NCBI GenBank assembly: GCA_965249725.1
Contig: CBDFMQ010000002.1
Location: 1,184,001-1,248,000 of the forward strand
Direction of reading: 5' to 3'
Origin: Longimicrobiales bacterium
GTDB taxonomy: Bacteria > Gemmatimonadota > Gemmatimonadetes > Longimicrobiales > Gaopeijiaceae
DNA: 64,000 bases
Shown: positions 1-64,000 of the stretch, piece after piece
How positions within the stretch are numbered: the stretch's first letter is position 1
How the letters are laid out: each line of letters opens with the position of its first letter
Program-made: the position numbers and the translations under genes
The notes under the pieces: generated by a model
What the model was told of the DNA's origin: nothing
What the model saw: the letters and a program-made list of their open reading frames with translations, nothing else
Databases searched by the model: none

Positions 1-1292
1 TCCGCGATGGCCTTCTCGATGGTCGGGCCGAAGGCGTCCACCTCCAACGCCATCTCCACGAGTCTCGTCGCCCCCGTTACCACCTCTGCGTCTTCCTCTT
101 CCCCGAATTCACCCGCCAAGACCGGAGCCGCCCTCGACATCTCGTCGAGCACGAGCGTATACGCGTCGGGGTTGGGATCCGTGAGCTCCCACTCGGCCAT
201 GAGCTCCTCGACGTTCTCCTGGAGCGCGTCCTCAACTCCTCCCTTGATCGCGGCGTCTCCCCCGTCGGAATGGACCGCGAGCTTGGTCAGCAGGCGCGTC
301 ATGGAGTGAGAGATCGTCTGCTGTGAGTTGGCCGCAGCAGCCTGAAGGACCTTCATCACGGCATCGGCGGCCAACCCCTGACTGGCGTCGAGCACGAAGC
401 GTCGCCTCTGACTGAAGTCGCCGCCCATGTCGACCAGACGTTGGAGCGTCGGATCATCCAGCTCCTCGATGAGGTCGGAGACCTGTTCGCGAATCTGTTC
501 GGTTTCTCCCTCACCGCTCTTGAGCTCCTCGGCCAGCTGAAGCAGGTGCCCCACGATCATCTGATCGTAAGCCGCCTCCTTGCGGTGCCGGCGGATCGAG
601 TCCGCTATGGCCTGGGGACTGGGAGGCTCGTCTCCATAGTCCACGTCGCCGGCCATCGCCGATCGGGCGAGTCCGAACCAAAGCTCCGTAGCCCGGTCGA
701 CCGATACGCCCTCCTTGCCCTCGCCCGAGTGCTTGATTTCGAGGCGGTCATACCCGAGCGGGAACAGGTGGAAGTGATCCCAGTCGGGAATATCATCACG
801 GGGCAGCAGTCCGATCGGATCGGCGCCGCGCTCAGAGTCGGCGGCCAGCGTGCGGCACGCCTCTTCGACCTCGGCGACCGTAGCCGCGCGGTCCACCGAT
901 ACGGCACCGATCTGGTGACCGTGCAGCCGCCGAGCGAGGTCGCTCAAGACGGGATGCCCGGCGTCGGTAGCGATACCCTCGATGATGAGCTGACCTGACG
1001 CGACACCGATGGCCAACGACTCCCGATCCTCCAGGAGCCTCGACAGGCGATCGACCACTCCCTCGGCAGCAGGTTCGAGAGAAGGATGCCCGGGGGGGTA
1101 CATGCTAAAGCGATGGACGGCGATCGACAACTGGATCAGGAACTCGGTGAGGTCGCGCGACATCGCCGGCTGATCGACGACTGCCCCTAGTTCGGGACTT
1201 GCGTCAACACCGGAGCCGTCCTCGGGCTTGAGGTTGTCCTCGAGCTCGGGGCTGTCCTCTGAGTTGTTCTTGATCTCTGGGCTGTCTGTCAC
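1..1292 (-). CDS. HEAT-repeat-type protein, N-terminal part (runs off left edge)
   Basis: Not in the ORF track because it is truncated. Manual minus-strand translation from GTG at 1292 gives MTDSPEIK...LTEFLIQLSIAVHRFSMYPPGHPSLEPAAEGVVDRL...LIIEGIATDAGHPVLSDLARRLHGHQIGAV, an N-terminus I recognise from Gemmatimonadota HEAT-repeat proteins. Confidence 0.7.
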   Translation of the reverse strand, partial: MTDSPEIKNNSEDSPELEDNLKPEDGSGVDASPELGAVVDQPAMSRDLTEFLIQLSIAVHRFSMYPPGHPSLEPAAEGVVDRLSRLLEDRESLAIGVASGQLIIEGIATDAGHPVLSDLARRLHGHQIGAVSVDRAATVAEVEEACRTLAADSERGADPIGLLPRDDIPDWDHFHLFPLGYDRLEIKHSGEGKEGVSVDRATELWFGLARSAMAGDVDYGDEPPSPQAIADSIRRHRKEAAYDQMIVGHLLQLAEELKSGEGETEQIREQVSDLIEELDDPTLQRLVDMGGDFSQRRRFVLDASQGLAADAVMKVLQAAAANSQQTISHSMTRLLTKLAVHSDGGDAAIKGGVEDALQENVEELMAEWELTDPNPDAYTLVLDEMSRAAPVLAGEFGEEEDAEVVTGATRLVEMALEVDAFGPTIEKAIA

Positions 1293-1456
1293 TGGCAGGA
1301 TCCGATATCCCGATTCGTCTTGATCGCCTCTGTCAGTTCCTCACTGCTCGATGATGATACGTGCGCCGACTGAGATGTCGAATGAGTTGGGGAGGCTTCT
1401 AGAATCAACATATATTCCGGCGGCCGAAAACTCACCCTTTCAGCGCCGGCTCGAAC

Positions 1457-1912
1457 GTGCACGAACCAAGGACACAGGACACATCGCCCGGGGTGTTGGT
1501 CCCGGCGCGCATCACTCTTTTCGGATTCGATCCCGTCGAGGCGACGGCCCGGGTCGAAGCCCGAAGCACCCGATGGCGCCTGAAACGGTCTCTTTCGGCC
1601 GTCGGCCTAGCTCTGTTGGTGGCCCCCCTCCTGGCCCTCGTCCCGCCTCACGCACCGTGGGCTCTTGGCGCCCTCGGAGTAGGCACGATCATCGCCCGCC
1701 GAAAGTGGTTGGAGAACCACAGTCTCCATGCCGTCGACGGGGGGTGTCCTCGATGCGGTGGCCGACTGTCCTTGCCGGCATCCACGCGCCTACGGCGCCC
1801 CCATCCGTTGCCGTGCGACTCATGCCAGCACGAGTCGGCTTTGGAGTTCGACCGGCTCCCGTCGGTCGAACTCAACTCGCGACATCCCGCAGCACCGACA
1901 ACGGAGGTCTGA
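1457..1912 (+). CDS. Small membrane protein with two TM segments and a C-terminal zinc ribbon
   Basis: Two hydrophobic stretches followed by CPRC and CDSC pairs; overlaps the convergent permease end by 41 bp. Confidence 0.65.
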   Translation: MHEPRTQDTSPGVLVPARITLFGFDPVEATARVEARSTRWRLKRSLSAVGLALLVAPLLALVPPHAPWALGALGVGTIIARRKWLENHSLHAVDGGCPRCGGRLSLPASTRLRRPHPLPCDSCQHESALEFDRLPSVELNSRHPAAPTTEV

Positions 1913-4409
1913 CGAGGACTCCTCGGCTTCCGGCTACTCCGACCACCAGCGTGACCCCGGTAATTCCCAACCACACGAGTCCGATCCGTACGGGATCCAA
2001 GACGAAGGGCACGGTGAAGACCTGGACCACGATGAGCCATCCAGCGACGACCGCCAGCACCAGACCGGCCAACGTGGCCAAAGACCCCAAGGCGGCGTAC
2101 TCCACCATCAGAATCTGAAGGACCGTGCTCTTCCGGGCTCCGAGCGTCCTCAGGACAGCGCTCTCTCGCATGCGCTGGTAGCGCGAGGTGGCCAGGGAGC
2201 CCAGAAGCACCAACACGCCCGCGATCGTGCTGAAGATGCCGAGAAAGCGAACCGCCTGGTTGGCCCGGTCCAAGATGGTGTCGATGGCTTGTTGCAGGCG
2301 TGACAGGTCCAGGACCGAGACGTTGGCATGTGTGCCGACCAGGTCCCTCTGGAATTCCGCTCGTTCCGTGTCACCCTCGACCCGAGCCATGATCACGGCC
2401 GTCTGCGGAGCCTCTTCGATCGCCCCGGGCTCGAAGACCACGTAGAAATTCGTCTCGAAGCGCGTCCAGTCCACCGTGCGGATGCTCGAGACTCGTGTCT
2501 CGACGGGAACGCCGGCGAAGTCCCAGGTGATCACATCCCCAAGGGTCACCTGAAGGCTCTCTGCCAGGTCGGCCTCGAGAGACACCCGGTATCCGTCCCC
2601 GTCTCCAGGAGCATCCCACCAACCTCCTTGCACCAACTCCTCCGACCCGGTGAGCTCCGATCTGTATGTGTGCCGGTACTCTCGCCGCAGAGCCCACCCC
2701 TCGGGCCTCTCCCCCTCCGGAGCGTCGAGCAGCTCCTGCTGGGTCCGTCCGTTGATCGCGATCAACCGGGATGGAACCAGCGGCGTCACCTCGGCCGAGC
2801 CCGTGGCCCGGGAGGCGACGAACGCCTCGACCTCGGACCGTTGATCGGACTGCACGTCGAACAGGAGGAGGTTCGGCCGCGCGTCTCCCACCTCCAACGT
2901 GAACTCCTGGGTCAGACTGCCTTCCACTAGACTCACCGTGCCGACTACGAAGGCGCCGAACCCGAGGGCCAGCGTGACCGAGACCGTCTGATTCTGCGGT
3001 CGAAAGAGGTTGCTCACTCCCTGACGGATCGGATACGACATGCCCTGAGGAAAGAACCGCCGGGTGGCGAAGATCAACCCCCGAGCCGCTCCCCACAGGA
3101 CGAGCGCGACCACGGAGAGCCCTCCGGAAAACGCGAGGCCCTGCACCGGAGAGGGCGCTTCAACGACGGTAAGCCCCAGAACAGTGGCCACCAGAAGCGC
3201 CAGGGCTCCGATTTTCGAGACACCGATGCGTTGGGGCGGCTCGAAGTCATGCCTCAAAGCGAGTAGGGGCGATATGCCTCTGACCTCGAGGAGAGGGCCC
3301 AAAGCGAATATGAGAGCGACCCACACGCCCAGAACGACGCCGGCGAAGGCCACCAACCACGAGATGTCCGTGGTCACTCCCACAGGCAAGACACCCGACA
3401 AGAACACCGGCAGTATCCGCTGGATGCCGATCCCGACAATGACCCCGGCCAGGGAGCCCATGAGAGCGAGCACCCCTGCCTGGAGCAGGTAGGCCGCGAA
3501 CAGTGTCTCCTGACGGGCACCGATGCAGCGAAGGACGGCCACCGTCACGACCTTCTCGCGGACGTAGACGTAGATGGCACTCGCCACGCCGATACCACCG
3601 AGGAAAAGGGCCGCGAGCCCGATCAGTCCGAGGTAGCGCGCCAAATCGTCCAGGGCCGAGCTCATCTCCTGCGCCCTGTAGGCCGCCGGGGTGTGTTGTA
3701 GTCGGTTTCGCGAGAAGAGCTCTTCGTGGTCATTCCAGAGCTGATCCCGGTCGGCTCGTTCCGGCATGAGGAAGTTGGCGTGGTAACGGGCGATGGATCC
3801 GAATATGACAAGCCCCGTCTCCTCCAGTCGGTCGCGGCCGATATAGACGCGGGGTCCGATGGCGGTTTGAAAACCCACGTCCGTCGGAAGTCCCGTGACC
3901 GTGCCCCTGAGGACGAACCGCGCCTGACCAATGGCCAACGTGTCGCCGGGCCGTGCGTCCAACTGGACCATGACCGCAGGGTCGACGACCGCCCACGGTC
4001 CATCGTGAACCTGGGCCCAGGCCTCGGACGGATCGGACGCCACCGTGCCATAGAAGGGAAAACCAGGGTCCACGGCGCGAATCTGGAACAGCCGCACGCC
4101 ACCGCTGCGTAGATCGAGCACCATTGAAGCGAGCGTCGTCGTGCGGGCGATCTCACGGCCCTCCGAAATCATTGAATCGAGAACTGCCTCGAACTCTTCG
4201 GGAAAAGCCCGATTCGACGAAACCCGTACGTCGGCACCCAAGAGCACCCGAGCCTGGTCGCCGAGAGAGCGTTCCACATCACGCCGGAACGAGTGGATGG
4301 CTACCAGAGCCGCGACTCCCAATGCGATGGAACCCATGAACACCGAGAGTCGACGATAGCTGGCTCGACCCTCTCGCCACGCCAGCCGAACCGCAAAGGA
4401 CCGGATCAC
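1872..4409 (-). CDS. ybbP: ABC transporter permease, YbbP/FtsX-like
   Basis: 845 aa, LAWRE N-terminus, two FtsX-like membrane blocks (LRCIGA, LRTLGA motifs), coupled to the ATPase gene. Confidence 0.9.
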   Translation of the reverse strand: MIRSFAVRLAWREGRASYRRLSVFMGSIALGVAALVAIHSFRRDVERSLGDQARVLLGADVRVSSNRAFPEEFEAVLDSMISEGREIARTTTLASMVLDLRSGGVRLFQIRAVDPGFPFYGTVASDPSEAWAQVHDGPWAVVDPAVMVQLDARPGDTLAIGQARFVLRGTVTGLPTDVGFQTAIGPRVYIGRDRLEETGLVIFGSIARYHANFLMPERADRDQLWNDHEELFSRNRLQHTPAAYRAQEMSSALDDLARYLGLIGLAALFLGGIGVASAIYVYVREKVVTVAVLRCIGARQETLFAAYLLQAGVLALMGSLAGVIVGIGIQRILPVFLSGVLPVGVTTDISWLVAFAGVVLGVWVALIFALGPLLEVRGISPLLALRHDFEPPQRIGVSKIGALALLVATVLGLTVVEAPSPVQGLAFSGGLSVVALVLWGAARGLIFATRRFFPQGMSYPIRQGVSNLFRPQNQTVSVTLALGFGAFVVGTVSLVEGSLTQEFTLEVGDARPNLLLFDVQSDQRSEVEAFVASRATGSAEVTPLVPSRLIAINGRTQQELLDAPEGERPEGWALRREYRHTYRSELTGSEELVQGGWWDAPGDGDGYRVSLEADLAESLQVTLGDVITWDFAGVPVETRVSSIRTVDWTRFETNFYVVFEPGAIEEAPQTAVIMARVEGDTERAEFQRDLVGTHANVSVLDLSRLQQAIDTILDRANQAVRFLGIFSTIAGVLVLLGSLATSRYQRMRESAVLRTLGARKSTVLQILMVEYAALGSLATLAGLVLAVVAGWLIVVQVFTVPFVLDPVRIGLVWLGITGVTLVVGVAGSRGVLVRPPLSVLRDVAS

Positions 4410-5140
4410 TCGAACGCGCCGCCGTGTACGCCTCCGTGTACGCCGCCGGATGCGCCGCTCGTGTCTGAGACGATCCGGCCATCGGCCAGCGAGACCGTCC
4501 GATGAGCCCGCTCCGCCAAACCGAGATCGTGCGTCACGAGAACGAGCGTAGTCTGCGACTCCCGGTTCAGCTCCTCCAGCAGCTCGACCACGTGCAGCCC
4601 CGTCTTTCGGTCGAGATTCCCGGTGGGCTCGTCCGCGAACAGGATGCGTGGCTGGTTGGAAAAGGCACGGGCCAAGGCCACACGCTGCTGCTCTCCTCCA
4701 GAGAGTTGCGCCGGATAGTGATCCGTACGGTCACCGAGGCCGACTCGAGCGAGCAGTTCGCGGCTCCGTTCCCGAATGTCGTTTCCGTTGCGGCTCTGGC
4801 TGCGCCCGAGGAGCTCGAGGGGCACCATCACGTTTTCGAGCGCCGTCAGGGTGGGCAGCAAATGGAATGTCTGGAAGACGAAGCCCACGTTCTCGGCCCG
4901 AAACCTGGCCCGGCCGTCCTCGGTAAGACTGAAGAGATCCGCCCCGGCAACGGTTACCTTACCTTCCGTGGGCTGATCGAGCCCCGCCATGAGCCCGAGG
5001 AGGGTTGTCTTACCACTCCCAGAGGGTCCGGCGATGGCCACGAAGCTCTCGGGTTCTACATCGAGATCAACGCTATCCAACACGCGAAGGGGTCGCCCTC
5101 CGCTCATGTATTCTTTCGACAGACCCACAGCTCGGATCAT
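4406..5140 (-). CDS. ybbA: ABC transporter ATP-binding protein, YbbA/LolD-like
   Basis: Walker A GPSGSGKT, signature LSGGEQQR, Walker B ILFADEPTGNLD, H-loop VTHD. Confidence 0.93.
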   Translation of the reverse strand: MIRAVGLSKEYMSGGRPLRVLDSVDLDVEPESFVAIAGPSGSGKTTLLGLMAGLDQPTEGKVTVAGADLFSLTEDGRARFRAENVGFVFQTFHLLPTLTALENVMVPLELLGRSQSRNGNDIRERSRELLARVGLGDRTDHYPAQLSGGEQQRVALARAFSNQPRILFADEPTGNLDRKTGLHVVELLEELNRESQTTLVLVTHDLGLAERAHRTVSLADGRIVSDTSGASGGVHGGVHGGAFE

Positions 5141-5879
5141 GGTCGCGGTCGCTCTCTTGGCACTGTGGCTTCCTTCGGGCGGATGTGGCCCTGGTACCGA
5201 CTCGGACGTGGTACGCTCCGAGGGTCAGGAAGGTTCAACGCCTGGGGACGGAGCCCCGGTCGGGGGCGCTCCGACGTCGGCCGAAGCGGGCCGGCGGGGA
5301 AGAGTCGTCTTCGTGGGAACGAGCTTGACCGCCGGGTATGGCCTCGACGATCCAACGGTTCGCTTTACGAACCGCCTCCAGGCGAAGATCGACTCGGCCG
5401 GTCTCCCCTTCGAGATCGTGAACGCCGGTGTGAGCGGTGATACGAGCGCCGGGGGGCTTCGACGCATCAGCTGGCTTCTGCGGGCACCGGTGAGGGTGCT
5501 CGTCATCGAGCTGGGAGCCAACGACGGACTCCGGGGGCTGTCCGTCGATACCATGCGGCGGAATCTGCAGGCAGTCATGGACAGCGCGCGGACGCGGTAT
5601 CCCGATGTCCGGCTCGTGCTCTCCGGCATGGAAGCGCCCCCCAACCTCGGACCGGACTACGGGTCCGACTTTCGATCGGTGTTCACCGACCTGGCGGAGG
5701 AGAACGATGCCGTCCTGATCCCCTTCCTGCTCGAGGGCGTGGCAGGCCTCCCGGAGCTCAACCAGGTAGATGGGATTCACCCGACTGCAGAAGGCCACGG
5801 CCGAGTATCGGAGACGGTGTGGGGCTACCTCCAGCCAGTGCTCCGAGTGGTCACGAACAACGCAGCAGACCGACCATGA
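5106..5879 (+). CDS. tesA: SGNH/GDSL arylesterase-thioesterase, TesA-like, probably exported or a lipoprotein
   Basis: Blocks GTSLTAGYG, NAGVSGDTS, ELGANDG, DGIHP. Start probably ATG 5106 or 5139, not 4989; hydrophobic signal ends in ..SGGC. Confidence 0.88.
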   Translation: MYSFDRPTARIMVAVALLALWLPSGGCGPGTDSDVVRSEGQEGSTPGDGAPVGGAPTSAEAGRRGRVVFVGTSLTAGYGLDDPTVRFTNRLQAKIDSAGLPFEIVNAGVSGDTSAGGLRRISWLLRAPVRVLVIELGANDGLRGLSVDTMRRNLQAVMDSARTRYPDVRLVLSGMEAPPNLGPDYGSDFRSVFTDLAEENDAVLIPFLLEGVAGLPELNQVDGIHPTAEGHGRVSETVWGYLQPVLRVVTNNAADRP

Positions 5880-6400
5880 TGAGGCGTCTCACCAAGGTCT
5901 TCGGCGTGATCGGAGGACTCCTCGTGGCATTTATGGTCCTCGGATTCTTGCTCCCGGGCACGTGGTCTGCCGAGGCGTCGATCGAGATCCAGGCGGAGCC
6001 CGAATCGGTCTTTCCGCTGCTCGCGGACCTCCGGCGTTGGGACGAGTGGACCCAGTGGGCAGAGGTGGAGTCCACGCTCAGTGACCCCTCCTCCGGGCTG
6101 GGGGCCATCCGCAGTTGGGACGACGAGCAGTACGGGTCCGGATCGGTGACGATCACCGAGAGTCGGCCTTTCGCCTTGGTCGCCTATCGGGTCCGTATCG
6201 GCGAAGGGGCCGAGGTGATCGGCACGCTGCGTCTCGAGCAGTCGCCGCGTGGCAGCGTCGTGGCGTGGCGTGAAGAGGGCGACTTCGGACGAAACCCACT
6301 CATGGGCTATATCGCGAGGACCATGTCCGACTCACAGGGACAGCAGCTCACGGAGGGCCTCACCCGCCTCGAGGCCGTGATAGGATCCGGCGCGCCCTAG
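5876..6400 (+). CDS. SRPBCC/polyketide-cyclase family protein with N-terminal anchor
   Basis: ATGA overlap with tesA stop; N-terminal TM then 'IEIQAEPESVFPLLADLRRWDEW' SRPBCC pattern. Confidence 0.8.
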   Translation: MMRRLTKVFGVIGGLLVAFMVLGFLLPGTWSAEASIEIQAEPESVFPLLADLRRWDEWTQWAEVESTLSDPSSGLGAIRSWDDEQYGSGSVTITESRPFALVAYRVRIGEGAEVIGTLRLEQSPRGSVVAWREEGDFGRNPLMGYIARTMSDSQGQQLTEGLTRLEAVIGSGAP

Positions 6401-7899
6401 ATCTTCTGGCTGGCCAGAGCCACGAGTCCTTCGTTGGTCCGGGTACGCCGCATGACCCCGAGCAGTTCGCTCATGGCGTCGGCCGGTGACACGTCAGACA
6501 ATTGTCGACGCATCGCCCGTGAGACGGACAGGCTGTCGGAATCGAGCAGCAACTCCTCTTTCCGCGTCGCCGACGCGGTGAGATCGATGGCCGGGTAGAG
6601 CCTCTTGTCCGCCAACTCCCGACTGAGCACCAACTCGCTGTTTCCCGTGCCCTTGAATTCCTCGAAGATGACTTGGTCCATCCGGGATCCGGTGTCGACG
6701 AGAGCCGTGGCGACGATCGTCAATGATCCCCCACCCTGCCGAGGGTCGATCTTCCGCGCACTGCCGATGAAGCGCTTCGGCTTCTCTAGCGAATTCGCAT
6801 CGAGTCCTCCAGAGAGTGTACGACCGCTCCCCTCCTCGACCGAGTTGTAGGCCCGCGCGAGCCGCGTGATCGAATCCAGAATGATCACCACGTCCTTGCC
6901 GCTCTCCACCATCCGGCGAGCGCGCTCGAGAGTCATTTCGGCGACCTGGCAGTGACGCTCGGCCGGTCGGTCGAAACTCGATGCGATCACCTCGCCGAAG
7001 CCGCACATCTCCATGTCCGTGATCTCCTCGGGCCGTTCGTCGGCAAGGAGGATCAACAGCGTGCACTCCGGGTGGTTCGTCACGATCCCCTCGGCAACCG
7101 CCTGGAGCACCGTGGTCTTACCGGCCTTCGAGGGAGCGACGATCATGGCCCGCTGTCCCTTGCCGAACGGGCAGAACAGGTCGATGACGCGATTCGTGTA
7201 GTCCGGCTCTCCGCCCACGGTCCGATCACAGGACAGGGTGAGCTGCTCGCTGGGGTGAACCGCACTCAAACGGTTGAAATCGGGGCGTCGGCTGGCGTCG
7301 TCAGGAGGACCCCCGTTGACCAGGCCCAGATGTGTAAGCGGCGGACTCTTGCCGTTCTTGGGACGCCGTCCTACGGATCCGGTGAGTTCGTCTCCGGTAC
7401 GCAGGCCGAACTTATGAATCACTTTGGCGCCGACGTAGATGTCTTCCTGGCTGGCTATGTAGCCCGCATCACGGCGGCGGATGAACCCTGAGCCACTACC
7501 GAGCACTTCAAGGAGGCCCAGGGGCTCTCCGGGCACGTAGTTCTCATCGGTCTCATTGAATTCATAGTCGTACTCATCCGGAGCATTCCGATTCTGCTGC
7601 TGCCGGTTCTGCTGCTGCCGGTTCTGCTGCTGGCCACCCTGCTGCTGGCCACCTTGCTGCTGGCCACCTTGCTGCCCCCGACCTCGACCCCGACCTCGGC
7701 CTCGCTTCTGTCGGCCTCGTTGGCCTCGACCGCGCTGCGGGGGACGATCCTGTTTGTCCCCAGACTCGGAACGATCCTGGGACGCAGAGGAACCCTGTTC
7801 CTCTCGATTCTGCTGCTCGGGACCCTTCTGGTCCGGAGACTCCGGCTGATCCTGCTGTGCCTCGGAATCGAGGCGATCATTGGGTGTGTTACCGTCCAC
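6397..7899 (-). CDS. rho: Transcription termination factor Rho with low-complexity N-terminal extension
   Basis: APSKAGKT P-loop, DERPEE, DSITRLARAYN, GRTLSGGLD, FEEFKGTGNSEL; first ~120 aa are Q/N/G/R-rich. Confidence 0.95.
   Translation of the reverse strand: MDGNTPNDRLDSEAQQDQPESPDQKGPEQQNREEQGSSASQDRSESGDKQDRPPQRGRGQRGRQKRGRGRGRGRGQQGGQQQGGQQQGGQQQNRQQQNRQQQNRNAPDEYDYEFNETDENYVPGEPLGLLEVLGSGSGFIRRRDAGYIASQEDIYVGAKVIHKFGLRTGDELTGSVGRRPKNGKSPPLTHLGLVNGGPPDDASRRPDFNRLSAVHPSEQLTLSCDRTVGGEPDYTNRVIDLFCPFGKGQRAMIVAPSKAGKTTVLQAVAEGIVTNHPECTLLILLADERPEEITDMEMCGFGEVIASSFDRPAERHCQVAEMTLERARRMVESGKDVVIILDSITRLARAYNSVEEGSGRTLSGGLDANSLEKPKRFIGSARKIDPRQGGGSLTIVATALVDTGSRMDQVIFEEFKGTGNSELVLSRELADKRLYPAIDLTASATRKEELLLDSDSLSVSRAMRRQLSDVSPADAMSELLGVMRRTRTNEGLVALASQKI
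7588..7674. repeat. Coding 15-bp tandem repeats inside rho (QQQNR x3 and GGQQQ-type x3)
   Basis: ccg(a/g)ttctgctgctg x3 followed by gccacc(c/t)tgctgctg x2 plus a partial third copy. Confidence 0.9.
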
Positions 7900-8312
7900 T
7901 ATTTTGAATTTCCTTGCTCTGGGCCCAACGAATCCTGGGCCAGGCTACACTGTTCGAGGAACGCACAACTACGAATGTCATCACTCCGCCTACACGCCCT
8001 CACCGTCTGAGACGGCTGGCATGCGTACCGAGATATTCACGACCGAGATACTCAGGCTCGAAAAGGATTCGGCACCCCTGGCGATGTCGGGGTGCCCCGT
8101 CCAATTTGCCAGCCCGTGTTCGCATGCGAAGGCGCACAGGCAATCCGACGGTATAAACCGCCGGGGACGGTGAGTCCGAGATTGGAACGACTCGAGAGTT
8201 CGGCCTGAAGTATCAGAAATCTGCGTTCCAGGCACCCGAATGGGTGGTCACTAATCTTCCTCGTTTCGTGCTCCATGGCAAGGGACGCGGTCGCAACACC
8301 GGAGACTGAGCC

Positions 8313-9611
8313 ATGCTGTCCGTTCGTCATCAGCGTCGCGATTTCCTCAAATCGTTGGCGGCCTTGGCTCTCGCCGGGCCCGCCGTCTCACGTCTCGAAC
8401 TCGTCGAAGAGGCGTTCGGTGCCGAACTCGAGTACGTCGCTTCCGGCCCTCGTTCCGCTGCCACCTGGGAGGCACTCCGAGAGCGATACATGCTTGCCTC
8501 CGACGTCGTCTATCTGAATCACGCCTCGATCGGAACGATTCCGCGAGCAGTCCACGAGGCATGTGTCGAGTACATGCGCGTCTGCGAGGAAAACCCCTGG
8601 CTGTATATGTGGGGCGGCGCCTGGGAGGAGCCCCGCGAGGCCGTCCGCAACAAAGCCGCCGCCCTCCTCGGAGCCGATCCCGACACCGTCGCCATCACAC
8701 ACAACACCACGGAGGGCTTCAACGTCCTGGCCCAAGGCCTGCCGCTGGGCCCAGGTGACGAGGTACTCTACAGCTCCATGAATCACGATGGTGCCAGCGT
8801 CGCGTGGGACCACCACGCCTCCAGGAGAGGATACGCCGTCCGCCGCTTCGACTTTCCGGTGACGGACGTACCCAACCTCACCGTCGACCAGGTTGTCGAG
8901 ATCCATCGCCGCCAGATTCGTCCCGAGACCAGGGTGCTCGTCTTCCCCCATGTGGACAACATCGTGGGTCTCCGGCACCCCATGGCGGCCCTCACGGCGA
9001 TGGCCAGGGCGGAGGGCGTTGAGTTCGTTGCGGTGGACGGAGCGCAAACCGCCGGCATGATTCCCCTGGACCTCGAAGCGTCGGGAGTCGACGCCTACTC
9101 GACCAGTCCACACAAGTGGATCCAGTCTCCCAAGGGCCTGGGCCTTCTCTACGTGAGACGAGAGGCCCTCGAGGCGGTCCACCCGATGTGGGTCACATGG
9201 GGCCAACGCCGCTGGTCCGGGAGCGCACGAATGTTCGAGGACTACGGCACGCGCAACCTTGCCGAACTTCTGGCCATGGGTGATGGGCTCGACTTCCAGA
9301 ACAGCCTCGGATCCGAGCACAAGGAGACCCGATACCGGGAAATCCGGGAGGACCTGAAGGCCCGCGTTGAGGCCGACCCGTCCCTCTCCTGGCGTTCGCC
9401 CGAGAATTGGGAACTCGGCGGATCGCTCATCGGGATCGGCTTTGAATCGCCGGGGGCCAACGCGGTGTCGGTCGGCATGTACACCGATCGGGGCATCGTC
9501 CTCCGTCCCTTCCAGACCCAGGGCCTCAACGCCCTGCGGATCTCTCCCAACACGATCACATCTTCACAGGAGATCGAGGCCCTTTTCTCGGCTCTCGACG
9601 CTCGGAGCTGA
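8313..9611 (+). CDS. Class V PLP-dependent aminotransferase-fold enzyme (isopenicillin-N epimerase / cysteine lyase-like) with Tat signal
   Basis: RRDFLK twin-arginine motif; YLNHASIG, NTTEG, VDGAQ, SPHKW (PLP lysine). Confidence 0.85.
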   Translation: MLSVRHQRRDFLKSLAALALAGPAVSRLELVEEAFGAELEYVASGPRSAATWEALRERYMLASDVVYLNHASIGTIPRAVHEACVEYMRVCEENPWLYMWGGAWEEPREAVRNKAAALLGADPDTVAITHNTTEGFNVLAQGLPLGPGDEVLYSSMNHDGASVAWDHHASRRGYAVRRFDFPVTDVPNLTVDQVVEIHRRQIRPETRVLVFPHVDNIVGLRHPMAALTAMARAEGVEFVAVDGAQTAGMIPLDLEASGVDAYSTSPHKWIQSPKGLGLLYVRREALEAVHPMWVTWGQRRWSGSARMFEDYGTRNLAELLAMGDGLDFQNSLGSEHKETRYREIREDLKARVEADPSLSWRSPENWELGGSLIGIGFESPGANAVSVGMYTDRGIVLRPFQTQGLNALRISPNTITSSQEIEALFSALDARS

Positions 9612-9744
9612 GCCGGAATCGACCGGGGAGCCTGTCCTCCACAAGCCTTTCTCCGTGTCCTCCGGTGGTGACACAGGGGATAATCCATAGATCTCACGCC
9701 CGGGAATATGGCTTAAATAAAGGGTTCTCCGGATATGCCTTTAG

Positions 9745-9760
9745 TGGCACGCGCCGTGCA
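9745..9760 (+). promoter_or_regulatory. Putative sigma-54 (-24/-12) promoter
   Basis: TGGCACGCGCCGTGCA = GG-N10-GC, 35 nt upstream of GTG 9796, with an AT-rich tract (ttaaataaa) just upstream. Confidence 0.55.
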
Positions 9761-9795
9761 CTGGTTTTCATCGAGATCTTCCAAGGAGGCACATC

Positions 9796-11211
9796 GTGCG
9801 TAGGCTGATCGGAACGGCGTTGGTACTCGGCTTCGCCCTCACCTGGCGTCCCGAAGCGGTATCTGGACAGTATTCCTGGAGCAGCTTCTCCTTCTCCTTG
9901 GGGGTCGGCTTTGGAGTGGGGCTGTCCTACACGACCGTGGATCCATGGTACCAGCCTGCCTATGACGATCTCTGCTGGTCGTACACCTACTACGACTCGT
10001 ACTCGTACCCCTGCCGTCGCAGCTACTATGACGCGGGCTACTCCGACTACGGCTACGGCTATCACGACCACTATCACAGCCGCCGCTACATCAGTCTCTC
10101 ATATGGCTACATGCCTTGGCGCTTCTCCTATCCGGCCTATTGGGGCTACGGGTGGGGCGTCCCCTACTGGGGCGGCAGCACACGGTTGGCCTTCGGCAGC
10201 CTCTACGACTACAACTGGTTCGGCTACCGGAATCACCGGGGTGGGGTGAGCAGCGCGTATACCTACGGCGACTACGCCTACTACAACTATCGGGCACCGA
10301 ACACTTACGTGCCGCCTCGTTCGACCCAAGCAACCGGACGGTATGCCAGAGGAGGGGCCGTCAACGGTCTCGGCTACAAAGAGTCGCCACGGTCCACCTC
10401 TGCCACACGTGTGGCGACCAATCGTGGAGGAACCTCGAGTGCCGCCGCCGCCAACAGCGCCGCGCGGAGTGATGTCTCAGCGACCGTCGCCCGCTCCGCC
10501 CAGCGGAACGCCGCAGGTGGTCGAGCGGTCGCGCCCCGGACGCGTGCTTCCGCGGACCGAGCCGCCCCCAGCAGCGGGGCGAGGGCCGTACGGCCGACCG
10601 TGACGAGAGCTCGTCCTACGGACGCCGTGCGGGGTCGGACTGACGTACGCTCCGGAGTGGCCCGAACGCGAGCACCGGCAGCCCGCTCAGCGCCCTCGAG
10701 GAGCGCGACTCCTTCAGCGAGAACCGCACCGTCTACCCGTCGGTCCAACGCCGATCGGCCGTCGCCGAGCACGCGCTCGAACCTACGGCTCCGGGACCCG
10801 AGTTCCGCACGCGCGGCGCCTTCGAGGTCGAGCACGCGTTCGACGAGGCCCGATAGGGCTCGTCCGGTGCCCCGGGCGGCCCCGAGCCGTACCAGGAGTG
10901 CACCGTCCAGGTCCACCCGGAGGGCACCGTCGAAGCCTACACCGAGTCGGAGTTCGGCCAGGAGCGCCAGGCCACCTCGGACCTCTACTCGCGCGGCAAG
11001 GCCGAGCGTGAGTCCGCGCCGGAGTGCCGGCCGCGGAGCATCGGCCCGTAGCGCTCCTCGTTCATCGACGCGTAGCGCACCCCGGTCATCGGCCCGTAGC
11101 GGCCGTGGATCAGCCTCGATGCGTAGCGCACCCCGTTCGTCGGGTCGCAGCGCTCCCTCCCGGAGCCGCTCGGGTGGTTCCCGCTCAGGCGTGCGCCCCA
11201 GGGGGGGCTGA
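9796..11211 (+). CDS. Secreted low-complexity protein: Tyr/Gly-rich N-half, Arg/Ser/Ala/Pro-rich C-tail
   Basis: Strong RBS AAGGAGG, signal-peptide-like start, 471 aa ORF filling the gap between the PLP enzyme and hutI. Confidence 0.75.
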   Translation: MRRLIGTALVLGFALTWRPEAVSGQYSWSSFSFSLGVGFGVGLSYTTVDPWYQPAYDDLCWSYTYYDSYSYPCRRSYYDAGYSDYGYGYHDHYHSRRYISLSYGYMPWRFSYPAYWGYGWGVPYWGGSTRLAFGSLYDYNWFGYRNHRGGVSSAYTYGDYAYYNYRAPNTYVPPRSTQATGRYARGGAVNGLGYKESPRSTSATRVATNRGGTSSAAAANSAARSDVSATVARSAQRNAAGGRAVAPRTRASADRAAPSSGARAVRPTVTRARPTDAVRGRTDVRSGVARTRAPAARSAPSRSATPSARTAPSTRRSNADRPSPSTRSNLRLRDPSSARAAPSRSSTRSTRPDRARPVPRAAPSRTRSAPSRSTRRAPSKPTPSRSSARSARPPRTSTRAARPSVSPRRSAGRGASARSAPRSSTRSAPRSSARSGRGSASMRSAPRSSGRSAPSRSRSGGSRSGVRPRGG

Positions 11212-11220
11212 CCGGAGCAG

Positions 11221-12447
11221 TTACGCTCCTACCACGACGCCGTCTTGGACCACTGATCGGCACGGGTTGACGCCGATCCAGTAGGCCAGTTCGCGTGGGT
11301 GATTCACGTCCCATAGGGCCAGATCGGCCCGTTTCCCCGACTCGAGCGTACCCACTTCGGTCCCCAGACCCAGGGCCAGCGCGGCGTTCCTCGTCACCCC
11401 TGCGAGCGCCTCTTCCGGAGTCAGACGGAAGAGTGTGCAGCCCATGTTCAGGATCGTAAGGAGCGAGAGGATCGGTGACGAGCCCGGGTTGGCGTCGGTC
11501 GCCAGGGCCATGGGTACGCCGGCGTTCCTGAACGCATCTACCGGAGGCCTATGCGTTTCGCTCAGGTAGTAGAACGCTCCGGGAAGCAGGACTGCGACGG
11601 TCCCCGCGGCCGCCATCGCGCTCACCCCGTCTTCGGACGTGTACTCGAGGTGGTCGGCGGAGAGGGCCGAGAAGCTGGCGGCGAGCGCGGCACCTCCCGT
11701 ATCCGAAAGCTGATCCGCGTGCAGCCGGACGGGCAGGCCCATGCTCGTTGCGGCATGAAAGAACGTCGTGCACTCCTCAGGTGTGAAGGCGATGCCTTCG
11801 CAGAAGGCATCGACAGCGTCGACCAGCCCCTCCTCTACCGCCGCCGGAAGAAGCTCGTCCACGACCATCGAAACAAACTCGCCTCGTCGGCCGTCGAACT
11901 CGGGCGGAAGCGCATGGAGAGCGAGCAGCGTGGTCCGCACGGTCACGGGAAGGCTCTCGCCCAGGCTCCGCGCGGCCCGCAGCATCGTCAACTCGGTGGT
12001 CACGTCCATGCCGTACCCGGACTTGATCTCCAGGGTGGTGACGCCCTGCCGCAGGAGTCGGCCGACGCGTCCTGCCGCGGCAAACTCCAGTTCGCCAGGA
12101 GAGGCCTCCCGCGTGTCACGTACGGTGGACCGGATCCCTCCACCCGCCTGAGCGATCTCGGCGTACGTAGCACCCTGCAGGCGCGCCTCGAACTCATCCG
12201 CCCTGTCCCCTCCGAACACCAGGTGTGTGTGGCAATCGATGAGACCTGGAGTAATCCAGGCACCGCCGACGTCGTGCACCTGTGTGTCCGGGCCGATATC
12301 GCCATCTGGGACGTCCGACCTGGACCCCACCCAGTCGAGCCGTCCTCCGGTGACGGCCACGGCACCGTCGGCTACCTCTCCAAAAGCGGCTCCCCCACCT
12401 TGCATGGTGGCGAGGTGGGCATTGAGCCAAACGCTGTCGAAAGCCAA
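11221..12447 (-). CDS. hutI: Imidazolonepropionase
   Basis: [44 protein letters not shown]. Confidence 0.95.
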
Positions 12448-12502
12448 AGGGAGTCCTATTCCGTTGGTGTTTCCGGTCGGGCGTGGATTCTCTCGGAGGC
12501 GG

Positions 12503-14344
12503 TCAACCCTCGAGTGCCGCCTCTACGTACCCTTCCACCTCTCGCACCGCCTCGTCGGCACCCTGAAGGAGTCCATCCAGCTTTCCCCGAACCTCCTGGT
12601 CGAACACTTCATCTGAGATGTTCGGGAGGTTGATGCGCACGTTGTAGATGGCCGACTTGAGGCCCGCATGAGCCATGAGCGCTCCGGAACCGACGTCGCT
12701 GATCATCTCTGGCGTGGCCATGGCGGCCATCTCCTTGCAGAGGGTCATCGCTTCCAAGCAACCCTCTGCGGTCCCGAGGGGAACGAGCGTCGCCGTCTTG
12801 TATCCCTCTTGAATCGCCTCTGAACGAGCGACCCGCTCCTCTTCGGTATCTCTCGGCATACGCATGCCCGTGAGGACAGAATCGAACGCCTGCGTGTCCT
12901 CGTCCACCATGCGCACGAGTCGGTCCTTCACCGCCTGCGCCCGCTCTGCGATCGAGCAGAGCTGCTCGTAGCGATCGTCGAATTCGCCCTTCCCGACGGA
13001 CAGGTTCACCACCATGGACGCCAAGGCCCCACCGAGGGCTCCTGCCAACGCGGCTACCGATCCACCACCCGGCGCGGGCGTCTCCCGGGAGACCTCGTCG
13101 ATGAAGTCGTAGGTGGGCCGTAGCACCAACGGTCCCTCGACGGTGGGCATCGCAAGCACCTTCTCCCGCACGTCGAACTGCGCGACATCCCTTAGCCCCA
13201 TGGACTGGATCGCCGTCTCCAGAAGGTCGGGTACCGGGATTCCCGTCGACTTCATGGCCCGGCGCCGATAGAAGACACCGGCCTGCCTCAAGGCCTCGAA
13301 GGGGATGAGGCCCACCAGTTCCGAGCCGGTAATGACGACGCCCCGCTTGCGAGCCTCTTCCCGAGCGGCCTCGAGAACCTCATGGGGCGGACTGACATTG
13401 AAGTTCGTGAAGTTGATGCTGATTTGTGCTCGGTCGTACTCGTCGATCACCCATCCGATCGCCTTCACATCGGTGAAAAGACCATCGTCGAAAACGGGTC
13501 CGGTCGGAGCCTCCGGATCGACGTCGAGGGCCTGATACCGCGCCCGAAGATCACCTCCGTGCACTTCCTTATAGTGCTTCTCAAGCCCCTCGAAGGTCTC
13601 GCCCACGAAGTCGCACGGCCCGCACGGATAGGTGCCGTCCTCGGCGAAGCGAACAACCTCACCTTTGTAGTAGAAGGGTTCGGTGTTGCCCACCCGCTTC
13701 CAACGCCCCCTCTCCCGGATTGCATATGCGATGTCGTTGGCATAGCGCCGGTCGGTGGAGTTGAGGTTGATGTTGTACGCGATCAAGAACTCCCGGGCAC
13801 CCACACAGGTGGCCCCGGCGCTCGGATTCAGATCCTGCGGCCCGAAATCCGGGTGCCAGTCGGGATCCTTGAGCTTCTCGGCCATCCCTTCGTACTCGCC
13901 GGCTCGCACCTGGGCCAGGTTCCGCCGTTCGGGGCGGCTCGCCGCGTGTTCGTAAAGGAAGATCGGAATGTCCAGCTCGGCCCCGATCCGCTCTCCGACT
14001 CGTTGGGCCATGGCCACACATTCGTCCATGGTCACACCGGACACCGGCACGAAGGGGACGACGTCTGTGGCACCCATCCGGGGATGCTCACCCTGATGCT
14101 CCCGCATGTCGATGAGTTGGGCCGCGCGGGCGACGCACTGAAAGGCGGCCTCCTCCACCGCTTCGGGAGGGCCGACGAACGTGACCACCGTCCTGTTCGT
14201 ATTGGCCCCCGGATCGACGTCGAGAAGGCGTACGCCCGCTACCGCTTCAGCGGCGTTGGTGATTTCCTTCAGGACAGCGGGATTTCGCCCCTCGGAGAAG
14301 TTGGGAACACACTCGACGATCCGTTGAGACATCTGTTGAGACAT
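12503..14344 (-). CDS. ftcd: Bifunctional glutamate formimidoyltransferase / formimidoyl-THF cyclodeaminase
   Basis: [30 protein letters not shown]-terminal cyclodeaminase [12 protein letters not shown] and NVRINL. Confidence 0.93.
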
Positions 14345-14350
14345 CTAGGG

Positions 14351-16036
14351 TCAGCCCTCACGCATTGGAAGACGAAGTCCTTCTCGGTCGGCGGTTTCGA
14401 CCGCCTTCTCGTATCCCGCGTCGGCATGTCGTACCACACCGATCCCGGGATCGTTGGTCAGCACGCGGCGAATGCGCTCGGACATCTGGGGTGAGCCGTC
14501 GGCTACGAGGACCTGGCCCGCATGAAGCGAATTGCCGATGCCCACTCCCCCCCCGTGATGGAACGACACCCAGCTCGCACCCGACGCCGTGTTCAGCAGG
14601 GCGTTCAGTATAGGCCAATCGGCGACCGCATCGCTGCCATCGAGCATGGCCTCGGTCTCGCGATAGGGAGAGGCCACCGATCCCGTATCCAGATGGTCGC
14701 GCCCGATCACGATGGGTGCCGAGATCTCACCGCTGCCGACAAGCTCGTTCATCGCCACGCCGAATCGAGCCCGCTCACCCTGCCCAAGCCAACAGATCCT
14801 GGCCGGCAATCCCTGGAAGTGGACCTTCTCACGCGCCATACCGATCCAGCGTATCAGATGCTCGTCATCGGGGAACATCTCGAGAACCAAATCGTCGGTC
14901 CGGTGAATGTCGGCGGGATCTCCGGAGAGTGCGACCCACCGGAACGGTCCCTTACCCTCACAGAACAGGGGCCGGACGTACGCCGGCACGAAGCCCGGAA
15001 AGGCGAAAGCGTCTGCGAAACCAGCGTCCAGAGCCTGGGTCCGAAGGTTGTTGCCGTAGTCCGTCGTGTGGGCACCCGCCCGCATGAGTGCCACCATTGC
15101 CTCACAGTGGACACGCATCGACTCCATGGACCGGCGTACGTAGTCGTCCGGATCGGCCGTACGTAGCGCCTCGGCCTCGGCCAACGAGAGGCCTGCCGGG
15201 ACATAGCCGTTCAGCGGGTCGTGGGCGGACGTCTGATCAGTGAGCAGATCGGGTACGATGCCGCGTGCCGCGATCTCGGGGATCACCTCCGCGCAGTTGC
15301 CCACCAGACCGACGCTGAGGGCCTCACCCCGGTCGGCAGCACCACGGGTCCATTCGAGCGCCTCGTCGAGATCATCGGTCATCCGGTCGCAGTATCCCGT
15401 GTCGAGTCGGCGCTGAATTCGGGTGGGATCCACCTCGACGACCAGGATCGCGCCGCCGTTCATCGTCGCGGCAAGCGGCTGCGCGCCACCCATTCCCCCC
15501 ATCCCTCCGGTGAGCACCCAGCGACCCTTCAGGCTCGAGCCGAAGTGCTGTTGTGCCATGGCCCCGAAGGTCTCGTACGTCCCCTGCAGAATGCCCTGGC
15601 TTCCGATGTAGATCCACGAGCCGGCCGTCATCTGGCCGTACATCATGAGGCCTTTCTGCTCGAGCTCGTTGAAGTGGTCCCAGTTGGCCCAACGACCCAC
15701 GAGGTTGGAGTTGGCGAGGAGCACTCGGGGGGCATCGGTATGGGTGGTGAAGACGCCGACCGGCTTGCCGGACTGAACGAGCAGGGTCTCGTCGTCCTCC
15801 AGCTCCCTAAGGGTCGCCACGATTCGATCGAACGCTTCCCAACTCCGGGCGGCCCGACCGGTTCCACCGTAGACGACCAGATCCTCGGGGCGTTCGGCAA
15901 CGTCCGGATCGAGGTTGTTCATCAGCATCCGGAGTGCCGCTTCCTGCGTCCATCCCTTGCAGGAAAGATCATTGCCGCGAGGGGCGCGGATGGTCCGCGC
16001 TCCGACGGTAGTGCTCAAAGCTGAATCCTCCCTCAC
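14351..16036 (-). CDS. hutU: Urocanate hydratase
   Basis: [53 protein letters not shown]. Start may be TTG 16018 (GGAGG upstream). Confidence 0.97.
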
Positions 16037-17538
16037 TCGCCCAGAGCGGCGAGTGCTCCTGTCCGTATCAGATCTCGCACGGCCGTGAAGTCGCCCGAGA
16101 GGCTGCGGTCGCCCTCTAGGCGGTCGACGTGCTCGCGAATCAACGAGTGGGCCTCCTCTACCCCGTCGCCGGCCTTGAGTGGCCGGTGGTATTCGACGGC
16201 CTCGGCCGCCGCCGTCAGCTCGATGGCGAGGACGTACTCGAAACAGTCCGCGACCCGTCGCGCCTTGCGTGCGGCGGTCAGGCCCATGGAAACATGGTCT
16301 TCCTGGTTGGCGCTCGTGGGCACCGAATCGACGCTCGCAGGATGGCAGAGCACCCGCATCTCGGCGAGCAGATCAACCGCCGTGACCTGAGCGATCATTA
16401 AGCCGGACTCGAGCCCGGGCTGCCGCGCCAAGAACGCGGGCAAGCCGGAAAGATCGGGATTGAGCAGACGTTCGATGCGCCGCTCGCTGATCGCCGCCAG
16501 GTCCGTGACGGCCATGCAGAGCAGATCGAGCGCCTGGGAGACGACCTGTGCATGGAAGTTGCCTGCGCTCACCACGGCTCGGGTTTCCGGAAAGACGAGC
16601 GGGTTGTCCGTCGTGCTATTGGCCTCCGTGGTCAGCACCTGCCGGACGTAGCCGAGCGCGTCCCGAGCCGCCCCGTGTACCTGCGGCATGCATCGCAAAC
16701 AGTATGCGTCCTGGACCCTCGGGTCCCCATGCCGGTGCGACTCCCGAATTTCGGAGTTGGCCAAGAGCCCCCGAAGCCGACGGGCCGACTCGATCTGACC
16801 GGGATGGGGCCGGGCTTCCTGTACCTCCGCAAGGAACGCGTCGGGCGTGCCCTCGAGTGCCTCCAGGCTCAAACAGCCCGCCGTCTCGGCGGTGTCGAGC
16901 GCCCGCTGCGCCGAGAGCAGGGCGAGGATCCCGAGACCCGTGGTGGCCTGGGTGCCGTTGATGAGGGCCAGCCCTTCCTTCTCTCGCAGCTCGAGGGCCT
17001 CCATTCCAAGCTCGGCGAATACCTCGGCCGCGTCTCGAAGCTGGCCTCCGTGCTCGACGCGACCCTCACCGATCAGCCCGAGGGCGATGTGCGCCAACGG
17101 AGAAAGATCCCCACTGGCGCCCACGGATCCGACTCGCGGCACGACGGGGTGTACCCCGTGATTCAGGAAGTCCAGCAAACGGTCGATCACCTCTTCGCGA
17201 CAACCCGAATTCCCGCGGGCGAGAGCGTTCGCCCGGAGGATCATGATCGCCCGCACCTCTTCGGTGGCCATCGGCGTATCCACGCCGGAAGCGTGACTGC
17301 GCACCAGGTTTCGTTGAAGGTCACCCTGCTGATCGGAAGAGATGACGACCTCCGCGAGGCGGCCGAATCCAGTGGTGACGCCGTAGATGCGCTCCCCACT
17401 CTTCAGGAGCTCCTCGATGAAGGCTCGAGCGCGCCGCACGCCGGGGCGAGCCGCCTCCGCCAGAGAGACAGGCACCCGGTCCACCGCGGCCAACTCGAGA
17501 GCCTCCAACGAAAGGTCGTGACCCGTGAGCTCGATCAT
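16033..17538 (-). CDS. hutH: Histidine ammonia-lyase
   Basis: [11 protein letters not shown]-forming [43 protein letters not shown]. Confidence 0.96.
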
Positions 17539-18137
17539 TCAGCGACCCTTCTTCGTCGTTCCTCGAATTCGACCTTGGTGAGCGTGAAGGGACCTCGACT
17601 CCAATCGGTCTCCAACTCCACGCCCAGACCGTCGGCCAGTCGGTTCACGTAGTTGTAGTAGCACGTCACCTGGCAGATATCGAGAATCGCCGCGTCTCCG
17701 AAGCCGACGTCGCGGAGTCGCTGGACGTCCCCCTCGTCTACTTGCCAGGGTGCCAGGGTCAGCTTCACCGCATAGTCGAGCATCGCCCGATCCGCGGCGC
17801 CGAGATCGGCCTCCCGATAATCGCGCGCAAGCGCCTTCGACAGTTCGGGGTCCTCGGTGAGCGTACGGAGTCCCGCCCCGTGATGGTTGATTCAATAGAA
17901 ACAGTCGTTCGCCGACGAAACGGTCACCGCGATCATCTCCCGCTGCACACGACTCAACGGAGATTGCCCTCGCATGAGGTGCGCGTAGAGGCGCACGTGG
18001 TGCTCCATGGAGGGAGGGTTCTGGGAGTGGATCCGGATGATGTTGTCGACGCGCATCTCCGATCCCCCGTATCGCTGATAGAGCTCGGCGAGGGGTCCCT
18101 CCGCGTCTTCGTACGGAACGTATGGGATGTGGGCCAA
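17535..18137 (-). CDS. AhpD-like / CMD-family peroxidase-related selenoprotein (Sec at in-frame TGA 17892-17894), 200 aa
   Basis: ORFs 17892..18137 and 17535..17783 are in the same frame, separated by one TGA. Read-through gives ...VSSANDCFY-U-INHHGAGLRTLTEDPELSKALARDYREADLGAADRAMLDYAVKLT..., with U at the second Cys position of the AhpD CxxC motif. Confidence 0.85.
17865..17894 (-). promoter_or_regulatory. Putative bacterial SECIS element
   Basis: mRNA UGA-AUCAACCAUC-ACGGGG-CGGGA-CUCCGU: 6-bp stem (one G-U) with a G-rich apical loop starting 16 nt after the UGA. Confidence 0.65.
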
Positions 18138-18320
18138 TACTCGGTAGCCTGCTCAAGAGGTCTGTTGAAGAAGGCCGCGGGTGGCGTCAGGTGCGCCAGA
18201 CGTCTGTTCGCACGTTGGAAGTGCGGAAACATGCCCTCGTCGTGGGGGTGGGGCAATGGCTTCTCCGAAGCGCCCATAAAGGGCAAACTCCTTTGCTCTT
18301 CGGCTGATCCGGGGTGCACA

Positions 18321-18389
18321 TTCCGGCGCCCCACGGCCAATAACCCGCTGAGCGATCGGTGGAAGAAGATCAACCGAAGTCGATCCCGG
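18321..18389 (+). mobile_element. Possible IS5-family transposase remnant
   Basis: Translates FRRPTANNPLSDRWKKINRSRSR, resembling the stretch before the 'RARxEH' motif of IS5 transposases; isolated in a ~700-bp intergenic gap. Confidence 0.35.
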
Positions 18390-18840
18390 TCTTCACCACC
18401 CGCGGCTCAGCTCGTGTCATGGCCCCCACCACCCCTCGTCCGCCGGAGACACAAGTAACGGGCAGTTGTGAAAAGTCCCGCCTGGGACTCCGGTCGTTAT
18501 ACAGGTGTCCCGTCTCTCAGCCGTCGCCATCACGGCGCTGTTCGTGCCGTCCTCCAAGATCCCCCTCACGCCTTGCCGCCCGGCGCGCCCCGTTCTACCG
18601 TGCGTTTCCAGGCGACAGAGCGCTTGAACCGCCTATCCCTCATTCCTTCTTGCAAACGACTCTGCTCATGCACGATTGGCGCGGGACTTGGGGCCCCACG
18701 GCGTCGGTCGTGCGAACATGCTCAGAGGCATGACTTGTTGTTAGGCGAAGACTCGGAACAGGAGGGGATCCGGCCTAAAGGCCAACGGGAAAGAAACCCG
18801 TTCCTCCTCACCTCTCTCGACGATCCTCGGGACATCCACC

Positions 18841-20601
18841 ATGAGCAGTGAAATCCGCTTTGGCACGTTTGTCCGCGTGGCAACCATTCGGCATGACATC
18901 ATTAGCTTCAATGATCTGGTCAGGACGTACCCCGCCGAGACTCGGGGCAGGATCAAGCTGCGCCCCCTCGATGCCTACCGCCTCCTCGCCCCGTATCTCT
19001 ACAACCGCGTGTTCGAGCAGGCCCGGGCCGTCATTCCGCTGGCGCTGTATCTGCTCCTATTCCAGGTGTTCATACTCCGGCAGGAAGTCGCAGGTGCGGC
19101 GATACTCACCGCCGGGCTGTTCGCCGTCATCGTCGGCCTCATGCTGTTCATGGAGGGACTCAAGGTCGGCTTGATGCCCTTTGGCGAGACAATAGGCCAT
19201 ACCCTACCTGTACATTCGCCCTTGCCAGTGGTGTTGCTGATCGTCTTTCTCCTGGGTATCGGAGTGACTTTCGCCGAACCCGCCATCGGCGCTCTGAAGG
19301 CCGCCGGGCAATTCGTCGACGTCGCTACCGCCCCATATCTGTACGCGCTGCTCAACCAATGGTCCGGGGTATTGGTGTTGGTTGTCGGCATCGGGGTCGG
19401 TCTCGCTGCCCTTATCGGAACGCTGAGGTTTCTGTACGGCTGGAGTCTCAAGACCTTGGTATACATCACCCTACTACCTCTGCTCGCTCTGACTCTCTAC
19501 GCGTCACAGGACCCCAATCTCGCACCCATACTGGGCCTGGCCTGGGACGCTGGAGCAGTGACCACCGGGCCGGTAACCGTGCCGCTGGTGCTGGCGCTCG
19601 GTGTCGGCATCGCGGGCGCCGCAGGCCGTGGTGACTCTTCACTTGCCGGCTTCGGAATAGTTACGCTCGCCTCGCTCTTCCCGGTAATCGCCGTCCAGGG
19701 ACTGGCGCTGTTCGTAACTTACCAGCAGTCCCCAGAAATGATTATCGAGGCCGCACGGACGCTTTCCCAGAGCACTTCAGGCAACCGGCTGACGCAGTCA
19801 CCCGGCGCTGAAATTGTCGCCGGAATCCGCTCCATCGTACCACTCGTCGTCTTCTTGCTGTTCGTGCTGATGGTTCTCTTGAAACACAAACTGCCGCGGC
19901 CATGGATCACCGCCTATGGCATCACCCTTTGTGTTCTTGGCATGGTCGTCTTCAATCTCGGCCTGACCTACGGGCTGTCGGTGCTGGGCTCGCAAGCCGG
20001 GAGCCTCGTACCCGCAGCCTTTTCGCCGCTGGAAAGCGTCGCCAGTTCACCACTGTATTCCGTGGCCGCCGGACTGGTTATCGCGGTCAGCTTCGCCTGG
20101 GTTCTGGGGTTCGGTGCGACCCTCGCCGAACCGGCGCTGAATGCACTTGGCCTGACCGTCGACAACCTGACCAACGGCTCCTTCCGCAAATCGACGTTGA
20201 TGTACGCCGTTTCTTTTGGCGTGGGCTGCGGTATCGCCCTCGGTGTATCCAGAATCATTTACGACTTGCCACTGGTATGGCTGGTCGTCCCAGGATACAC
20301 GATCGCCATCGTCTTGACGTGGCTTTCAACCGAAGAATTCGTCAATATCGCGTGGGACAGTGCTGGGGTGACAACCGGTCCAGTCACGGTGCCGCTCGTT
20401 CTGGCGATGGGGCTCGGCTTCGGCGAGGCCGTTGGAGCCGGGGACGGATTTGGCATCCTCGCGATGGCCTCCATTGGTCCCATACTGTCCGTGATGTGCA
20501 TAGGCCTGTGGATCAACTGGAAGATCGGGCGTAAACACGTCACAGACGAGCAACGAGGGCTCGCCGGTGGCCGAACGGAGAACCGGGGTATGGTCGCATG
20601 A
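18841..20601 (+). CDS. Tandem DUF1538 integral membrane protein
   Basis: Two copies of the signature pair (TF/TL)AEPA(I/L) and WD(A/S)(G/A)xVTTGPVTVPLVLA(L/M)G. Confidence 0.88.
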   Translation: MSSEIRFGTFVRVATIRHDIISFNDLVRTYPAETRGRIKLRPLDAYRLLAPYLYNRVFEQARAVIPLALYLLLFQVFILRQEVAGAAILTAGLFAVIVGLMLFMEGLKVGLMPFGETIGHTLPVHSPLPVVLLIVFLLGIGVTFAEPAIGALKAAGQFVDVATAPYLYALLNQWSGVLVLVVGIGVGLAALIGTLRFLYGWSLKTLVYITLLPLLALTLYASQDPNLAPILGLAWDAGAVTTGPVTVPLVLALGVGIAGAAGRGDSSLAGFGIVTLASLFPVIAVQGLALFVTYQQSPEMIIEAARTLSQSTSGNRLTQSPGAEIVAGIRSIVPLVVFLLFVLMVLLKHKLPRPWITAYGITLCVLGMVVFNLGLTYGLSVLGSQAGSLVPAAFSPLESVASSPLYSVAAGLVIAVSFAWVLGFGATLAEPALNALGLTVDNLTNGSFRKSTLMYAVSFGVGCGIALGVSRIIYDLPLVWLVVPGYTIAIVLTWLSTEEFVNIAWDSAGVTTGPVTVPLVLAMGLGFGEAVGAGDGFGILAMASIGPILSVMCIGLWINWKIGRKHVTDEQRGLAGGRTENRGMVA

Positions 20602-20975
20602 CACAACGGGGAATCACGGTACTGACCGAAGCATCGGTGATCACGTGCATCGTGCAGCGAGGGCTCGCAGACAAGATCGTGAAGGCCGCCCAGGATGCAG
20701 GCGCGCAGGGAGCGACTGTTAACTACGCCCAGGGCGTCGGTGTGCGTGAGCGGCTGGGCATCATGGGTCTGGCCATCGAAGTCGACAAGGAAGTCATCAC
20801 CATCATCGTCGCCAATGACCAGGCCGACCGGGTGTTTGAAGCCATGTACCTGGCAGGCAACCTCGATACGCCGGGCATGGGCATCATGACGCTCGCTGCG
20901 CTCGAGAAGATCGCCACCTACGTCCCCCTCGAACTGGTGGAACGGCTGGCGGAAAAGACTGACCCAGACACATGA
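20598..20975 (+). CDS. P-II-like signal transduction protein
   Basis: ITCIVQRG...AGAQGATVNYAQGVG...KEVI...PGMGIM; ATGA overlap with the DUF1538 gene. Confidence 0.85.
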   Translation: MTQRGITVLTEASVITCIVQRGLADKIVKAAQDAGAQGATVNYAQGVGVRERLGIMGLAIEVDKEVITIIVANDQADRVFEAMYLAGNLDTPGMGIMTLAALEKIATYVPLELVERLAEKTDPDT

Positions 20976-21325
20976 GGACGGTCGCGGACCAGAAGCTCAT
21001 CACCTGCATCGTACCGCACGGGCGGGCGCTGCCGGTGCTCATGGCGCTAAAGGAAGAACTCGGAATCGTGAGCACCACCATCCATCACGCCCGTGGGACC
21101 GGGCGTATGACTCCTCTGGCGTGGCGCGGCGTCGGTGAGGCAGCTGAGAAGGATGTCTTGACGGCCGTTGTGCCTGCTTCACGCGCAGCAGAGGTCTTTG
21201 GCTTCATATACGAACGTGGCAAGATCAGCGAGCCTCACGGCGGGATTCTTTATCAACGACGACTGGCTGCGAGCAGTGAGTTCCACCTCCCAGACTTGCC
21301 CGATGAGGGCACATCGGAGGGTTGA
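20972..21325 (+). CDS. Second P-II-like protein
   Basis: KLITCIVPHG...HARGTG...EKDVL...HGGIL; ATGA overlap with the first P-II gene. Confidence 0.8.
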   Translation: MRTVADQKLITCIVPHGRALPVLMALKEELGIVSTTIHHARGTGRMTPLAWRGVGEAAEKDVLTAVVPASRAAEVFGFIYERGKISEPHGGILYQRRLAASSEFHLPDLPDEGTSEG

Positions 21326-21329
21326 CCCG

Positions 21330-21755
21330 ATGGCAAGTACGGGATCAATCCGGCTTGCGGATGGTATGGCGCCCCTGGAGATCGCGGTGGTTTCGCCGAC
21401 CTATATCGGGGGACTGCGCTTGGCGTCGGAGCTGATTCGGCCGACCGTCGTGAGCTTCTTGGACGTGATGCTTCGTGATCAGGACGCCAATCTGCGCATC
21501 GACGAAATCACGATTCCGGCATCGTCCCCTGCGACGGGCAAAACGGTCGGGGAACTCGCCCTGGACGAGATATCCAACGCTTTGCTCATCGCGGTGCGCA
21601 GCCCGTCGGGTGACTGGCACTACAATCCGAAGGGCGATCGTGAGGTGCTCGCTCGCACGGTGCTGATCCTGCTCGGATCTCCCGAGGACATGGGCACGGT
21701 GTGCGACCGGTTGGGTGGGGTAGTGCTCTCCATGCCCGTGACGACAGGAGCGTAG
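21330..21755 (+). CDS. RCK_C (TrkA-C) domain protein; C-terminal portion of a K+-channel-type protein (possibly truncated)
   Basis: VVSPTYIGGLRLASELIRPTVVSFLDVML (end of RCK_N) then SPATGKTVGEL...LLIAVR...YNP...LILLG; no TM or GxGxxG part. Confidence 0.7.
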   Translation: MASTGSIRLADGMAPLEIAVVSPTYIGGLRLASELIRPTVVSFLDVMLRDQDANLRIDEITIPASSPATGKTVGELALDEISNALLIAVRSPSGDWHYNPKGDREVLARTVLILLGSPEDMGTVCDRLGGVVLSMPVTTGA

Positions 21756-21757
21756 TC

Positions 21758-24298
21758 GTGGAGGAATCCGGCCATCATGTCATAGAGATCGTCGGGGCCA
21801 CGGTCGGACTTCTGCTGGTCGCCGGCGGCGTTATGGCCGTCTCCAAACGGATCAAGATTCCGTTTTCCGTGGCGTTGGTGCTCACGGGAATCGCGCTGGC
21901 ACAGCTGGCGCACCTCGGTGGCGACATCCTCGAGCCTATCGCCAACCTACGGATCGCCCCGGAGATCGCGTTTTTCGTTTTCCTGCCCACGCTGATCTTC
22001 GAGTCGGCCTTCAACCTCGAGGCCCGGGCGCTTCGTGACAACCTGACGGCGGTTCTGACGCTTGCCGTTCCCGGCCTACTGATCTCGACGGGTCTCATCG
22101 CGGGAATCCTGGTGGTGGCGACGCCGTTGGGCTGGCTCGAAGGGCTTCTCCTCGGGTCGATCCTGAGCGCCACCGACCCGGTGTCGGTGATCGCGCTCTT
22201 CCGCCAGCTCGGTGCGCCGAAACGACTCACGATCCTCGTGGAGGGCGAGAGCCTCTTCAATGATGCGACGGCCATCGTGTTGTCCCGGATTCTCACGGGC
22301 ATCCTGCTGGCCGGTGTCATCACGAAGGAAGCCATCGTCTTCGGCGGCGTGCAGTTCCTCTTCGTGTTCTTCGGCGGACTCTTGGTCGGGTGGGCCGCCG
22401 CCCTCGTCGTAGGGATGATTCTGGGCCGGGTGGAGGCCGACACCTTCATCGAGGTAACGCTCACCACGGTTCTGGCCTACGTCTCGTTCCTCCTGGCCGA
22501 GGAAGTTCTGCACCTGAGCGGAGTCATGGCGACCGTCATGGCCGGTATGCTCATCGGGGGTTGGGGAAAGGCCAAGATATCGCCGTCGGTGGCTGGGTAT
22601 CTGGAGCATTTTTGGGAGTATATGGCCATGGTGGCCAACGCCCTGATCTTCCTCATGGTAGGCCTCGCCGTGGACCTGGGCGCTCTCGCGAGCAGTGCGC
22701 CCCTGCTGGTCGTGGTCATATCGGCGATGTTGGTCTCCCGGGCGATTGTGATCTTCGGGCTGGTTCCCGGTATCGGGCGGCTGCCGGGTTCGGATCCGAT
22801 AGACCGGGGATATCAGACGGTAATGTTCTGGGGCGGGCTCCGAGGCGCCGTAGCACTTGCCATCGCCCTCAGTCTTCCGGAACTCGGTAGAGAAGTGTCT
22901 GGCTTCGGGGACCTGAACGAGCTCATCGTCGCTCTCGTCATGGGGGCCGTGCTCTTCACCCTCCTGGCTCAGGGCCTCTCGATCGAAGCCCTCGTGCGCC
23001 GATTCGGGCTTCACGTGCCTCCCCTGTCGGACCGCGTGGCGCGTCTCGAGGGCCTGCTCTCGGCGAAGCAACGCACGCTCGAACAGGTCCCCGACCTCCA
23101 GATCGGCGGGCTCTTTCCTCCCCGCATCGCCGAGGGCGTGCGCTTACGATGCGAAGCAAGCATCCAGGAAATGAAGGCCGCCCTCGCCGACCTCCGCCGG
23201 GAGGATCTCGACGTCGAGCAGGAGAGAAAGCTTCTCTACCTCCGCTCGTTCGGCGAAGAGAACACCATCTACTACTCCATGTTCTCCCGGGGTCACCTCA
23301 CGGAGCGGACCTACCGCAACCTGGTGCACTCCATCGAGCTGCAGACCGAGGGCATCCGACACGAGGGACGGCTTCCCGAGTACACGCTCCATCCGCCCAC
23401 CGGTGAGCGCATCGAGAATGTGGTCTACCGGCTGATGGACCACATTCCCGGTCTCGGCGCCTGGGCGGAGAGCATGCGGGCGGAACGGACCGCCCGTGAC
23501 TACGAGATCGCATGGGCGAGGTCTCGCGGCAGCCGACAGGTCTTGGAGGAGCTGGCAACGGGCGGTGAGGCCGAGTCAGCTCGACCCGAGATCATGGACG
23601 ACATTCGGGCCTCGTACGAGTACTGGAGAGAGAACGCCCGTGGCCGACTCGATCAGAACGCCGAGCAGTTTCCCGAATTCGTGCAGTCCACTCAGGAACG
23701 GCTCGCAGAACGTATGGTGCTCCACGCGGAGCGCGAGGCTATCGAGGCCAAGGCCCACGCGGGAATTATCCCCGAGGGGGTGGCCGAGGTGATGCTCGAG
23801 GAGATGGCTGCTGAACTACGCGATCTGCGGGCGAGCACGATCGGGAAGCTGGCAGTGGATCCGGAGGAGCTCCTCAAGAAGGTGCCCTTCTTCCTGGAGA
23901 CACCCCAAGAGGAATTCGCCATGGTGGTGTCAAAACTGAGGCGGAGGACCGCACCGGCCGGCGAGGTGATCGTAAAGCAGGGAGCGTCGGGATCGTCGCT
24001 CTACCTCGTGGCACGGGGTGTGGTGCGCGTTTCAAGGCAGGACGGAGGCCTCACGCGGGACATGGCAACGCTGATGGCAGGTGACTTCTTCGGGGAGATG
24101 GCTCTGCTGCATGGCACCCCACGGACAGCCACATGCCGTGCCGCTACGCCGTGCGCGCTCTATGAGCTGCGGCGAGACGATATGGATGCGGTGAGGGAGG
24201 CATGCCCCCGCATTCAGCAGGCTCTGGAGGACGCTGACAAGCACCGCCGTGAGGAATTGAGAACACCGAGCGAGCGGCAGGACGAGGCCCCAGCGTGA
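21758..24298 (+). CDS. CPA1 (NhaP-type) cation/H+ antiporter with C-terminal cyclic-nucleotide-binding domain
   Basis: SATDPVSV, EGESLFNDATA, WGGLRGAVALA; C-terminal FFGEMALL..PRTATCRA. Start probably GTG 21758. Confidence 0.9.
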   Translation: MEESGHHVIEIVGATVGLLLVAGGVMAVSKRIKIPFSVALVLTGIALAQLAHLGGDILEPIANLRIAPEIAFFVFLPTLIFESAFNLEARALRDNLTAVLTLAVPGLLISTGLIAGILVVATPLGWLEGLLLGSILSATDPVSVIALFRQLGAPKRLTILVEGESLFNDATAIVLSRILTGILLAGVITKEAIVFGGVQFLFVFFGGLLVGWAAALVVGMILGRVEADTFIEVTLTTVLAYVSFLLAEEVLHLSGVMATVMAGMLIGGWGKAKISPSVAGYLEHFWEYMAMVANALIFLMVGLAVDLGALASSAPLLVVVISAMLVSRAIVIFGLVPGIGRLPGSDPIDRGYQTVMFWGGLRGAVALAIALSLPELGREVSGFGDLNELIVALVMGAVLFTLLAQGLSIEALVRRFGLHVPPLSDRVARLEGLLSAKQRTLEQVPDLQIGGLFPPRIAEGVRLRCEASIQEMKAALADLRREDLDVEQERKLLYLRSFGEENTIYYSMFSRGHLTERTYRNLVHSIELQTEGIRHEGRLPEYTLHPPTGERIENVVYRLMDHIPGLGAWAESMRAERTARDYEIAWARSRGSRQVLEELATGGEAESARPEIMDDIRASYEYWRENARGRLDQNAEQFPEFVQSTQERLAERMVLHAEREAIEAKAHAGIIPEGVAEVMLEEMAAELRDLRASTIGKLAVDPEELLKKVPFFLETPQEEFAMVVSKLRRRTAPAGEVIVKQGASGSSLYLVARGVVRVSRQDGGLTRDMATLMAGDFFGEMALLHGTPRTATCRAATPCALYELRRDDMDAVREACPRIQQALEDADKHRREELRTPSERQDEAPA

Positions 24299-24392
24299 AG
24301 ACGCTGGACAGAATACCCGGTCCGTTCCCATCTTTACTCTAAGGAGCGTTGAATCATTTACACGTTGTCCCCCCAGACCAGGAACGAGATGG

Positions 24393-24620
24393 ATGGAAGT
24401 TCAGAGCGAACGCCGGGGCGGTTCCCGTCGAGGACCCGACAAGCGAGAGACTGATGAAAGACGGATCGGCAAAGGACGCCGTATCTGGAACCGTCGCATC
24501 AGTGAGGATCCGGTAGATGCAGAGAAGCGTGCGGATATCCGCCGTATAGGCTCGGTCCGACGCGATGGTGCGCTACGCCGTGCAGAAGTACGCCGCAATG
24601 GTGACCGCCGCATCGCCTAG
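24393..24620 (+). CDS. Small basic protein with repeated (E/D)RR / RxxxR motifs
   Basis: 75 aa, ERRGGSRR..ERRIGKGRRIWNRR..DIRRIGSVRR..VRRNGDRR; purine-rich stretch upstream. Confidence 0.5.
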   Translation: MEVQSERRGGSRRGPDKRETDERRIGKGRRIWNRRISEDPVDAEKRADIRRIGSVRRDGALRRAEVRRNGDRRIA

Positions 24621-24699
24621 CGATCTCTCGACACCGCTGGTCACAAGGCCCCTCTGAGCTCGATGGGGGGCCTTCGTGTATTCAAGGTGCTTCGAGTCC

Positions 24700-26328
24700 C
24701 TACCGCACTGACCCGATCAGCACTTTTCCGTCGAGGTCGTCCGGGGTGGGGATGCCTGCCAGCGCGGCCAGCGTGGGTGCTATATCGACGGTCGCGGCCG
24801 GCCCGTCGGACGAACCGGTGTTGATACCGGCCCCATAAAAGATCAACGGCACCCATCGATCGAAGTAGTACGCCGAACGGTGATCGGTGCCGACACGGCG
24901 AGTCACCCAGGAAGGAGCCACCAAAGAGTGTGGTTTCCATTGGATGTACACACCGAATCGGGTGAGCTGATTCACGTGACGCCCCGGGACGTGGGAGTTG
25001 GCGAACAGCCGGGTGAACGAGTCCGCCGGCTGGTCTACCTCGAGGTCGGCGAAGGTGAACACTCGACGGATACTCGGAAGGGCCTCGAGGGCCTCAACAA
25101 GCCTGGGAGCCAGGTCCCTGCTCGCCTCTTGATCGACCACAACGCTCTGTGCCTTCACAAGTACCTCTCGGACATCCTCCACGGTGAGGCGAGCCACCGG
25201 AGTTTCGAGGTGCTCGGGGATGTCGGACACCCCGTGATCGCTGGACAGCGCCATGACCCAGTTGTCCTCGCCCACCTCCTCATCGAGGAAGGTCATGAGC
25301 TGCCCGAGCAGCCCGTCGAGCCGAATCAGATTGTCGAGCTGCTCTCGACTGCGCGGCCCGTAGCCGTGTCCCATGGCGTCGGTCTGCGAGAACGATAGCG
25401 CCAAGAAATCCACCTCGTTGCGCTGTCCCAGCTCTCGCTCCTCGACGGCCGCCATGGCCATGTGGAGGACGGCCTTGTCCGGGTAGGGTGTGCCATAGCG
25501 CCAGGTGTTGAGGCCCCGCTCGCCCTCGGACACCACTTCCGCGCGGGCCAGATGAGGAAAGCCGCTGCGCCCTGGTGCGCCCTCCCACTGCGAGGTATCG
25601 GGCCGGGTCAGATGCAGCAACTCGTCCGGAATCTGGCTTTCCCAGACCGTATCCGAGTAGACGTCCGGTAGGACCTCCTCGTTGAAACGCACGACCCAGT
25701 CCGGATATCGATCAGCGTAGAATCCGGAAGTGGCAAACTTCCCGAACTCTTGGAGAAGCCAGTACACCTCTCCCTTGGTCTTCCCGGCCAAGTTGATGGC
25801 CGCCACATCCTTCCGGGAGATCGAGACGATGCGAGCATCGTCGTCCTCTTCCTCGATCCAGTCGGCCAGTCCGCCCCGGGCCAGATTAGCCGAGGAGCGT
25901 CCTCGATAGCCCGTATAGCCGAGTATCGGCGACGACGAGTCCGCGACGGCAAACATAGGCTTAAGGTCGCCGTCTTCTACCTCGTACCACTCGTTCGCCA
26001 CCATGCGATGCTTCGCCGGGTGGACTCCGGTCGAAACCGTCGCGTGACCGGGCGCGGTGGAGGTCACGGCATGGTCGTGGGTGGTCCTAGTAAACTGAAA
26101 CCCCTCGTCGAGAAGTGTGCGGATGCCCCCGCTGAACGCCTCAGAGTACTCGGGTAGCAGGTCACCGCGGAGCTGGTCCACCACCACCAAAACCACGAGC
26201 TTGGGGGCTGCCTGCGACCCCCACAACACGTCGGTTCGGAGGGGGGGGGCTGCCGTGGCACCACACGCGACCACAGCGGCCGCCAGAGCGAACAACGCCA
26301 CCAACTCCCTCGACTTCGTGATTCTCAA
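24700..26328 (-). CDS. Alkaline phosphatase superfamily lipoprotein (PafA-type)
   Basis: VVVDQLRGD, TSTAPGHAT (Thr nucleophile), SQTDAMGHGYGP, SSDHG, DIAPTLA; lipobox-like VVAC. Confidence 0.88.
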   Translation of the reverse strand: MRITKSRELVALFALAAAVVACGATAAPPLRTDVLWGSQAAPKLVVLVVVDQLRGDLLPEYSEAFSGGIRTLLDEGFQFTRTTHDHAVTSTAPGHATVSTGVHPAKHRMVANEWYEVEDGDLKPMFAVADSSSPILGYTGYRGRSSANLARGGLADWIEEEDDDARIVSISRKDVAAINLAGKTKGEVYWLLQEFGKFATSGFYADRYPDWVVRFNEEVLPDVYSDTVWESQIPDELLHLTRPDTSQWEGAPGRSGFPHLARAEVVSEGERGLNTWRYGTPYPDKAVLHMAMAAVEERELGQRNEVDFLALSFSQTDAMGHGYGPRSREQLDNLIRLDGLLGQLMTFLDEEVGEDNWVMALSSDHGVSDIPEHLETPVARLTVEDVREVLVKAQSVVVDQEASRDLAPRLVEALEALPSIRRVFTFADLEVDQPADSFTRLFANSHVPGRHVNQLTRFGVYIQWKPHSLVAPSWVTRRVGTDHRSAYYFDRWVPLIFYGAGINTGSSDGPAATVDIAPTLAALAGIPTPDDLDGKVLIGSVR

Positions 26329-26497
26329 AAACCCTCCGCAGTGGAACCGCTCAGCAATCCCTTTTCCAACGTCCCACCCAGACCCATGAACCCATCGTTC
26401 ATACCGGGGTTAGACTCCCCTGGATCCAAGAACTCTGGAAACGCCCCCGTCGTACCTGAGAGAGCCCGGGAGCCGGGGCCGACCTGTTTGATGCGCC

Positions 26498-28861
26498 ATG
26501 ACTGAACATATAGACCGCGCTGTGCCAAGCCCCGGGCGAGATTTCGTCCGCGCCATCATCGCCGACGACGTAGACTCGGGCAAGCACGCAGGCGCGGTGG
26601 TCACTCGCTTTCCCCCGGAGCCCAACGGGTACCTGCACATCGGTCACGCCAAGTCGATTTGCCTCAACTTCGGCGCGGCGGCCGAGCACGATGGTGTAAC
26701 CCACCTCCGCTTCGACGACACGAATCCCGAAACCGAGGACGAGCTGTACGTCCGCTCCATTCAGGAGGACGTCCGCTGGCTCGGCTTCGACTGGGGGGAG
26801 CACCTCTACTTCGCATCGGACTACTTCGAGCGGCTGTACGAGTACGCGACGGATCTGATCAAGACGGGCAAGGCCTACGTGGACAGTTCGAGCGGAGAGG
26901 ACATCCGCGAGTACCGAGGCACGGTCGGTGAGTCCGGACGAGAGAGTCCGTTCCGTGATCGTACCGTCGAAGAGAACCTCGACCTCTTCGAGCGCATGCG
27001 GGCCGGAGAGTTCGGAGATGGCGAGCACGTGCTGCGAGCCCGGATCGACATGGCGTCGAACAACATGCTCATGCGTGATCCGGTCCTCTATCGCATCCGC
27101 CATGCCGACCATTACCGGACCGGCGGGGATTGGTGCATCTACCCGCTCTACGACTTCACGCATTGTCTCTCGGATTCGATCGAGGGGATCACGCACTCCG
27201 TGTGCACGCTGGAGTTCGAGAACAACCGGGAGTTGTACGACTGGGTGTTGGACAATCTGGACGTCCCACGCCCCCACCCGCGTCAGTACGAAATGGCTCG
27301 CCTCAACCTCGAGTACACGGTACTGAGCAAGCGGAAACTGCTGGCTCTGGTGAACGACGGGCACGTATCGGGCTGGGACGATCCCCGGATGCCCACCATC
27401 GCCGGAATGCGACGCAGGGGTGTGCCGCCAGGAGCGCTGCGGGCCTTCTGCGACATGATCGGAGTGGCGAAGACCGAGAATCGTGTGGACATCGGTAAGC
27501 TCGAGTATGCCATCCGGGACGAGCTGAACCACGAGGCACGCAGAGTCATGTGCGTCCTGCGCCCGCTGAAAATGGTCGTCACCAACTATCCAGAGGGAGA
27601 AGTCGAGGAGTTGGAAGCCCCATATTTCCCGAAGGATGTCGGCAAGGAAGGGTCCCGGACCATTCCATTCACCCGCGAGCTCTTCATCGAAGAGAGCGAC
27701 TTCGAGGAGGATCCTCCCAAGGGTTTCAAACGATTGACGCCGGGCGAGGAGGTGCGCCTCCGCTATGGGTACGTGGTGCGCTGCACGGAGGTCATCAAGG
27801 ACGAGGCCGGCAACGTCTCGGAGATCCACTGCACCTACGATCCGGAAACTCGGGGCGGCAACACGCCGGACGGCCGGAAGGTGAAGGGCACGATTCACTG
27901 GGTCTCCGCTTCCGAATCGCTGCCGGTCGATGTGCGCCTGTATGACCGTCTCTTCGTACGAGCCGACCCCGACGACGTCGAAGAGGACGAGGAGTTCACG
28001 GCGCACCTGAATCCCGATTCCCTCGTGGTGCTCACCGAAAGCCGGATCGAATCAAGCGTGGGCGCGGAGGGGCTCGAAGGCCCCTATCAGTTCGAGAGGA
28101 CGGGGTACTTCGTGGCCGACTCGGTGGATTCGAAGCCCGACAGGATGGTTTTCAATCGCACGGTCACTCTCCGAGACAGCTGGGCGAAGGCGCGTGAGGC
28201 TGCCGCGTCGAGCTCCGACAGCACGGATGCGGCGAAGACAACCGAAGCGGGACTGGAGTCAAAGGGATCCCAGCCGAACGACACGCCTCCGCCCCCTCGA
28301 TCGGCTCGTCCCGAGGACGCAGAGGCCGCGAGGACCTATGACGAACTCATGTCGGCTGCAGGCCTCTCAGATGCGGAGGCTTCGGTCCTGGCTCAGGACG
28401 CAGAGCTGCTCTCCTTGTTCGGGGACGCGTCAGACCACACCGGCGACGTCGTCGCCTTGGCTAGGTGGGTGGTGAACGAGGTCCCTCGCATCCGGGAGGG
28501 CCGCCCGTTGGCCGAGCTGCCCTTTGGTGGAGCCGAACTCGGCGGCTTGGTGGACCTTGTCTCGAACGGTGCCGTGTCGGGGCGGGCGGCTAAAGACGTC
28601 TTGGCCGTCCTGGCCATAGAGGGGGGTGACCCTGCAGCTGTCATCGAAGAGCGCGGGCTGGGCCAGGTGAGCGACGCCTCCGCGCTAGAGCCCCTGGTGA
28701 AGGCGGTGATGGACGGAAATCCCGACAAGGTAGAGGCTTACCGAGGCGGCAAGACGGGCCTGCTGGACTTCTTCGTCGGTCAGGTGCTGAGGGTAACCAA
28801 AGGCGCCGCTGATCCGGAGCTTACGCAGCGCATGCTTCGGGACGCGCTGGGCGGGGACTGA
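26498..28861 (+). CDS. glnS: Glutamine--tRNA ligase with C-terminal YqeY/GatB domain
   Basis: [42 protein letters not shown]-terminal '[26 protein letters not shown]'. Confidence 0.95.
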
Positions 28862-28869
28862 GTCGGGTC

Positions 28870-30387
28870 TCAGGGGCGGGAAACGACACCCAGACCCTCG
28901 TCTCCGGACCCATACACATAGTCCTCGAGCGCGCCGTGAATACGGTCCACCGTCTCCGACGACGGAGGAGCGCTGAGCCTCGACACGACGATGCACGCCA
29001 CGAAGTTGGCCAGCAGTGACCAGATCGCGCCGTGCACGCCACGCGGATGGGGCACCACGGCCAGAGTCCAATAGAGGGTGATCATCCCGGCTGCGATGCC
29101 GGTCAGGACCCCTACCCTGCTGAACGGGCGCCGCGTCGGGTAACAGACGCCCAAGGTACCGGGCAGGAGTTGCAGCGCTCCCGCCCCGGAAAGTGTGACG
29201 AGGGTCACGAGGAAGCTGAAGGTGTTCACCGACAGCACGTAGCCCACGACGAGGAGCGCCAGCACGATGCCCCTCCCGATCCACAGGTAGTGGGCCGCAT
29301 CGCGGTCCGGGGCCACGTAACGCTGGTAGATGTCCCGGGTCAGCACGGTCATGTTCGCGTGGAGTATGGAGTCCAGCGTCGACATGGCCGCGGCGGTCGC
29401 CCCTGCGAGAATCAGCCCGGTGAGCCAAGCCGGGGCGTACAGGACCAACAACTCCGGAAAGATCCGGTCCGGGGTCGCCAGGTCGGGAAGGATGATGGCC
29501 CCGCCCAGACCCACCAGAGCGGCCGGAATGTACAGCGTCATGAGGAAGATGGGCGTGGTGGCGCCCAGCCACTTGATCACCCGTCCCGAGGTGGCGGTGT
29601 AGTAGCGGATCATCATATGGGGTTGAAGCACGATTCCGAAGGACAGTGCCACCGTCATGCCCACCCACATGCCCGGAGTGAAGAAGCCCTCGGGTCCGGG
29701 CAGCCGCAACAAATCGGGACGCTCCTCCGCCACCCTGCGCCAAAGGGCCAGCGGGCCTCCGAAGAGCCTTTCGGCCAGTACGAGGGCCCCGGCCCACACG
29801 GCCACGTACATCCAGGCCCCTTGGATCACGTCGGTCCAGTACACCGCGCGAAGCCCACCCGCCATGAGGTATCCACCCGCAACGATGAGGAGGATCAGGG
29901 TGCCAATCTCGAATGAGATCCGGTCGCCGGACGCAACGGAGATGATGTACCCGAGACCCTGCGCCTGAACCTGGATGTACAGCACGGTGAAGAGCACGGA
30001 GACGAGGGCCACCACCACCCGGACGGCCTCACTCTCGTAGAAGTCCGCCAGCATGTCAGCGGGGGTGATGTACCCGAAGCGCTTTCCGAGAGCCCAGATG
30101 CGGACACCGAGCGTGTAGGTGATCGCACCGACCATCACCGTCCAAGTTCCGGCCTCCCAGAACCCGATTCCGTGGGTATAGAAGAACCCGCCCGAACCCA
30201 GGAACGCGAAGGCCGAATGGTAGCTGGCGACCACCGTGAGGTAGAGGACGACGAACCCGGCCTTCCGGCCATAGAGGAGGAAATCCTCGAGATCCACGGA
30301 CATCGCACGGTTCGCCAGGAAACCGAGTACAATCGTGACGAGGATGTAGGCGAAGATGAGACCGGTGGCGACGACCCAGCTCTCCAT
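28870..30387 (-). CDS. Sodium:solute symporter family protein
   Basis: SAFAFLG, GGLRAVYWTDVIQG, AAAMSTLDS; many TM segments. Confidence 0.9.
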   Translation of the reverse strand: MESWVVATGLIFAYILVTIVLGFLANRAMSVDLEDFLLYGRKAGFVVLYLTVVASYHSAFAFLGSGGFFYTHGIGFWEAGTWTVMVGAITYTLGVRIWALGKRFGYITPADMLADFYESEAVRVVVALVSVLFTVLYIQVQAQGLGYIISVASGDRISFEIGTLILLIVAGGYLMAGGLRAVYWTDVIQGAWMYVAVWAGALVLAERLFGGPLALWRRVAEERPDLLRLPGPEGFFTPGMWVGMTVALSFGIVLQPHMMIRYYTATSGRVIKWLGATTPIFLMTLYIPAALVGLGGAIILPDLATPDRIFPELLVLYAPAWLTGLILAGATAAAMSTLDSILHANMTVLTRDIYQRYVAPDRDAAHYLWIGRGIVLALLVVGYVLSVNTFSFLVTLVTLSGAGALQLLPGTLGVCYPTRRPFSRVGVLTGIAAGMITLYWTLAVVPHPRGVHGAIWSLLANFVACIVVSRLSAPPSSETVDRIHGALEDYVYGSGDEGLGVVSRP

Positions 30388-30391
30388 CTCT

Positions 30392-30616
30392 TCAGACCTT
30401 CTTCCGCAGGGCCCAGAGAAGGACGCCGATGAGCGCGAAGTAGATGGCGCCCAGGTAGATGTAGAGGAAGGGCATGCCCAGGAGCCAGCCCCCGCCGAAC
30501 GACGCGTCGACCCAGTGCACGATGGGGGGCTGGGCCAGCGCCATCAGCGCCAGGAAGGCGCAGAGGCTGACCCAACCGGCCGCGGAGCGGGGCACGTAGT
30601 GGCTTCGGATGCTCAT
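30392..30616 (-). CDS. Small 2-TM SSS-associated membrane protein (DUF3311/DUF997-like)
   Basis: MSIRSHYVPRS..., 'WLLGMPFLYIYL' pattern, directly upstream of the SSS gene. Confidence 0.7.
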   Translation of the reverse strand: MSIRSHYVPRSAAGWVSLCAFLALMALAQPPIVHWVDASFGGGWLLGMPFLYIYLGAIYFALIGVLLWALRKKV

Positions 30617-30659
30617 CGCGGCGTGTATCTCGTCAAATGGAGTATCTCGGAGCGGAAGA

Positions 30660-32072
30660 CTAGGAGAAGGCCAGCAGGAGGGCCACAGCGACCCCAGCAC
30701 CCACCAGCGTATTCGTGAGGTTCAGCACCTCGTTGTCGGATCCACGCCGGTCCCCGAGGAGGGAGGCGAGCAACGACTCCGTCATGGACCCGACGAAGGC
30801 ACCGGTGACCACGGCCATCGCCCCGCTCGGAGCGACAAGGCCGAGTGCCGTTGCGAGCAGAGCCATCGCCACCGCGGCGAGCGCCCCGGCGACCGTTCCC
30901 GGCACGGACACGGCGCCACCCGTGCCCGCTGGAACGGACTGGAGCGTCGGGACCCGATAGTGTCTCCGTCCAAACGCCTTGCCGACCTCCGTGGCCGTGG
31001 TGTCGAACAAGGCCGTGGCAAAGGCCGCCACCATGGCCAGTGTGAACAACTCGGTAGAGGGAGTGGCCACAGCCAGGAACGCGAAAGCGACCGCCGCGCC
31101 CGTGTTGGCGAACGCGCTTCCTGCCCCCCTTCGCCCTCCGCTCTCCTGAGCGATATCCAAGGCGACCTTGCGGGCGTGACCCAGGCGCGTCATCCCCACC
31201 CCACCGACCACCAGGAGGATGAGCAGAGCGAACCCGGGCCACCCCGCGAACCCATACAGCAGAGTGCCTATTACGAGGCCAGCGAACGCACCGGCACGGT
31301 CCACCGATTGGGTGCCGTAGGCCAAGACCGCGAACGGAGTGGTCACCGCCACTCCCCACATCAGGCCGGACACGAGTGCGGAGGCGCCCTCGACGAGATG
31401 GCTCGGACTCACGAGGGCAGCCGCCCACAGCACCGCGCCGCCCGCAACGGGCACCAGAATGTTGTCGTCGACGGTGCTCTCGAGAGACTCCGCCAGGGCC
31501 GCGGCGACCGCCGCCGCGAGACAGCCGACGAGCAGGAACGCGACACCGCCCCCGGCGCTCTGGTCACTCATGAAGAAGGACGGACCGACCCAAGTCACGT
31601 CGATCGCCGGCCAGAAGGAGGTCACTCCGCGCGCAAGCTGCGTCCACCGAATCAGGCACGCCGATGCGATCGTCCCGTACAACACGAAGGCCCCTACCCC
31701 CGCCCAGGTCTTCTTCCGGTTCCAGGAGAGTCGCGGGCCGCCCAACGCGAGTCCCGACACGGTCGCCATGCCATCGCCGACCGCTAGGAGTGCCCAGATA
31801 CCGGCGGCCAGCTCCAGCCGAGACCGGAACACCAGGAACACACCGATGAGGACGGCCGGATAGATCACGATGCCCGCAGAGAAGCCTCGGGCCTGCTCGT
31901 CGGGCCGCAACAGTCTGTTGCGCGTCATCCCATGAAGGAAGAAGAGGTTGAGCACCAGGGCGGCCACAGCCATCAGGACGGCCTGCCAAGGCGTCAGCCA
32001 ACGCAGAAGGAGAGCGAAGCCCCCCATGGAGATATGAACGACCTTCCGGGGAAGCTCGGCGCCCAGGGTCAT
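30660..32072 (-). CDS. Fusion: phytol/dolichol-kinase (CTP_transf_1-like) domain + DUF92 domain
   Basis: N-half ELPRKVVH, GDGMATVSG..KKTWAG, DDNILVP; C-half GGRRGAGSAFAN, DTTATEVGK, VPAGTGGAVS..GT, DNEVLNLTNT. Confidence 0.82.
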   Translation of the reverse strand: MTLGAELPRKVVHISMGGFALLLRWLTPWQAVLMAVAALVLNLFFLHGMTRNRLLRPDEQARGFSAGIVIYPAVLIGVFLVFRSRLELAAGIWALLAVGDGMATVSGLALGGPRLSWNRKKTWAGVGAFVLYGTIASACLIRWTQLARGVTSFWPAIDVTWVGPSFFMSDQSAGGGVAFLLVGCLAAAVAAALAESLESTVDDNILVPVAGGAVLWAAALVSPSHLVEGASALVSGLMWGVAVTTPFAVLAYGTQSVDRAGAFAGLVIGTLLYGFAGWPGFALLILLVVGGVGMTRLGHARKVALDIAQESGGRRGAGSAFANTGAAVAFAFLAVATPSTELFTLAMVAAFATALFDTTATEVGKAFGRRHYRVPTLQSVPAGTGGAVSVPGTVAGALAAVAMALLATALGLVAPSGAMAVVTGAFVGSMTESLLASLLGDRRGSDNEVLNLTNTLVGAGVAVALLLAFS

Positions 32073-32156
32073 ACGGTCCGACTCAGGTGGCTCGCCGACG
32101 GTTGACCCGCAGGTCCTGACGCGAGGTCGGGACAGACGAAGGAGGCCGGCACCGGA

Positions 32157-34496
32157 TCAGCCGAACGCGCGCTTGAAGAGCGAGCGGACGTGCCCCTCGT
32201 ACCGTTTGACCACCAGCACCGAAGCCGGTGAATAGCGTGCCACCTTCTCCGGAATCTCCCCGAACAGGACCTGCTGGAAGAACGGTTCCCGCGCCGCACC
32301 CAGGACCACGAGATCGAAGTTCTTGCTGGCCCGCGCGATTCCGCCGGCGACGCTGGTTCCTTCGATGAGGAGTCGATCGACCACGACCTCCGGGCCGATC
32401 AGATCAAGCGTCTTGTCGAGCCACCGTTCGGCCTCCGCCCGTTCCTCCGCGGAGGCGTCTGGGTCGACGATATGGCAGGCCGTCACCGTCATATGGAACG
32501 CAGGTGCGAGAACGTTCAAGAGCTCGGCCGCCAACATGGCATGGGCCCCTCCCGAAGTCGGGAAGAGGCAACGCCGGGGCAGTTGAGGGTTGCCTATCTT
32601 GAGGAGCGCAAGATCACATGGGGCGTTCCGGATGACCTGATCCGCCACCTCACCGAAAATTCGATCGCTCGTGTCCGTGTACCCCTTCCAGCCCATGACC
32701 AGCATGTCGGCGCCGCTTCGGCGGGCTCCGGCCAGAATGCCGTCGTGCGCGTGGTGGGCCACGATCACGTCGGTCTCCAGGTCCACGCCACGGAACGCCG
32801 CATGCTCGAGACCATGCGTCAGCAGCGCCTCTTTGTGATGGGCGAATCGGAGTCCCTCTTGGATGGGGAGCTGGCGGGGCACCTGGACGACCGAGATGGC
32901 TGTCGTCCCGAGACCACGAGCCTCAGCGATGGGCTGGGCGAAGTCCAGAAGGACGTGCACATGGTCGGGGTTGTGGAGTGGTACCACGACCGTTTCATGG
33001 GCAGCGGGCTCGGCCACCTTACGAGGCTCGAGAATCTGAGGACGGATCTCTGCAGCCTGCTTCTCGAAGTAGCTGTAGTAGAGCACCAGACCAATCAGAA
33101 TCCACCCGCCGGTCACGTACCAGGCTAACGGCTGGAACGTGAACTGGTAGACTGCCAGGTAGAGGTTCAAGACGATCCCGAGCACAGGTACGACCGGATA
33201 GAGCGGGACCTTGTAGCGGCGCGGGAGATCCGGCGCTTTTCGTCGAAGCGTGATGACCGAGAGGTTCACCATCGCGAACGTCAGCAAGAAGATGAGGCTC
33301 GCGGCGGAACCCACCGCCTCGATGGGTAGGGTCATCGCCATGGCCAACAGAATCACGCCGGTGACGATGATGGCTACGTGAGGGGTTCGGCGGTCCGGGT
33401 GGATCGTCGCCATGGACTTGGGCAGCAGGCGGTCCCTGGCCATGGAAAAGGCCACCCGTGACGACGCCATGACCGTCGCGTTCAGAGCCGACATTGTGGA
33501 GAGCAATCCTCCGAAGACGATGATCGCCACGCCAAACGCCGGCATGAAGCCCTCGGCAGCCCTGACGATGGCCGTCTCCCCGTAGTCGCCCAGGAACCGC
33601 CATGAGGGCCTGCCGTCCGGGGGCCTGACGGCCGCAAGCGACACGAAGAGAATCAGGAGATACATCACCATGGTGATGCCCAGCGAGATGAACGTCGCCC
33701 GTGGGATGTTCTTCTCGGGCTCCTTGATTTCCTCGGCCACCGTGGCGATGAGGTCGTAGCCTTCGAACGCGATGAACGTGAGACCCATCGCCACGATCAC
33801 GCCGCCCATCCCCTCCGGAAAGAACGGGCTGAAGCTGGCCGCTGCCTGCCCGGGCTCCTCGAAGACTCGTCGGAGCCCATAGCCGATGAAGATGGCGAGC
33901 ACGAAGAGCTTCGTGACCGTCAAGACGTTCTCGGCCTTGCCGGTGACCTCTGCTCCCCGCGCATTCAGCCGCACGAATACGACAGCCACGAAGAGGGTGA
34001 CGAGGAGGATCGCCCCATGCTCGCCCACGACCCCGAAGGCACCCTCAGCGAGCCCGGGTAGGTACTTGATGAAGAATTCCCAGAAGTACCCGGCAAAGCC
34101 TAGCGCGTAGAGGCTGCACGCCACGGTGTAGGCGAACCACAACATCCAGCCTGCCGTAAACCCGACGGCGCCGGGGAAGGCACGGCGCACGTATGCGTAT
34201 CCCCCGCCTGCCTCTGGGATTGCAGTGGCGAGCTCCGCGTACGCGAAAGCCGTGAGGAGAGTCACCGCCCCGTTCAGCGAGAACGCGAGGATCGAGGCCG
34301 GGCCCGACTCGCCCGCCGCGATTCCGGTGAGTACGAAGATGCCGGCGCCGATCATGGCGCCGACCCCGATCATGGTCGCGTCGAAGAGCCCGAGATCTCG
34401 GGCGAAAGCCGGCGCCCCTCCGTCGGGGCCTTGGGCGTCCGAACTCACGCCTCGAGGGGTCCCGTCTGAGATGATCCGAAAGCCATGGGCCTCCAA
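32157..34496 (-). CDS. APC-family amino acid permease fused to two universal stress protein domains
   Basis: GAMIGAGIF, PEAGGGYAY, FIAFEGYDLI, EEIKEPEKNIP; USP motifs 'LVMGW..FGEVADQVIRNAPC' and 'LVVLGA..LFGEIPEKVA'. Confidence 0.9.
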   Translation of the reverse strand: MEAHGFRIISDGTPRGVSSDAQGPDGGAPAFARDLGLFDATMIGVGAMIGAGIFVLTGIAAGESGPASILAFSLNGAVTLLTAFAYAELATAIPEAGGGYAYVRRAFPGAVGFTAGWMLWFAYTVACSLYALGFAGYFWEFFIKYLPGLAEGAFGVVGEHGAILLVTLFVAVVFVRLNARGAEVTGKAENVLTVTKLFVLAIFIGYGLRRVFEEPGQAAASFSPFFPEGMGGVIVAMGLTFIAFEGYDLIATVAEEIKEPEKNIPRATFISLGITMVMYLLILFVSLAAVRPPDGRPSWRFLGDYGETAIVRAAEGFMPAFGVAIIVFGGLLSTMSALNATVMASSRVAFSMARDRLLPKSMATIHPDRRTPHVAIIVTGVILLAMAMTLPIEAVGSAASLIFLLTFAMVNLSVITLRRKAPDLPRRYKVPLYPVVPVLGIVLNLYLAVYQFTFQPLAWYVTGGWILIGLVLYYSYFEKQAAEIRPQILEPRKVAEPAAHETVVVPLHNPDHVHVLLDFAQPIAEARGLGTTAISVVQVPRQLPIQEGLRFAHHKEALLTHGLEHAAFRGVDLETDVIVAHHAHDGILAGARRSGADMLVMGWKGYTDTSDRIFGEVADQVIRNAPCDLALLKIGNPQLPRRCLFPTSGGAHAMLAAELLNVLAPAFHMTVTACHIVDPDASAEERAEAERWLDKTLDLIGPEVVVDRLLIEGTSVAGGIARASKNFDLVVLGAAREPFFQQVLFGEIPEKVARYSPASVLVVKRYEGHVRSLFKRAFG

Positions 34497-34667
34497 GAAG
34501 TCGTCATGTGCGTCGGCCCCTCGATCTCGGGACCGCTAGAAGCTAGTCGGTGGGGCCCGATTCGCCACAGGAGCGGGCGGTCCGATAGACCCCGAGACGC
34601 CCTTGCCCGGCGGAAGGCCGCTACGGAATATTCGATCCCCCGCCTGTCTTCGACCGGAGTTGCTGCC

Positions 34668-36226
34668 ATGAAGCGCATCCGCCCCTTCCTGTCCGTCCTC
34701 TACACCGCGGCGATCACGCTCGCATCCGCCTTCGTGTCTCCGGCGAGTGCCCAGGAGCCGGTTCATTGGGATGTCGCCGAGCGCATCCGGCAAGAAGGAT
34801 TCGAGAACTCCAGCGTCATGGAATTCGCCGGCTATCTGACCGACGTCATCGGTCCGCGGCTCACCGGTTCATCCAACATGCGACAGGCGCAGGAATGGGC
34901 GTTGCGACAGATGGAGGAGCTCGGCCTCTCCGGAATCGAGAAGGAGGCCTGGGGCGATGAGACAGCCGGGTGGGACATCGAGCGTGTGTCGGTGCACATG
35001 CTCGAACCCGACTACCAGATGGTCATCGCATACCCCCTCGCCCTGACTCCCGGAACCGACGGCAAGGTCGTGGAGCGGGCTGTGCTCGCCGACATCCGAA
35101 GCGCCGCCGACCTGGACCGATATCGTGGTCGCCTACGGGGCGCCGTGGTCCTGGCCACTCCTCCCATGCCCATGGGCCCACAATGGTCCAGGACGCGTTT
35201 CGGCATACCGATGAGTCCCTTGAGGTATTCGAATCCGAGGGGCGCGACCTCCTCATCCAGAGACACGCGCGCGGCCAGCTGGATCAACGCACATTCCGGC
35301 CGGAGGGCATCTCCGAGGCCGAGATCGAGGAGTTCTACAAGTCCGAAGGAGTCGCGGCCGTGCTGAGGGCGAGCATCGGTAGTGATGGCACCGTCGCGGC
35401 CACCGGTCACGCGACCACGCGCGGCAACCGCACCCGGGCCGGCATCGAGAATGCCCTCCCTACCCTCGCCGTCGCTACGGAGCACTACAACCGGATCTAC
35501 CGGATCTTGGAGCGAGGGATTCCCGTTACGATGGAGGTCGACGTGCAGGTCGCAATCGATGACAGCGACCCGCGGGGATACAACATCATCGGAGAGATTC
35601 CGGGCACCGACTTGGCGGACGAGGTCGTGGCCATAGGGGCTCACCTCGACTCTTGGCACTCTGGGACCGGGGCGACCGATAACGCGAGCGGAGTCTCCGT
35701 CATGCTCGAAGCCATACGGATTCTCAAGGCTATCGACGCGCAGCCCAGGCGAACGATTCGGCTACTTCTCTGGAGCCATGAGGAAGGCGGACTTCGGGGC
35801 TCTCGAGGGTACGTCAAGAACCACTTCGGCAATCCCGAGGAGGGGACCACACCGGACTACGACAGATTCTCCGTCTATTTCAACATGGATAACGGCACCG
35901 GCCAGTTCAGAGGTGTCCACCAGCAGGGACATCCGCTCGTGGCGCCGATCTTCGAGGCATGGATGAAACCGTTCAACGATCTGGGGGTGAAGACCCTGTC
36001 CCGATTCAGCAACAGGGGAACGGATCACCTCTCGTTCAACGAGGCAGGGCTACCCGGCTTCCAGTTCCTGCAAGACCGGATCGACTACCGCGCTAGAACA
36101 CACCACTTCAACATGGACACATACGACAAGCTCCTCCCCCGCGATCTGATGATCAGCGCGAGCGTGGTGGCCAGCTTTGCATACCACGCCGCCGTACGGG
36201 ATCAGAGGATCCCTCGAAAGCCGTGA
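34668..36226 (+). pseudogene. Secreted M28 metallopeptidase (carboxypeptidase Q-like) with a frameshift near 35181
   Basis: N-part (signal peptide, LTDVIGPRLTGS) is in the 34485 frame; catalytic part (GAHLDSWHSGTGATDNASG, HEEGGLRGS, GTDHLSF, THHFNMD) is in the 34970 frame. Could be a sequencing error. Confidence 0.8.
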
Positions 36227-36257
36227 GACCCGCCCTGATCAGCAGCAGAGTTGTGGA

Positions 36258-36686
36258 TTACTCGCCGGCGCCACCGTCGGCATGCTCGGCGTGCGTATCC
36301 ACTGCCCGCTGGAGCATCTTTACGTACGTCCCCACATCTTCCGGCTTCTTGAAATAGGCCGTCGCCCCCAGGCTCCGTGCCAATTCGGCGTTCAAGTTGT
36401 GGAACGCCGAGATGACCGCCACGAGCGTGTCGCTCAACAGCTCCTGCTCCTTGAGCCACTCGAGGAATTGGAAGCCGGACATCTCGGGTAAACCCAAGTC
36501 CACCAGGAGCAGATCCGGCCGGTCCTCGCCCGAAGCGTCGACTCGGGCGCGTTCTCTAAGATGTTCGACCGCGGCTTCGCCCGTCTCGAATACCAGGACT
36601 TCGGTGCCTGGCCCTCCCACCTCCATTGCCGCCTTCTCCATGAGGAGGGCGTCGCCGGCATTGTCTTCAACGATGATCACCCTCAT
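36258..36686 (-). CDS. Single-domain response regulator (receiver)
   Basis: IIVEDN, LLLVDLGLPEMSG (phospho-Asp), ISA, YFKKP; GGAGG RBS. Confidence 0.9.
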   Translation of the reverse strand: MRVIIVEDNAGDALLMEKAAMEVGGPGTEVLVFETGEAAVEHLRERARVDASGEDRPDLLLVDLGLPEMSGFQFLEWLKEQELLSDTLVAVISAFHNLNAELARSLGATAYFKKPEDVGTYVKMLQRAVDTHAEHADGGAGE

Positions 36687-36780
36687 GGCTTCCTCCGTTG
36701 GGAGTGGGTACGTCGTTTAGCTGGGCGAAGAAACACCCTAGAGGCGTATTTGTAAAGACGGCCAACCAACGGGGGCGCTA

Positions 36781-36986
36781 GCGGGAGACCTGCTCGACGC
36801 CTCGGCTCGAACCGATCGGTTCGACTCCGGGCCATAGGTCCAGCTACCGAGAGGACTTTGGGGACACCGGATTTAGCTGCGGTCGCCTGCGGCGATCCTC
36901 GCTAGTCTCGGCGTGTTGCATCTGGGCCGCACTGCGGGAGAACTGCTTTACGCCTCGGCTCGAACCGTAACGGTTCGAACCCGGGC
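36781..36986. repeat. Two ~52-bp imperfect direct repeats with internal palindromes downstream of tRNA-Cys
   Basis: 36781-36832 gcgggagacctgctcgacgcctcggctcgaaccgatcggttcgactccgggc and 36934-36986 gcgggagaactgctttacgcctcggctcgaaccgtaacggttcgaacccgggc. Confidence 0.8.
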
Positions 36987-37013
36987 GTATCACATGCGGT
37001 TCTTCGAATCTAG

Positions 37014-37085
37014 AGGCGCCGCCCGGATTCGAACCGGGGAATAAAGGCTTTGCAGGCCTCTGCCTTACCACTTGGCTACGGCGCC
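37014..37085 (-). tRNA. tRNA-Cys (GCA)
   Basis: GGCGCCGTAGCCAAGTGGTAAGGCAGAGGCCT-GCA-AAGCCTTTATTCCCCGGTTCGAATCCGGGCGGCGCCT; CCA not encoded. Confidence 0.97.
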
Positions 37086-37090
37086 TAAAG

Positions 37091-37134
37091 CGAAAAGGGG
37101 CTCTTCGTCCGATGGACGGCAAGCCCCTTTTCCG
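37091..37134. terminator. Hairpin between tRNA-Gly and tRNA-Cys (terminator-like or processing stem)
   Basis: gaaaaggggct...agccccttttc inverted repeat with U-tracts possible on both strands. Confidence 0.55.
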
Positions 37135-37136
37135 AG

Positions 37137-37209
<73 letters not shown>

Positions 37210-37363
37210 ATGGAAAAAGGTGCTTTGGGCTACCCGCATCGGCGGAAATCGTTTCCAAAGCACCCTTCATTTCTGCGCTGGAAGCTAGACATGGCGCCAA
37301 AAAGTGTCAAGTTCCCAGTAGGCCATTTTCCCCATTTAGCTGCCCCGCCGAGACCGGGCCTCC

Positions 37364-39055
37364 ATGGCCGTTCCCGTAAACAGGTTCCACCATATCGAGG
37401 AGTGCCCGCGCCGCATGAGGGTGACCGTCGTTCCCAGTCCCGTTCGAGAGCTTGGACCCGGTCGACGGCGCCTACTCGTCGGTGCGTTCGGCTTGTCGAT
37501 GCTCGGGGCCTTCGTCCTCGGCGCAGCACCGACAGCGGCCCTCTCGCAGGAAGTCTCGGGGCCACTCGTGGAGCCGGGACGCCTTCGCTTCGAGGTCAGC
37601 ACGCTCTACCTCTACTCCGACGCCAGATTCGGGGAGCGCATGGTCGGTGAGACGCTCGTGGAGGAAGAGGAGCCTCTCGGCTTCGACTTCTCGGACACGG
37701 CGGTGGGCTCCAGGCTGTTTCCAGGACTGGAGACTCTCGAGCAGGATCTGGCGACGGCTACGGGCGGCACGGTGGAATCCCTCATCCTCGGGTCGACCAG
37801 GGCCGTCATGACCCGAGATGCCGTCTACCTTCCGCTTCGAATCGACATCGGGGTCTTCGACTGGCTCAGCGTCGGCGGGACGGTTCCCTTCTCGCGTCGT
37901 CGCGCCGAGGTGGCGTGGGCGTTCGATGGAAACGGAGCCAATACGGGACTTACACCCTCCGTCACTGATCCCGGCGCAGTAGGGACCTTCCTCGGCGGCC
38001 TTTCTGTCGCAGAGGCGGCGCTCGCGAGTCTCACAGATGATCTGTGCACCGCCGATCCGACGGCGTCGGGGTGCATCGGGGCCTCTTCGCTTCTAGAGGA
38101 CGGGAGGCAGTTCCGGCAGGCCCTCCTTCGATCGCTCGGATCACAGGGGGTCTTCCCCATCGATGGGACGCCCACGGCCGCGGCCCTTCAGAGTCGTGTT
38201 CTGGCACTCATGGACGCGCACCAGGCTCTGGGTGTCTCGTACCCGAACGCTGTTCCGATGGCCACGCAGATCCTCGATGAGGAGGCCTACGGCAACCTGG
38301 TCACCGACCCCGGATACGGGGTCGTAGGCGCCCCGTTCGAGTCCTGGCGGAGTGCGTGGGAGATGGGTGATGTGGAGCTCCATGCGAACGTTCGGTTGTG
38401 GATGTCGCCTCCAGCGGAAGACGCCGATACGGGGCGGTCGAGCACGAGCATCCTGGTCGGCGCGGGAGGACTGGTACGTCTTGGCACGGGTAAGACGGAT
38501 CTGCCCGACCACTTCGTGGACACCGGAAGCGGCGACGGCCAACAAGACCTGGAGTTGAGCCTCTTCGCAGGAATGTCCGGGGGTCGACTCGGTGTCTGGG
38601 GCGAGGCCCGATATGGCGTCGCGGCAGCGACAACCGTAGTGCGTCGCATCGCCGCACCCGACCGGATCTTCGCACCACTCTCCTCCTCCCAGGTAGTCCG
38701 CTGGACCCCCGGCAACTACTACCACCTCCGCCTAAGTCCCCGCTTTCAGCTCACCGATGAGATGTCGATCGCCTTCGATGTGAGGGCGTACTCCAAGAAG
38801 GCGGACCGCTACGAGTCGCTGGTTGCGGACGACGTGCCTTTCCCTTTCGATGTCGAACTGCTCGAGCTGGAGACCGAGCAGAACGTGCTCGAGACCGGAG
38901 TGGGAGTCGTCTACTCCACGGTCGGGACCGGTAGAGGTCGATCGATGGAGGCCCGCTTCCTCTTTCGAAGGGGCGTTTCGGGGAGCGGAGGGTTAACCCC
39001 GAAGACCGAGCGCTTCGAGTTCGGACTCCGGCTCTTCAAGGGAATCTGGAACTAG
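37364..39055 (+). CDS. Exported hypothetical protein, probable outer-membrane beta-barrel
   Basis: Signal-like segment ending ..AALSQE, alternating aromatic/aliphatic strands, C-terminal FEFGLRLF; true start may be downstream (e.g. 37415). Confidence 0.65.
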   Translation: MAVPVNRFHHIEECPRRMRVTVVPSPVRELGPGRRRLLVGAFGLSMLGAFVLGAAPTAALSQEVSGPLVEPGRLRFEVSTLYLYSDARFGERMVGETLVEEEEPLGFDFSDTAVGSRLFPGLETLEQDLATATGGTVESLILGSTRAVMTRDAVYLPLRIDIGVFDWLSVGGTVPFSRRRAEVAWAFDGNGANTGLTPSVTDPGAVGTFLGGLSVAEAALASLTDDLCTADPTASGCIGASSLLEDGRQFRQALLRSLGSQGVFPIDGTPTAAALQSRVLALMDAHQALGVSYPNAVPMATQILDEEAYGNLVTDPGYGVVGAPFESWRSAWEMGDVELHANVRLWMSPPAEDADTGRSSTSILVGAGGLVRLGTGKTDLPDHFVDTGSGDGQQDLELSLFAGMSGGRLGVWGEARYGVAAATTVVRRIAAPDRIFAPLSSSQVVRWTPGNYYHLRLSPRFQLTDEMSIAFDVRAYSKKADRYESLVADDVPFPFDVELLELETEQNVLETGVGVVYSTVGTGRGRSMEARFLFRRGVSGSGGLTPKTERFEFGLRLFKGIWN

Positions 39056-39057
39056 AC

Positions 39058-40722
39058 TCAGCCGGCCCCTAAGAGCTCGCGGGCATGCACACGCGATGTC
39101 TCGGACTCGGGATCGCCTCCCAGCATCCTGGCGATCTCACGCACGCGGGCTTCTCCCACCAGCGCGTCGACGCTGGTCGCCGCCAGGCCGTCCGTTTCCT
39201 CCCTCTTCTCGACGAGAAGGTGGCTTCGGGCCCTCGAAGCCAGCTGTGGCAGATGGGTGATGACGAACACCTGGTGATAACGGGCCACCTCCTTGAGCTT
39301 GGCCGCCACCAGTGTGGCTACCTGGCCACCGATACCCGCATCGATCTCGTCGAACACCAGCGTCGGAATCTCGTCCACCCGAGCTAGAATGGCCTTGAGC
39401 GCCAGCATGACCCTGGACAGCTCACCTCCGCTAGCCACCCGGCCAAGGGCCATGGGCGCGAAGCCGGCGTTGACCGAGACGAGGAACTCGACTCGCTCGG
39501 CGCCATGACTGCCGATCGAGGACAGGGCTTCCAGCGGGACCTTGAACGTTGCCCCCGGAAGGCCCAGATCGGGCAACAGCGCCTCGACCTCCGTCTCGAG
39601 CCGGCGGGCGGCAACCACCCGCTTGCCCGTCAGTGTCTCGGCCGCCCCGGCCAGGTCGGTGCGAGCCTTCTCGACATCGCGCCGCAGAGCTTCTTCGTCC
39701 CAACCCGACCCCTCGAGTTCATTCAGTTCAGCGCTCAGGCGCGTGCGGGTCTCTACGACATCGGCCAGCTCGGGTCCGTACTTCCGCTTCAGGCGGTGCA
39801 TCAGATCCAGTCGCTCTCGGACCTCCTCGATCCGGCCTGGGTCGTGCCGGATATTGCCCGAGTAGCCTCCCAATTCTCGCCCCACGTCGGCGAGCGCATG
39901 ATAGGCCTCCTCCAGGGCGTCGTGGGGAGCCTGAAGCGCCGGGTCCCACTCCTTGAGCCGCGCGAGGGATGCGAGCAGCTGAGAGGCTCGATCGGCAATG
40001 GCCCCGTCCGAGCCGTAGAGTTCCGAGTGGATCGCAACAGCCTCCCGGAGCAGCTCCTCCGAGTGCTCGAGCCGACCCATTTCCTCCGCGAGAGTCTCGT
40101 CCTCCCCGACCTCGACCGCGCCTTCCTCGATCTCAGCGAGCTGAAACCGGAGGAAGTCGCCCCGACTCTCCAACTCTCTGCGTCGCTCTTCCAACTCAAG
40201 GAGCCTCGCTTCAAAGCCGGCTAACGCCTCGAAGGCCTCGGACACCGCGACCGTATCGGCCTGCGCTTCTCCGAAGGCATCGAGAATCGAGCGTTGTGCT
40301 TCCTGACGCAGGAGGGTCTGGTGCTCGTGTTGGCCGTGGAGATCTACCAGCATTCTTCCGAGTTCGCCCACGATACGGGCGGTGGTGGGGGACCCGTTCA
40401 TCCAGGCTCGGTTCCTACCCTCGGCCGCCACCTCCCTACGGAGGATGAGCAGCCCGTCCTCGGCCTCCTGGCCCAGCTCGGTCATGCGGGACAGGAGTTC
40501 GGGTCGCTGGGACACGTCGAAGACCGCCTCGACCAAGGCTCTCTCGGCCCCGACCCGGACGGTTCCGCTCGACGCCCGCTGGCCCAACAGGAGCGAGAGC
40601 GCGCCGACGATGATGGACTTCCCGGCCCCGGTCTCCCCCGAAAGGGCGCTCAGTCCGGGGCCCAACTCCAGAGAGAGGTCGTCGATGACAGCGTAGTCGC
40701 GTACACGGAGTTCGATCAGCAT
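39058..40722 (-). CDS. recN: DNA repair protein RecN
   Basis: GETGAGKS, HGQHEHQ, ASGGELSR, FDEIDAGIGG, ITHLPQ, EIARMLGG. Confidence 0.97.
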   Translation of the reverse strand: MLIELRVRDYAVIDDLSLELGPGLSALSGETGAGKSIIVGALSLLLGQRASSGTVRVGAERALVEAVFDVSQRPELLSRMTELGQEAEDGLLILRREVAAEGRNRAWMNGSPTTARIVGELGRMLVDLHGQHEHQTLLRQEAQRSILDAFGEAQADTVAVSEAFEALAGFEARLLELEERRRELESRGDFLRFQLAEIEEGAVEVGEDETLAEEMGRLEHSEELLREAVAIHSELYGSDGAIADRASQLLASLARLKEWDPALQAPHDALEEAYHALADVGRELGGYSGNIRHDPGRIEEVRERLDLMHRLKRKYGPELADVVETRTRLSAELNELEGSGWDEEALRRDVEKARTDLAGAAETLTGKRVVAARRLETEVEALLPDLGLPGATFKVPLEALSSIGSHGAERVEFLVSVNAGFAPMALGRVASGGELSRVMLALKAILARVDEIPTLVFDEIDAGIGGQVATLVAAKLKEVARYHQVFVITHLPQLASRARSHLLVEKREETDGLAATSVDALVGEARVREIARMLGGDPESETSRVHARELLGAG

Positions 40723-40791
40723 AGAGGGGAATCTACCAGGGCACGGCGAGCCCGCTCAATGGGAGTTGGGGACGGAGCTTCCGAGCGGTCC

Positions 40792-41706
40792 TCAGCCCGA
40801 GGGGCGGGCGGCCCAGTTGAGCTTGCGCTGCAGAGTCCCGAAGAAGTTCTGGTCGGAGAAGCGGACCAGAGGAATCTCGACGTCGGAACGCGTGATGTGG
40901 ACGTCGACACCTGCGTCGAGTTCATAGGCCACCTGCCCGTCGGCCGTCAGCACGAGGTCATCCGTACGTTCGAGCGGACTCACGGCCAGGACATGACTAC
41001 CCGGTATGACCAGGGGGCGAACCGCTAGTGTGTGCGGACAAACGGGTGTAGCGACGAGGCAATCGACCGACGGCACCACGATGGGGCCACCCGCCGACAG
41101 CGAGTAGGCCGTGGATCCGGTGGGGGTCGACACGATGAGCCCGTCCCCGGAGAAGCTTCCGACCTCCTGCCAGTCACCGGCTTCACTCACCAGCAGGTCC
41201 AGCCGGGTCACGCGGGCGACCCCGCGCTTGTGGATCACGAAGTCGTTCCACGCCAACAGGAGTTCACCCTGCTTGCCATCCCGCTGAACGAGACGGGCCT
41301 CCACCATGAACCGACGGTCCAGGACGTAATCGCCTTCAAGGATGCGCCCGAGGCGGTCTTCCATCTCCAGATGGGGGAACGCGGTGAGAAAGCCGAGGTG
41401 GCCAATGTTGATGCCCAGAACGGGGATCTCTCGGCCCGCGGCCATACGGCCGGCCCTCAGCAGCGTGCCGTCGCCCCCGAAAGCGACGAGAAAGTCGACC
41501 GCCTCATCGTCGAGATCCAAGCCCTCGGCCCCGTCGGGCGCGTGGGCCAGGAGGTGGGCCTCGAAGCAGACGTCGAGGCCGTGTTCGGCGGCGAAACGGC
41601 CGAGACGCTGTACACACTCCGGCAGGTCCTCGTGCGTCGACCGTCCGAGCACGCCGATGCGCTTGATCTCGTTCCCGGGGTCCGCCCGAACCACCGCCTC
41701 GCTCAC
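40792..41706 (-). CDS. nadK: NAD kinase
   Basis: GGDGTLL, GHLGFL, STPTGSTAYSLSAGGP. Confidence 0.96.
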   Translation of the reverse strand: MSEAVVRADPGNEIKRIGVLGRSTHEDLPECVQRLGRFAAEHGLDVCFEAHLLAHAPDGAEGLDLDDEAVDFLVAFGGDGTLLRAGRMAAGREIPVLGINIGHLGFLTAFPHLEMEDRLGRILEGDYVLDRRFMVEARLVQRDGKQGELLLAWNDFVIHKRGVARVTRLDLLVSEAGDWQEVGSFSGDGLIVSTPTGSTAYSLSAGGPIVVPSVDCLVATPVCPHTLAVRPLVIPGSHVLAVSPLERTDDLVLTADGQVAYELDAGVDVHITRSDVEIPLVRFSDQNFFGTLQRKLNWAARPSG

Positions 41707-43622
41707 GCGGTCTCCACGGACGCAGCGGAGACGGCGTCACCGAGCATACGCCTCGCCTCGGTAGCGATCCCCTCGGCGTCGAGTCCGACATCGCGCAGAA
41801 GCTCCTCACGTGCGCCATGTTCGACGAAGCGATCCGGGAGACCCAAGCATCGCACCTGCACATCGTGCCCCACGTCCAAGTGGGCGATCTCGCGGGCCAT
41901 GCATGTCCCGAACCCGTTGACGACGGTCCCTTCTTCGATGGTCAGCACTTTGCGATGTCCTTCCGCGACTTCCTGGAGCACATCCCGATCGTGAGGCTTC
42001 AGGAACCGACAGTTCACGACCGTCGCCTGCACTCCCCGTGCCGCCAGCGTCCCCGCAGCTTCGAGCGCCTCAATGACCATGGTACCCGTTGCGAGGAAGG
42101 CGATATCGGACCCGCGGCGCAATACCTCCCACGTGCCGTACTCCACCTCGGGAATCTCGCTGACATGCGGGACCTCCGCCGGTACGGCATCCCGCGGCCA
42201 GCGGACGGAGAACGGTCCTGATTCGTGCTCGATGCCGAGACGAACGAGGGCAAGCATCTCCGCTCCGTCCTTCGGAGCCGTCACCGTCATCCCGGGGGTC
42301 AACATCATGTAGGGGATGTCGAAGGCACCGTGGTGAGTGGGGCCGTCGGGGCCGGCGAGCCCCGCCCGGTCCATACAGAACACCACGGGTAGATCCTGCA
42401 GCGCGACATCGTGGATAATGCTGTCGAACGCTCGTTGCAGGAATGTCGAGTAGATGCAAACCACCGGCCGGACACCCTCTTGCGTGGCCATGCCGGCCGC
42501 GGCTGTGACGCCGTGACCCTCCGCGATGCCCACGTCGAAATACCGATCCGGGAAGGCCTGGCCGAACAGGTCCGTACTGGTCCCGTCCGGCATTCCGGCA
42601 GTGATGGCGACAATCCGTTCGTCGAGCTCACCGAGCTCCTTGAGCCCCCGACCGAAGACCTTCTGGTACCGGGGAAGCCCACTGCTCTTCTTCTTCTCCT
42701 CGCCCGAGATCTTGTCGAAGGGAGATGCCGCATGCCACTTGTACGCATTCTCCTCGGCAAGGGAGAATCCCTTCCCCTTCTGCGTAATGACGTGCACGAG
42801 CACGGGGCCCTCGAGGCGTCGCACAGCGGCCAGCGTGTCGACGAGAGAGTCCAGGTCATGACCATCCACGGGCCCGATGTAGCGGAAGCCCAGCTCCTCG
42901 AAGAGCATGCCCGGCACGAAGAGGCCCTTCACACTCTCCTCGGCTCGGCCCGCCGCCTTTCTCAAGGCGCCCTCGCGACCTCCAGGACCCCGCGACAGCA
43001 GGTCTTTCACCTCGTCGCGGATGCGATTGTACACCGGGTGCGTGATCACGCCGGTGAGGTATTTGTTCATCGCCCCCACGTTCGGTGCGATGGAGTGGTC
43101 GTTGTCGTTGAGCACGACGATGAGGTCGCGATCCGTGTGACCAGCGTTGTTGAGCGCCTCGTACGCCAGGCCACATCCCATGGCACCGTCACCGATGACG
43201 GCAACCACGCTGAAGTCGTCCCCGTTGAGATCCCGAGCGATGGCGGTGCCCAGGGCAGCCGAGATCGAGGTGGCGGCATGTCCGGCTCCGAAGTGGTCGT
43301 ATTCCGACTCGTCTCGGCGCAGGAAGGGTGCGAGTCCATCCTTCTGGCGGATGGTCGGGAGGCGCTCGTTGCGGCCCGTCAGGATCTTGTGGATGTACCC
43401 CTGGTGGCCGGTATCCCAAATCAGCTTGTCCCGGGGCGTATCGAAGGCGTAGTGGAGGGCGACGGTGAGTTCGGCCACACCCAGGCTCGCACCGAAGTGG
43501 CCTCCGATCTTCGCGATCACGTCGATATGCCGATCTCTGGCCTCAGCGACCAACTCGTGCAGCTCGTCTTTCGACAACTGACGAATGTCCCCCGGGTCCT
43601 GAATTCGGTCGAGAAGCGTCAC
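41703..43622 (-). CDS. dxs: 1-deoxy-D-xylulose-5-phosphate synthase
   Basis: WDTGHQGY, GDGA..NDN TPP motif, GIAEGH, YSTFLQRA, DGPTHHG. Confidence 0.97.
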   Translation of the reverse strand: MTLLDRIQDPGDIRQLSKDELHELVAEARDRHIDVIAKIGGHFGASLGVAELTVALHYAFDTPRDKLIWDTGHQGYIHKILTGRNERLPTIRQKDGLAPFLRRDESEYDHFGAGHAATSISAALGTAIARDLNGDDFSVVAVIGDGAMGCGLAYEALNNAGHTDRDLIVVLNDNDHSIAPNVGAMNKYLTGVITHPVYNRIRDEVKDLLSRGPGGREGALRKAAGRAEESVKGLFVPGMLFEELGFRYIGPVDGHDLDSLVDTLAAVRRLEGPVLVHVITQKGKGFSLAEENAYKWHAASPFDKISGEEKKKSSGLPRYQKVFGRGLKELGELDERIVAITAGMPDGTSTDLFGQAFPDRYFDVGIAEGHGVTAAAGMATQEGVRPVVCIYSTFLQRAFDSIIHDVALQDLPVVFCMDRAGLAGPDGPTHHGAFDIPYMMLTPGMTVTAPKDGAEMLALVRLGIEHESGPFSVRWPRDAVPAEVPHVSEIPEVEYGTWEVLRRGSDIAFLATGTMVIEALEAAGTLAARGVQATVVNCRFLKPHDRDVLQEVAEGHRKVLTIEEGTVVNGFGTCMAREIAHLDVGHDVQVRCLGLPDRFVEHGAREELLRDVGLDAEGIATEARRMLGDAVSAASVETA

Positions 43623-43740
43623 AGGATCAGCTCCTGAAGGTTACTTGATCAGCCATATAACATAGCCCTGAACGTCGCCTAGGCACACGCGTTACACCGT
43701 TACGGCAAAGGCGCTTAAGCTCGCCATCCACAACACCTTG

Positions 43741-44652
43741 CTACCGCTTCCGTTCCACGACGTAGCGAGCCAGATCACCGAGCTCCGGCGCCTCGATCGC
43801 CGCTGTCCGAAGCGCCTCGAGGGCCTCGTCCGCCAGCGCTCGAGCACGGCGGACGGCCTCATCCACGCCGTAGAGGGATACATAGGTGCTCTTCTCGAGA
43901 GTTTCGTCGCTAGGGTTCTTCCCCAGGGTGGCCGCTGAGGAGGTCTCGTCGAGCACGTCGTCGGTGACCTGAAACGCGAGACCGACCGCGCGCCCATAGG
44001 CACGCAATCCGGCGAGCACCGACCCAGAGGCCCCGGCGGCAAGCCCGCCGATCACGAGGGCGGCCGTCAGGAGAACCCCTGTCTTTCTGCGATGAAGATC
44101 GTCGAGCTCGTCCGCCTCCAGACGGCGACCCTCGGCCAACAAGTCCAAGAGTTGCCCCCCCACCATCCCACCGCCTCCGGCCGCACGATTCAGCTCCTGC
44201 ACGATGGCGCGGACCGTGTCGTCGTCACACCCCAGTGCGGTAGCGGCCCTGAGCGCCTGAAGCGACGCGGCCGGGATCAACGCGACCCCCGCTCGGACCG
44301 CCGCCTGCTCACCGAAGAGCGTGTGGGGCGTGGCGCTGCCTCGTCGCAGCTCGGCGTCGTCCATGCACGGAAGGTCGTCGTGCATGAGCGAGTAGGCGTG
44401 TACCAACTCCAGAGCCACCCCGAGATCGTAGGCCGCCGGACCGGCGATCCCTCCGCAGGTGCGGTAGGCCACGGCACAGAGAATGGGCCGGAGCCGCTTC
44501 CCTCCACTCATCACAGCCTGACGAACCGGTTCGGCAAGTTCTGGTGCAAGATCGCCGACGAGAGACTCCAACGCTCGCTCGAGGGCCGATTCCACCTGCT
44601 CTCGTTCTCGGAGAAGAAACCCCGAGACGTCCATGGACTGCGGGTCGGTCAC
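43741..44652 (-). CDS. ispA: Polyprenyl (farnesyl/geranylgeranyl) diphosphate synthase
   Basis: GGKRLRP, HDDLPCMDDAELRRG, GGQLLDL, KTG, FQVTDDVLD. Confidence 0.93.
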   Translation of the reverse strand: MTDPQSMDVSGFLLREREQVESALERALESLVGDLAPELAEPVRQAVMSGGKRLRPILCAVAYRTCGGIAGPAAYDLGVALELVHAYSLMHDDLPCMDDAELRRGSATPHTLFGEQAAVRAGVALIPAASLQALRAATALGCDDDTVRAIVQELNRAAGGGGMVGGQLLDLLAEGRRLEADELDDLHRRKTGVLLTAALVIGGLAAGASGSVLAGLRAYGRAVGLAFQVTDDVLDETSSAATLGKNPSDETLEKSTYVSLYGVDEAVRRARALADEALEALRTAAIEAPELGDLARYVVERKR

Positions 44653-44921
44653 TCCGGTCCGTCCTCCTCGTCCTCCAAGGGTCGGGTGGTCTGGTCCTCC
44701 AGCGGGCCCAGGAGTTCCTCGACCTTGAGTTCGGCGTTCTTCAGGGTCTCCTCGGCGTTTCGCACGTGCTCGACGCCTTCCTCGAAGAGGGCCAGGGCTC
44801 CATCCAGCTCCAGGTCGTCCGACTCCAAGGACCGGACGATCTCCTCGAGACGTCGGAGACGATCCTCCAGGGAGGGGTCGTCTGCAGCGCTTCGATCAGG
44901 TGTTTCATCAGTGGGCGTCAC
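44649..44921 (-). CDS. xseB: Exodeoxyribonuclease VII small subunit
   Basis: LEEIVRSLE..LELDGALALFEEGV..AELKVEEL; GTG 44921 follows AAGGAG. Confidence 0.92.
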   Translation of the reverse strand: MTPTDETPDRSAADDPSLEDRLRRLEEIVRSLESDDLELDGALALFEEGVEHVRNAEETLKNAELKVEELLGPLEDQTTRPLEDEEDGPE

Positions 44922-44980
44922 GATGGACGTCTCCTTGCTGAGCACTCATGGCTCTCAAGCGTCTCGGTCACTGTGATCAT

Positions 44981-46204
44981 CTACTCTCCGGCCCCGTCTC
45001 TCTCCAACGCCTCACACGGCACCGAACCGTCCGACACCCGGAGCGAAAAACGCAAACCAGGCTCGAGATCCGCCGCTGTCCGGAGTACCCGGCCGGCCTC
45101 GTCTGACGGCAGAGCATACCCACGAGCCAACGTACCCAGAGGTGACAACACATCCATCTTGCCGGCAGTCTCGGTCATACGCGCCCTCTTGAGCGAGACG
45201 ACGCTCCGTATCGCCGCATCCATCCGGTCTCCGGCCCGTCCTACGACGTCTCTCCTGGGCCGAGCCAACGCAGACGCGGAGCGGCGCAGTTGACCCAACC
45301 GTACGACGAGAGCCTCGCGCCGTCGAAGAGCCGCTCCACGCAATGCCCCTCGCATGCGTTCTCTCGTCGATGCAAGAACCTCGCCCAAAGCCTGTCCGTC
45401 TTGGACGGCAGCCTCCGCACCCGCGGACGGTGTGGGGGCGCGATAGTCCGCCACGAGGTCCGCAACCGTAACATCGACCTCGTGACCGACAGCCGAAATC
45501 ACCGGCACCGGACACCGGGCAATGGCGCGCGCGACCACCTCTTCGTTGAAGGCCCACAGGTCCTCCAGCGAGCCCCCGCCCCGTCCAACGATCAGCACAT
45601 CGGCTAGCCCGCTCGCACCCAGGGCGTCGATGGCCTCGGCCACCTCAGCACCCGCACCCTCGCCCTGCACGCGGGTCCCTCGAACCACCACCTTGGTCCA
45701 AGGAGCGCGACGGCGAACCACGGTGATGACGTCGTGGAGGGCCGCACCGGATAGGGAGGTGACGACACCCACAGTCCCCGGGAAGGCCGGAAGAGGACGC
45801 TTCCGCTCGGGGGCCAACAGTCCCTCGGCCTCGAGCTTCGCCCTTACCCGTTCGAAGGCGAGGCGCCAAAGGCCTTCCTCACCCTCCGCCTCCAGTCGGC
45901 GCACGATGAGTTGGTACTCGCCCTTGGCTTCATACAGTGACAGTCCGCCGTACGCGCGGACGTTCATGCCTTGCTCGGGATCCGTCGGAAGCGTAGCCGC
46001 CTCCCTCTGGAACATCGCGCAGCGGATCTGGGCCTGATCGTCCTTGAGTGTGAAGTAGCAGTGTCCGGATCGGGCCCTGGTCCAATTCGCTACCTCACCC
46101 GAGACCCACAGGCTGTCGATGCTCTCCTCGAGCAGACGTGAGACGGCCTTGTTGACCTGAGAGACGCTCCAGACGCGCGGGGTCGTCATCCTGTTGCGGT
46201 CCAT
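44981..46204 (-). CDS. xseA: Exodeoxyribonuclease VII large subunit
   Basis: SGHCYFTLKD, GRGGGSLEDLWAFNEE, SAVGHE, APTPSAGAE. Confidence 0.96.
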   Translation of the reverse strand: MDRNRMTTPRVWSVSQVNKAVSRLLEESIDSLWVSGEVANWTRARSGHCYFTLKDDQAQIRCAMFQREAATLPTDPEQGMNVRAYGGLSLYEAKGEYQLIVRRLEAEGEEGLWRLAFERVRAKLEAEGLLAPERKRPLPAFPGTVGVVTSLSGAALHDVITVVRRRAPWTKVVVRGTRVQGEGAGAEVAEAIDALGASGLADVLIVGRGGGSLEDLWAFNEEVVARAIARCPVPVISAVGHEVDVTVADLVADYRAPTPSAGAEAAVQDGQALGEVLASTRERMRGALRGAALRRREALVVRLGQLRRSASALARPRRDVVGRAGDRMDAAIRSVVSLKRARMTETAGKMDVLSPLGTLARGYALPSDEAGRVLRTAADLEPGLRFSLRVSDGSVPCEALERDGAGE

Positions 46205-46222
46205 AGGCGGGCCCCGGCGGCC

Positions 46223-47116
46223 CTAGCCCTCCGGGTTCGACAAACGAACCGCGGCATCCACCGTGTTCGAGAGGAGCATCGCAATCGTCATCGGTCCGAC
46301 ACCACCCGGCACGGGGCTGATGGCCGAGGCCACCTCCTTGGCCTCGTCGAACGCCACATCGCCGGCCAGACGGTACCCCCGCTCACGGGTGTCGTCGTCG
46401 ACCCGATTGACGCCCACGTCGATGACCACCGCCCCGGGCTTCACCATGTCACCGCGGATGAACTCGGGCAGGCCGATGGCCGCGATGAGGATGTCCGCTT
46501 CGCGGGTGACTGCGCCCAGATCAGGCGTGCGGCTGTGCGCGACCGTTACGGTCGCGTTGCCGCCGGCGGCCTTGCGAAGGAGAAGCGACGCCATGGGCCG
46601 GCCGACGATGTTCGACCGTCCCACGACCACGGCATGCTTACCCGAGGGGTCGTGTCCGCTGCGCATGAGCATCTCGATGACACCCTGCGGAGTGCAGGGC
46701 GTCAGCACGTCCAGATCGCCGGTCGCGAGTCGGCCCACGTTGATCGGGTGGAATCCGTCGACATCCTTTTCGGGATCGATCGCCAGAAGCACCTTCGCTT
46801 CGTCGATCTGATCCGGAAGCGGCAGCTGGACCAGGATGCCGTGGATGTCGGGATCGGCGTTGAGCCCGGCGACGATTCCGAGCAGCTCGTCTTCGGTGAC
46901 CTCGGCCGGCAGAGTGATCTGTCGGGAGAGGATCCCCGCCTCCGTGGCGGCCTTGTTCTTCATGTCCACGTAGACTTGGCTGGCCGGATCTTCTCCGGCG
47001 AGGACTACAGCGAGTCCGGGAGTCAGGCCCGACTCCTTCAGCTCAGCCACGCGTGCCTTGAGCTCTTCCCGGATGGACGCGGCAATCTCTTTGCCCGAAA
47101 TGATGTCAGCCGACAT
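46223..47116 (-). CDS. folD: Methylene-THF dehydrogenase/cyclohydrolase
   Basis: [40 protein letters not shown]. Confidence 0.97.
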
Positions 47117-47161
47117 TCAGTCTCCTGTATCTGTTACCGGATCGCCCCGACGGAGCGAGTC

Positions 47162-48733
47162 CTAACGTGCGAAATCGATGGCCCGGGTTTCGCGGATGAC
47201 GACCACCTTGATCTGACCCGGGTACTGCAACTCAGCTTCGATGCGTCTCGCCACTGCTTCGGAGATCTGCGCCATCTCGTTGTCGGTGACCTTCTCGGGC
47301 TCGACCATGACCCGTATCTCGCGCCCCGCCTGAATGGCGAAACAGCGCTCGACCCCCGGGTGCTCCATGGCCAGCTCTTCGAGCTTCTCGAGCCGCTTAA
47401 CATACCCCTCGAACATCTCTCGCCGCGCTCCGGGCCGAGACCCTGAAATCGCGTCCCCTGCGGTGACCAGGAACGTCTCAGGGAAGTAGTGGGGCTCCTC
47501 ATCGTGATGCGCCTTGATCGCGTTCAACACGATCTCCGACTCGTCGTGTTTCTTGCACAACCGATATCCGAGTTCGACGTGGGTGCCCTCGTGCTCGTGC
47601 GTCATGCCCTTCCCTACGTCATGAAGCACTCCTGCACGCTTGGTGGCCTGGACGTCCAGTCCCATCTCCGCCGCCATGTTGCCCGCCAGCAGAGCCACTT
47701 CCTTCGCGTGCTGAAGTTGGTTTTGGCCATACGACGTCCTGAACTTGAGCCGCCCGAGCGTCTTCACGATCTCGGCGTGCACGTTGTGTATGCCGAGTTC
47801 GTAGAGCACCTCCTCCGCCGCCTCGACCATGGACTGCTCCACCTCTTTCCGGCTCTGGTCCACCATCTCTTCAATCCGGCCCGGATGGATGCGCCCGTCT
47901 TCGATGAGTCGCTGCAGGGCAATGCGTGCCACCTCGCGGCGCACGGGATCGAAGCCGGAGAGCACCACGGCCTCGGGGGTGTCGTCGATGATGACGTCGA
48001 TGCCGGTGGCCTGCTCGAACGAGCGGATGTTGCGGCCTTCGCGCCCGATGATGCGGCCCTTCATCTCGTCCGAAGGAAGCTGAACGACGGAGACGGTCAT
48101 CTCGGCGGTCTGGTCGGCCGCCATGCGCTGGATGGCGAGGCCGAGGATCTTCTTGGACTCCCGATCCGCGTTCCGCTGCGCTTCTTCCTTGATCTCGCGG
48201 AGGTCGTTGGCGGCCTCGGCCTTGGCCTCGTCCTTCAGGTCCTCGACGAGCTGCTGCTTGGCCGCGGCCGCGGAAGTACCCGCCAGAGCCTCGAGCTTCT
48301 CGCGCACCTCGGTTCGAGATCGATCCAGGTCCTGGACCTGCCGGTTGAGGTCGCCCTCTCTCTGGTCTAGCTCCTTGGCGCGCTGTTCTTGGACCGACTC
48401 CTTCTCGTTCAGCGTATCGAATCGGCGATCCTGTGCGTCGGAGCGTTCAGCAAGGCGCTGCTCGGCCCGCTCGGCATCCTCGCGGTGGCGCTGCTCCTCC
48501 TGCTCCCACGACTCCCGAAGGCGGAAGACCTCTTCCTTGCCCTCGAGGACCTTGGACGTACGGAGGTTGTCCGCCTCTTCCTGGGCGCGAGCCAGGATCC
48601 TCGAGGCCTCATCCTCGGCGGCCGCTTCAGCCCTCTTCTGCCGCGACTGCTCCACCAGGCCGCGTCCGACGTATCCCACGGCTCCGAAGAGCAAGCCAAA
48701 AGCCGCCGCCAGTCCGATAACCAGCGGGTCCAT
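47162..48733 (-). CDS. rny: Ribonuclease Y
   Basis: N-terminal TM, coiled coil, KH (KGRIIGREGRNIR), HD (LHDVGK), SGSRPGAR. Confidence 0.97.
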   Translation of the reverse strand: MDPLVIGLAAAFGLLFGAVGYVGRGLVEQSRQKRAEAAAEDEASRILARAQEEADNLRTSKVLEGKEEVFRLRESWEQEEQRHREDAERAEQRLAERSDAQDRRFDTLNEKESVQEQRAKELDQREGDLNRQVQDLDRSRTEVREKLEALAGTSAAAAKQQLVEDLKDEAKAEAANDLREIKEEAQRNADRESKKILGLAIQRMAADQTAEMTVSVVQLPSDEMKGRIIGREGRNIRSFEQATGIDVIIDDTPEAVVLSGFDPVRREVARIALQRLIEDGRIHPGRIEEMVDQSRKEVEQSMVEAAEEVLYELGIHNVHAEIVKTLGRLKFRTSYGQNQLQHAKEVALLAGNMAAEMGLDVQATKRAGVLHDVGKGMTHEHEGTHVELGYRLCKKHDESEIVLNAIKAHHDEEPHYFPETFLVTAGDAISGSRPGARREMFEGYVKRLEKLEELAMEHPGVERCFAIQAGREIRVMVEPEKVTDNEMAQISEAVARRIEAELQYPGQIKVVVIRETRAIDFAR

Positions 48734-48745
48734 TTATCTACTCCG

Positions 48746-48776
48746 AAAAACAAACGCCGCCCAAAGAGGCGTTTGT
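48746..48776 (-). terminator. Intrinsic terminator-like hairpin in the rny leader
   Basis: mRNA ACAAACGCC-UCUUUGGGC-GGCGUUUGU-UUUU, ending 12 nt before the rny ATG. Confidence 0.6.
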
Positions 48777-48855
48777 ACGGTGGGTGATAGCTAACTACAG
48801 CAAAAACAATAGGATTCAGGCTCGGCGCAACGCAAGTTCGCCCGTCCCTCGGTCC

Positions 48856-49152
48856 CTACTCGGAGGCGGCGGCGCCCTCCAGCTTTTCGGCGAGGCTATC
48901 GACCTTCGAAGCCATGTCCACGCCACTCTGCTCCAGATCGTCCTTCGCCTGGAAGAACTCGTCCGTTATGGAGAGGGCCGCGAGAATCGCGGCCTTGTGG
49001 CCTTCGAGGAGGCCCACCTGCTTCTTGATGTCGTGGATTCGCTGGTCCACGTAGCGAGCACATCGCTTGGTGTACTCCGGTTCCGCGCTGGAACGGATGG
49101 TGTGTTCTTCACCGGCGATCCTGACCGTCACCGACTCCTTGTCTGCGCTCAC
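48856..49152 (-). CDS. zapA: Cell division protein ZapA
   Basis: VTVRIAGEEHTIRS..ARYVDQRI..AILAALSITDE. Confidence 0.88.
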   Translation of the reverse strand: MSADKESVTVRIAGEEHTIRSSAEPEYTKRCARYVDQRIHDIKKQVGLLEGHKAAILAALSITDEFFQAKDDLEQSGVDMASKVDSLAEKLEGAAASE

Positions 49153-49463
49153 TTCTGCTCCTCCAGGAATCTGATCCTTGCCAGTAGACGCTCGACTCCC
49201 TCCCTGCCCTGGTTCAGACGGGCTCGGAGATCGCGATTTTCCTCCTCCAGAATGCTGATTCGGTCGATCATCTCGCGCGGGCTTCGCTCACCGGAGGTCA
49301 CTCCACGAATCAGCCCCTCCAACTCCTCGCCCTGAGCCTCCATGCGGGCGACCTCACCGCGCAATCTCTCGACTTCCCCGACGGCCGCTACGACGGCGGC
49401 CTCGAGTCGCTTCAGGGCAGCGGCAGTGGTCACGTCTGGTTTCTCAGAGGCGTTGTTCGACAC
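49149..49463 (-). CDS. ZapB-like coiled-coil protein
   Basis: Coiled coil ending LEEENRDLRARL..VERLLARI between pheT and zapA; GTG 49463 follows GGAGG. Confidence 0.75.
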   Translation of the reverse strand: MSNNASEKPDVTTAAALKRLEAAVVAAVGEVERLRGEVARMEAQGEELEGLIRGVTSGERSPREMIDRISILEEENRDLRARLNQGREGVERLLARIRFLEEQK

Positions 49464-51915
49464 CGAGGTCCTCCACAAGTCTCTTGACGACTTTCCCGAC
49501 CACCCGATCTACCTCCTTGTCGGTCAGCGTCCGGTCCCACGCCTGAAGGCGCAGACGGAAGGCGAGCGAACGCTCAGCCTCGGCCACGCCTTCTCCCCGA
49601 TACATATCGAAGATGGTGACTTCTTCGAGGAGCGCGCCACCCGACCCGCGAATACACTCGACCACGGAGTCCGCAGAAACGTCCTGCGGCACGAGAAGCG
49701 CCAGGTCCCGATCGACCCCGGGAAACTGCGGTAGAGGCCGGTACGTAGGCGTTCGGCCGAGTCGCGGCTCGGCGGGCAAGCGGAGTTCCATGGCCCATAC
49801 CGGTCCGGCCCACGCCGGGGCGTCGATTCGGTCGGGTCGGATCTGTCCGGCCGAGCCGATGGCGAGGCCAGACGGCAAGGAAATCTCTACGGTCGTAGAG
49901 GATACGAGCAATTCGTCTCCAACCACTCCGTGGCTGCCCTCTTCGCCCTGTTGGTCGCCTCCGTCACCGTCGCCCTCCGCCGCACCCTCTCGCCTCGGCC
50001 CCATCGACGCACCTTCCCATCCGGACTGATCAAGCGCTTCCTGGACCAGTCCCTTCAACGTCCAGAAGTCGACCGACTCGACCTCTTCAGACCAATGGCC
50101 CGGCCGTTGGCGACCCGTGACGGTCAACGCCACGTGCAGGTCCTCTCGTGGCGCATTGCCCGGACCGCACGAATGAAAGACCGTGCCCAGCTCGAAGAAC
50201 CGCACGTCGCGGGCGCCCCGGGCGAAGTTGTACTCCACCCGTCGCAGGAGCGCCGGCAGGAGATTGCCGCGGAGGCGACTCTCCTCACTGGAGATGGGGT
50301 TGTTGAGTTCGACATCTCCCTCGGACGCCGGAGCGAACGCGGGGGTGGTAGCCTCCAGGAGTCCCGCGCCGGCGAGCGCCAACCTCAGGTTGTCCTCCAA
50401 CTGGAAGAGCGGGTGATCCGGGACCATGGTCGGCCGGGCGGCACCGAGATCATCCGGGAAGTTGTCGTACCCGTGCGTGCGTGCGATCTCCTCGATCAGG
50501 TCTACCTCGCGGGTCACGTCGTAGCTTCGGTAGCCGGGGATCGTAACGCTCAAGTCGTCCTCGCCATCCGGCTCCACACCGAATCCCAACGGCTCAAGTA
50601 GGCCCGTGATTTGCTCCGCTCCCAACGACACACCCAACACCTTGGCGACCCGGAATAGACGCAGCGTCAACGAGAAAGGCTCCCACGGACGCGGCAGCAC
50701 CTCCAGAATCGGCCCGTCGACCTCACCACCTGCACTGGCCAGGATGACTTCCAGGGCCCGCTCGACTGCCGGCAGATGTCCCTCGGGGTCGACTCCCCGC
50801 TCGAAGCGGAAGCTGGCGTCGGTCGAGATGCCCAAGGCCTTCCGGGTCCTCCGGATCGACTTGGGCTCGAAGAGGGCGCACTCAAGCAGAATGTCTGAGG
50901 TCTCTTCGGTCACGGACGAGTGCAATCCACCCATGACGCCCGCGATGTCGTGCGATACCGAGGCATCGCAGATCAATAGCATCTCAGAGTCGAACTCGTG
51001 CTCCAACCCGTCCAGGGTCTGCATCTTCTCCCCATCCTTCGCCTTCCGCACGACCAGCCTCGACTCGTCGAGCTTGCCCAGGTCGTAGGCATGCATGGGG
51101 TTGCCCATTTCGAGCATCACGTAATTCGTGGCGTCCACCACGTTGTTGATGGGCTGCTGATCCACCGCACGCAGTCGCTGGGCAAGCCATTCCGGAGAGG
51201 GGCCGACCTTCACGCCTCGAATAATCACACCGAGGAAACGGTAGCAGAGCTCGGGTTCGTCGATCCGAATACCGACTTCGGCGTGCGTAACCTCCAGTTC
51301 GGCGGTCTTAACGTCGAGGTCGATCTCCGGGGCACCCGGAATCGCCGGGAGTACGATGCCCGCGACCCCGCCGGGAGCCACCTCCCTGGCCACGCCCACA
51401 TGGGATAGCCAGTCACCCCGGTTGGGGGTCACCTCGACATCCAGTCGCACGTCGTCGAGGGCGAGCGCCTGAGTGAGGGGCTGGCCCAACTCGACCTCGC
51501 CGGTCAGGTGCATGATCCCCGATTGGTCCCGCCCCAGACCCAGTTCCTTCTCCGAGCACAGCATGCCGTTCGAGTACTCGCCGCGGATCTTCGCCTTCTT
51601 AAGGGTGAAGTCACCGGGCAGGGTCACCCCGACTCCCGCGAAGGGGTAGTAGCCGCCTTCGTGAATGATCGGAGCGCCGCACACCACCTGGAGCGTCTCC
51701 TCGCCGTTGTTCACCTCACACAGCGACAGCCGGTCCGCATTAGGGTGTTGGCGCACGGACTCGACACGGGCGACGATGACCTCTTCGAGCCCCTCGCCCA
51801 GATACTCCGTGTCCTCCACCGGAGCCCCTCGGGTCGCAAGGTGCTCCGACACTTCATCGACACCGAGGTCCAGTCCCGGGGCCATGGCCTTGAGCCACGC
51901 GAAGGAGATGTTCAT
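49444..51915 (-). CDS. pheT: Phenylalanine--tRNA ligase beta subunit
   Basis: HPNADRL, GMLCSEKELG, VTPNRGD, INNVVDATNY, RFERGVD, REVDLIEEIAR, DRTLTD. Confidence 0.97.
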   Translation of the reverse strand: MNISFAWLKAMAPGLDLGVDEVSEHLATRGAPVEDTEYLGEGLEEVIVARVESVRQHPNADRLSLCEVNNGEETLQVVCGAPIIHEGGYYPFAGVGVTLPGDFTLKKAKIRGEYSNGMLCSEKELGLGRDQSGIMHLTGEVELGQPLTQALALDDVRLDVEVTPNRGDWLSHVGVAREVAPGGVAGIVLPAIPGAPEIDLDVKTAELEVTHAEVGIRIDEPELCYRFLGVIIRGVKVGPSPEWLAQRLRAVDQQPINNVVDATNYVMLEMGNPMHAYDLGKLDESRLVVRKAKDGEKMQTLDGLEHEFDSEMLLICDASVSHDIAGVMGGLHSSVTEETSDILLECALFEPKSIRRTRKALGISTDASFRFERGVDPEGHLPAVERALEVILASAGGEVDGPILEVLPRPWEPFSLTLRLFRVAKVLGVSLGAEQITGLLEPLGFGVEPDGEDDLSVTIPGYRSYDVTREVDLIEEIARTHGYDNFPDDLGAARPTMVPDHPLFQLEDNLRLALAGAGLLEATTPAFAPASEGDVELNNPISSEESRLRGNLLPALLRRVEYNFARGARDVRFFELGTVFHSCGPGNAPREDLHVALTVTGRQRPGHWSEEVESVDFWTLKGLVQEALDQSGWEGASMGPRREGAAEGDGDGGDQQGEEGSHGVVGDELLVSSTTVEISLPSGLAIGSAGQIRPDRIDAPAWAGPVWAMELRLPAEPRLGRTPTYRPLPQFPGVDRDLALLVPQDVSADSVVECIRGSGGALLEEVTIFDMYRGEGVAEAERSLAFRLRLQAWDRTLTDKEVDRVVGKVVKRLVEDLGVEQRL

Positions 51916-52955
51916 GAGGCTCCTCCCTGCGCGAACTGAGAGAGGAACCGGATGTCATTCTCGAAGAACAGCCGCAGGTCCGGCACACCGTACTTCAACA
52001 GCGCGATTCGCGCGGGGCCCATTCCGAACGCGAACCCCGTGTAGCGCTCGGCGTCGTAGCCCACGTTCTCGAGGACGTTCGGGTCCACCATTCCGGCGCC
52101 CATGATCTCGATCCAGTCGGACTCGACGTGCGTGCCGTCCTTCATGGTGAGCTGCCGCTTCACGTCCACTTCGGCGCTCGGCTCCGTGAACGGGAAGTAC
52201 GACGGCCGAAAACGGACCTTCGTCCCGGGACCCCAAAACCGACGTGCGAACTCGGCCAGGGTGGCCTTGAAGTCCACGAAGGTGATTCCCTCGTCCACTA
52301 CCAGCCCCTCGATCTGCGCGAAAGCCGGGGTGTGGGTGGCGTCGTACGTGTCCCTCCGATAGACCATGCCGGGAGCCAGGATCCGGATCGGCGGCGGATA
52401 GTGCTCCATGACTCGCACCTGCACCGGCGAGGTATGACTGCGGAGAAGCACGGAGTCCTTTAGGTAGAGGGTGTCCTGCTCATCTGCGGCCGGATGATCG
52501 AGGGGCGTGTTCAGGGCCACGAAGTTGTACCACTCGGTGTCGGCCTCCGGCCCACGGGCGCGGACGAAACCGAGACCGCGGAAGATCTGCCAAATCTCGT
52601 CGACCACCTGGTTGACCGGATGGATGCCGCCCGTCCAACGAGCACGGCCCGGCAGCGTGAGGTCCTCCACGGGACCTGTGGGACCGCTTTCCTCCGCCAC
52701 CGACCGCTCCCGCTCATCCAATGCCGTCTGGAGGGTCTCCTTCACCCGATTCGCCTCTGCACCGACGGCGGGGCGTTCCGATACGTCCAAAGCGCCCAAT
52801 CCGCGTAAGAGTGCGGAGATACGGCCCTCTTTGCGGCCCAGATATGCGATTCGAAGCTCCTCGAGCGCATCGGCATCGGAGGCCGCCTCGATCGCGACCA
52901 AAGCCTCGGCCTCGAGAGCCTTCAGGGTATCGATCAGAGAGTTAGAATCACTCAT
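51912..52955 (-). CDS. pheS: Phenylalanine--tRNA ligase alpha subunit
   Basis: LRSHTSPVQ, DATHTP, FRPSYFPFTEPS, GFAFGMG. Confidence 0.97.
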   Translation of the reverse strand: MSDSNSLIDTLKALEAEALVAIEAASDADALEELRIAYLGRKEGRISALLRGLGALDVSERPAVGAEANRVKETLQTALDERERSVAEESGPTGPVEDLTLPGRARWTGGIHPVNQVVDEIWQIFRGLGFVRARGPEADTEWYNFVALNTPLDHPAADEQDTLYLKDSVLLRSHTSPVQVRVMEHYPPPIRILAPGMVYRRDTYDATHTPAFAQIEGLVVDEGITFVDFKATLAEFARRFWGPGTKVRFRPSYFPFTEPSAEVDVKRQLTMKDGTHVESDWIEIMGAGMVDPNVLENVGYDAERYTGFAFGMGPARIALLKYGVPDLRLFFENDIRFLSQFAQGGAS

Positions 52956-53020
52956 ATATGAACGCGTTCACCTCGTTTGAGGGCAACAACTTACGCTGGT
53001 CACCCCCACAGCCGTCAATA

Positions 53021-53059
53021 GCAAGGGGCCTCGCGACAGAATCGTCGCGAAGCCCCCGC
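53021..53059 (-). terminator. Hairpin after rplT
   Basis: gcaaggggcctcgcgac-agaatc-gtcgcgaagcccccgc imperfect inverted repeat between rplT and pheS. Confidence 0.5.
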
Positions 53060-53086
53060 GGAACCGTAGCCGTGGAGGGGCTGCTG

Positions 53087-53449
53087 CTAACCAGCCTCCA
53101 ACCCCGCCTTGGCCTGGTCCGCCAAGGCCGTAAAGGCCTCCGGACTACGCACGGCAAGATCCGCCAGGACCTTACGGTCCAGGTCGACCCCGGCGAGCTT
53201 GAGGCCGTTCATGAACCGGGAGTACGACAGTTCGTTCTCACGAGCTGCAGCGTTGATCCGTGTGATCCAGAGGCGCCTGAACGTGCGCTTCTTGTTCTTG
53301 CGATCCCGGTACGCGTGCTCCCAGCCCTTCTCTACGGCATCCTTCGCCGTCCGGTACAGGTTCTTACGGCCGCCAAAATAGCCTTTGGCCGCCTTGAGAA
53401 TTTTCTTTTTCCGCTTGTTACGAGCCGGAGCTGATGTCGCTCTTGGCAT
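53087..53449 (-). CDS. rplT: 50S ribosomal protein L20
   Basis: [36 protein letters not shown]. Confidence 0.98.
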
Positions 53450-53467
53450 AGTGGCCTCTCCTTTCGC

Positions 53468-53665
53468 TTACGACCCTGGAAGGAGTCGCTTCATGCGCTT
53501 CTCGTCGGCCTTGCTCACCAAGGTCGCGGTACGGAGACGGCGCTTTCTTTTCTGTGATTTCTTCGTGAGGATGTGGCTCTTGTTCGCCCGCATCCGCCGG
53601 ATCTTGCCCGATCCGGTTCGGCGCAGGCGTTTCGCCGCCCCTCGGTTGGTCTTCATCTTCGGCAT
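53468..53665 (-). CDS. rpmI: 50S ribosomal protein L35
   Basis: [20 protein letters not shown]. Confidence 0.98.
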
Positions 53666-53709
53666 TTATCTGCTCCCTTGGGGCCCGTCGGCGGGTCCCC
53701 CATGACCAA

Positions 53710-54222
53710 TTACTTGAGAGGCCCCAGAACCATCGACATGATCCGCCCCTCGAAACTCGGCAGGGATTCAACCTTCCCCACGTCCTCCAAGTCCTCCGTG
53801 ACGCGAAGTAGAACGTCGCGTCCCAACTCGGGGTGCGTGACCTGCCGACCCCTAAACATCATCGTCAGCTTGACCTTGTTCCCCTCACCCAGGAACCGCC
53901 GCGCGTGACGGACCTTGAAATCGTAATCGTGATCTTCGATGCCCGGGCGAAACTTCACCTCTTTGACCTGAACGTGGTGCTGTTTCTTCTTGGCTTCCTT
54001 GGCCGCCCTCTGTGCCTCGTACCTGTGCTTCCCGTAGTCCATCAGCTTGCATACGGGTGGCCGTGCATCAGGAGCGACTTCCACCACATCCAGGCCCTTG
54101 CTTGCCGCTAACTCCCGCGCTTCTTCGATGGAGACGATCCCTACCTGGCCCCCCTCGTCGTCGATCAATCGGACAGGACTGATCCGGATCTGATCGTTAA
54201 TACGAACTCTTTGCTCTGCGAT
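53710..54222 (-). CDS. infC: Translation initiation factor IF-3 (probable AUC start)
   Basis: INDQIR, PPVCKLMDYGK, KEVKFRP, FRGRQ; GGAGGAG lies 6 nt upstream of ATC 54222. Confidence 0.96.
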   Translation of the reverse strand: MAEQRVRINDQIRISPVRLIDDEGGQVGIVSIEEARELAASKGLDVVEVAPDARPPVCKLMDYGKHRYEAQRAAKEAKKKQHHVQVKEVKFRPGIEDHDYDFKVRHARRFLGEGNKVKLTMMFRGRQVTHPELGRDVLLRVTEDLEDVGKVESLPSFEGRIMSMVLGPLK

Positions 54223-54296
54223 CTTGCTCTCCTCCACCACGGTTGCACGGAGCCTGGGCCTTGGAATCCCGGCTCACCCACAGTCTCAACAACAAC

Positions 54297-54450
54297 AAAA
54301 AAGCCCGGATCTCTCCAGGCCACAAGGGAAACGAGTTGCCGGCACATAAGGCTCCGGTCACCCGTTCTCTTGGACCCGGCGGTATCCACGTTGTCGGTGG
54401 AACCGAAAGGTGGAGCCGCTCACGGGCGGCTCTCTTCCGTTTTGTCTTTG
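54297..54450 (-). ncRNA. Structured infC 5' leader ending in an intrinsic terminator (L20-leader-like attenuator)
   Basis: GAGCCGC-CCGUGA-GCGGCUC hairpin followed by CACCU, further stems, then GCCUGGA-GAGA-UCCGGGC-UUUUUU; TTGACG candidate -35 at 54497-54502. Confidence 0.55.
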
Positions 54451-54653
54451 TCCCAAGGCGTCAGGACCCTACGAAGATCATCGAGACGCCTGAGCCCGTC
54501 AAGGTGGCGACAGGGCCGGAAAACAAAGGGACTCGGTAGGACTGGCAGGTGCTGGACGCACGTCATACCGTAGCCAATCGAGCGCTAGATCCGGCGCGGA
54601 AAGATAAGCGATGAACAAGACAGTCCTCGGACAACCTCAGTCCCAAGAAGCTC

Positions 54654-54790
54654 ATGGCTGACCGGCTCCAGCACGAGCTATTGCAGGGCGTCTCGCGGAC
54701 CTTTGCCCTCACCATTCCGGTGCTTCCGCAGGATCTCCGGCGTATGGTCGGGAACGCCTACCTACTCTGCCGCATCGTGGACACCGTAGG
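54654..54790 (+). pseudogene. Squalene/phytoene synthase N-terminal fragment
   Basis: [36 protein letters not shown] matches the family N-terminus up to the first DxxED motif, then similarity is lost. Confidence 0.7.
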
Positions 54791-54907
54791 GCCGCGGAGG
54801 CTGAGGTCGACGCCCCCGATTGATCTGGCAATCTGGGCTTGCGTGTCTCATCCCCTGCGATTCTGGAAGCTTGTGGGTGGCCCCAGGTTACGCGCATGTT
54901 GTCGCCC

Positions 54908-57589
54908 ATGAACGATCCCGGCTCCCCCATCGAACGCCTGAACGCCGCCCTAGAGGGTCGATACCTCATCGAAGGCGAGCTGGGTGAGGGCGGCATGGCC
55001 ACCGTCTATCTCGCCAACGACCTGAAACACGAACGGCAGGTGGCACTAAAGGTCCTGAAGCCGGAACTGGCCGCGGTAGTGGGCGCCGACCGGTTCCTCA
55101 CCGAGATCAAGACCACGGCCAACCTGCAGCACCCGCACATCCTGCCGCTCCACGACTCCGGCGAGGCCGACTCGTTCCTCTTCTACGTGATGCCCTACGT
55201 GGAGGATGAGTCTCTCGGCGATCGGCTCGCCCGGGAGCAGCAGCTGCACGTGGATGAAGCGGTGAAGATCGCGATCGATCTGGCCGAGGCGCTGGACTAC
55301 GCGCACCGCAACAAGGTCATCCACCGCGACATCAAGCCCGCCAACATCCTGATGCACGAGGGTCGCCCGCTGATCGCGGACTTCGGGATCGCGTTGGCGG
55401 TGGGTGCGGCAGGCGGTACACGGCTCACCGAGACCGGGCTGTCCGTCGGCACCCCGTTCTACATGAGCCCCGAGCAGGCCACGGGCGACCAGATCTTGGG
55501 TGCCGCGAGCGACACCTACGCGCTCGCCTGCGTGCTCTACGAGATGCTCGTGGGTGAGCCTCCCTATTCGGGAGCGACGGCCCAGGCGGTGCTCGGCAAG
55601 ATCATCGCGGGCGGGCCCGTGTCGGCCACGGCTCATCGGCCGTCGATTCCGGCGAATGTCGACGCGGCGCTCCGCTGCGGACTGGAGAAGCTCCCCGCGG
55701 ATCGGTTCACCTCTGCGCAGGAGTTCGCCGACGCGCTCAAGAACGAGCACTTCCGCTACGGGGAGCCGGTCGGCGCTGCCGCGGGTGATCCGGGTCCGTG
55801 GAAGAGACGGACCACGGGGTTCGCGTCGCTCTCCTCCGTCCTCGCCCTCGCTTGGTCAGTGTTCCGCCCCGAACCTGCGGCTCCTCCCGAGCCGATCGGA
55901 CGGTTTTCGGTACTCATCCGAGAAGATCAAACTCCCAGCACGAACTTCGATATTGCACCCGACGGATCGGCTCTGGTCTTCACAGGACCCGACCCAGAGG
56001 GGGTCTTCCAGCTATGGCTGCGCCGTTGGGACAATCTCACGCTCACTCCTGTCCCGGGGACCGCTGGAGCGACACCGAGCAGTCCGAGAATCTCTCCGGA
56101 CGGAACGGAGGTGGCATTTGTCGCCGGGAGGCAACTCAAGGTGGCCCCCCTCCAAGGCGGAGTCGTGCGCACGCTGGCGGACTCCGCATTCTGCTGCTCA
56201 CAGTGGGGGCCCGACGGCTTCCTCTATTACTCCGCTACCGGTAGGACCATCAAGCGGGTCCCGGTGCAGGGTGGAGAGGTGGAGCCCGTCACGACCCGCG
56301 CTGAAGAGGGAGGCGGCTCGCACGGCGACCTCCAGGTGCTTCCGGGCGGTGAAACCGCCGTGTTCACGGTCTGGGGTGACCCGGCTCGGATCGAGGCGAT
56401 CCGGCTGGCCGACGGAGAGCGGAGGATCCTCGCCCCCGGGATCAAGCCATATGTGACGCCTGACGGCCATCTGATCTTCGGCTCCATCGACGGTAGCATC
56501 CTGGCTGCCCCTCTCTCAGTCGACGGCATGGAGCTCACCGGGGCACCCGTGCCCGTGGTCGAGGGTGTCGTCGTGAGTACCAACGAGTATCCGGAGTTCA
56601 GCGTGTCGCAAACCGGTACGCTGGCGTACTGGTCGGGCGAGGCGGCAACTGGCGCGAGGGAGTTCGTCTGGATGAGTCGTTCGGGTGTCGCCACGCCGGT
56701 CGATCCCGGCTGGGCATTCGATCGGGGCAACGTCAATTCTGGCTGGAGCTTGTCACCGGACGACACTCGCTTGGCTCTCCGGGCTCGCACCGAGGCCGGT
56801 CACGACATCTGGATCAAAGAGCTGGACGATGGGCCTCTCTCACGCCTGACGTTCGGCGAATCCGAAGATCGGATGCCCCGGTGGACCCCGGACGGGCGGA
56901 CGGTGACTTTTGTGTCCAACCGCGGCGGAGACTGGGACGTCTGGTCGAAGGGCGCCGACGGTACGGGAGACGCAGTCTCAGTGGTAGACACCGAGGATTT
57001 CTTTGCACAGGGCTTCTACGGGCCGGCGGGCGAGTGGGTGATCTTACGAACGGGAGGCACCGGCGGGCTCTCCGGAGGTCGCAACATCATGGCCATCCGT
57101 CCAGGAGTGGACAGCGTCCCCCTCCCGCTCCTCGCATCAGACGTCGACGAGGCGGGGCCGGCCCTGTCACCGGATGGCCGGTGGCTTGCATACGGTTCGG
57201 ACGAGACGGGCCGCTACGAGATCTTCGTGCGACCGTTCCCTGATGTGGACGCGGGCAAGTGGCAGGTCTCCGCCGAGGGAGGGCACGGTGCGCTCTGGAG
57301 TCATACCGGCGACGAGCTCTTCTTCGTGAACAACTCCGGTGAGATGATGGCTGCGCAGGTCGAAACCGCGTCGGGCTTCCGAGTGAGGGAGCGCCAGACG
57401 CTGTTCGCGATCCCGCGGGGTTACGAAAGCCGAGCAGTTAGCGACTTCATCGTCGGACTCTTCGACATCACCTCCGACGATGAGCGGTTCCTGATGGTCC
57501 GGCGCTTTACGGACTCCGACGAAGCCTCCAACGAGTTCATCATCGTGCAGAACTTCTTCGAAGAGGTGAGGGCCCGGATCGGTAACTAG
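54908..57589 (+). CDS. Hanks-type Ser/Thr protein kinase with TM segment and TolB/PD40 beta-propeller
   Basis: [37 protein letters not shown]; repeated SPDG/TPDG motifs. Confidence 0.92.
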
Positions 57590-57599
57590 GCGCTGTTCC

Positions 57600-58142
57600 T
57601 TACATCGACCAGGGCGGCACCACGTGGTTCATGCGCGCATAAGCGATCGACTGCCCGAGATGCTCGTTCATGTGCGTGATGAGCTGGAACAGCACCGCCC
57701 ACTCTCCGACGTCACGCCCGTATAGCCGAGTCTGCTCGTCCAAGTCCATGGCAGACATGTGGGCCGCAACCCGCCTGACGTGCTCCATCGACTCCGCCAG
57801 GATCGCGACCGCCTTCTCCTTGTCGGTCACCCCTTCTTCCCAACTGTCGTACTCCGCAGCCCCCATCGGCGAGTCCACGCCCAACGCGATCTCCGGGTAG
57901 TAGTAGTTGTAGCGGGCGATGTGCATGTAGACCCGAACCACCGACGCCACCCCTTCCATCGGGGCCCACTCATAGGTCGACTCGGGCATCGCCTTCGCCA
58001 GAGAAACGAGCTTGTCCGCGGAGGCATCGAACTGACCCTCGAACTCCCCGATGAAGTTCGGGGGCGTGCTCTGCGCGAGAACGCCAGGCGCAGCAATAGC
58101 GGTGAGAGCCGAGATCAGCAGGACTGTACGTGCGAAGCGCAT
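57600..58142 (-). CDS. Secreted DinB-family protein
   Basis: Signal peptide MRFARTVLL..VLAQ; His triad MHIA..THMNEHLGQ..YARMNHVVPPWS. Confidence 0.85.
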   Translation of the reverse strand: MRFARTVLLISALTAIAAPGVLAQSTPPNFIGEFEGQFDASADKLVSLAKAMPESTYEWAPMEGVASVVRVYMHIARYNYYYPEIALGVDSPMGAAEYDSWEEGVTDKEKAVAILAESMEHVRRVAAHMSAMDLDEQTRLYGRDVGEWAVLFQLITHMNEHLGQSIAYARMNHVVPPWSM

Positions 58143-58333
58143 CGGATTACTCCGGTAGCAGGGTTGGGGTGCGCCGAGAATATGCGCTGAAGTGAGGCGG
58201 CAGGGAAAGGACCATCCCCGCGTGCGGGGCGAGCCTCCCGCGGCCGTGTGGTGCGGGGCCGCCCAAAGTGAGGGCCGTGCGGAGTGTTCGCCTATCGGCC
58301 AGTAACCCGAGGCTCGAAACATACCGACCGGGC

Positions 58334-58438
58334 GAGGTCGTGCGGTCCCCGAGCGAGCGTCTAGAAGGGGGGAACGGTGGCGGAAGTGACGCCGGGAGGC
58401 CCCCCGGATAGCAGCGAGCGAGGGAACCGCACGACCTC
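58334..58438. repeat. 105-bp element with 17-bp terminal inverted repeats (MITE/REP-like)
   Basis: GAGGTCGTGCGGTCCCC ... GGGAACCGCACGACCTC (16/17 match); AGCGAGCG present inside both ends. Confidence 0.6.
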
Positions 58439-58440
58439 CC

Positions 58441-60360
58441 CTACCCGAGCGCCCTAGACTCCGCCTCCTGGACCAGGTCCGCAACGAACTCCGCCCGATC
58501 CCGAACCTCCTGCTTCTTCCCGTCGCCCCGCTTCCGAACCGCCACGGTACCCGCCTCGGCCTCGCGCTCCCCGATCACGGCCATATAAGGCACCTTGTGC
58601 ACCTCGGCATCGCGGATCCGGTAGCCGAGCGTCTCCCGGCTCACCACCTCGCGACGGATACCGGCGGCGGTCAAATCGGCCGCGAACTCCTCGGCCGAGG
58701 CGATCCACTGCTCCGAGATCGGCAGCACGCGCACCTGCTCGGGCGCCAGCCACAACGGGAACGCTCCCGCGTAGTGCTCGATGAGCCCACCCACGAACCG
58801 CTCCATGGAGCCCACGAGTACTCGGTGCAGCATGACCGGGCGATGGCGCTCGTTGTCCTCGCCGACGTACTCGAGCTGGAATCGCTCTGGAAGATTGAAG
58901 TCGAGCTGAACGGTGGGACCCTGCCACTTGCGTCCGATCGCGTCGATGAGCTTGAAGTCGAGCTTGGGTCCGTAGAAGGCACCTCCCCCGATGTCGTACT
59001 CGAAGGGGATATCCCGGGCCTCCAAGGCATCCGCCAACATCTTCACGGCCGAGTCCCATTCCTCCTCGGTACCCAGGGCCTTCTCTTCGGGCTTGGTGGC
59101 CAACTCGATGGTGTATGGGTACCCGAAGGCCGCGAGCATCTCGTCTACGAGATCGACCAGACGGTTGATCTCGTCGGTGACCTGCTCCGGCGTACAGAAC
59201 ACGTGAGCGTCATCCTGTGTGAACCCGCGAACGCGCAGCATTCCGTGAAGCACACCGCTCCGCTCATAGCGGTAGACGGTACCGAATTCGGCCATTCGGA
59301 TCGGGAGGTCCCGATAGGAGCGTTGATCGGCCTCGTAGATCGCGATGTGCCCAGGGCAGTTCATGGGCTTGGGTCGATATGAAGCGCCCTCCACCTCCAT
59401 CGCCCCAAACATGCCTTCCTTGAAGTTCTCGAGGTGCCCCGAGATCTCGAACATCTTCTCGCTCATGATGTGGGGGGTGTAGACGAGGTCGTATCCGTGC
59501 CTCACCACCAACTCGCGCTCGAAGGTTTCGATCTCGGTCCGGATTACGGAGCCCTTCGGGTGCCAGAGGATGAGGCCCGGGCCCACCCGTGGGTCGGTCG
59601 AGAACAGATCCAGCTCCCGTCCAAGGACACGGTGATCCCGCTTCTTGGCCTCTTCCAGTTGCTCCAGGTGGTCGGTGAGATGCTGTTTCTTGAAGAACGC
59701 CGTTCCATAGATGCGCTGGAGCATCTGGCGATTCTCGTCACCCCTCCAGTACGCCCCTGCCCCGGACAACAGCTTGAAGTGCTTCAGCCGTCCGGTCGAA
59801 GGCACGTGCGGCCCCCGGCACAGATCGAGAAACGGGCCGTCCCGGTAGACCGAGATGATCTCGTCGTCATCGAACTCCTCTAGACGCTCCAGCTTCAAGG
59901 CATCGTCCGCGAAGAGTTCACGCGCTTCCTCGGTCGTCACGACCTGGCGCTCGAAGGCGTAGTCGGCACTGGTCACCTCGGCCATCTTGGCCTCGAAGGT
60001 CTCCAGGTCCTCCGGAGTAAACGGCTCGTCGACCTCGAAGTCGTAGTAGAACCCGTCGTCGATGGACGGTCCGAAACCGATGCCGGCACCGGGACGCAGC
60101 TCACGTACGGCGGTGGCCAGCACGTGCGCCGCGGAATGCCGCAAGAGAGCCAGAGCATCCGGGTCCCGCTCGGTGATGATCCGGAGGCTGGTGTCGGACT
60201 CGATGGCATGAAAGAGGTCGACGGTCTCGCCGTCTACCACACCTGCCAAGGCCGCCTTGGCCAATCCCGGGCCGATCGCCGCCGCAACATCACCGACGGT
60301 GGATCCCTCGGGCGCTTCCAGGACCGTCCCGTCCGGGAGGGTGACCTTGATATCTGCCAT
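58441..60360 (-). CDS. thrS: Threonine--tRNA ligase
   Basis: RHSAAH, DLCRGPH, KRDHR, KPMNCPGH, RVRGFTQDDAH, FYGPKLD, QLDFNLPERF. Confidence 0.98.
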   Translation of the reverse strand: MADIKVTLPDGTVLEAPEGSTVGDVAAAIGPGLAKAALAGVVDGETVDLFHAIESDTSLRIITERDPDALALLRHSAAHVLATAVRELRPGAGIGFGPSIDDGFYYDFEVDEPFTPEDLETFEAKMAEVTSADYAFERQVVTTEEARELFADDALKLERLEEFDDDEIISVYRDGPFLDLCRGPHVPSTGRLKHFKLLSGAGAYWRGDENRQMLQRIYGTAFFKKQHLTDHLEQLEEAKKRDHRVLGRELDLFSTDPRVGPGLILWHPKGSVIRTEIETFERELVVRHGYDLVYTPHIMSEKMFEISGHLENFKEGMFGAMEVEGASYRPKPMNCPGHIAIYEADQRSYRDLPIRMAEFGTVYRYERSGVLHGMLRVRGFTQDDAHVFCTPEQVTDEINRLVDLVDEMLAAFGYPYTIELATKPEEKALGTEEEWDSAVKMLADALEARDIPFEYDIGGGAFYGPKLDFKLIDAIGRKWQGPTVQLDFNLPERFQLEYVGEDNERHRPVMLHRVLVGSMERFVGGLIEHYAGAFPLWLAPEQVRVLPISEQWIASAEEFAADLTAAGIRREVVSRETLGYRIRDAEVHKVPYMAVIGEREAEAGTVAVRKRGDGKKQEVRDRAEFVADLVQEAESRALG

Positions 60361-60459
60361 GGTCGTTCAGTTCCGCTTGGTTAATACCGCCGCCGGCTAT
60401 GCCACTGCCTCGGGGCGGTCGAAAAAAGGTAGTGCAGTCCTGACGAAAAGCCACCACCT

Positions 60460-60500
60460 GAAAAGGCGACGGCCCGGCCACCAATTGGTGACCGGGCCGC
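60460..60500 (-). terminator. groEL terminator
   Basis: mRNA CGGCCCGGUCACCA-AU-UGGUGGCCGGGCCG followed by UCGCCUUUUC. Confidence 0.7.
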
Positions 60501-60587
60501 GCCGAGACCGTGGGCGCATCCTCTCGAGATCCCCATGGGGTCTCTCGAGAGTCAGTGCCGCCCCAACACTCGCGTGTCGGAGAGTCC

Positions 60588-62222
<1,635 letters not shown>

Positions 62223-62389
62223 CTACTTACTCCTAAACGCTATAGAAAAAAATGCGATCAAAAAGGTCCTGAGAGCGTTCAAATCGGATGCCGCGGTAGG
62301 AGGGCGAAGGAGGGGCCCCGAAGGCGTACCAGAGGTACGTCACAGGGTACCCGACGAGCCCGACACCGCGCGGCGCCGATTTCAACGCT

Positions 62390-62695
62390 CTACCCAATGA
62401 CGGCCAGGATGTCTGACTCGCGTAGGATGAGGAAATCCTCCCCATCGATCGTCACGTCGGTACCGCTGTACTTGCCGTAGAGGACCGTCTGTCCGACCTC
62501 GACATCGAGTTCGATCCGCTCGTTCTCGTCCGACAGCTTGCCTGGTCCTGCCGCCACGATCTTGCCCTGCTGTGGCTTCTCCTTTGCGGTATCCGGAATG
62601 TAGAGGCCCCCACGCATCTGCTCGTCATCTTCGAGCGGGGTCACCACTACTCGGTCCGCAAGCGGCTTGATCTTGGTCGCAGCCTTCGTCGACAT
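62390..62695 (-). CDS. groS: Co-chaperonin GroES
   Basis: [37 protein letters not shown]. Confidence 0.98.
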
Positions 62696-62745
62696 CCGAA
62701 ATGCCTCCTGCTAACTGGTTGGGTCACATGAAGTTCGGGATCTTG

Positions 62746-62772
62746 TTAGCACTCGTGTGCAAGGAGTGCTAA
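62746..62772. promoter_or_regulatory. CIRCE element (HrcA operator)
   Basis: Perfect TTAGCACTC-N9-GAGTGCTAA upstream of groS. Confidence 0.97.
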
Positions 62773-62782
62773 TCAGGCTTAG

Positions 62783-62810
62783 AATCTACCACCCCGGTGT
62801 GACATGTCAA
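62783..62810 (-). promoter_or_regulatory. Housekeeping-sigma promoter of groESL
   Basis: TTGACA-16 nt-TAGATT with TG one base upstream of the -10, directly before CIRCE. Confidence 0.75.
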
Positions 62811-62885
62811 CACGGGAACCGTGGGGAAGAACGCGGGCTCCGGGCTTAGCGACCCGTTGTCGAAACCCGCTGTGGATAGCCTGCG

Positions 62886-63662
62886 TCAGCCTCGGAGGGT
62901 ACGCCCTGCCAACGCGAGCCCGTAGAGGGTGAGGAAGGGCTCGATATGGTCCACGGTTTCGGCATGCGGCCCGATGACCTCGGCATACCCTCCGGTGGCC
63001 ACGACGTACACGTCCGGGCGGCCCCACTCACTCTGGATACGCCTCACGATGCCATCGACGGCGTCCACCGCCGAATAGAACACCCCGCTGCGGATGCACT
63101 CCTCGGTCCGGCGCCCGATCACCTGATCGGGGGGACCCAACTCGACGTTCGGGAGCTTGGCCGTCTTCTTGCCCAACCAATCCAAGCCCGCCTGGATGCC
63201 CTGCGATATGACACCGCCATGGAAGACCCCGTCCGCAGTAATGCAGTCGAACGTGGTCGCGGTCCCCAGGTCGACAGCGATCGTATCGCGGCCGTACATC
63301 ACCTTCGCGGCTAGCGTATTCACGATCCGGTCCGCCCCCACCGTAAGGGGTTCGTCCACGTCTAGTTCGATGGGGAGAGGGCTTTGCGCGGTCACCACTG
63401 CGGGAGGCTCGTCGCAGATCCGGGTCAGCGTGTCGGTGATGATACCCGTCGCCGACGGCACCACCGATCCAAGTACGGTCATACCCACGTCTTCGGAACT
63501 GAAGCCACGACCGGCCAGCAGTGCCCGCAGAACCAGTTCGTATTCGTCCACGGTTCGCGGAACCGTCGTACTCACACGCCAATGGGCCGCCAACTCGAGC
63601 CCCCCCGGCCGTACGAGTCCGAGGACCGTCTCGCTGTTCCCCACATCGATGACCAAGTCCAT
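62886..63662 (-). CDS. coaX: Type III pantothenate kinase
   Basis: IDVGNS, GSVVP, VGADR, DLGTATTFD, ATGG. Confidence 0.95.
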   Translation of the reverse strand: MDLVIDVGNSETVLGLVRPGGLELAAHWRVSTTVPRTVDEYELVLRALLAGRGFSSEDVGMTVLGSVVPSATGIITDTLTRICDEPPAVVTAQSPLPIELDVDEPLTVGADRIVNTLAAKVMYGRDTIAVDLGTATTFDCITADGVFHGGVISQGIQAGLDWLGKKTAKLPNVELGPPDQVIGRRTEECIRSGVFYSAVDAVDGIVRRIQSEWGRPDVYVVATGGYAEVIGPHAETVDHIEPFLTLYGLALAGRTLRG

Positions 63663-63707
63663 CTCTTCTCTCCACTCGAGTGCATCTCGACTAGCTGGCA
63701 ACGGGGC

Positions 63708-64000
63708 CTAGACGATACTGACCCCCCCGCCCCGGATCGTATGCCGGGTGCCTCCGGTCTCTATCAGCAGCGCTCCATCCGAGGCCAGGCCGACGGCTCG
63801 TCCCTCCCGCCCCGTATCGGTACGGACGGTCTGCCCCGCTAGAGCATCCCGTGAACGGAGTTCATCACGCAACCCCTGATCCAGTTCCCCCGGAAGGGGA
63901 TCGAGCAGATCGATGGCCTCCCCGAGCACGGTCCCCGCCAACTCTACACGCGATATCTCCTGGCACCCACCGGCCGTCAGAGACGTCGCAGTGTCCCTCA
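63708..64000 (-). CDS. birA: Biotin--protein ligase, C-terminal part (runs off right edge)
   Basis: 'RDALAGQTV..GRAVGLASDGALLIE..IRGGGVS' BPL_C pattern; birA-coaX synteny. Confidence 0.8.
   Translation of the reverse strand, partial: RDTATSLTAGGCQEISRVELAGTVLGEAIDLLDPLPGELDQGLRDELRSRDALAGQTVRTDTGREGRAVGLASDGALLIETGGTRHTIRGGGVSIV

Follow-up and report, generated by a model that had tools for sequence, protein, structure and literature searches.

The hut operon and its formiminotransferase-cyclodeaminase

The window, a stretch of 64,000 nucleotides from a Longimicrobiales bacterium, carries an operon on the reverse strand in which the genes follow in the order AhpD-like protein, hutH, hutU, formiminotransferase-cyclodeaminase (FTCD) and hutI:

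17535–18137, reverse strand: AhpD/CMD-like protein (TIGR01926 over cut-off), in which read-through of the in-frame TGA, codon 82, would give a C-x-x-U motif
16033–17538, reverse strand: hutH, histidine ammonia-lyase-type aromatic amino acid lyase (Pfam Lyase_aromatic; named hutH from its position in the operon)
14351–16036, reverse strand: hutU, urocanase (Pfam)
12503–14344, reverse strand: bifunctional FTCD, host of the insert (613 aa; Pfam FTCD_N, FTCD and FTCD_C over cut-off)
14084–14086, reverse strand: His87 of FTCD, aligned with the proposed catalytic His82 of pig formiminotransferase
11221–12447, reverse strand: hutI, imidazolonepropionase-like amidohydrolase (Pfam Amidohydro_1, weak HUTI_composite)

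FTCD exceeds the curated cut-offs for PF07837, PF02971 and PF04961 and scores 362 bits against the TIGR02024 FtcD model (cut-off 221); its structure match is rat FTCD (1tt9). His82 has been proposed as the catalytic residue of pig formiminotransferase (PMC12622545), and the corresponding His87 is invariant in the alignment (87/87 sequences). Judged by the family model and the catalytic histidine, the ORF at 12503–14344 is a member of the FtcD family. It shares the catalytic histidine and the order FT-N, FT-C, CD with mammalian FTCD (1tt9, 1qd1) and bacterial FtcD (TIGR02024), and is 38–39% identical to the mammalian structures in structure alignment. The first-pass annotation had seen no hutC nearby, and the family model search extends this to the whole genome, in which no hutC, hutG or hutF was found over cut-off.

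Forward-strand genes lie on both sides of the operon. Divergent from it, a DUF1538 membrane protein is followed by two P-II-like small proteins (18841–21325). On the other side lie a 471-aa ORF without a Pfam match (9796–11211), whose start is signal-like, whose middle is rich in Tyr and Gly and whose long tail is rich in Arg, Ser and Ala, and a class-V aminotransferase with a weak twin-arginine signal match (8313–9611), relatives of which occur in 7 of 80 loci that carry the insert described below.

An insert with a C2H2-type motif

The alignment of FTCD to rat FTCD (1tt9) and to the pig FT domain (1qd1) is interrupted between residues 216 and 288, at a site between the first helix and the second strand of the FT C-subdomain. 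The parts of the module are as follows:

13484–13696, reverse strand: insert in the C-terminal subdomain of the formiminotransferase domain, 71 residues (217–287), a gap relative to rat and pig FTCD
13646–13705, reverse strand: N-terminal stalk, residues 214–233, basic and aromatic, the best-conserved part of the module
13559–13630, reverse strand: C2H2-type finger, residues 239–262, with putative Zn ligands C241, C244, H257 and H262
13475–13555, reverse strand: second helix and return strand, residues 264–290 (predicted helix 266–272)

The loop, described at first as much shorter in other FTCDs, is so in the mammalian chains, which skip only three residues where this FTCD has 71. In 1qd1, 319 residues are modelled in chain A and 325 in chain B, and the residues missing from chain A are presumably those of the loop at the insert site.

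The finger had been recognized from its spacing, with a leucine three residues before the first histidine, and the peptide at residues 239–262 reads exactly so: C241-x2-C244-x12-H257-x4-H262, with L254 in the expected place and F246, F251, L254 and Y258 as framework residues. An aromatic residue at position +2 after the second cysteine rather than at +4 occurs in known C2H2 fingers, and this one has F246 at +2 and Gly248 at +4, a position held by Gly or Ala in most members. The typical C2H2 consensus has a hydrophobic residue at +4 (PMC10216425). The loose pattern C-x2-C-x12-H-x3,5-H alone is not rare in the genome, where it occurs six times in 19,647 stop-to-stop frames versus one to ten times in ten shuffles. 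A strict pattern to which the aromatic residue and the leucine were added, composed with the FTCD motif already in view, occurs once, in this FTCD, and in none of the ten shuffles. Shuffling of the FTCD protein itself never produced even the loose pattern (0/20,000), and the motif in FTCD is beyond chance.

Sequence profiles of the finger resemble eukaryotic finger families, although for this FTCD all scores fall under the cut-offs. Its best Pfam C2H2 match reaches 21.8 bits (gathering cut-off 27), and zf_C2H2_ZHX is matched by 67 of 74 members at E ≤ 1 (best 7.4e-6). Neither Pfam nor NCBIfam has a model covering the insert. A description of it was not found in literature on formiminotransferase or FTCD insertions and on zinc fingers in bacterial metabolic enzymes, covered through titles and abstract openings and for few subscription papers; as far as searched, the insert is undescribed. 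Base composition gives no reason to propose a recent foreign origin, which was rejected: GC is 0.62 in the insert versus 0.63 in the rest of the gene, and GC3 is 0.73 versus 0.78.

Predicted structure and relation to known fingers

A full-length AlphaFold2 model built on an 87-sequence alignment has a mean pLDDT of 90, with the insert at 74–92 by blocks of ten residues. It places short strands at 239–240 and 247–248 and helices at 251–262 and 266–272. Folded alone (pLDDT 74), the insert is predicted to form strands 17–19, short strands and the same two helices. The insert is thus predicted to contain a beta-beta-alpha finger of the classical C2H2 type and a second helix. Local superpositions of the model on solved fingers suggest that the four ligands may meet around one metal.

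At E 0.001 Foldseek found nothing for the insert model; its 41 weak rows are mostly C2H2 fingers, several of which fit locally at 0.6–1.4 A over 22–30 residues with E above 1. VIA-align over 48,161 chains returned five at Z of at least 2, all zinc fingers (AFV1p06, Kaiso, ZFAT, Ros87 and ADR1; best 2.5). The insert as a whole matches no solved fold (best Z 3.1), and the model is too small (pLDDT 74) for this to indicate difference or novelty. A viral origin was considered and rejected, as a Foldseek search of viral models yielded C2H2 rows only, none of them significant.

With classical eukaryotic C2H2 fingers (the ADR1, ZFY, ZHX, ZNF462 and REST types) and the archaeal-virus protein AFV1p06, the FTCD finger shares spacing, the leucine before the first histidine and the predicted hairpin and helix. 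It differs in being single, acidic, embedded in an enzyme, carried on a stalk and followed by a second conserved helix, and further in the Gly at the usual aromatic position, in profile scores under curated cut-offs and in the replacement of its ligands in one branch.

Classical C2H2 fingers are reported to be very rare in bacteria, at 0.003% of genes (PMC3541406). A C2H2-type finger inside a central folate enzyme of several uncultured lineages, missed by family libraries, is of interest in that setting. The Ros/MucR regulator is the bacterial example that has been studied in detail. Ros87 (2jsp) and Ml4/Ml5 resemble the FTCD module in having a bacterial C2H2 site within a larger domain that includes a second helix, and Ml4/Ml5 are natural members without metal (PMC9779718), a parallel to the presumably metal-free FTCD branch described below. 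Ros has 9 residues between the second cysteine and the first histidine (C82, H92; PMC9779718), whereas the FTCD finger has 12, and Ros is a DNA-binding regulator rather than an insert in an enzyme. The Ros/MucR finger is a globular domain of three strands and two helices, and overlap of 2jsp with the insert model is weak (51 residues, Z 2.1, 3.5 A). PF05443 (ROS_MUCR) is not among the 25 families listed of the 31 matched by 74 members, nor among the 6 listed for this FTCD, and the family was not found in 31 sampled genomes of the phylum. Membership in Ros/MucR was rejected on the C-x2-C-x9-H spacing there.

Distribution of the insert

Homologues were sought with residues 208–298, a query that includes some core residues, which retrieved 730 clusters from 876 candidates. 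In species-representative genomes, a scan picked up 265 matching stretches; all of the 80 kept, which were chosen for likeness to the query, have C, C, H, H. By record or source names, the insert-bearing taxa include Gemmatimonadota, Longimicrobiales, Acidobacteriota, one Zixibacteria and KSB1. Insert length is nearly constant across members, and the distribution is patchy: 401 genomes of the phylum yielded 13 strong matches, and 10 of 61 relatives have the insert. The counts for these 61 include two unpublished genomes (G037 and G056), both outside the family, on which none of the conclusions depends. Urocanase is present in all 10 insert-bearing genomes among the 61, and each of the 10 gave one FTCD match. 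In most of the remaining relatives the FT is shorter, and its loop at the insert site is small or missing. Since insert-bearing relatives have one FTCD match each and most of the others a shorter FT, the sequences suggest that one enzyme type may have been displaced by another. The loci L013–L030 document that most relatives have a shorter, divergent FT-like protein (41–48% identity over the N-terminal part, no cyclodeaminase match), which is also found in some genomes without a urocanase match.

Shorter arms, about 10 and 19 residues longer than in rat, occur at the same site in other FTCDs (L011, L012 and L240), and one genome (G458) has both an insert-bearing FTCD and one with an intermediate arm. 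These three sequences suggest that the arm may have grown stepwise and taken up the finger at its tip.

The module was observed as a whole only inside FTCD in the genome itself, the 50% representatives and the shorter proteins searched. A profile HMM search of a 1.84-billion-protein collection (50% representatives) gave 8 single-stretch matches among the best 150, all of them FTCD fragments; matches among shorter proteins carry FTCD domains in 7 of 7 cases, and the ESM Atlas returned FTCD clusters only, at scores under 0.9. A stand-alone or mobile domain was accordingly rejected for these collections. Multi-finger array proteins in the 1.84-billion-protein search match only the finger positions of the profile.

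A branch that keeps the module and replaces the ligands

The four ligands are intact in the best 120 of the 730 homologue clusters (120/120), so conservation of the ligands, proposed earlier as a check on the finger, holds among close homologues. It fails farther out. With the most divergent insert as query, a further search returned 59 matches, and the 52 new ones comprise 30 C-C-H-H, 21 ligand-less and 1 C-D-H-H; the 21 have a D-S form with the module kept. At the four ligand positions the ligand-less proteins have D, S, F/Y/H and Y, mostly Phe or Tyr and then Tyr for the two histidines. Two of them are named Lysobacterales and Xanthomonadales by source. A metagenome scan for this form found 238 stretches, and the 80 kept all lack both cysteines (80/80), which is partly due to the construction of the search pattern. 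The 305 pooled full-length sequences, redundant and with an effective number of 43, divide into 226 C-C-H-H, 78 D-S-x-x and 1 C-D-H-H, and module length is unchanged in D-S-x-x. Partial states (D-S-H-H, D-S-H-Y and C-D-H-H) were also seen.

When a tree is computed from 53 sequences after removal of the insert, the 20 ligand-less rows fall into a single branch (bootstrap 91, SH-aLRT 96). Only 16% of bootstrap trees unite the 30 ligand-bearing rows, but the base is unresolved and two distant sequences serve as outgroup. A quick tree nests the ligand-less branch with support 94. Because of the tree and the leftover histidine in some ligand-less members, loss of the ligands is the favored direction of change, though not a proven one. 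Only one core position separates the two states across the 305 sequences, so there is no sign of compensating change. Metal ligands appear to be dispensable in one branch in which the module is kept.

The surroundings of the ligand-less genes (L125–L204) include pil genes, ketol-acid reductoisomerase with a LysR regulator, an M1 peptidase and DUF938; no hut or AhpD-like genes were found near FTCD in the loci examined. Ordinary side chains apparently stand in for a C2H2 site in this branch, the second such case in nature after Ml4/Ml5.

The AhpD-like selenoprotein and the proposal of a switch

A thiol-reducing selenoprotein had been suspected in the operon, and the suspicion has gained ground. 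The gene is a credible selenoprotein gene, read through its TGA, because the genome carries tRNA-Sec and SelB and most close orthologues keep one in-frame TGA. Folding of the SECIS region is no better than that of shuffles (z 0.11) and lends the gene no further support. A second TGA-bearing paralogue lies at G000:C3:1296013-1296558.

From this gene and the cysteines of the finger, it could be proposed that in ligand-bearing members the finger tunes FTCD activity as a zinc or thiol-redox switch, which the AhpD-like selenoprotein might reset, and that the ligand-less branch is constitutive. Strict ligand conservation in one large group would fit such a switch, as would the selenoprotein gene in the same operon, the lack of a hutC over cut-off in the genome and the local C-G-P-C, which equals the thioredoxin motif and lies in a finger whose profile weakly matches thioredoxins. 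However, Pro243 is conserved in only 62% of ligand-bearing sequences, and both histidines are kept with the cysteine pair, as in a metal site; with a finger as the predicted fold, the thioredoxin site was rejected as a look-alike. The selenoprotein also does not co-occur with the insert. It was found near 7 of the 80 insert loci, many of which are truncated by contig ends, each time with hutU, and near 0 of the 80 ligand-less loci. In genomes of the family it is present in 6 of 10 with the insert versus 19 of 27 without, counts in which kin are non-independent and genomes incomplete. In six genomes without an insert-bearing FTCD (G009, G013, G016, G024, G026 and G029) it stands beside hutU. 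On these counts the functional link suggested between insert and selenoprotein was rejected, and from its gene context the selenoprotein looks tied to the histidase and urocanase genes, TGA-bearing orthologues standing beside hutU in several family genomes, and it tracks hutU rather than the insert. A switch of this kind is improbable. As a function shared by the whole subfamily, the Zn/redox sensing first proposed is not supported, as an entire insert-bearing branch has replaced both cysteines and usually both histidines. The refutation named in the first-pass annotation, ligands not conserved among insert-bearing orthologs, thus holds in part.

Conservation, charge and the role of the module

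Weighted column identity over the 305 sequences is highest in the stalk (residues 214–233, 0.86), followed by FT_N (0.81), the rest of FT_C (0.77), the finger and residues 264–290 (0.73 each) and the cyclodeaminase domain (0.72). In the stalk 65% of columns are at least 95% conserved, above every catalytic region, in a set of proteins whose identity goes down to 58%. Residues kept in both states are R214, W215, K216, R217, G219, P223, F224, Y225, Y226, K227, G228 and F233 in the stalk, and G242, F251, L254, Y258, D265, L266, R269, Y270 and the return strand from the finger onward. Positions of at least 95% weighted identity within 264–290 are D265, L266, R269, Y270, D276, G282, P283, V284, D287 and G288. 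A reading of the module as a surface elaboration that the enzyme tolerates, required to do nothing more than leave stability intact, could draw on the wide variation of loop length at this site among FT proteins. It is hard to reconcile with a stalk conserved beyond any catalytic region and with a nearly fixed insert length, and is the least probable of the readings considered.

The finger is acidic. Its net charge in this FTCD is -3 (insert -8), the mean being -3.1 over 70 sequences with the ligands and -4.1 over 16 without, and the mean insert charge is -4 to -5 in both states. Under the numbering by which we take finger helix positions to correspond to the base-reading positions of classical fingers, the commonest residues at the DNA-reading positions are Ser/Glu/Glu/Glu, and Glu or Asp is commonest at positions 252, 253 and 256. 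These features bear on the suggestion that the module binds DNA or RNA, the enzyme moonlighting as a hut regulator in place of HutC. Fold and weak sequence likeness to the DNA-binding fingers ADR1, CTCF, Kaiso and AFV1p06 speak for it, together with the lack of a hutC over cut-off, the basic stalk and an oligomer that could display several fingers. Ligand loss alone is not decisive against it, as zinc-less Ros proteins still bind DNA (PMC9779718). DNA-binding C2H2 transcription factors, however, have tandem fingers and a basic or polar base-reading helix, whereas here there is one finger with an acidic helix and, in both states, a negative net charge, and hutU is within reach in just 8 of the 80 insert loci and 0 of the 80 ligand-less loci. 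The nucleic-acid-binding appendage of the first-pass annotation is therefore very unlikely. More generally, because of the ligand-less branch, the acidic finger and a stalk conserved above the finger, neither Zn/redox sensing nor DNA binding is a likely function.

The module could instead dock another protein, such as an enzyme of the Hut or folate sets or a scaffold, its zinc being structural as in the single finger of PRMT3. The surface-type aromatics W215, F224, Y225, Y226 and Y270 are strongly conserved, and Foldseek ranks the PRMT3 finger 1wir first for the insert model (E 1.1). That finger is a single C2H2 on an enzyme, acts through protein structure and contact and is required to bind the partner uS5 (PMC10216425). 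The parallel is an analogy only: PRMT3 is eukaryotic, its finger is N-terminal, and the structural likeness is a non-significant row (rmsd 12.7 A) that fell below Z 2 on realignment, for which identity as a PRMT3-type finger was rejected. No gene travels with the insert, either; the commonest true neighbors are present at roughly one locus in four and are not the same from group to group. Docking to a partner is unlikely, though less so than the other rivals.

We give a modest preference to a structural-zinc surface module with a role inside the enzyme. The insert would be a conserved add-on of one bacterial FTCD subfamily, in which a single structural zinc, probably bound by the predicted finger, would aid folding of the module. 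In the ligand-less branch, polar and aromatic side chains would take the place of the metal site, Phe or Tyr at the histidine positions filling the finger core. Structural zinc has been lost and function kept in Ros/MucR fingers (PMC9779718). Selection would act mainly on the stalk and the second helix, the basic and aromatic stalk serving the enzyme itself. The module may brace the oligomer near the formiminotransferase site, and its Arg/Lys cluster (R210, R212, R214, K216, R217 and K227) may help hold the folate polyglutamate tail during transfer to the cyclodeaminase site. The latter role is suggested by the basic cluster and by mammalian FTCD, in which channelling is polyglutamate-dependent. 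The gene neighbors of both insert-bearing and ligand-less FTCD vary freely, in keeping with a function within the enzyme. Among the points against parts of this proposal, strict ligand retention in 226 of the 305 sequences also fits a zinc-dependent role in that group, and the module is not needed for catalysis in general, since most FT and FTCD proteins have a short loop. No new pathway or regulatory system is indicated.

Under a bolder reading, which we hold to be distinctly unlikely, a eukaryote-type finger separate from Ros/MucR would have been grafted onto the tip of the FTCD arm, where a zinc-dependent switch or clamp would control how one-carbon units are released from histidine, and the gammaproteobacterial branch would have turned it into a metal-free fold. 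If so, nature would provide a matched pair, a zinc-dependent and a zinc-independent version of one enzyme. The two states in any case allow a direct test of the roles of metal and module in an enzyme known for channelling.

Follow-up and report, generated by a model that had tools for sequence, protein, structure and literature searches.

Proteins of the AhpD-like CxxU family ('AhpD-like 1'; TIGR01926/COG2128) figure in published lists of prokaryotic selenoprotein families (PMC13188914, PMC9312934), with 299 marine sequences reported (PMC2398784), and the operon section of PMC13188914 names Prx-like genes as the sole neighbors of the AhpD-like genes. In Deinococcus radiodurans, the mutant of DR1765 is sensitive to H2O2 and both cysteines of this AhpD-like protein are needed (PMC8945050); judging by the titles, the solved structure 6k40 appears to be that of DR1765. 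A different kind of precedent is provided by the fdhF(Sec) gene of Treponema primitia, in which selenium raises the transcript levels downstream of the UGA codon (PMC3892789). In the literature searched, which took in few subscription journals and no supplements with genome tables, we came across no publication that connects AhpD with hut.

The locus described here lies in a 64,000-nucleotide stretch of a Longimicrobiales genome (contig CBDFMQ010000002.1, positions 1,184,001 to 1,248,000; henceforth the window), wherein a gene of the above family with an in-frame TGA stands at the head of an operon for histidine utilization.

The selenoprotein gene and its decoding

The gene (17535..18137 (-)) codes for a protein of 200 aa from a TTG start at 18137, the equivalent position being occupied by an ATG in most relatives. 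A sequence-only reading of the window had described two open frames separated by a single TGA in the context VSSANDCFY*INHH, and this arrangement is as it was given, with the TGA at 17894-17892 forming codon 82 from the TTG start; gene callers split the gene at this codon. The frame beyond the TGA is indeed free of stops, but it extends for 118 codons and not merely for the 36 first noted, ending in the 4-base ATGA overlap with the start of hutH (17535..17538 (-)) that the same reading had pointed out. Contigs from four runs of three studies, including one run from which the window itself may derive, span the TGA with no alternative letter, which bears on the sequencing error that the reading had named as a possible refutation.

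In NCBIfam profile searches the protein scores above the cut-offs of the peroxidase-related model TIGR01926 (145.1 bits vs. 81.8) and of the AhpD core domain TIGR00778 (42 bits vs. 27.8), and it matches PF02627 of Pfam; it falls below those of NF041238 (AhpD-related (seleno)protein; 62.4 vs. 175 bits) and TIGR04030 (69.7 vs. 233 bits), and shows no match to TIGR00777, the model of Mycobacterium tuberculosis AhpD, at E 0.001. It is a member of the already published AhpD-like CxxU selenoprotein family, and the family is hence not new. The structure model (pLDDT 90.4) aligns with 3c1l, 2pfx, 6k40, 2prr, and 2oyo at TM 0.76-0.81 and 29-38% identity, and the protein is predicted to adopt the CMD/AhpD helical fold. 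When aligned to homologs, as the earlier reading had advised, U82 of the active-site motif C79-F-Y-U82 (17892..17903 (-)) falls opposite the second Cys of the CxxC of the solved relatives, with E67, C79, Y81, U/C82, H85, and H86 unchanged in 18/18 aligned relatives. The C-terminus bears an extension of about 20 residues (W-x4-L-T-L/I-x3-E-F; 17538..17603 (-); pLDDT 71-83), which is typical of the clade delineated below, including hut-less members, and is missing in most relatives outside it.

The genome codes for selA, selB, and selD over their cut-offs (560, 325, and 375 bits) together with a tRNA-SeC, i.e., the machinery whose absence would have spoken against the earlier proposal. Among the best 80 of 585 confirmed relatives from genome contigs, 71 have TGA at this column and 9 have a Cys codon; for the best 80 of 584 from metagenomes, the numbers are 69 and 11. 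TGA and TGC/TGT are the sole codons in these 160/160 best loci; the relatives keeping the TGA span several phyla. When the best match per genome is taken, selA is present in 16/18 genomes with close TGA-type genes (the two without it, G009 and G010, being 78% and 88% complete) vs. 1/8 with Cys-type genes.

The consensus of bacterial SECIS elements is a hairpin that lies immediately 3' of the UGA and carries a G early in its loop. A hairpin 10 nt 3' of the TGA, as originally noted, is present at 17881-17865 (17865..17881 (-)) in the form ACGGGG-CGGGA-CTCCGT, with a 6-pair stem and a 5-nt loop (CGGGA). Single-sequence folding of this element is not significant (z -0.26 to +0.69), with the minimum-energy fold pairing otherwise. 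In a comparison of 134 loci, which yielded 122 distinct 30-nt stretches, 6/6 stem pairs form in 77/105 distinct TGA sequences vs. 1/17 Cys sequences, counts that are inflated by kin in a set that nonetheless covers many phyla and contains changes in both partners of a pair. The expectation for the full stem under synonymous resampling is 2.1/104, indicating that codon choice is biased toward the stem, and loop position 1 or 2 is a G in 94/105 TGA sequences. The hairpin thus draws strong support from the cross-sequence comparison, and the set offers a clean example of a SECIS element shaping codon choice. The selenocysteine reading of the TGA is borne out by the family profile, the sel machinery, the conservation of the TGA, and the comparative support for the hairpin, from which we infer Sec insertion at UGA82.

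The alternative that the TGA is a genuine stop (in a pseudogene or a gene split in two), arose as an error of sequencing, or is recoded in some other way could appeal to the hairpin being weak on its own, with z near 0. However, it is refuted by the retention of the TGA, or else Cys, across phyla in the above sets (71/80 and 69/80), the intact TGA in the contigs of three studies, the full Sec machinery, and the conservation of both gene halves with a dN/dS of about 0.16. TGA also serves as an ordinary stop elsewhere in the operon, and we accord this alternative next to no probability.

Other selenoprotein genes were seen in the same genome. The selD gene is itself one (L003, G000:C1:279375-280298 (-)), with a TGA in the context GAG*ASK and a strong hairpin 3' of it. 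A second CxxU gene of TIGR01926 (CRYU, 113.6 bits; L005:1492-2052 (-), G000:C3:1296013-1296564) lies away from hut and has a differing hairpin, and a candidate UxxC gene (FYRGHWUPWC) at G000:C3:2223709 (+) presumably belongs to a peroxiredoxin-like family. A crude genome scan for further selenoproteins returned mostly noise. The genome also has a tRNA array of 19 genes in about 2.8 kb (G000:C3:1903222-1906030 (-)).

The hut operon and its probable expression

The selenoprotein gene is followed by hutH (histidine ammonia-lyase; 16033..17538 (-); TIGR01225, 662.5 bits, cut-off 539), hutU (urocanate hydratase; 14351..16036 (-); TIGR01228, 964 bits), which overlaps hutH by a GTGA, ftcd (glutamate formimidoyltransferase-cyclodeaminase; 12503..14344 (-); TIGR02024, 362 bits, with three FTCD Pfam domains), and hutI (imidazolonepropionase; 11221..12447 (-); TIGR01224, 469.5 bits), all four of which pass their NCBIfam cut-offs. 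Both the motif GSVGASGDL and Cys283 are found in 44/44 of the HutH sequences examined.

A promoter-like site (TTGCCC-17 nt-CATGTT; 18228..18256 (-)) is located 90 nt upstream of the selenoprotein gene. The pattern, whose counts are biased in its favor as it was read by eye off the same sequences, precedes 25/59 orthologous selenoprotein genes, with 0.8 expected in shuffles, and 3/39 hutH genes lacking the selenoprotein gene; a generic promoter scan found no promoter. The selenoprotein gene is first in the operon because its upstream neighbor is divergent. The 4-base overlap with hutH recurs in 40/52 adjacent loci although the length of the protein varies from 195 to 247 aa, and a Shine-Dalgarno-like stretch precedes hutH in 25 of these 40 overlaps; since the hutH-hutU junction has a like overlap, such overlaps appear to be the local norm. 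The genome has a canonical rho gene and no HutC over the cut-off, an Rfam scan of window positions 11000-19000 gave one chance match and no riboswitch, and no ahpC is found among the neighbors annotated at the locus. The co-expression of the selenoprotein with hutH-hutU-ftcd-hutI that was originally supposed stands in so far as the promoter-like site and the overlaps point to it, and on these sequence features co-transcription and translational coupling of the gene with hut would be expected.

The surroundings of the operon contain several further genes. A second rho-like gene (window 6421-7554 (-); G000:C3:1190421-1191554), a 515-aa open frame with a Gln/Arg-rich N-terminus that scores 479 bits, below the cut-off, lies downstream of hut in many genomes of the family. 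Divergent from the operon (window 18841-21325 (+)), a membrane protein of the DUF1538 (UmpAB-like) type is encoded in duplicate, and two PII-like genes that overlap each other come after it. A 471-aa ORF at window 9796-11211 (+), whose first half is rich in Tyr and Gly and whose tail consists of repeats rich in Arg, Ser, and Ala, has no Pfam or NCBIfam match, and a class V aminotransferase at window 8313-9611 (+) shows a Tat-like leader (RRDFLK) and is nearest to PvdN, below the cut-off.

Reach and origin of the pairing with hutH

The closest relatives of the selenoprotein among the matches listed come, by their named records, from Gemmatimonadota including Longimicrobiales. In a quick tree of 135 rows, 35/41 rows of one clade (SH-aLRT 88; redrawn on 53 rows) adjoin hutH, a count that includes two identical rows and one adjoining a 60-codon hutH remnant (G002), as against 0/94 rows outside the clade, seven of which lie too close to a contig end for an adjacency call. 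Among metagenome loci (best 80 of 584), hut genes are found at 5/80, all carrying the long C-terminal tail of the clade. The pairing with hutH thus had a single origin, in one Longimicrobiales family, and a conservation of the AhpD-hutH adjacency across Gemmatimonadota, the test set by the sequence-only reading, is not seen. Neighbors other than hut that recur among the best 80 of 585 distant loci are lineage-local. Within the clade, many genera have kept the pair, at protein identities as low as about 52%, and the 4-base overlap has been re-established on C-terminal tails that differ in length. In several relatives (L037, L038, L041, L042, and L048) the selenoprotein gene has just upstream of it a sequence resembling a tRNA, judged by eye to have a Cys anticodon, which is possibly an insertion site.

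Across the 131 genomes of the family that are ≥90% complete, as counted by hand from two tables, the pair is adjacent in 35, both genes are present but apart in 10, hutH alone is present in 48, the selenoprotein gene alone in 6, and neither in 32. Three genomes flagged as unpublished (G037, G056, and G232) enter the tallies of this study, and none of its conclusions depends on them otherwise. The clade's selenoprotein gene is thus found in 51/131 and hutH in 93/131 (87 over the cut-off), with the former three times commoner in genomes with hutH (45/93) than in those without (6/38), a contrast drawn from kin that are not independent and from neighbors that can be deleted together. Given its presence in 45/93 hutH genomes of the family and its adjacency at 0/94 rows beyond the clade, the gene does not behave as a core hut gene; its lead position in the operon is family-limited and probably not obligatory.

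The six genomes with the selenoprotein gene and without hutH (G002, G345, G309, G357, G127, and G176) include two (G127 and G176; 98% complete, in 1-2 contigs) that are also without hutU while the flanks are the same, and three (G002, G345, and G357) with hut remnants behind an intact selenoprotein gene, suggesting that the losses in these 3/6 cases may be recent. All six hut-less genes retain the CFYU motif and the hairpin, with a dN/dS of 0.10-0.25 vs. 0.165 as the median over 41 pairs of linked genes, a pairwise measure that dilutes recent relaxation. On the other side, hutH occupies the corresponding syntenic position in several lineages that have no selenoprotein gene there, and the hutH tree requires 16 changes, at least 6 of them on strong branches. 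In G003 a Cys variant of the gene also adjoins hutH. The hutH remnant of G002 (L008/L145; G002:C7:437731-437916) is accompanied by intact selenoprotein, hutU, ftcd, and hutI genes, a configuration that possibly reflects urocanate-only use.

Function of the selenoprotein and comparison with known systems

These observations are best fitted by an ordinary AhpD-like CxxU member acting as a general redox enzyme that rides on the hut transcript, a reading we consider probable. By analogy to its relatives, the protein would be a helical CMD-fold thiol/selenol oxidoreductase that reduces peroxides or disulfides. In AhpD, the attack is made by the second Cys. We propose that the hairpin recruits SelB, which would bring Sec-tRNA to UGA82, and, following work on AhpD, that Sec82 would attack a peroxide or disulfide and Cys79 resolve the product, with the conserved Glu67 and His85/86 as a putative proton relay. 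The gene would have been placed once between the hut promoter and hutH in the ancestor of the Longimicrobiales family. It would share a transcript with hut and be coupled to it in translation, while the selenoprotein would have its own job and not be a required part of histidine breakdown. The family and fold, the Sec machinery, the independent retention of either side, the single origin, and the lack of a HutC over the cut-off count in favor of the general enzyme; counting against it are the longevity of the pair, the rebuilt overlap, its commonness with hutH, the recent hut losses, and the Cys variant of G003 staying beside hutH.

The latter features, namely the long-lived adjacency with its overlap, could instead indicate a dedicated helper that keeps the cysteines of HutH and HutU reduced, clears peroxide arising from histidine breakdown, or reduces or dehalogenates thio-, seleno-, or halo-histidines for entry into the pathway. 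Such a helper could also account for the clade-specific C-terminal extension and the invariant Cys283 of HutH (44/44), and its fold is also used in small-molecule chemistry, as in the debrominase Bmp8 (TM 0.72, 17-19% identity). However, the extension is retained in hut-less genomes, 48/93 hutH genomes lack the gene while six keep it without hutH, and the nearest solved relatives, which are peroxidase-related proteins, are far closer than Bmp8. A Bmp8-like dehalogenase was rejected as a distant match for which no supporting paper was found. HutH Cys113 was likewise dropped as a co-evolving site: a small sample had given 24/24 vs. 7/11, but in a larger one it is present in 35/39 linked vs. 29/42 unlinked genomes, marking it as a family trait, and no HutH column separates linked from unlinked genomes. 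In the catabolic operon for ergothioneine, a thiohistidine, a thiourocanate hydratase replaces urocanase and the lyase is without the ASG motif. Here, HutU scores 699 vs. 930 and 771 vs. 880 on the thiourocanate families as against 964 on the hutU model, and HutH has the ASG motif, both of which argue against a thio-histidine pathway; among the ovothiol matches listed, nothing concerned the selenoprotein gene. The functional link that the sequence-only reading had drawn to the protection of Hut enzymes or to thio/seleno-histidines is therefore not supported, given the confinement of the pair to one clade, the frequent keeping of each side alone, the absence of a HutH column tracking linkage, and the canonical nature of HutH and HutU as enzymes of ordinary histidine, and we hold a dedicated helper to be unlikely.

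It is also conceivable that the arrangement has been kept for tying hut to selenium, with ribosomes halting at codon 82 when selenium is lacking and hut output falling via lost coupling or Rho polarity. The location of the gene first after the promoter-like site, the 4-base overlap (40/52), the presence of Rho with no HutC over the cut-off, and the T. primitia precedent (PMC3892789) are all consistent with such a gate, but the fdhF of Escherichia coli shows no such effect according to the same source. Moreover, the Shine-Dalgarno-like stretch in 25/40 overlaps permits fresh initiation at hutH, the hutH-hutU junction has a like overlap, and the leader gene is freely lost and has Cys in G003. 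To our knowledge, no Hut enzyme requires selenium. Selection for a gate is in our estimation very unlikely, even though hut output may plausibly fall in a passive manner when selenium runs short, without any selection. A composite, in which a selenium-sensing leader gates hut and the selenoenzyme additionally prepares oxidized or halogenated histidines for the pathway or protects it, strikes us as distinctly improbable.

The set is also a clean instance of the insertion of a selenoprotein gene in the lead position of an operon unrelated to it, with either side then being gained or lost. Were selenium shortage polar on hut, a pathway that does not use selenium would be controlled via an upstream Sec codon; were the enzyme to act on a histidine derivative, this would be the first substrate for an abundant family with no assigned function. 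Compared with the rest of the AhpD-like CxxU family, the protein scores over the cut-off of the same HMM and has the same CxxU motif, but its gene heads a hut operon and codes for the C-terminal extension of about 20 residues. With the AhpD-like protein of D. radiodurans (6k40) and 2pfx, 3c1l, 2oyo, and 2prr it shares the fold, whereas the D. radiodurans protein has Cys where Sec is found here; we know of no hut link for that protein or its structural-genomics relatives. M. tuberculosis AhpD (TIGR00777) is distant, the common ground being the core domain TIGR00778 and a weakly aligned CxxC (E 0.026). As in T. primitia fdhF(Sec), a UGA with its SECIS element near the beginning of the transcript might cause uncoupling from translation under a lack of selenium, but there the effect is within one gene, while the one proposed here would fall on four downstream genes that do not code for selenoproteins.
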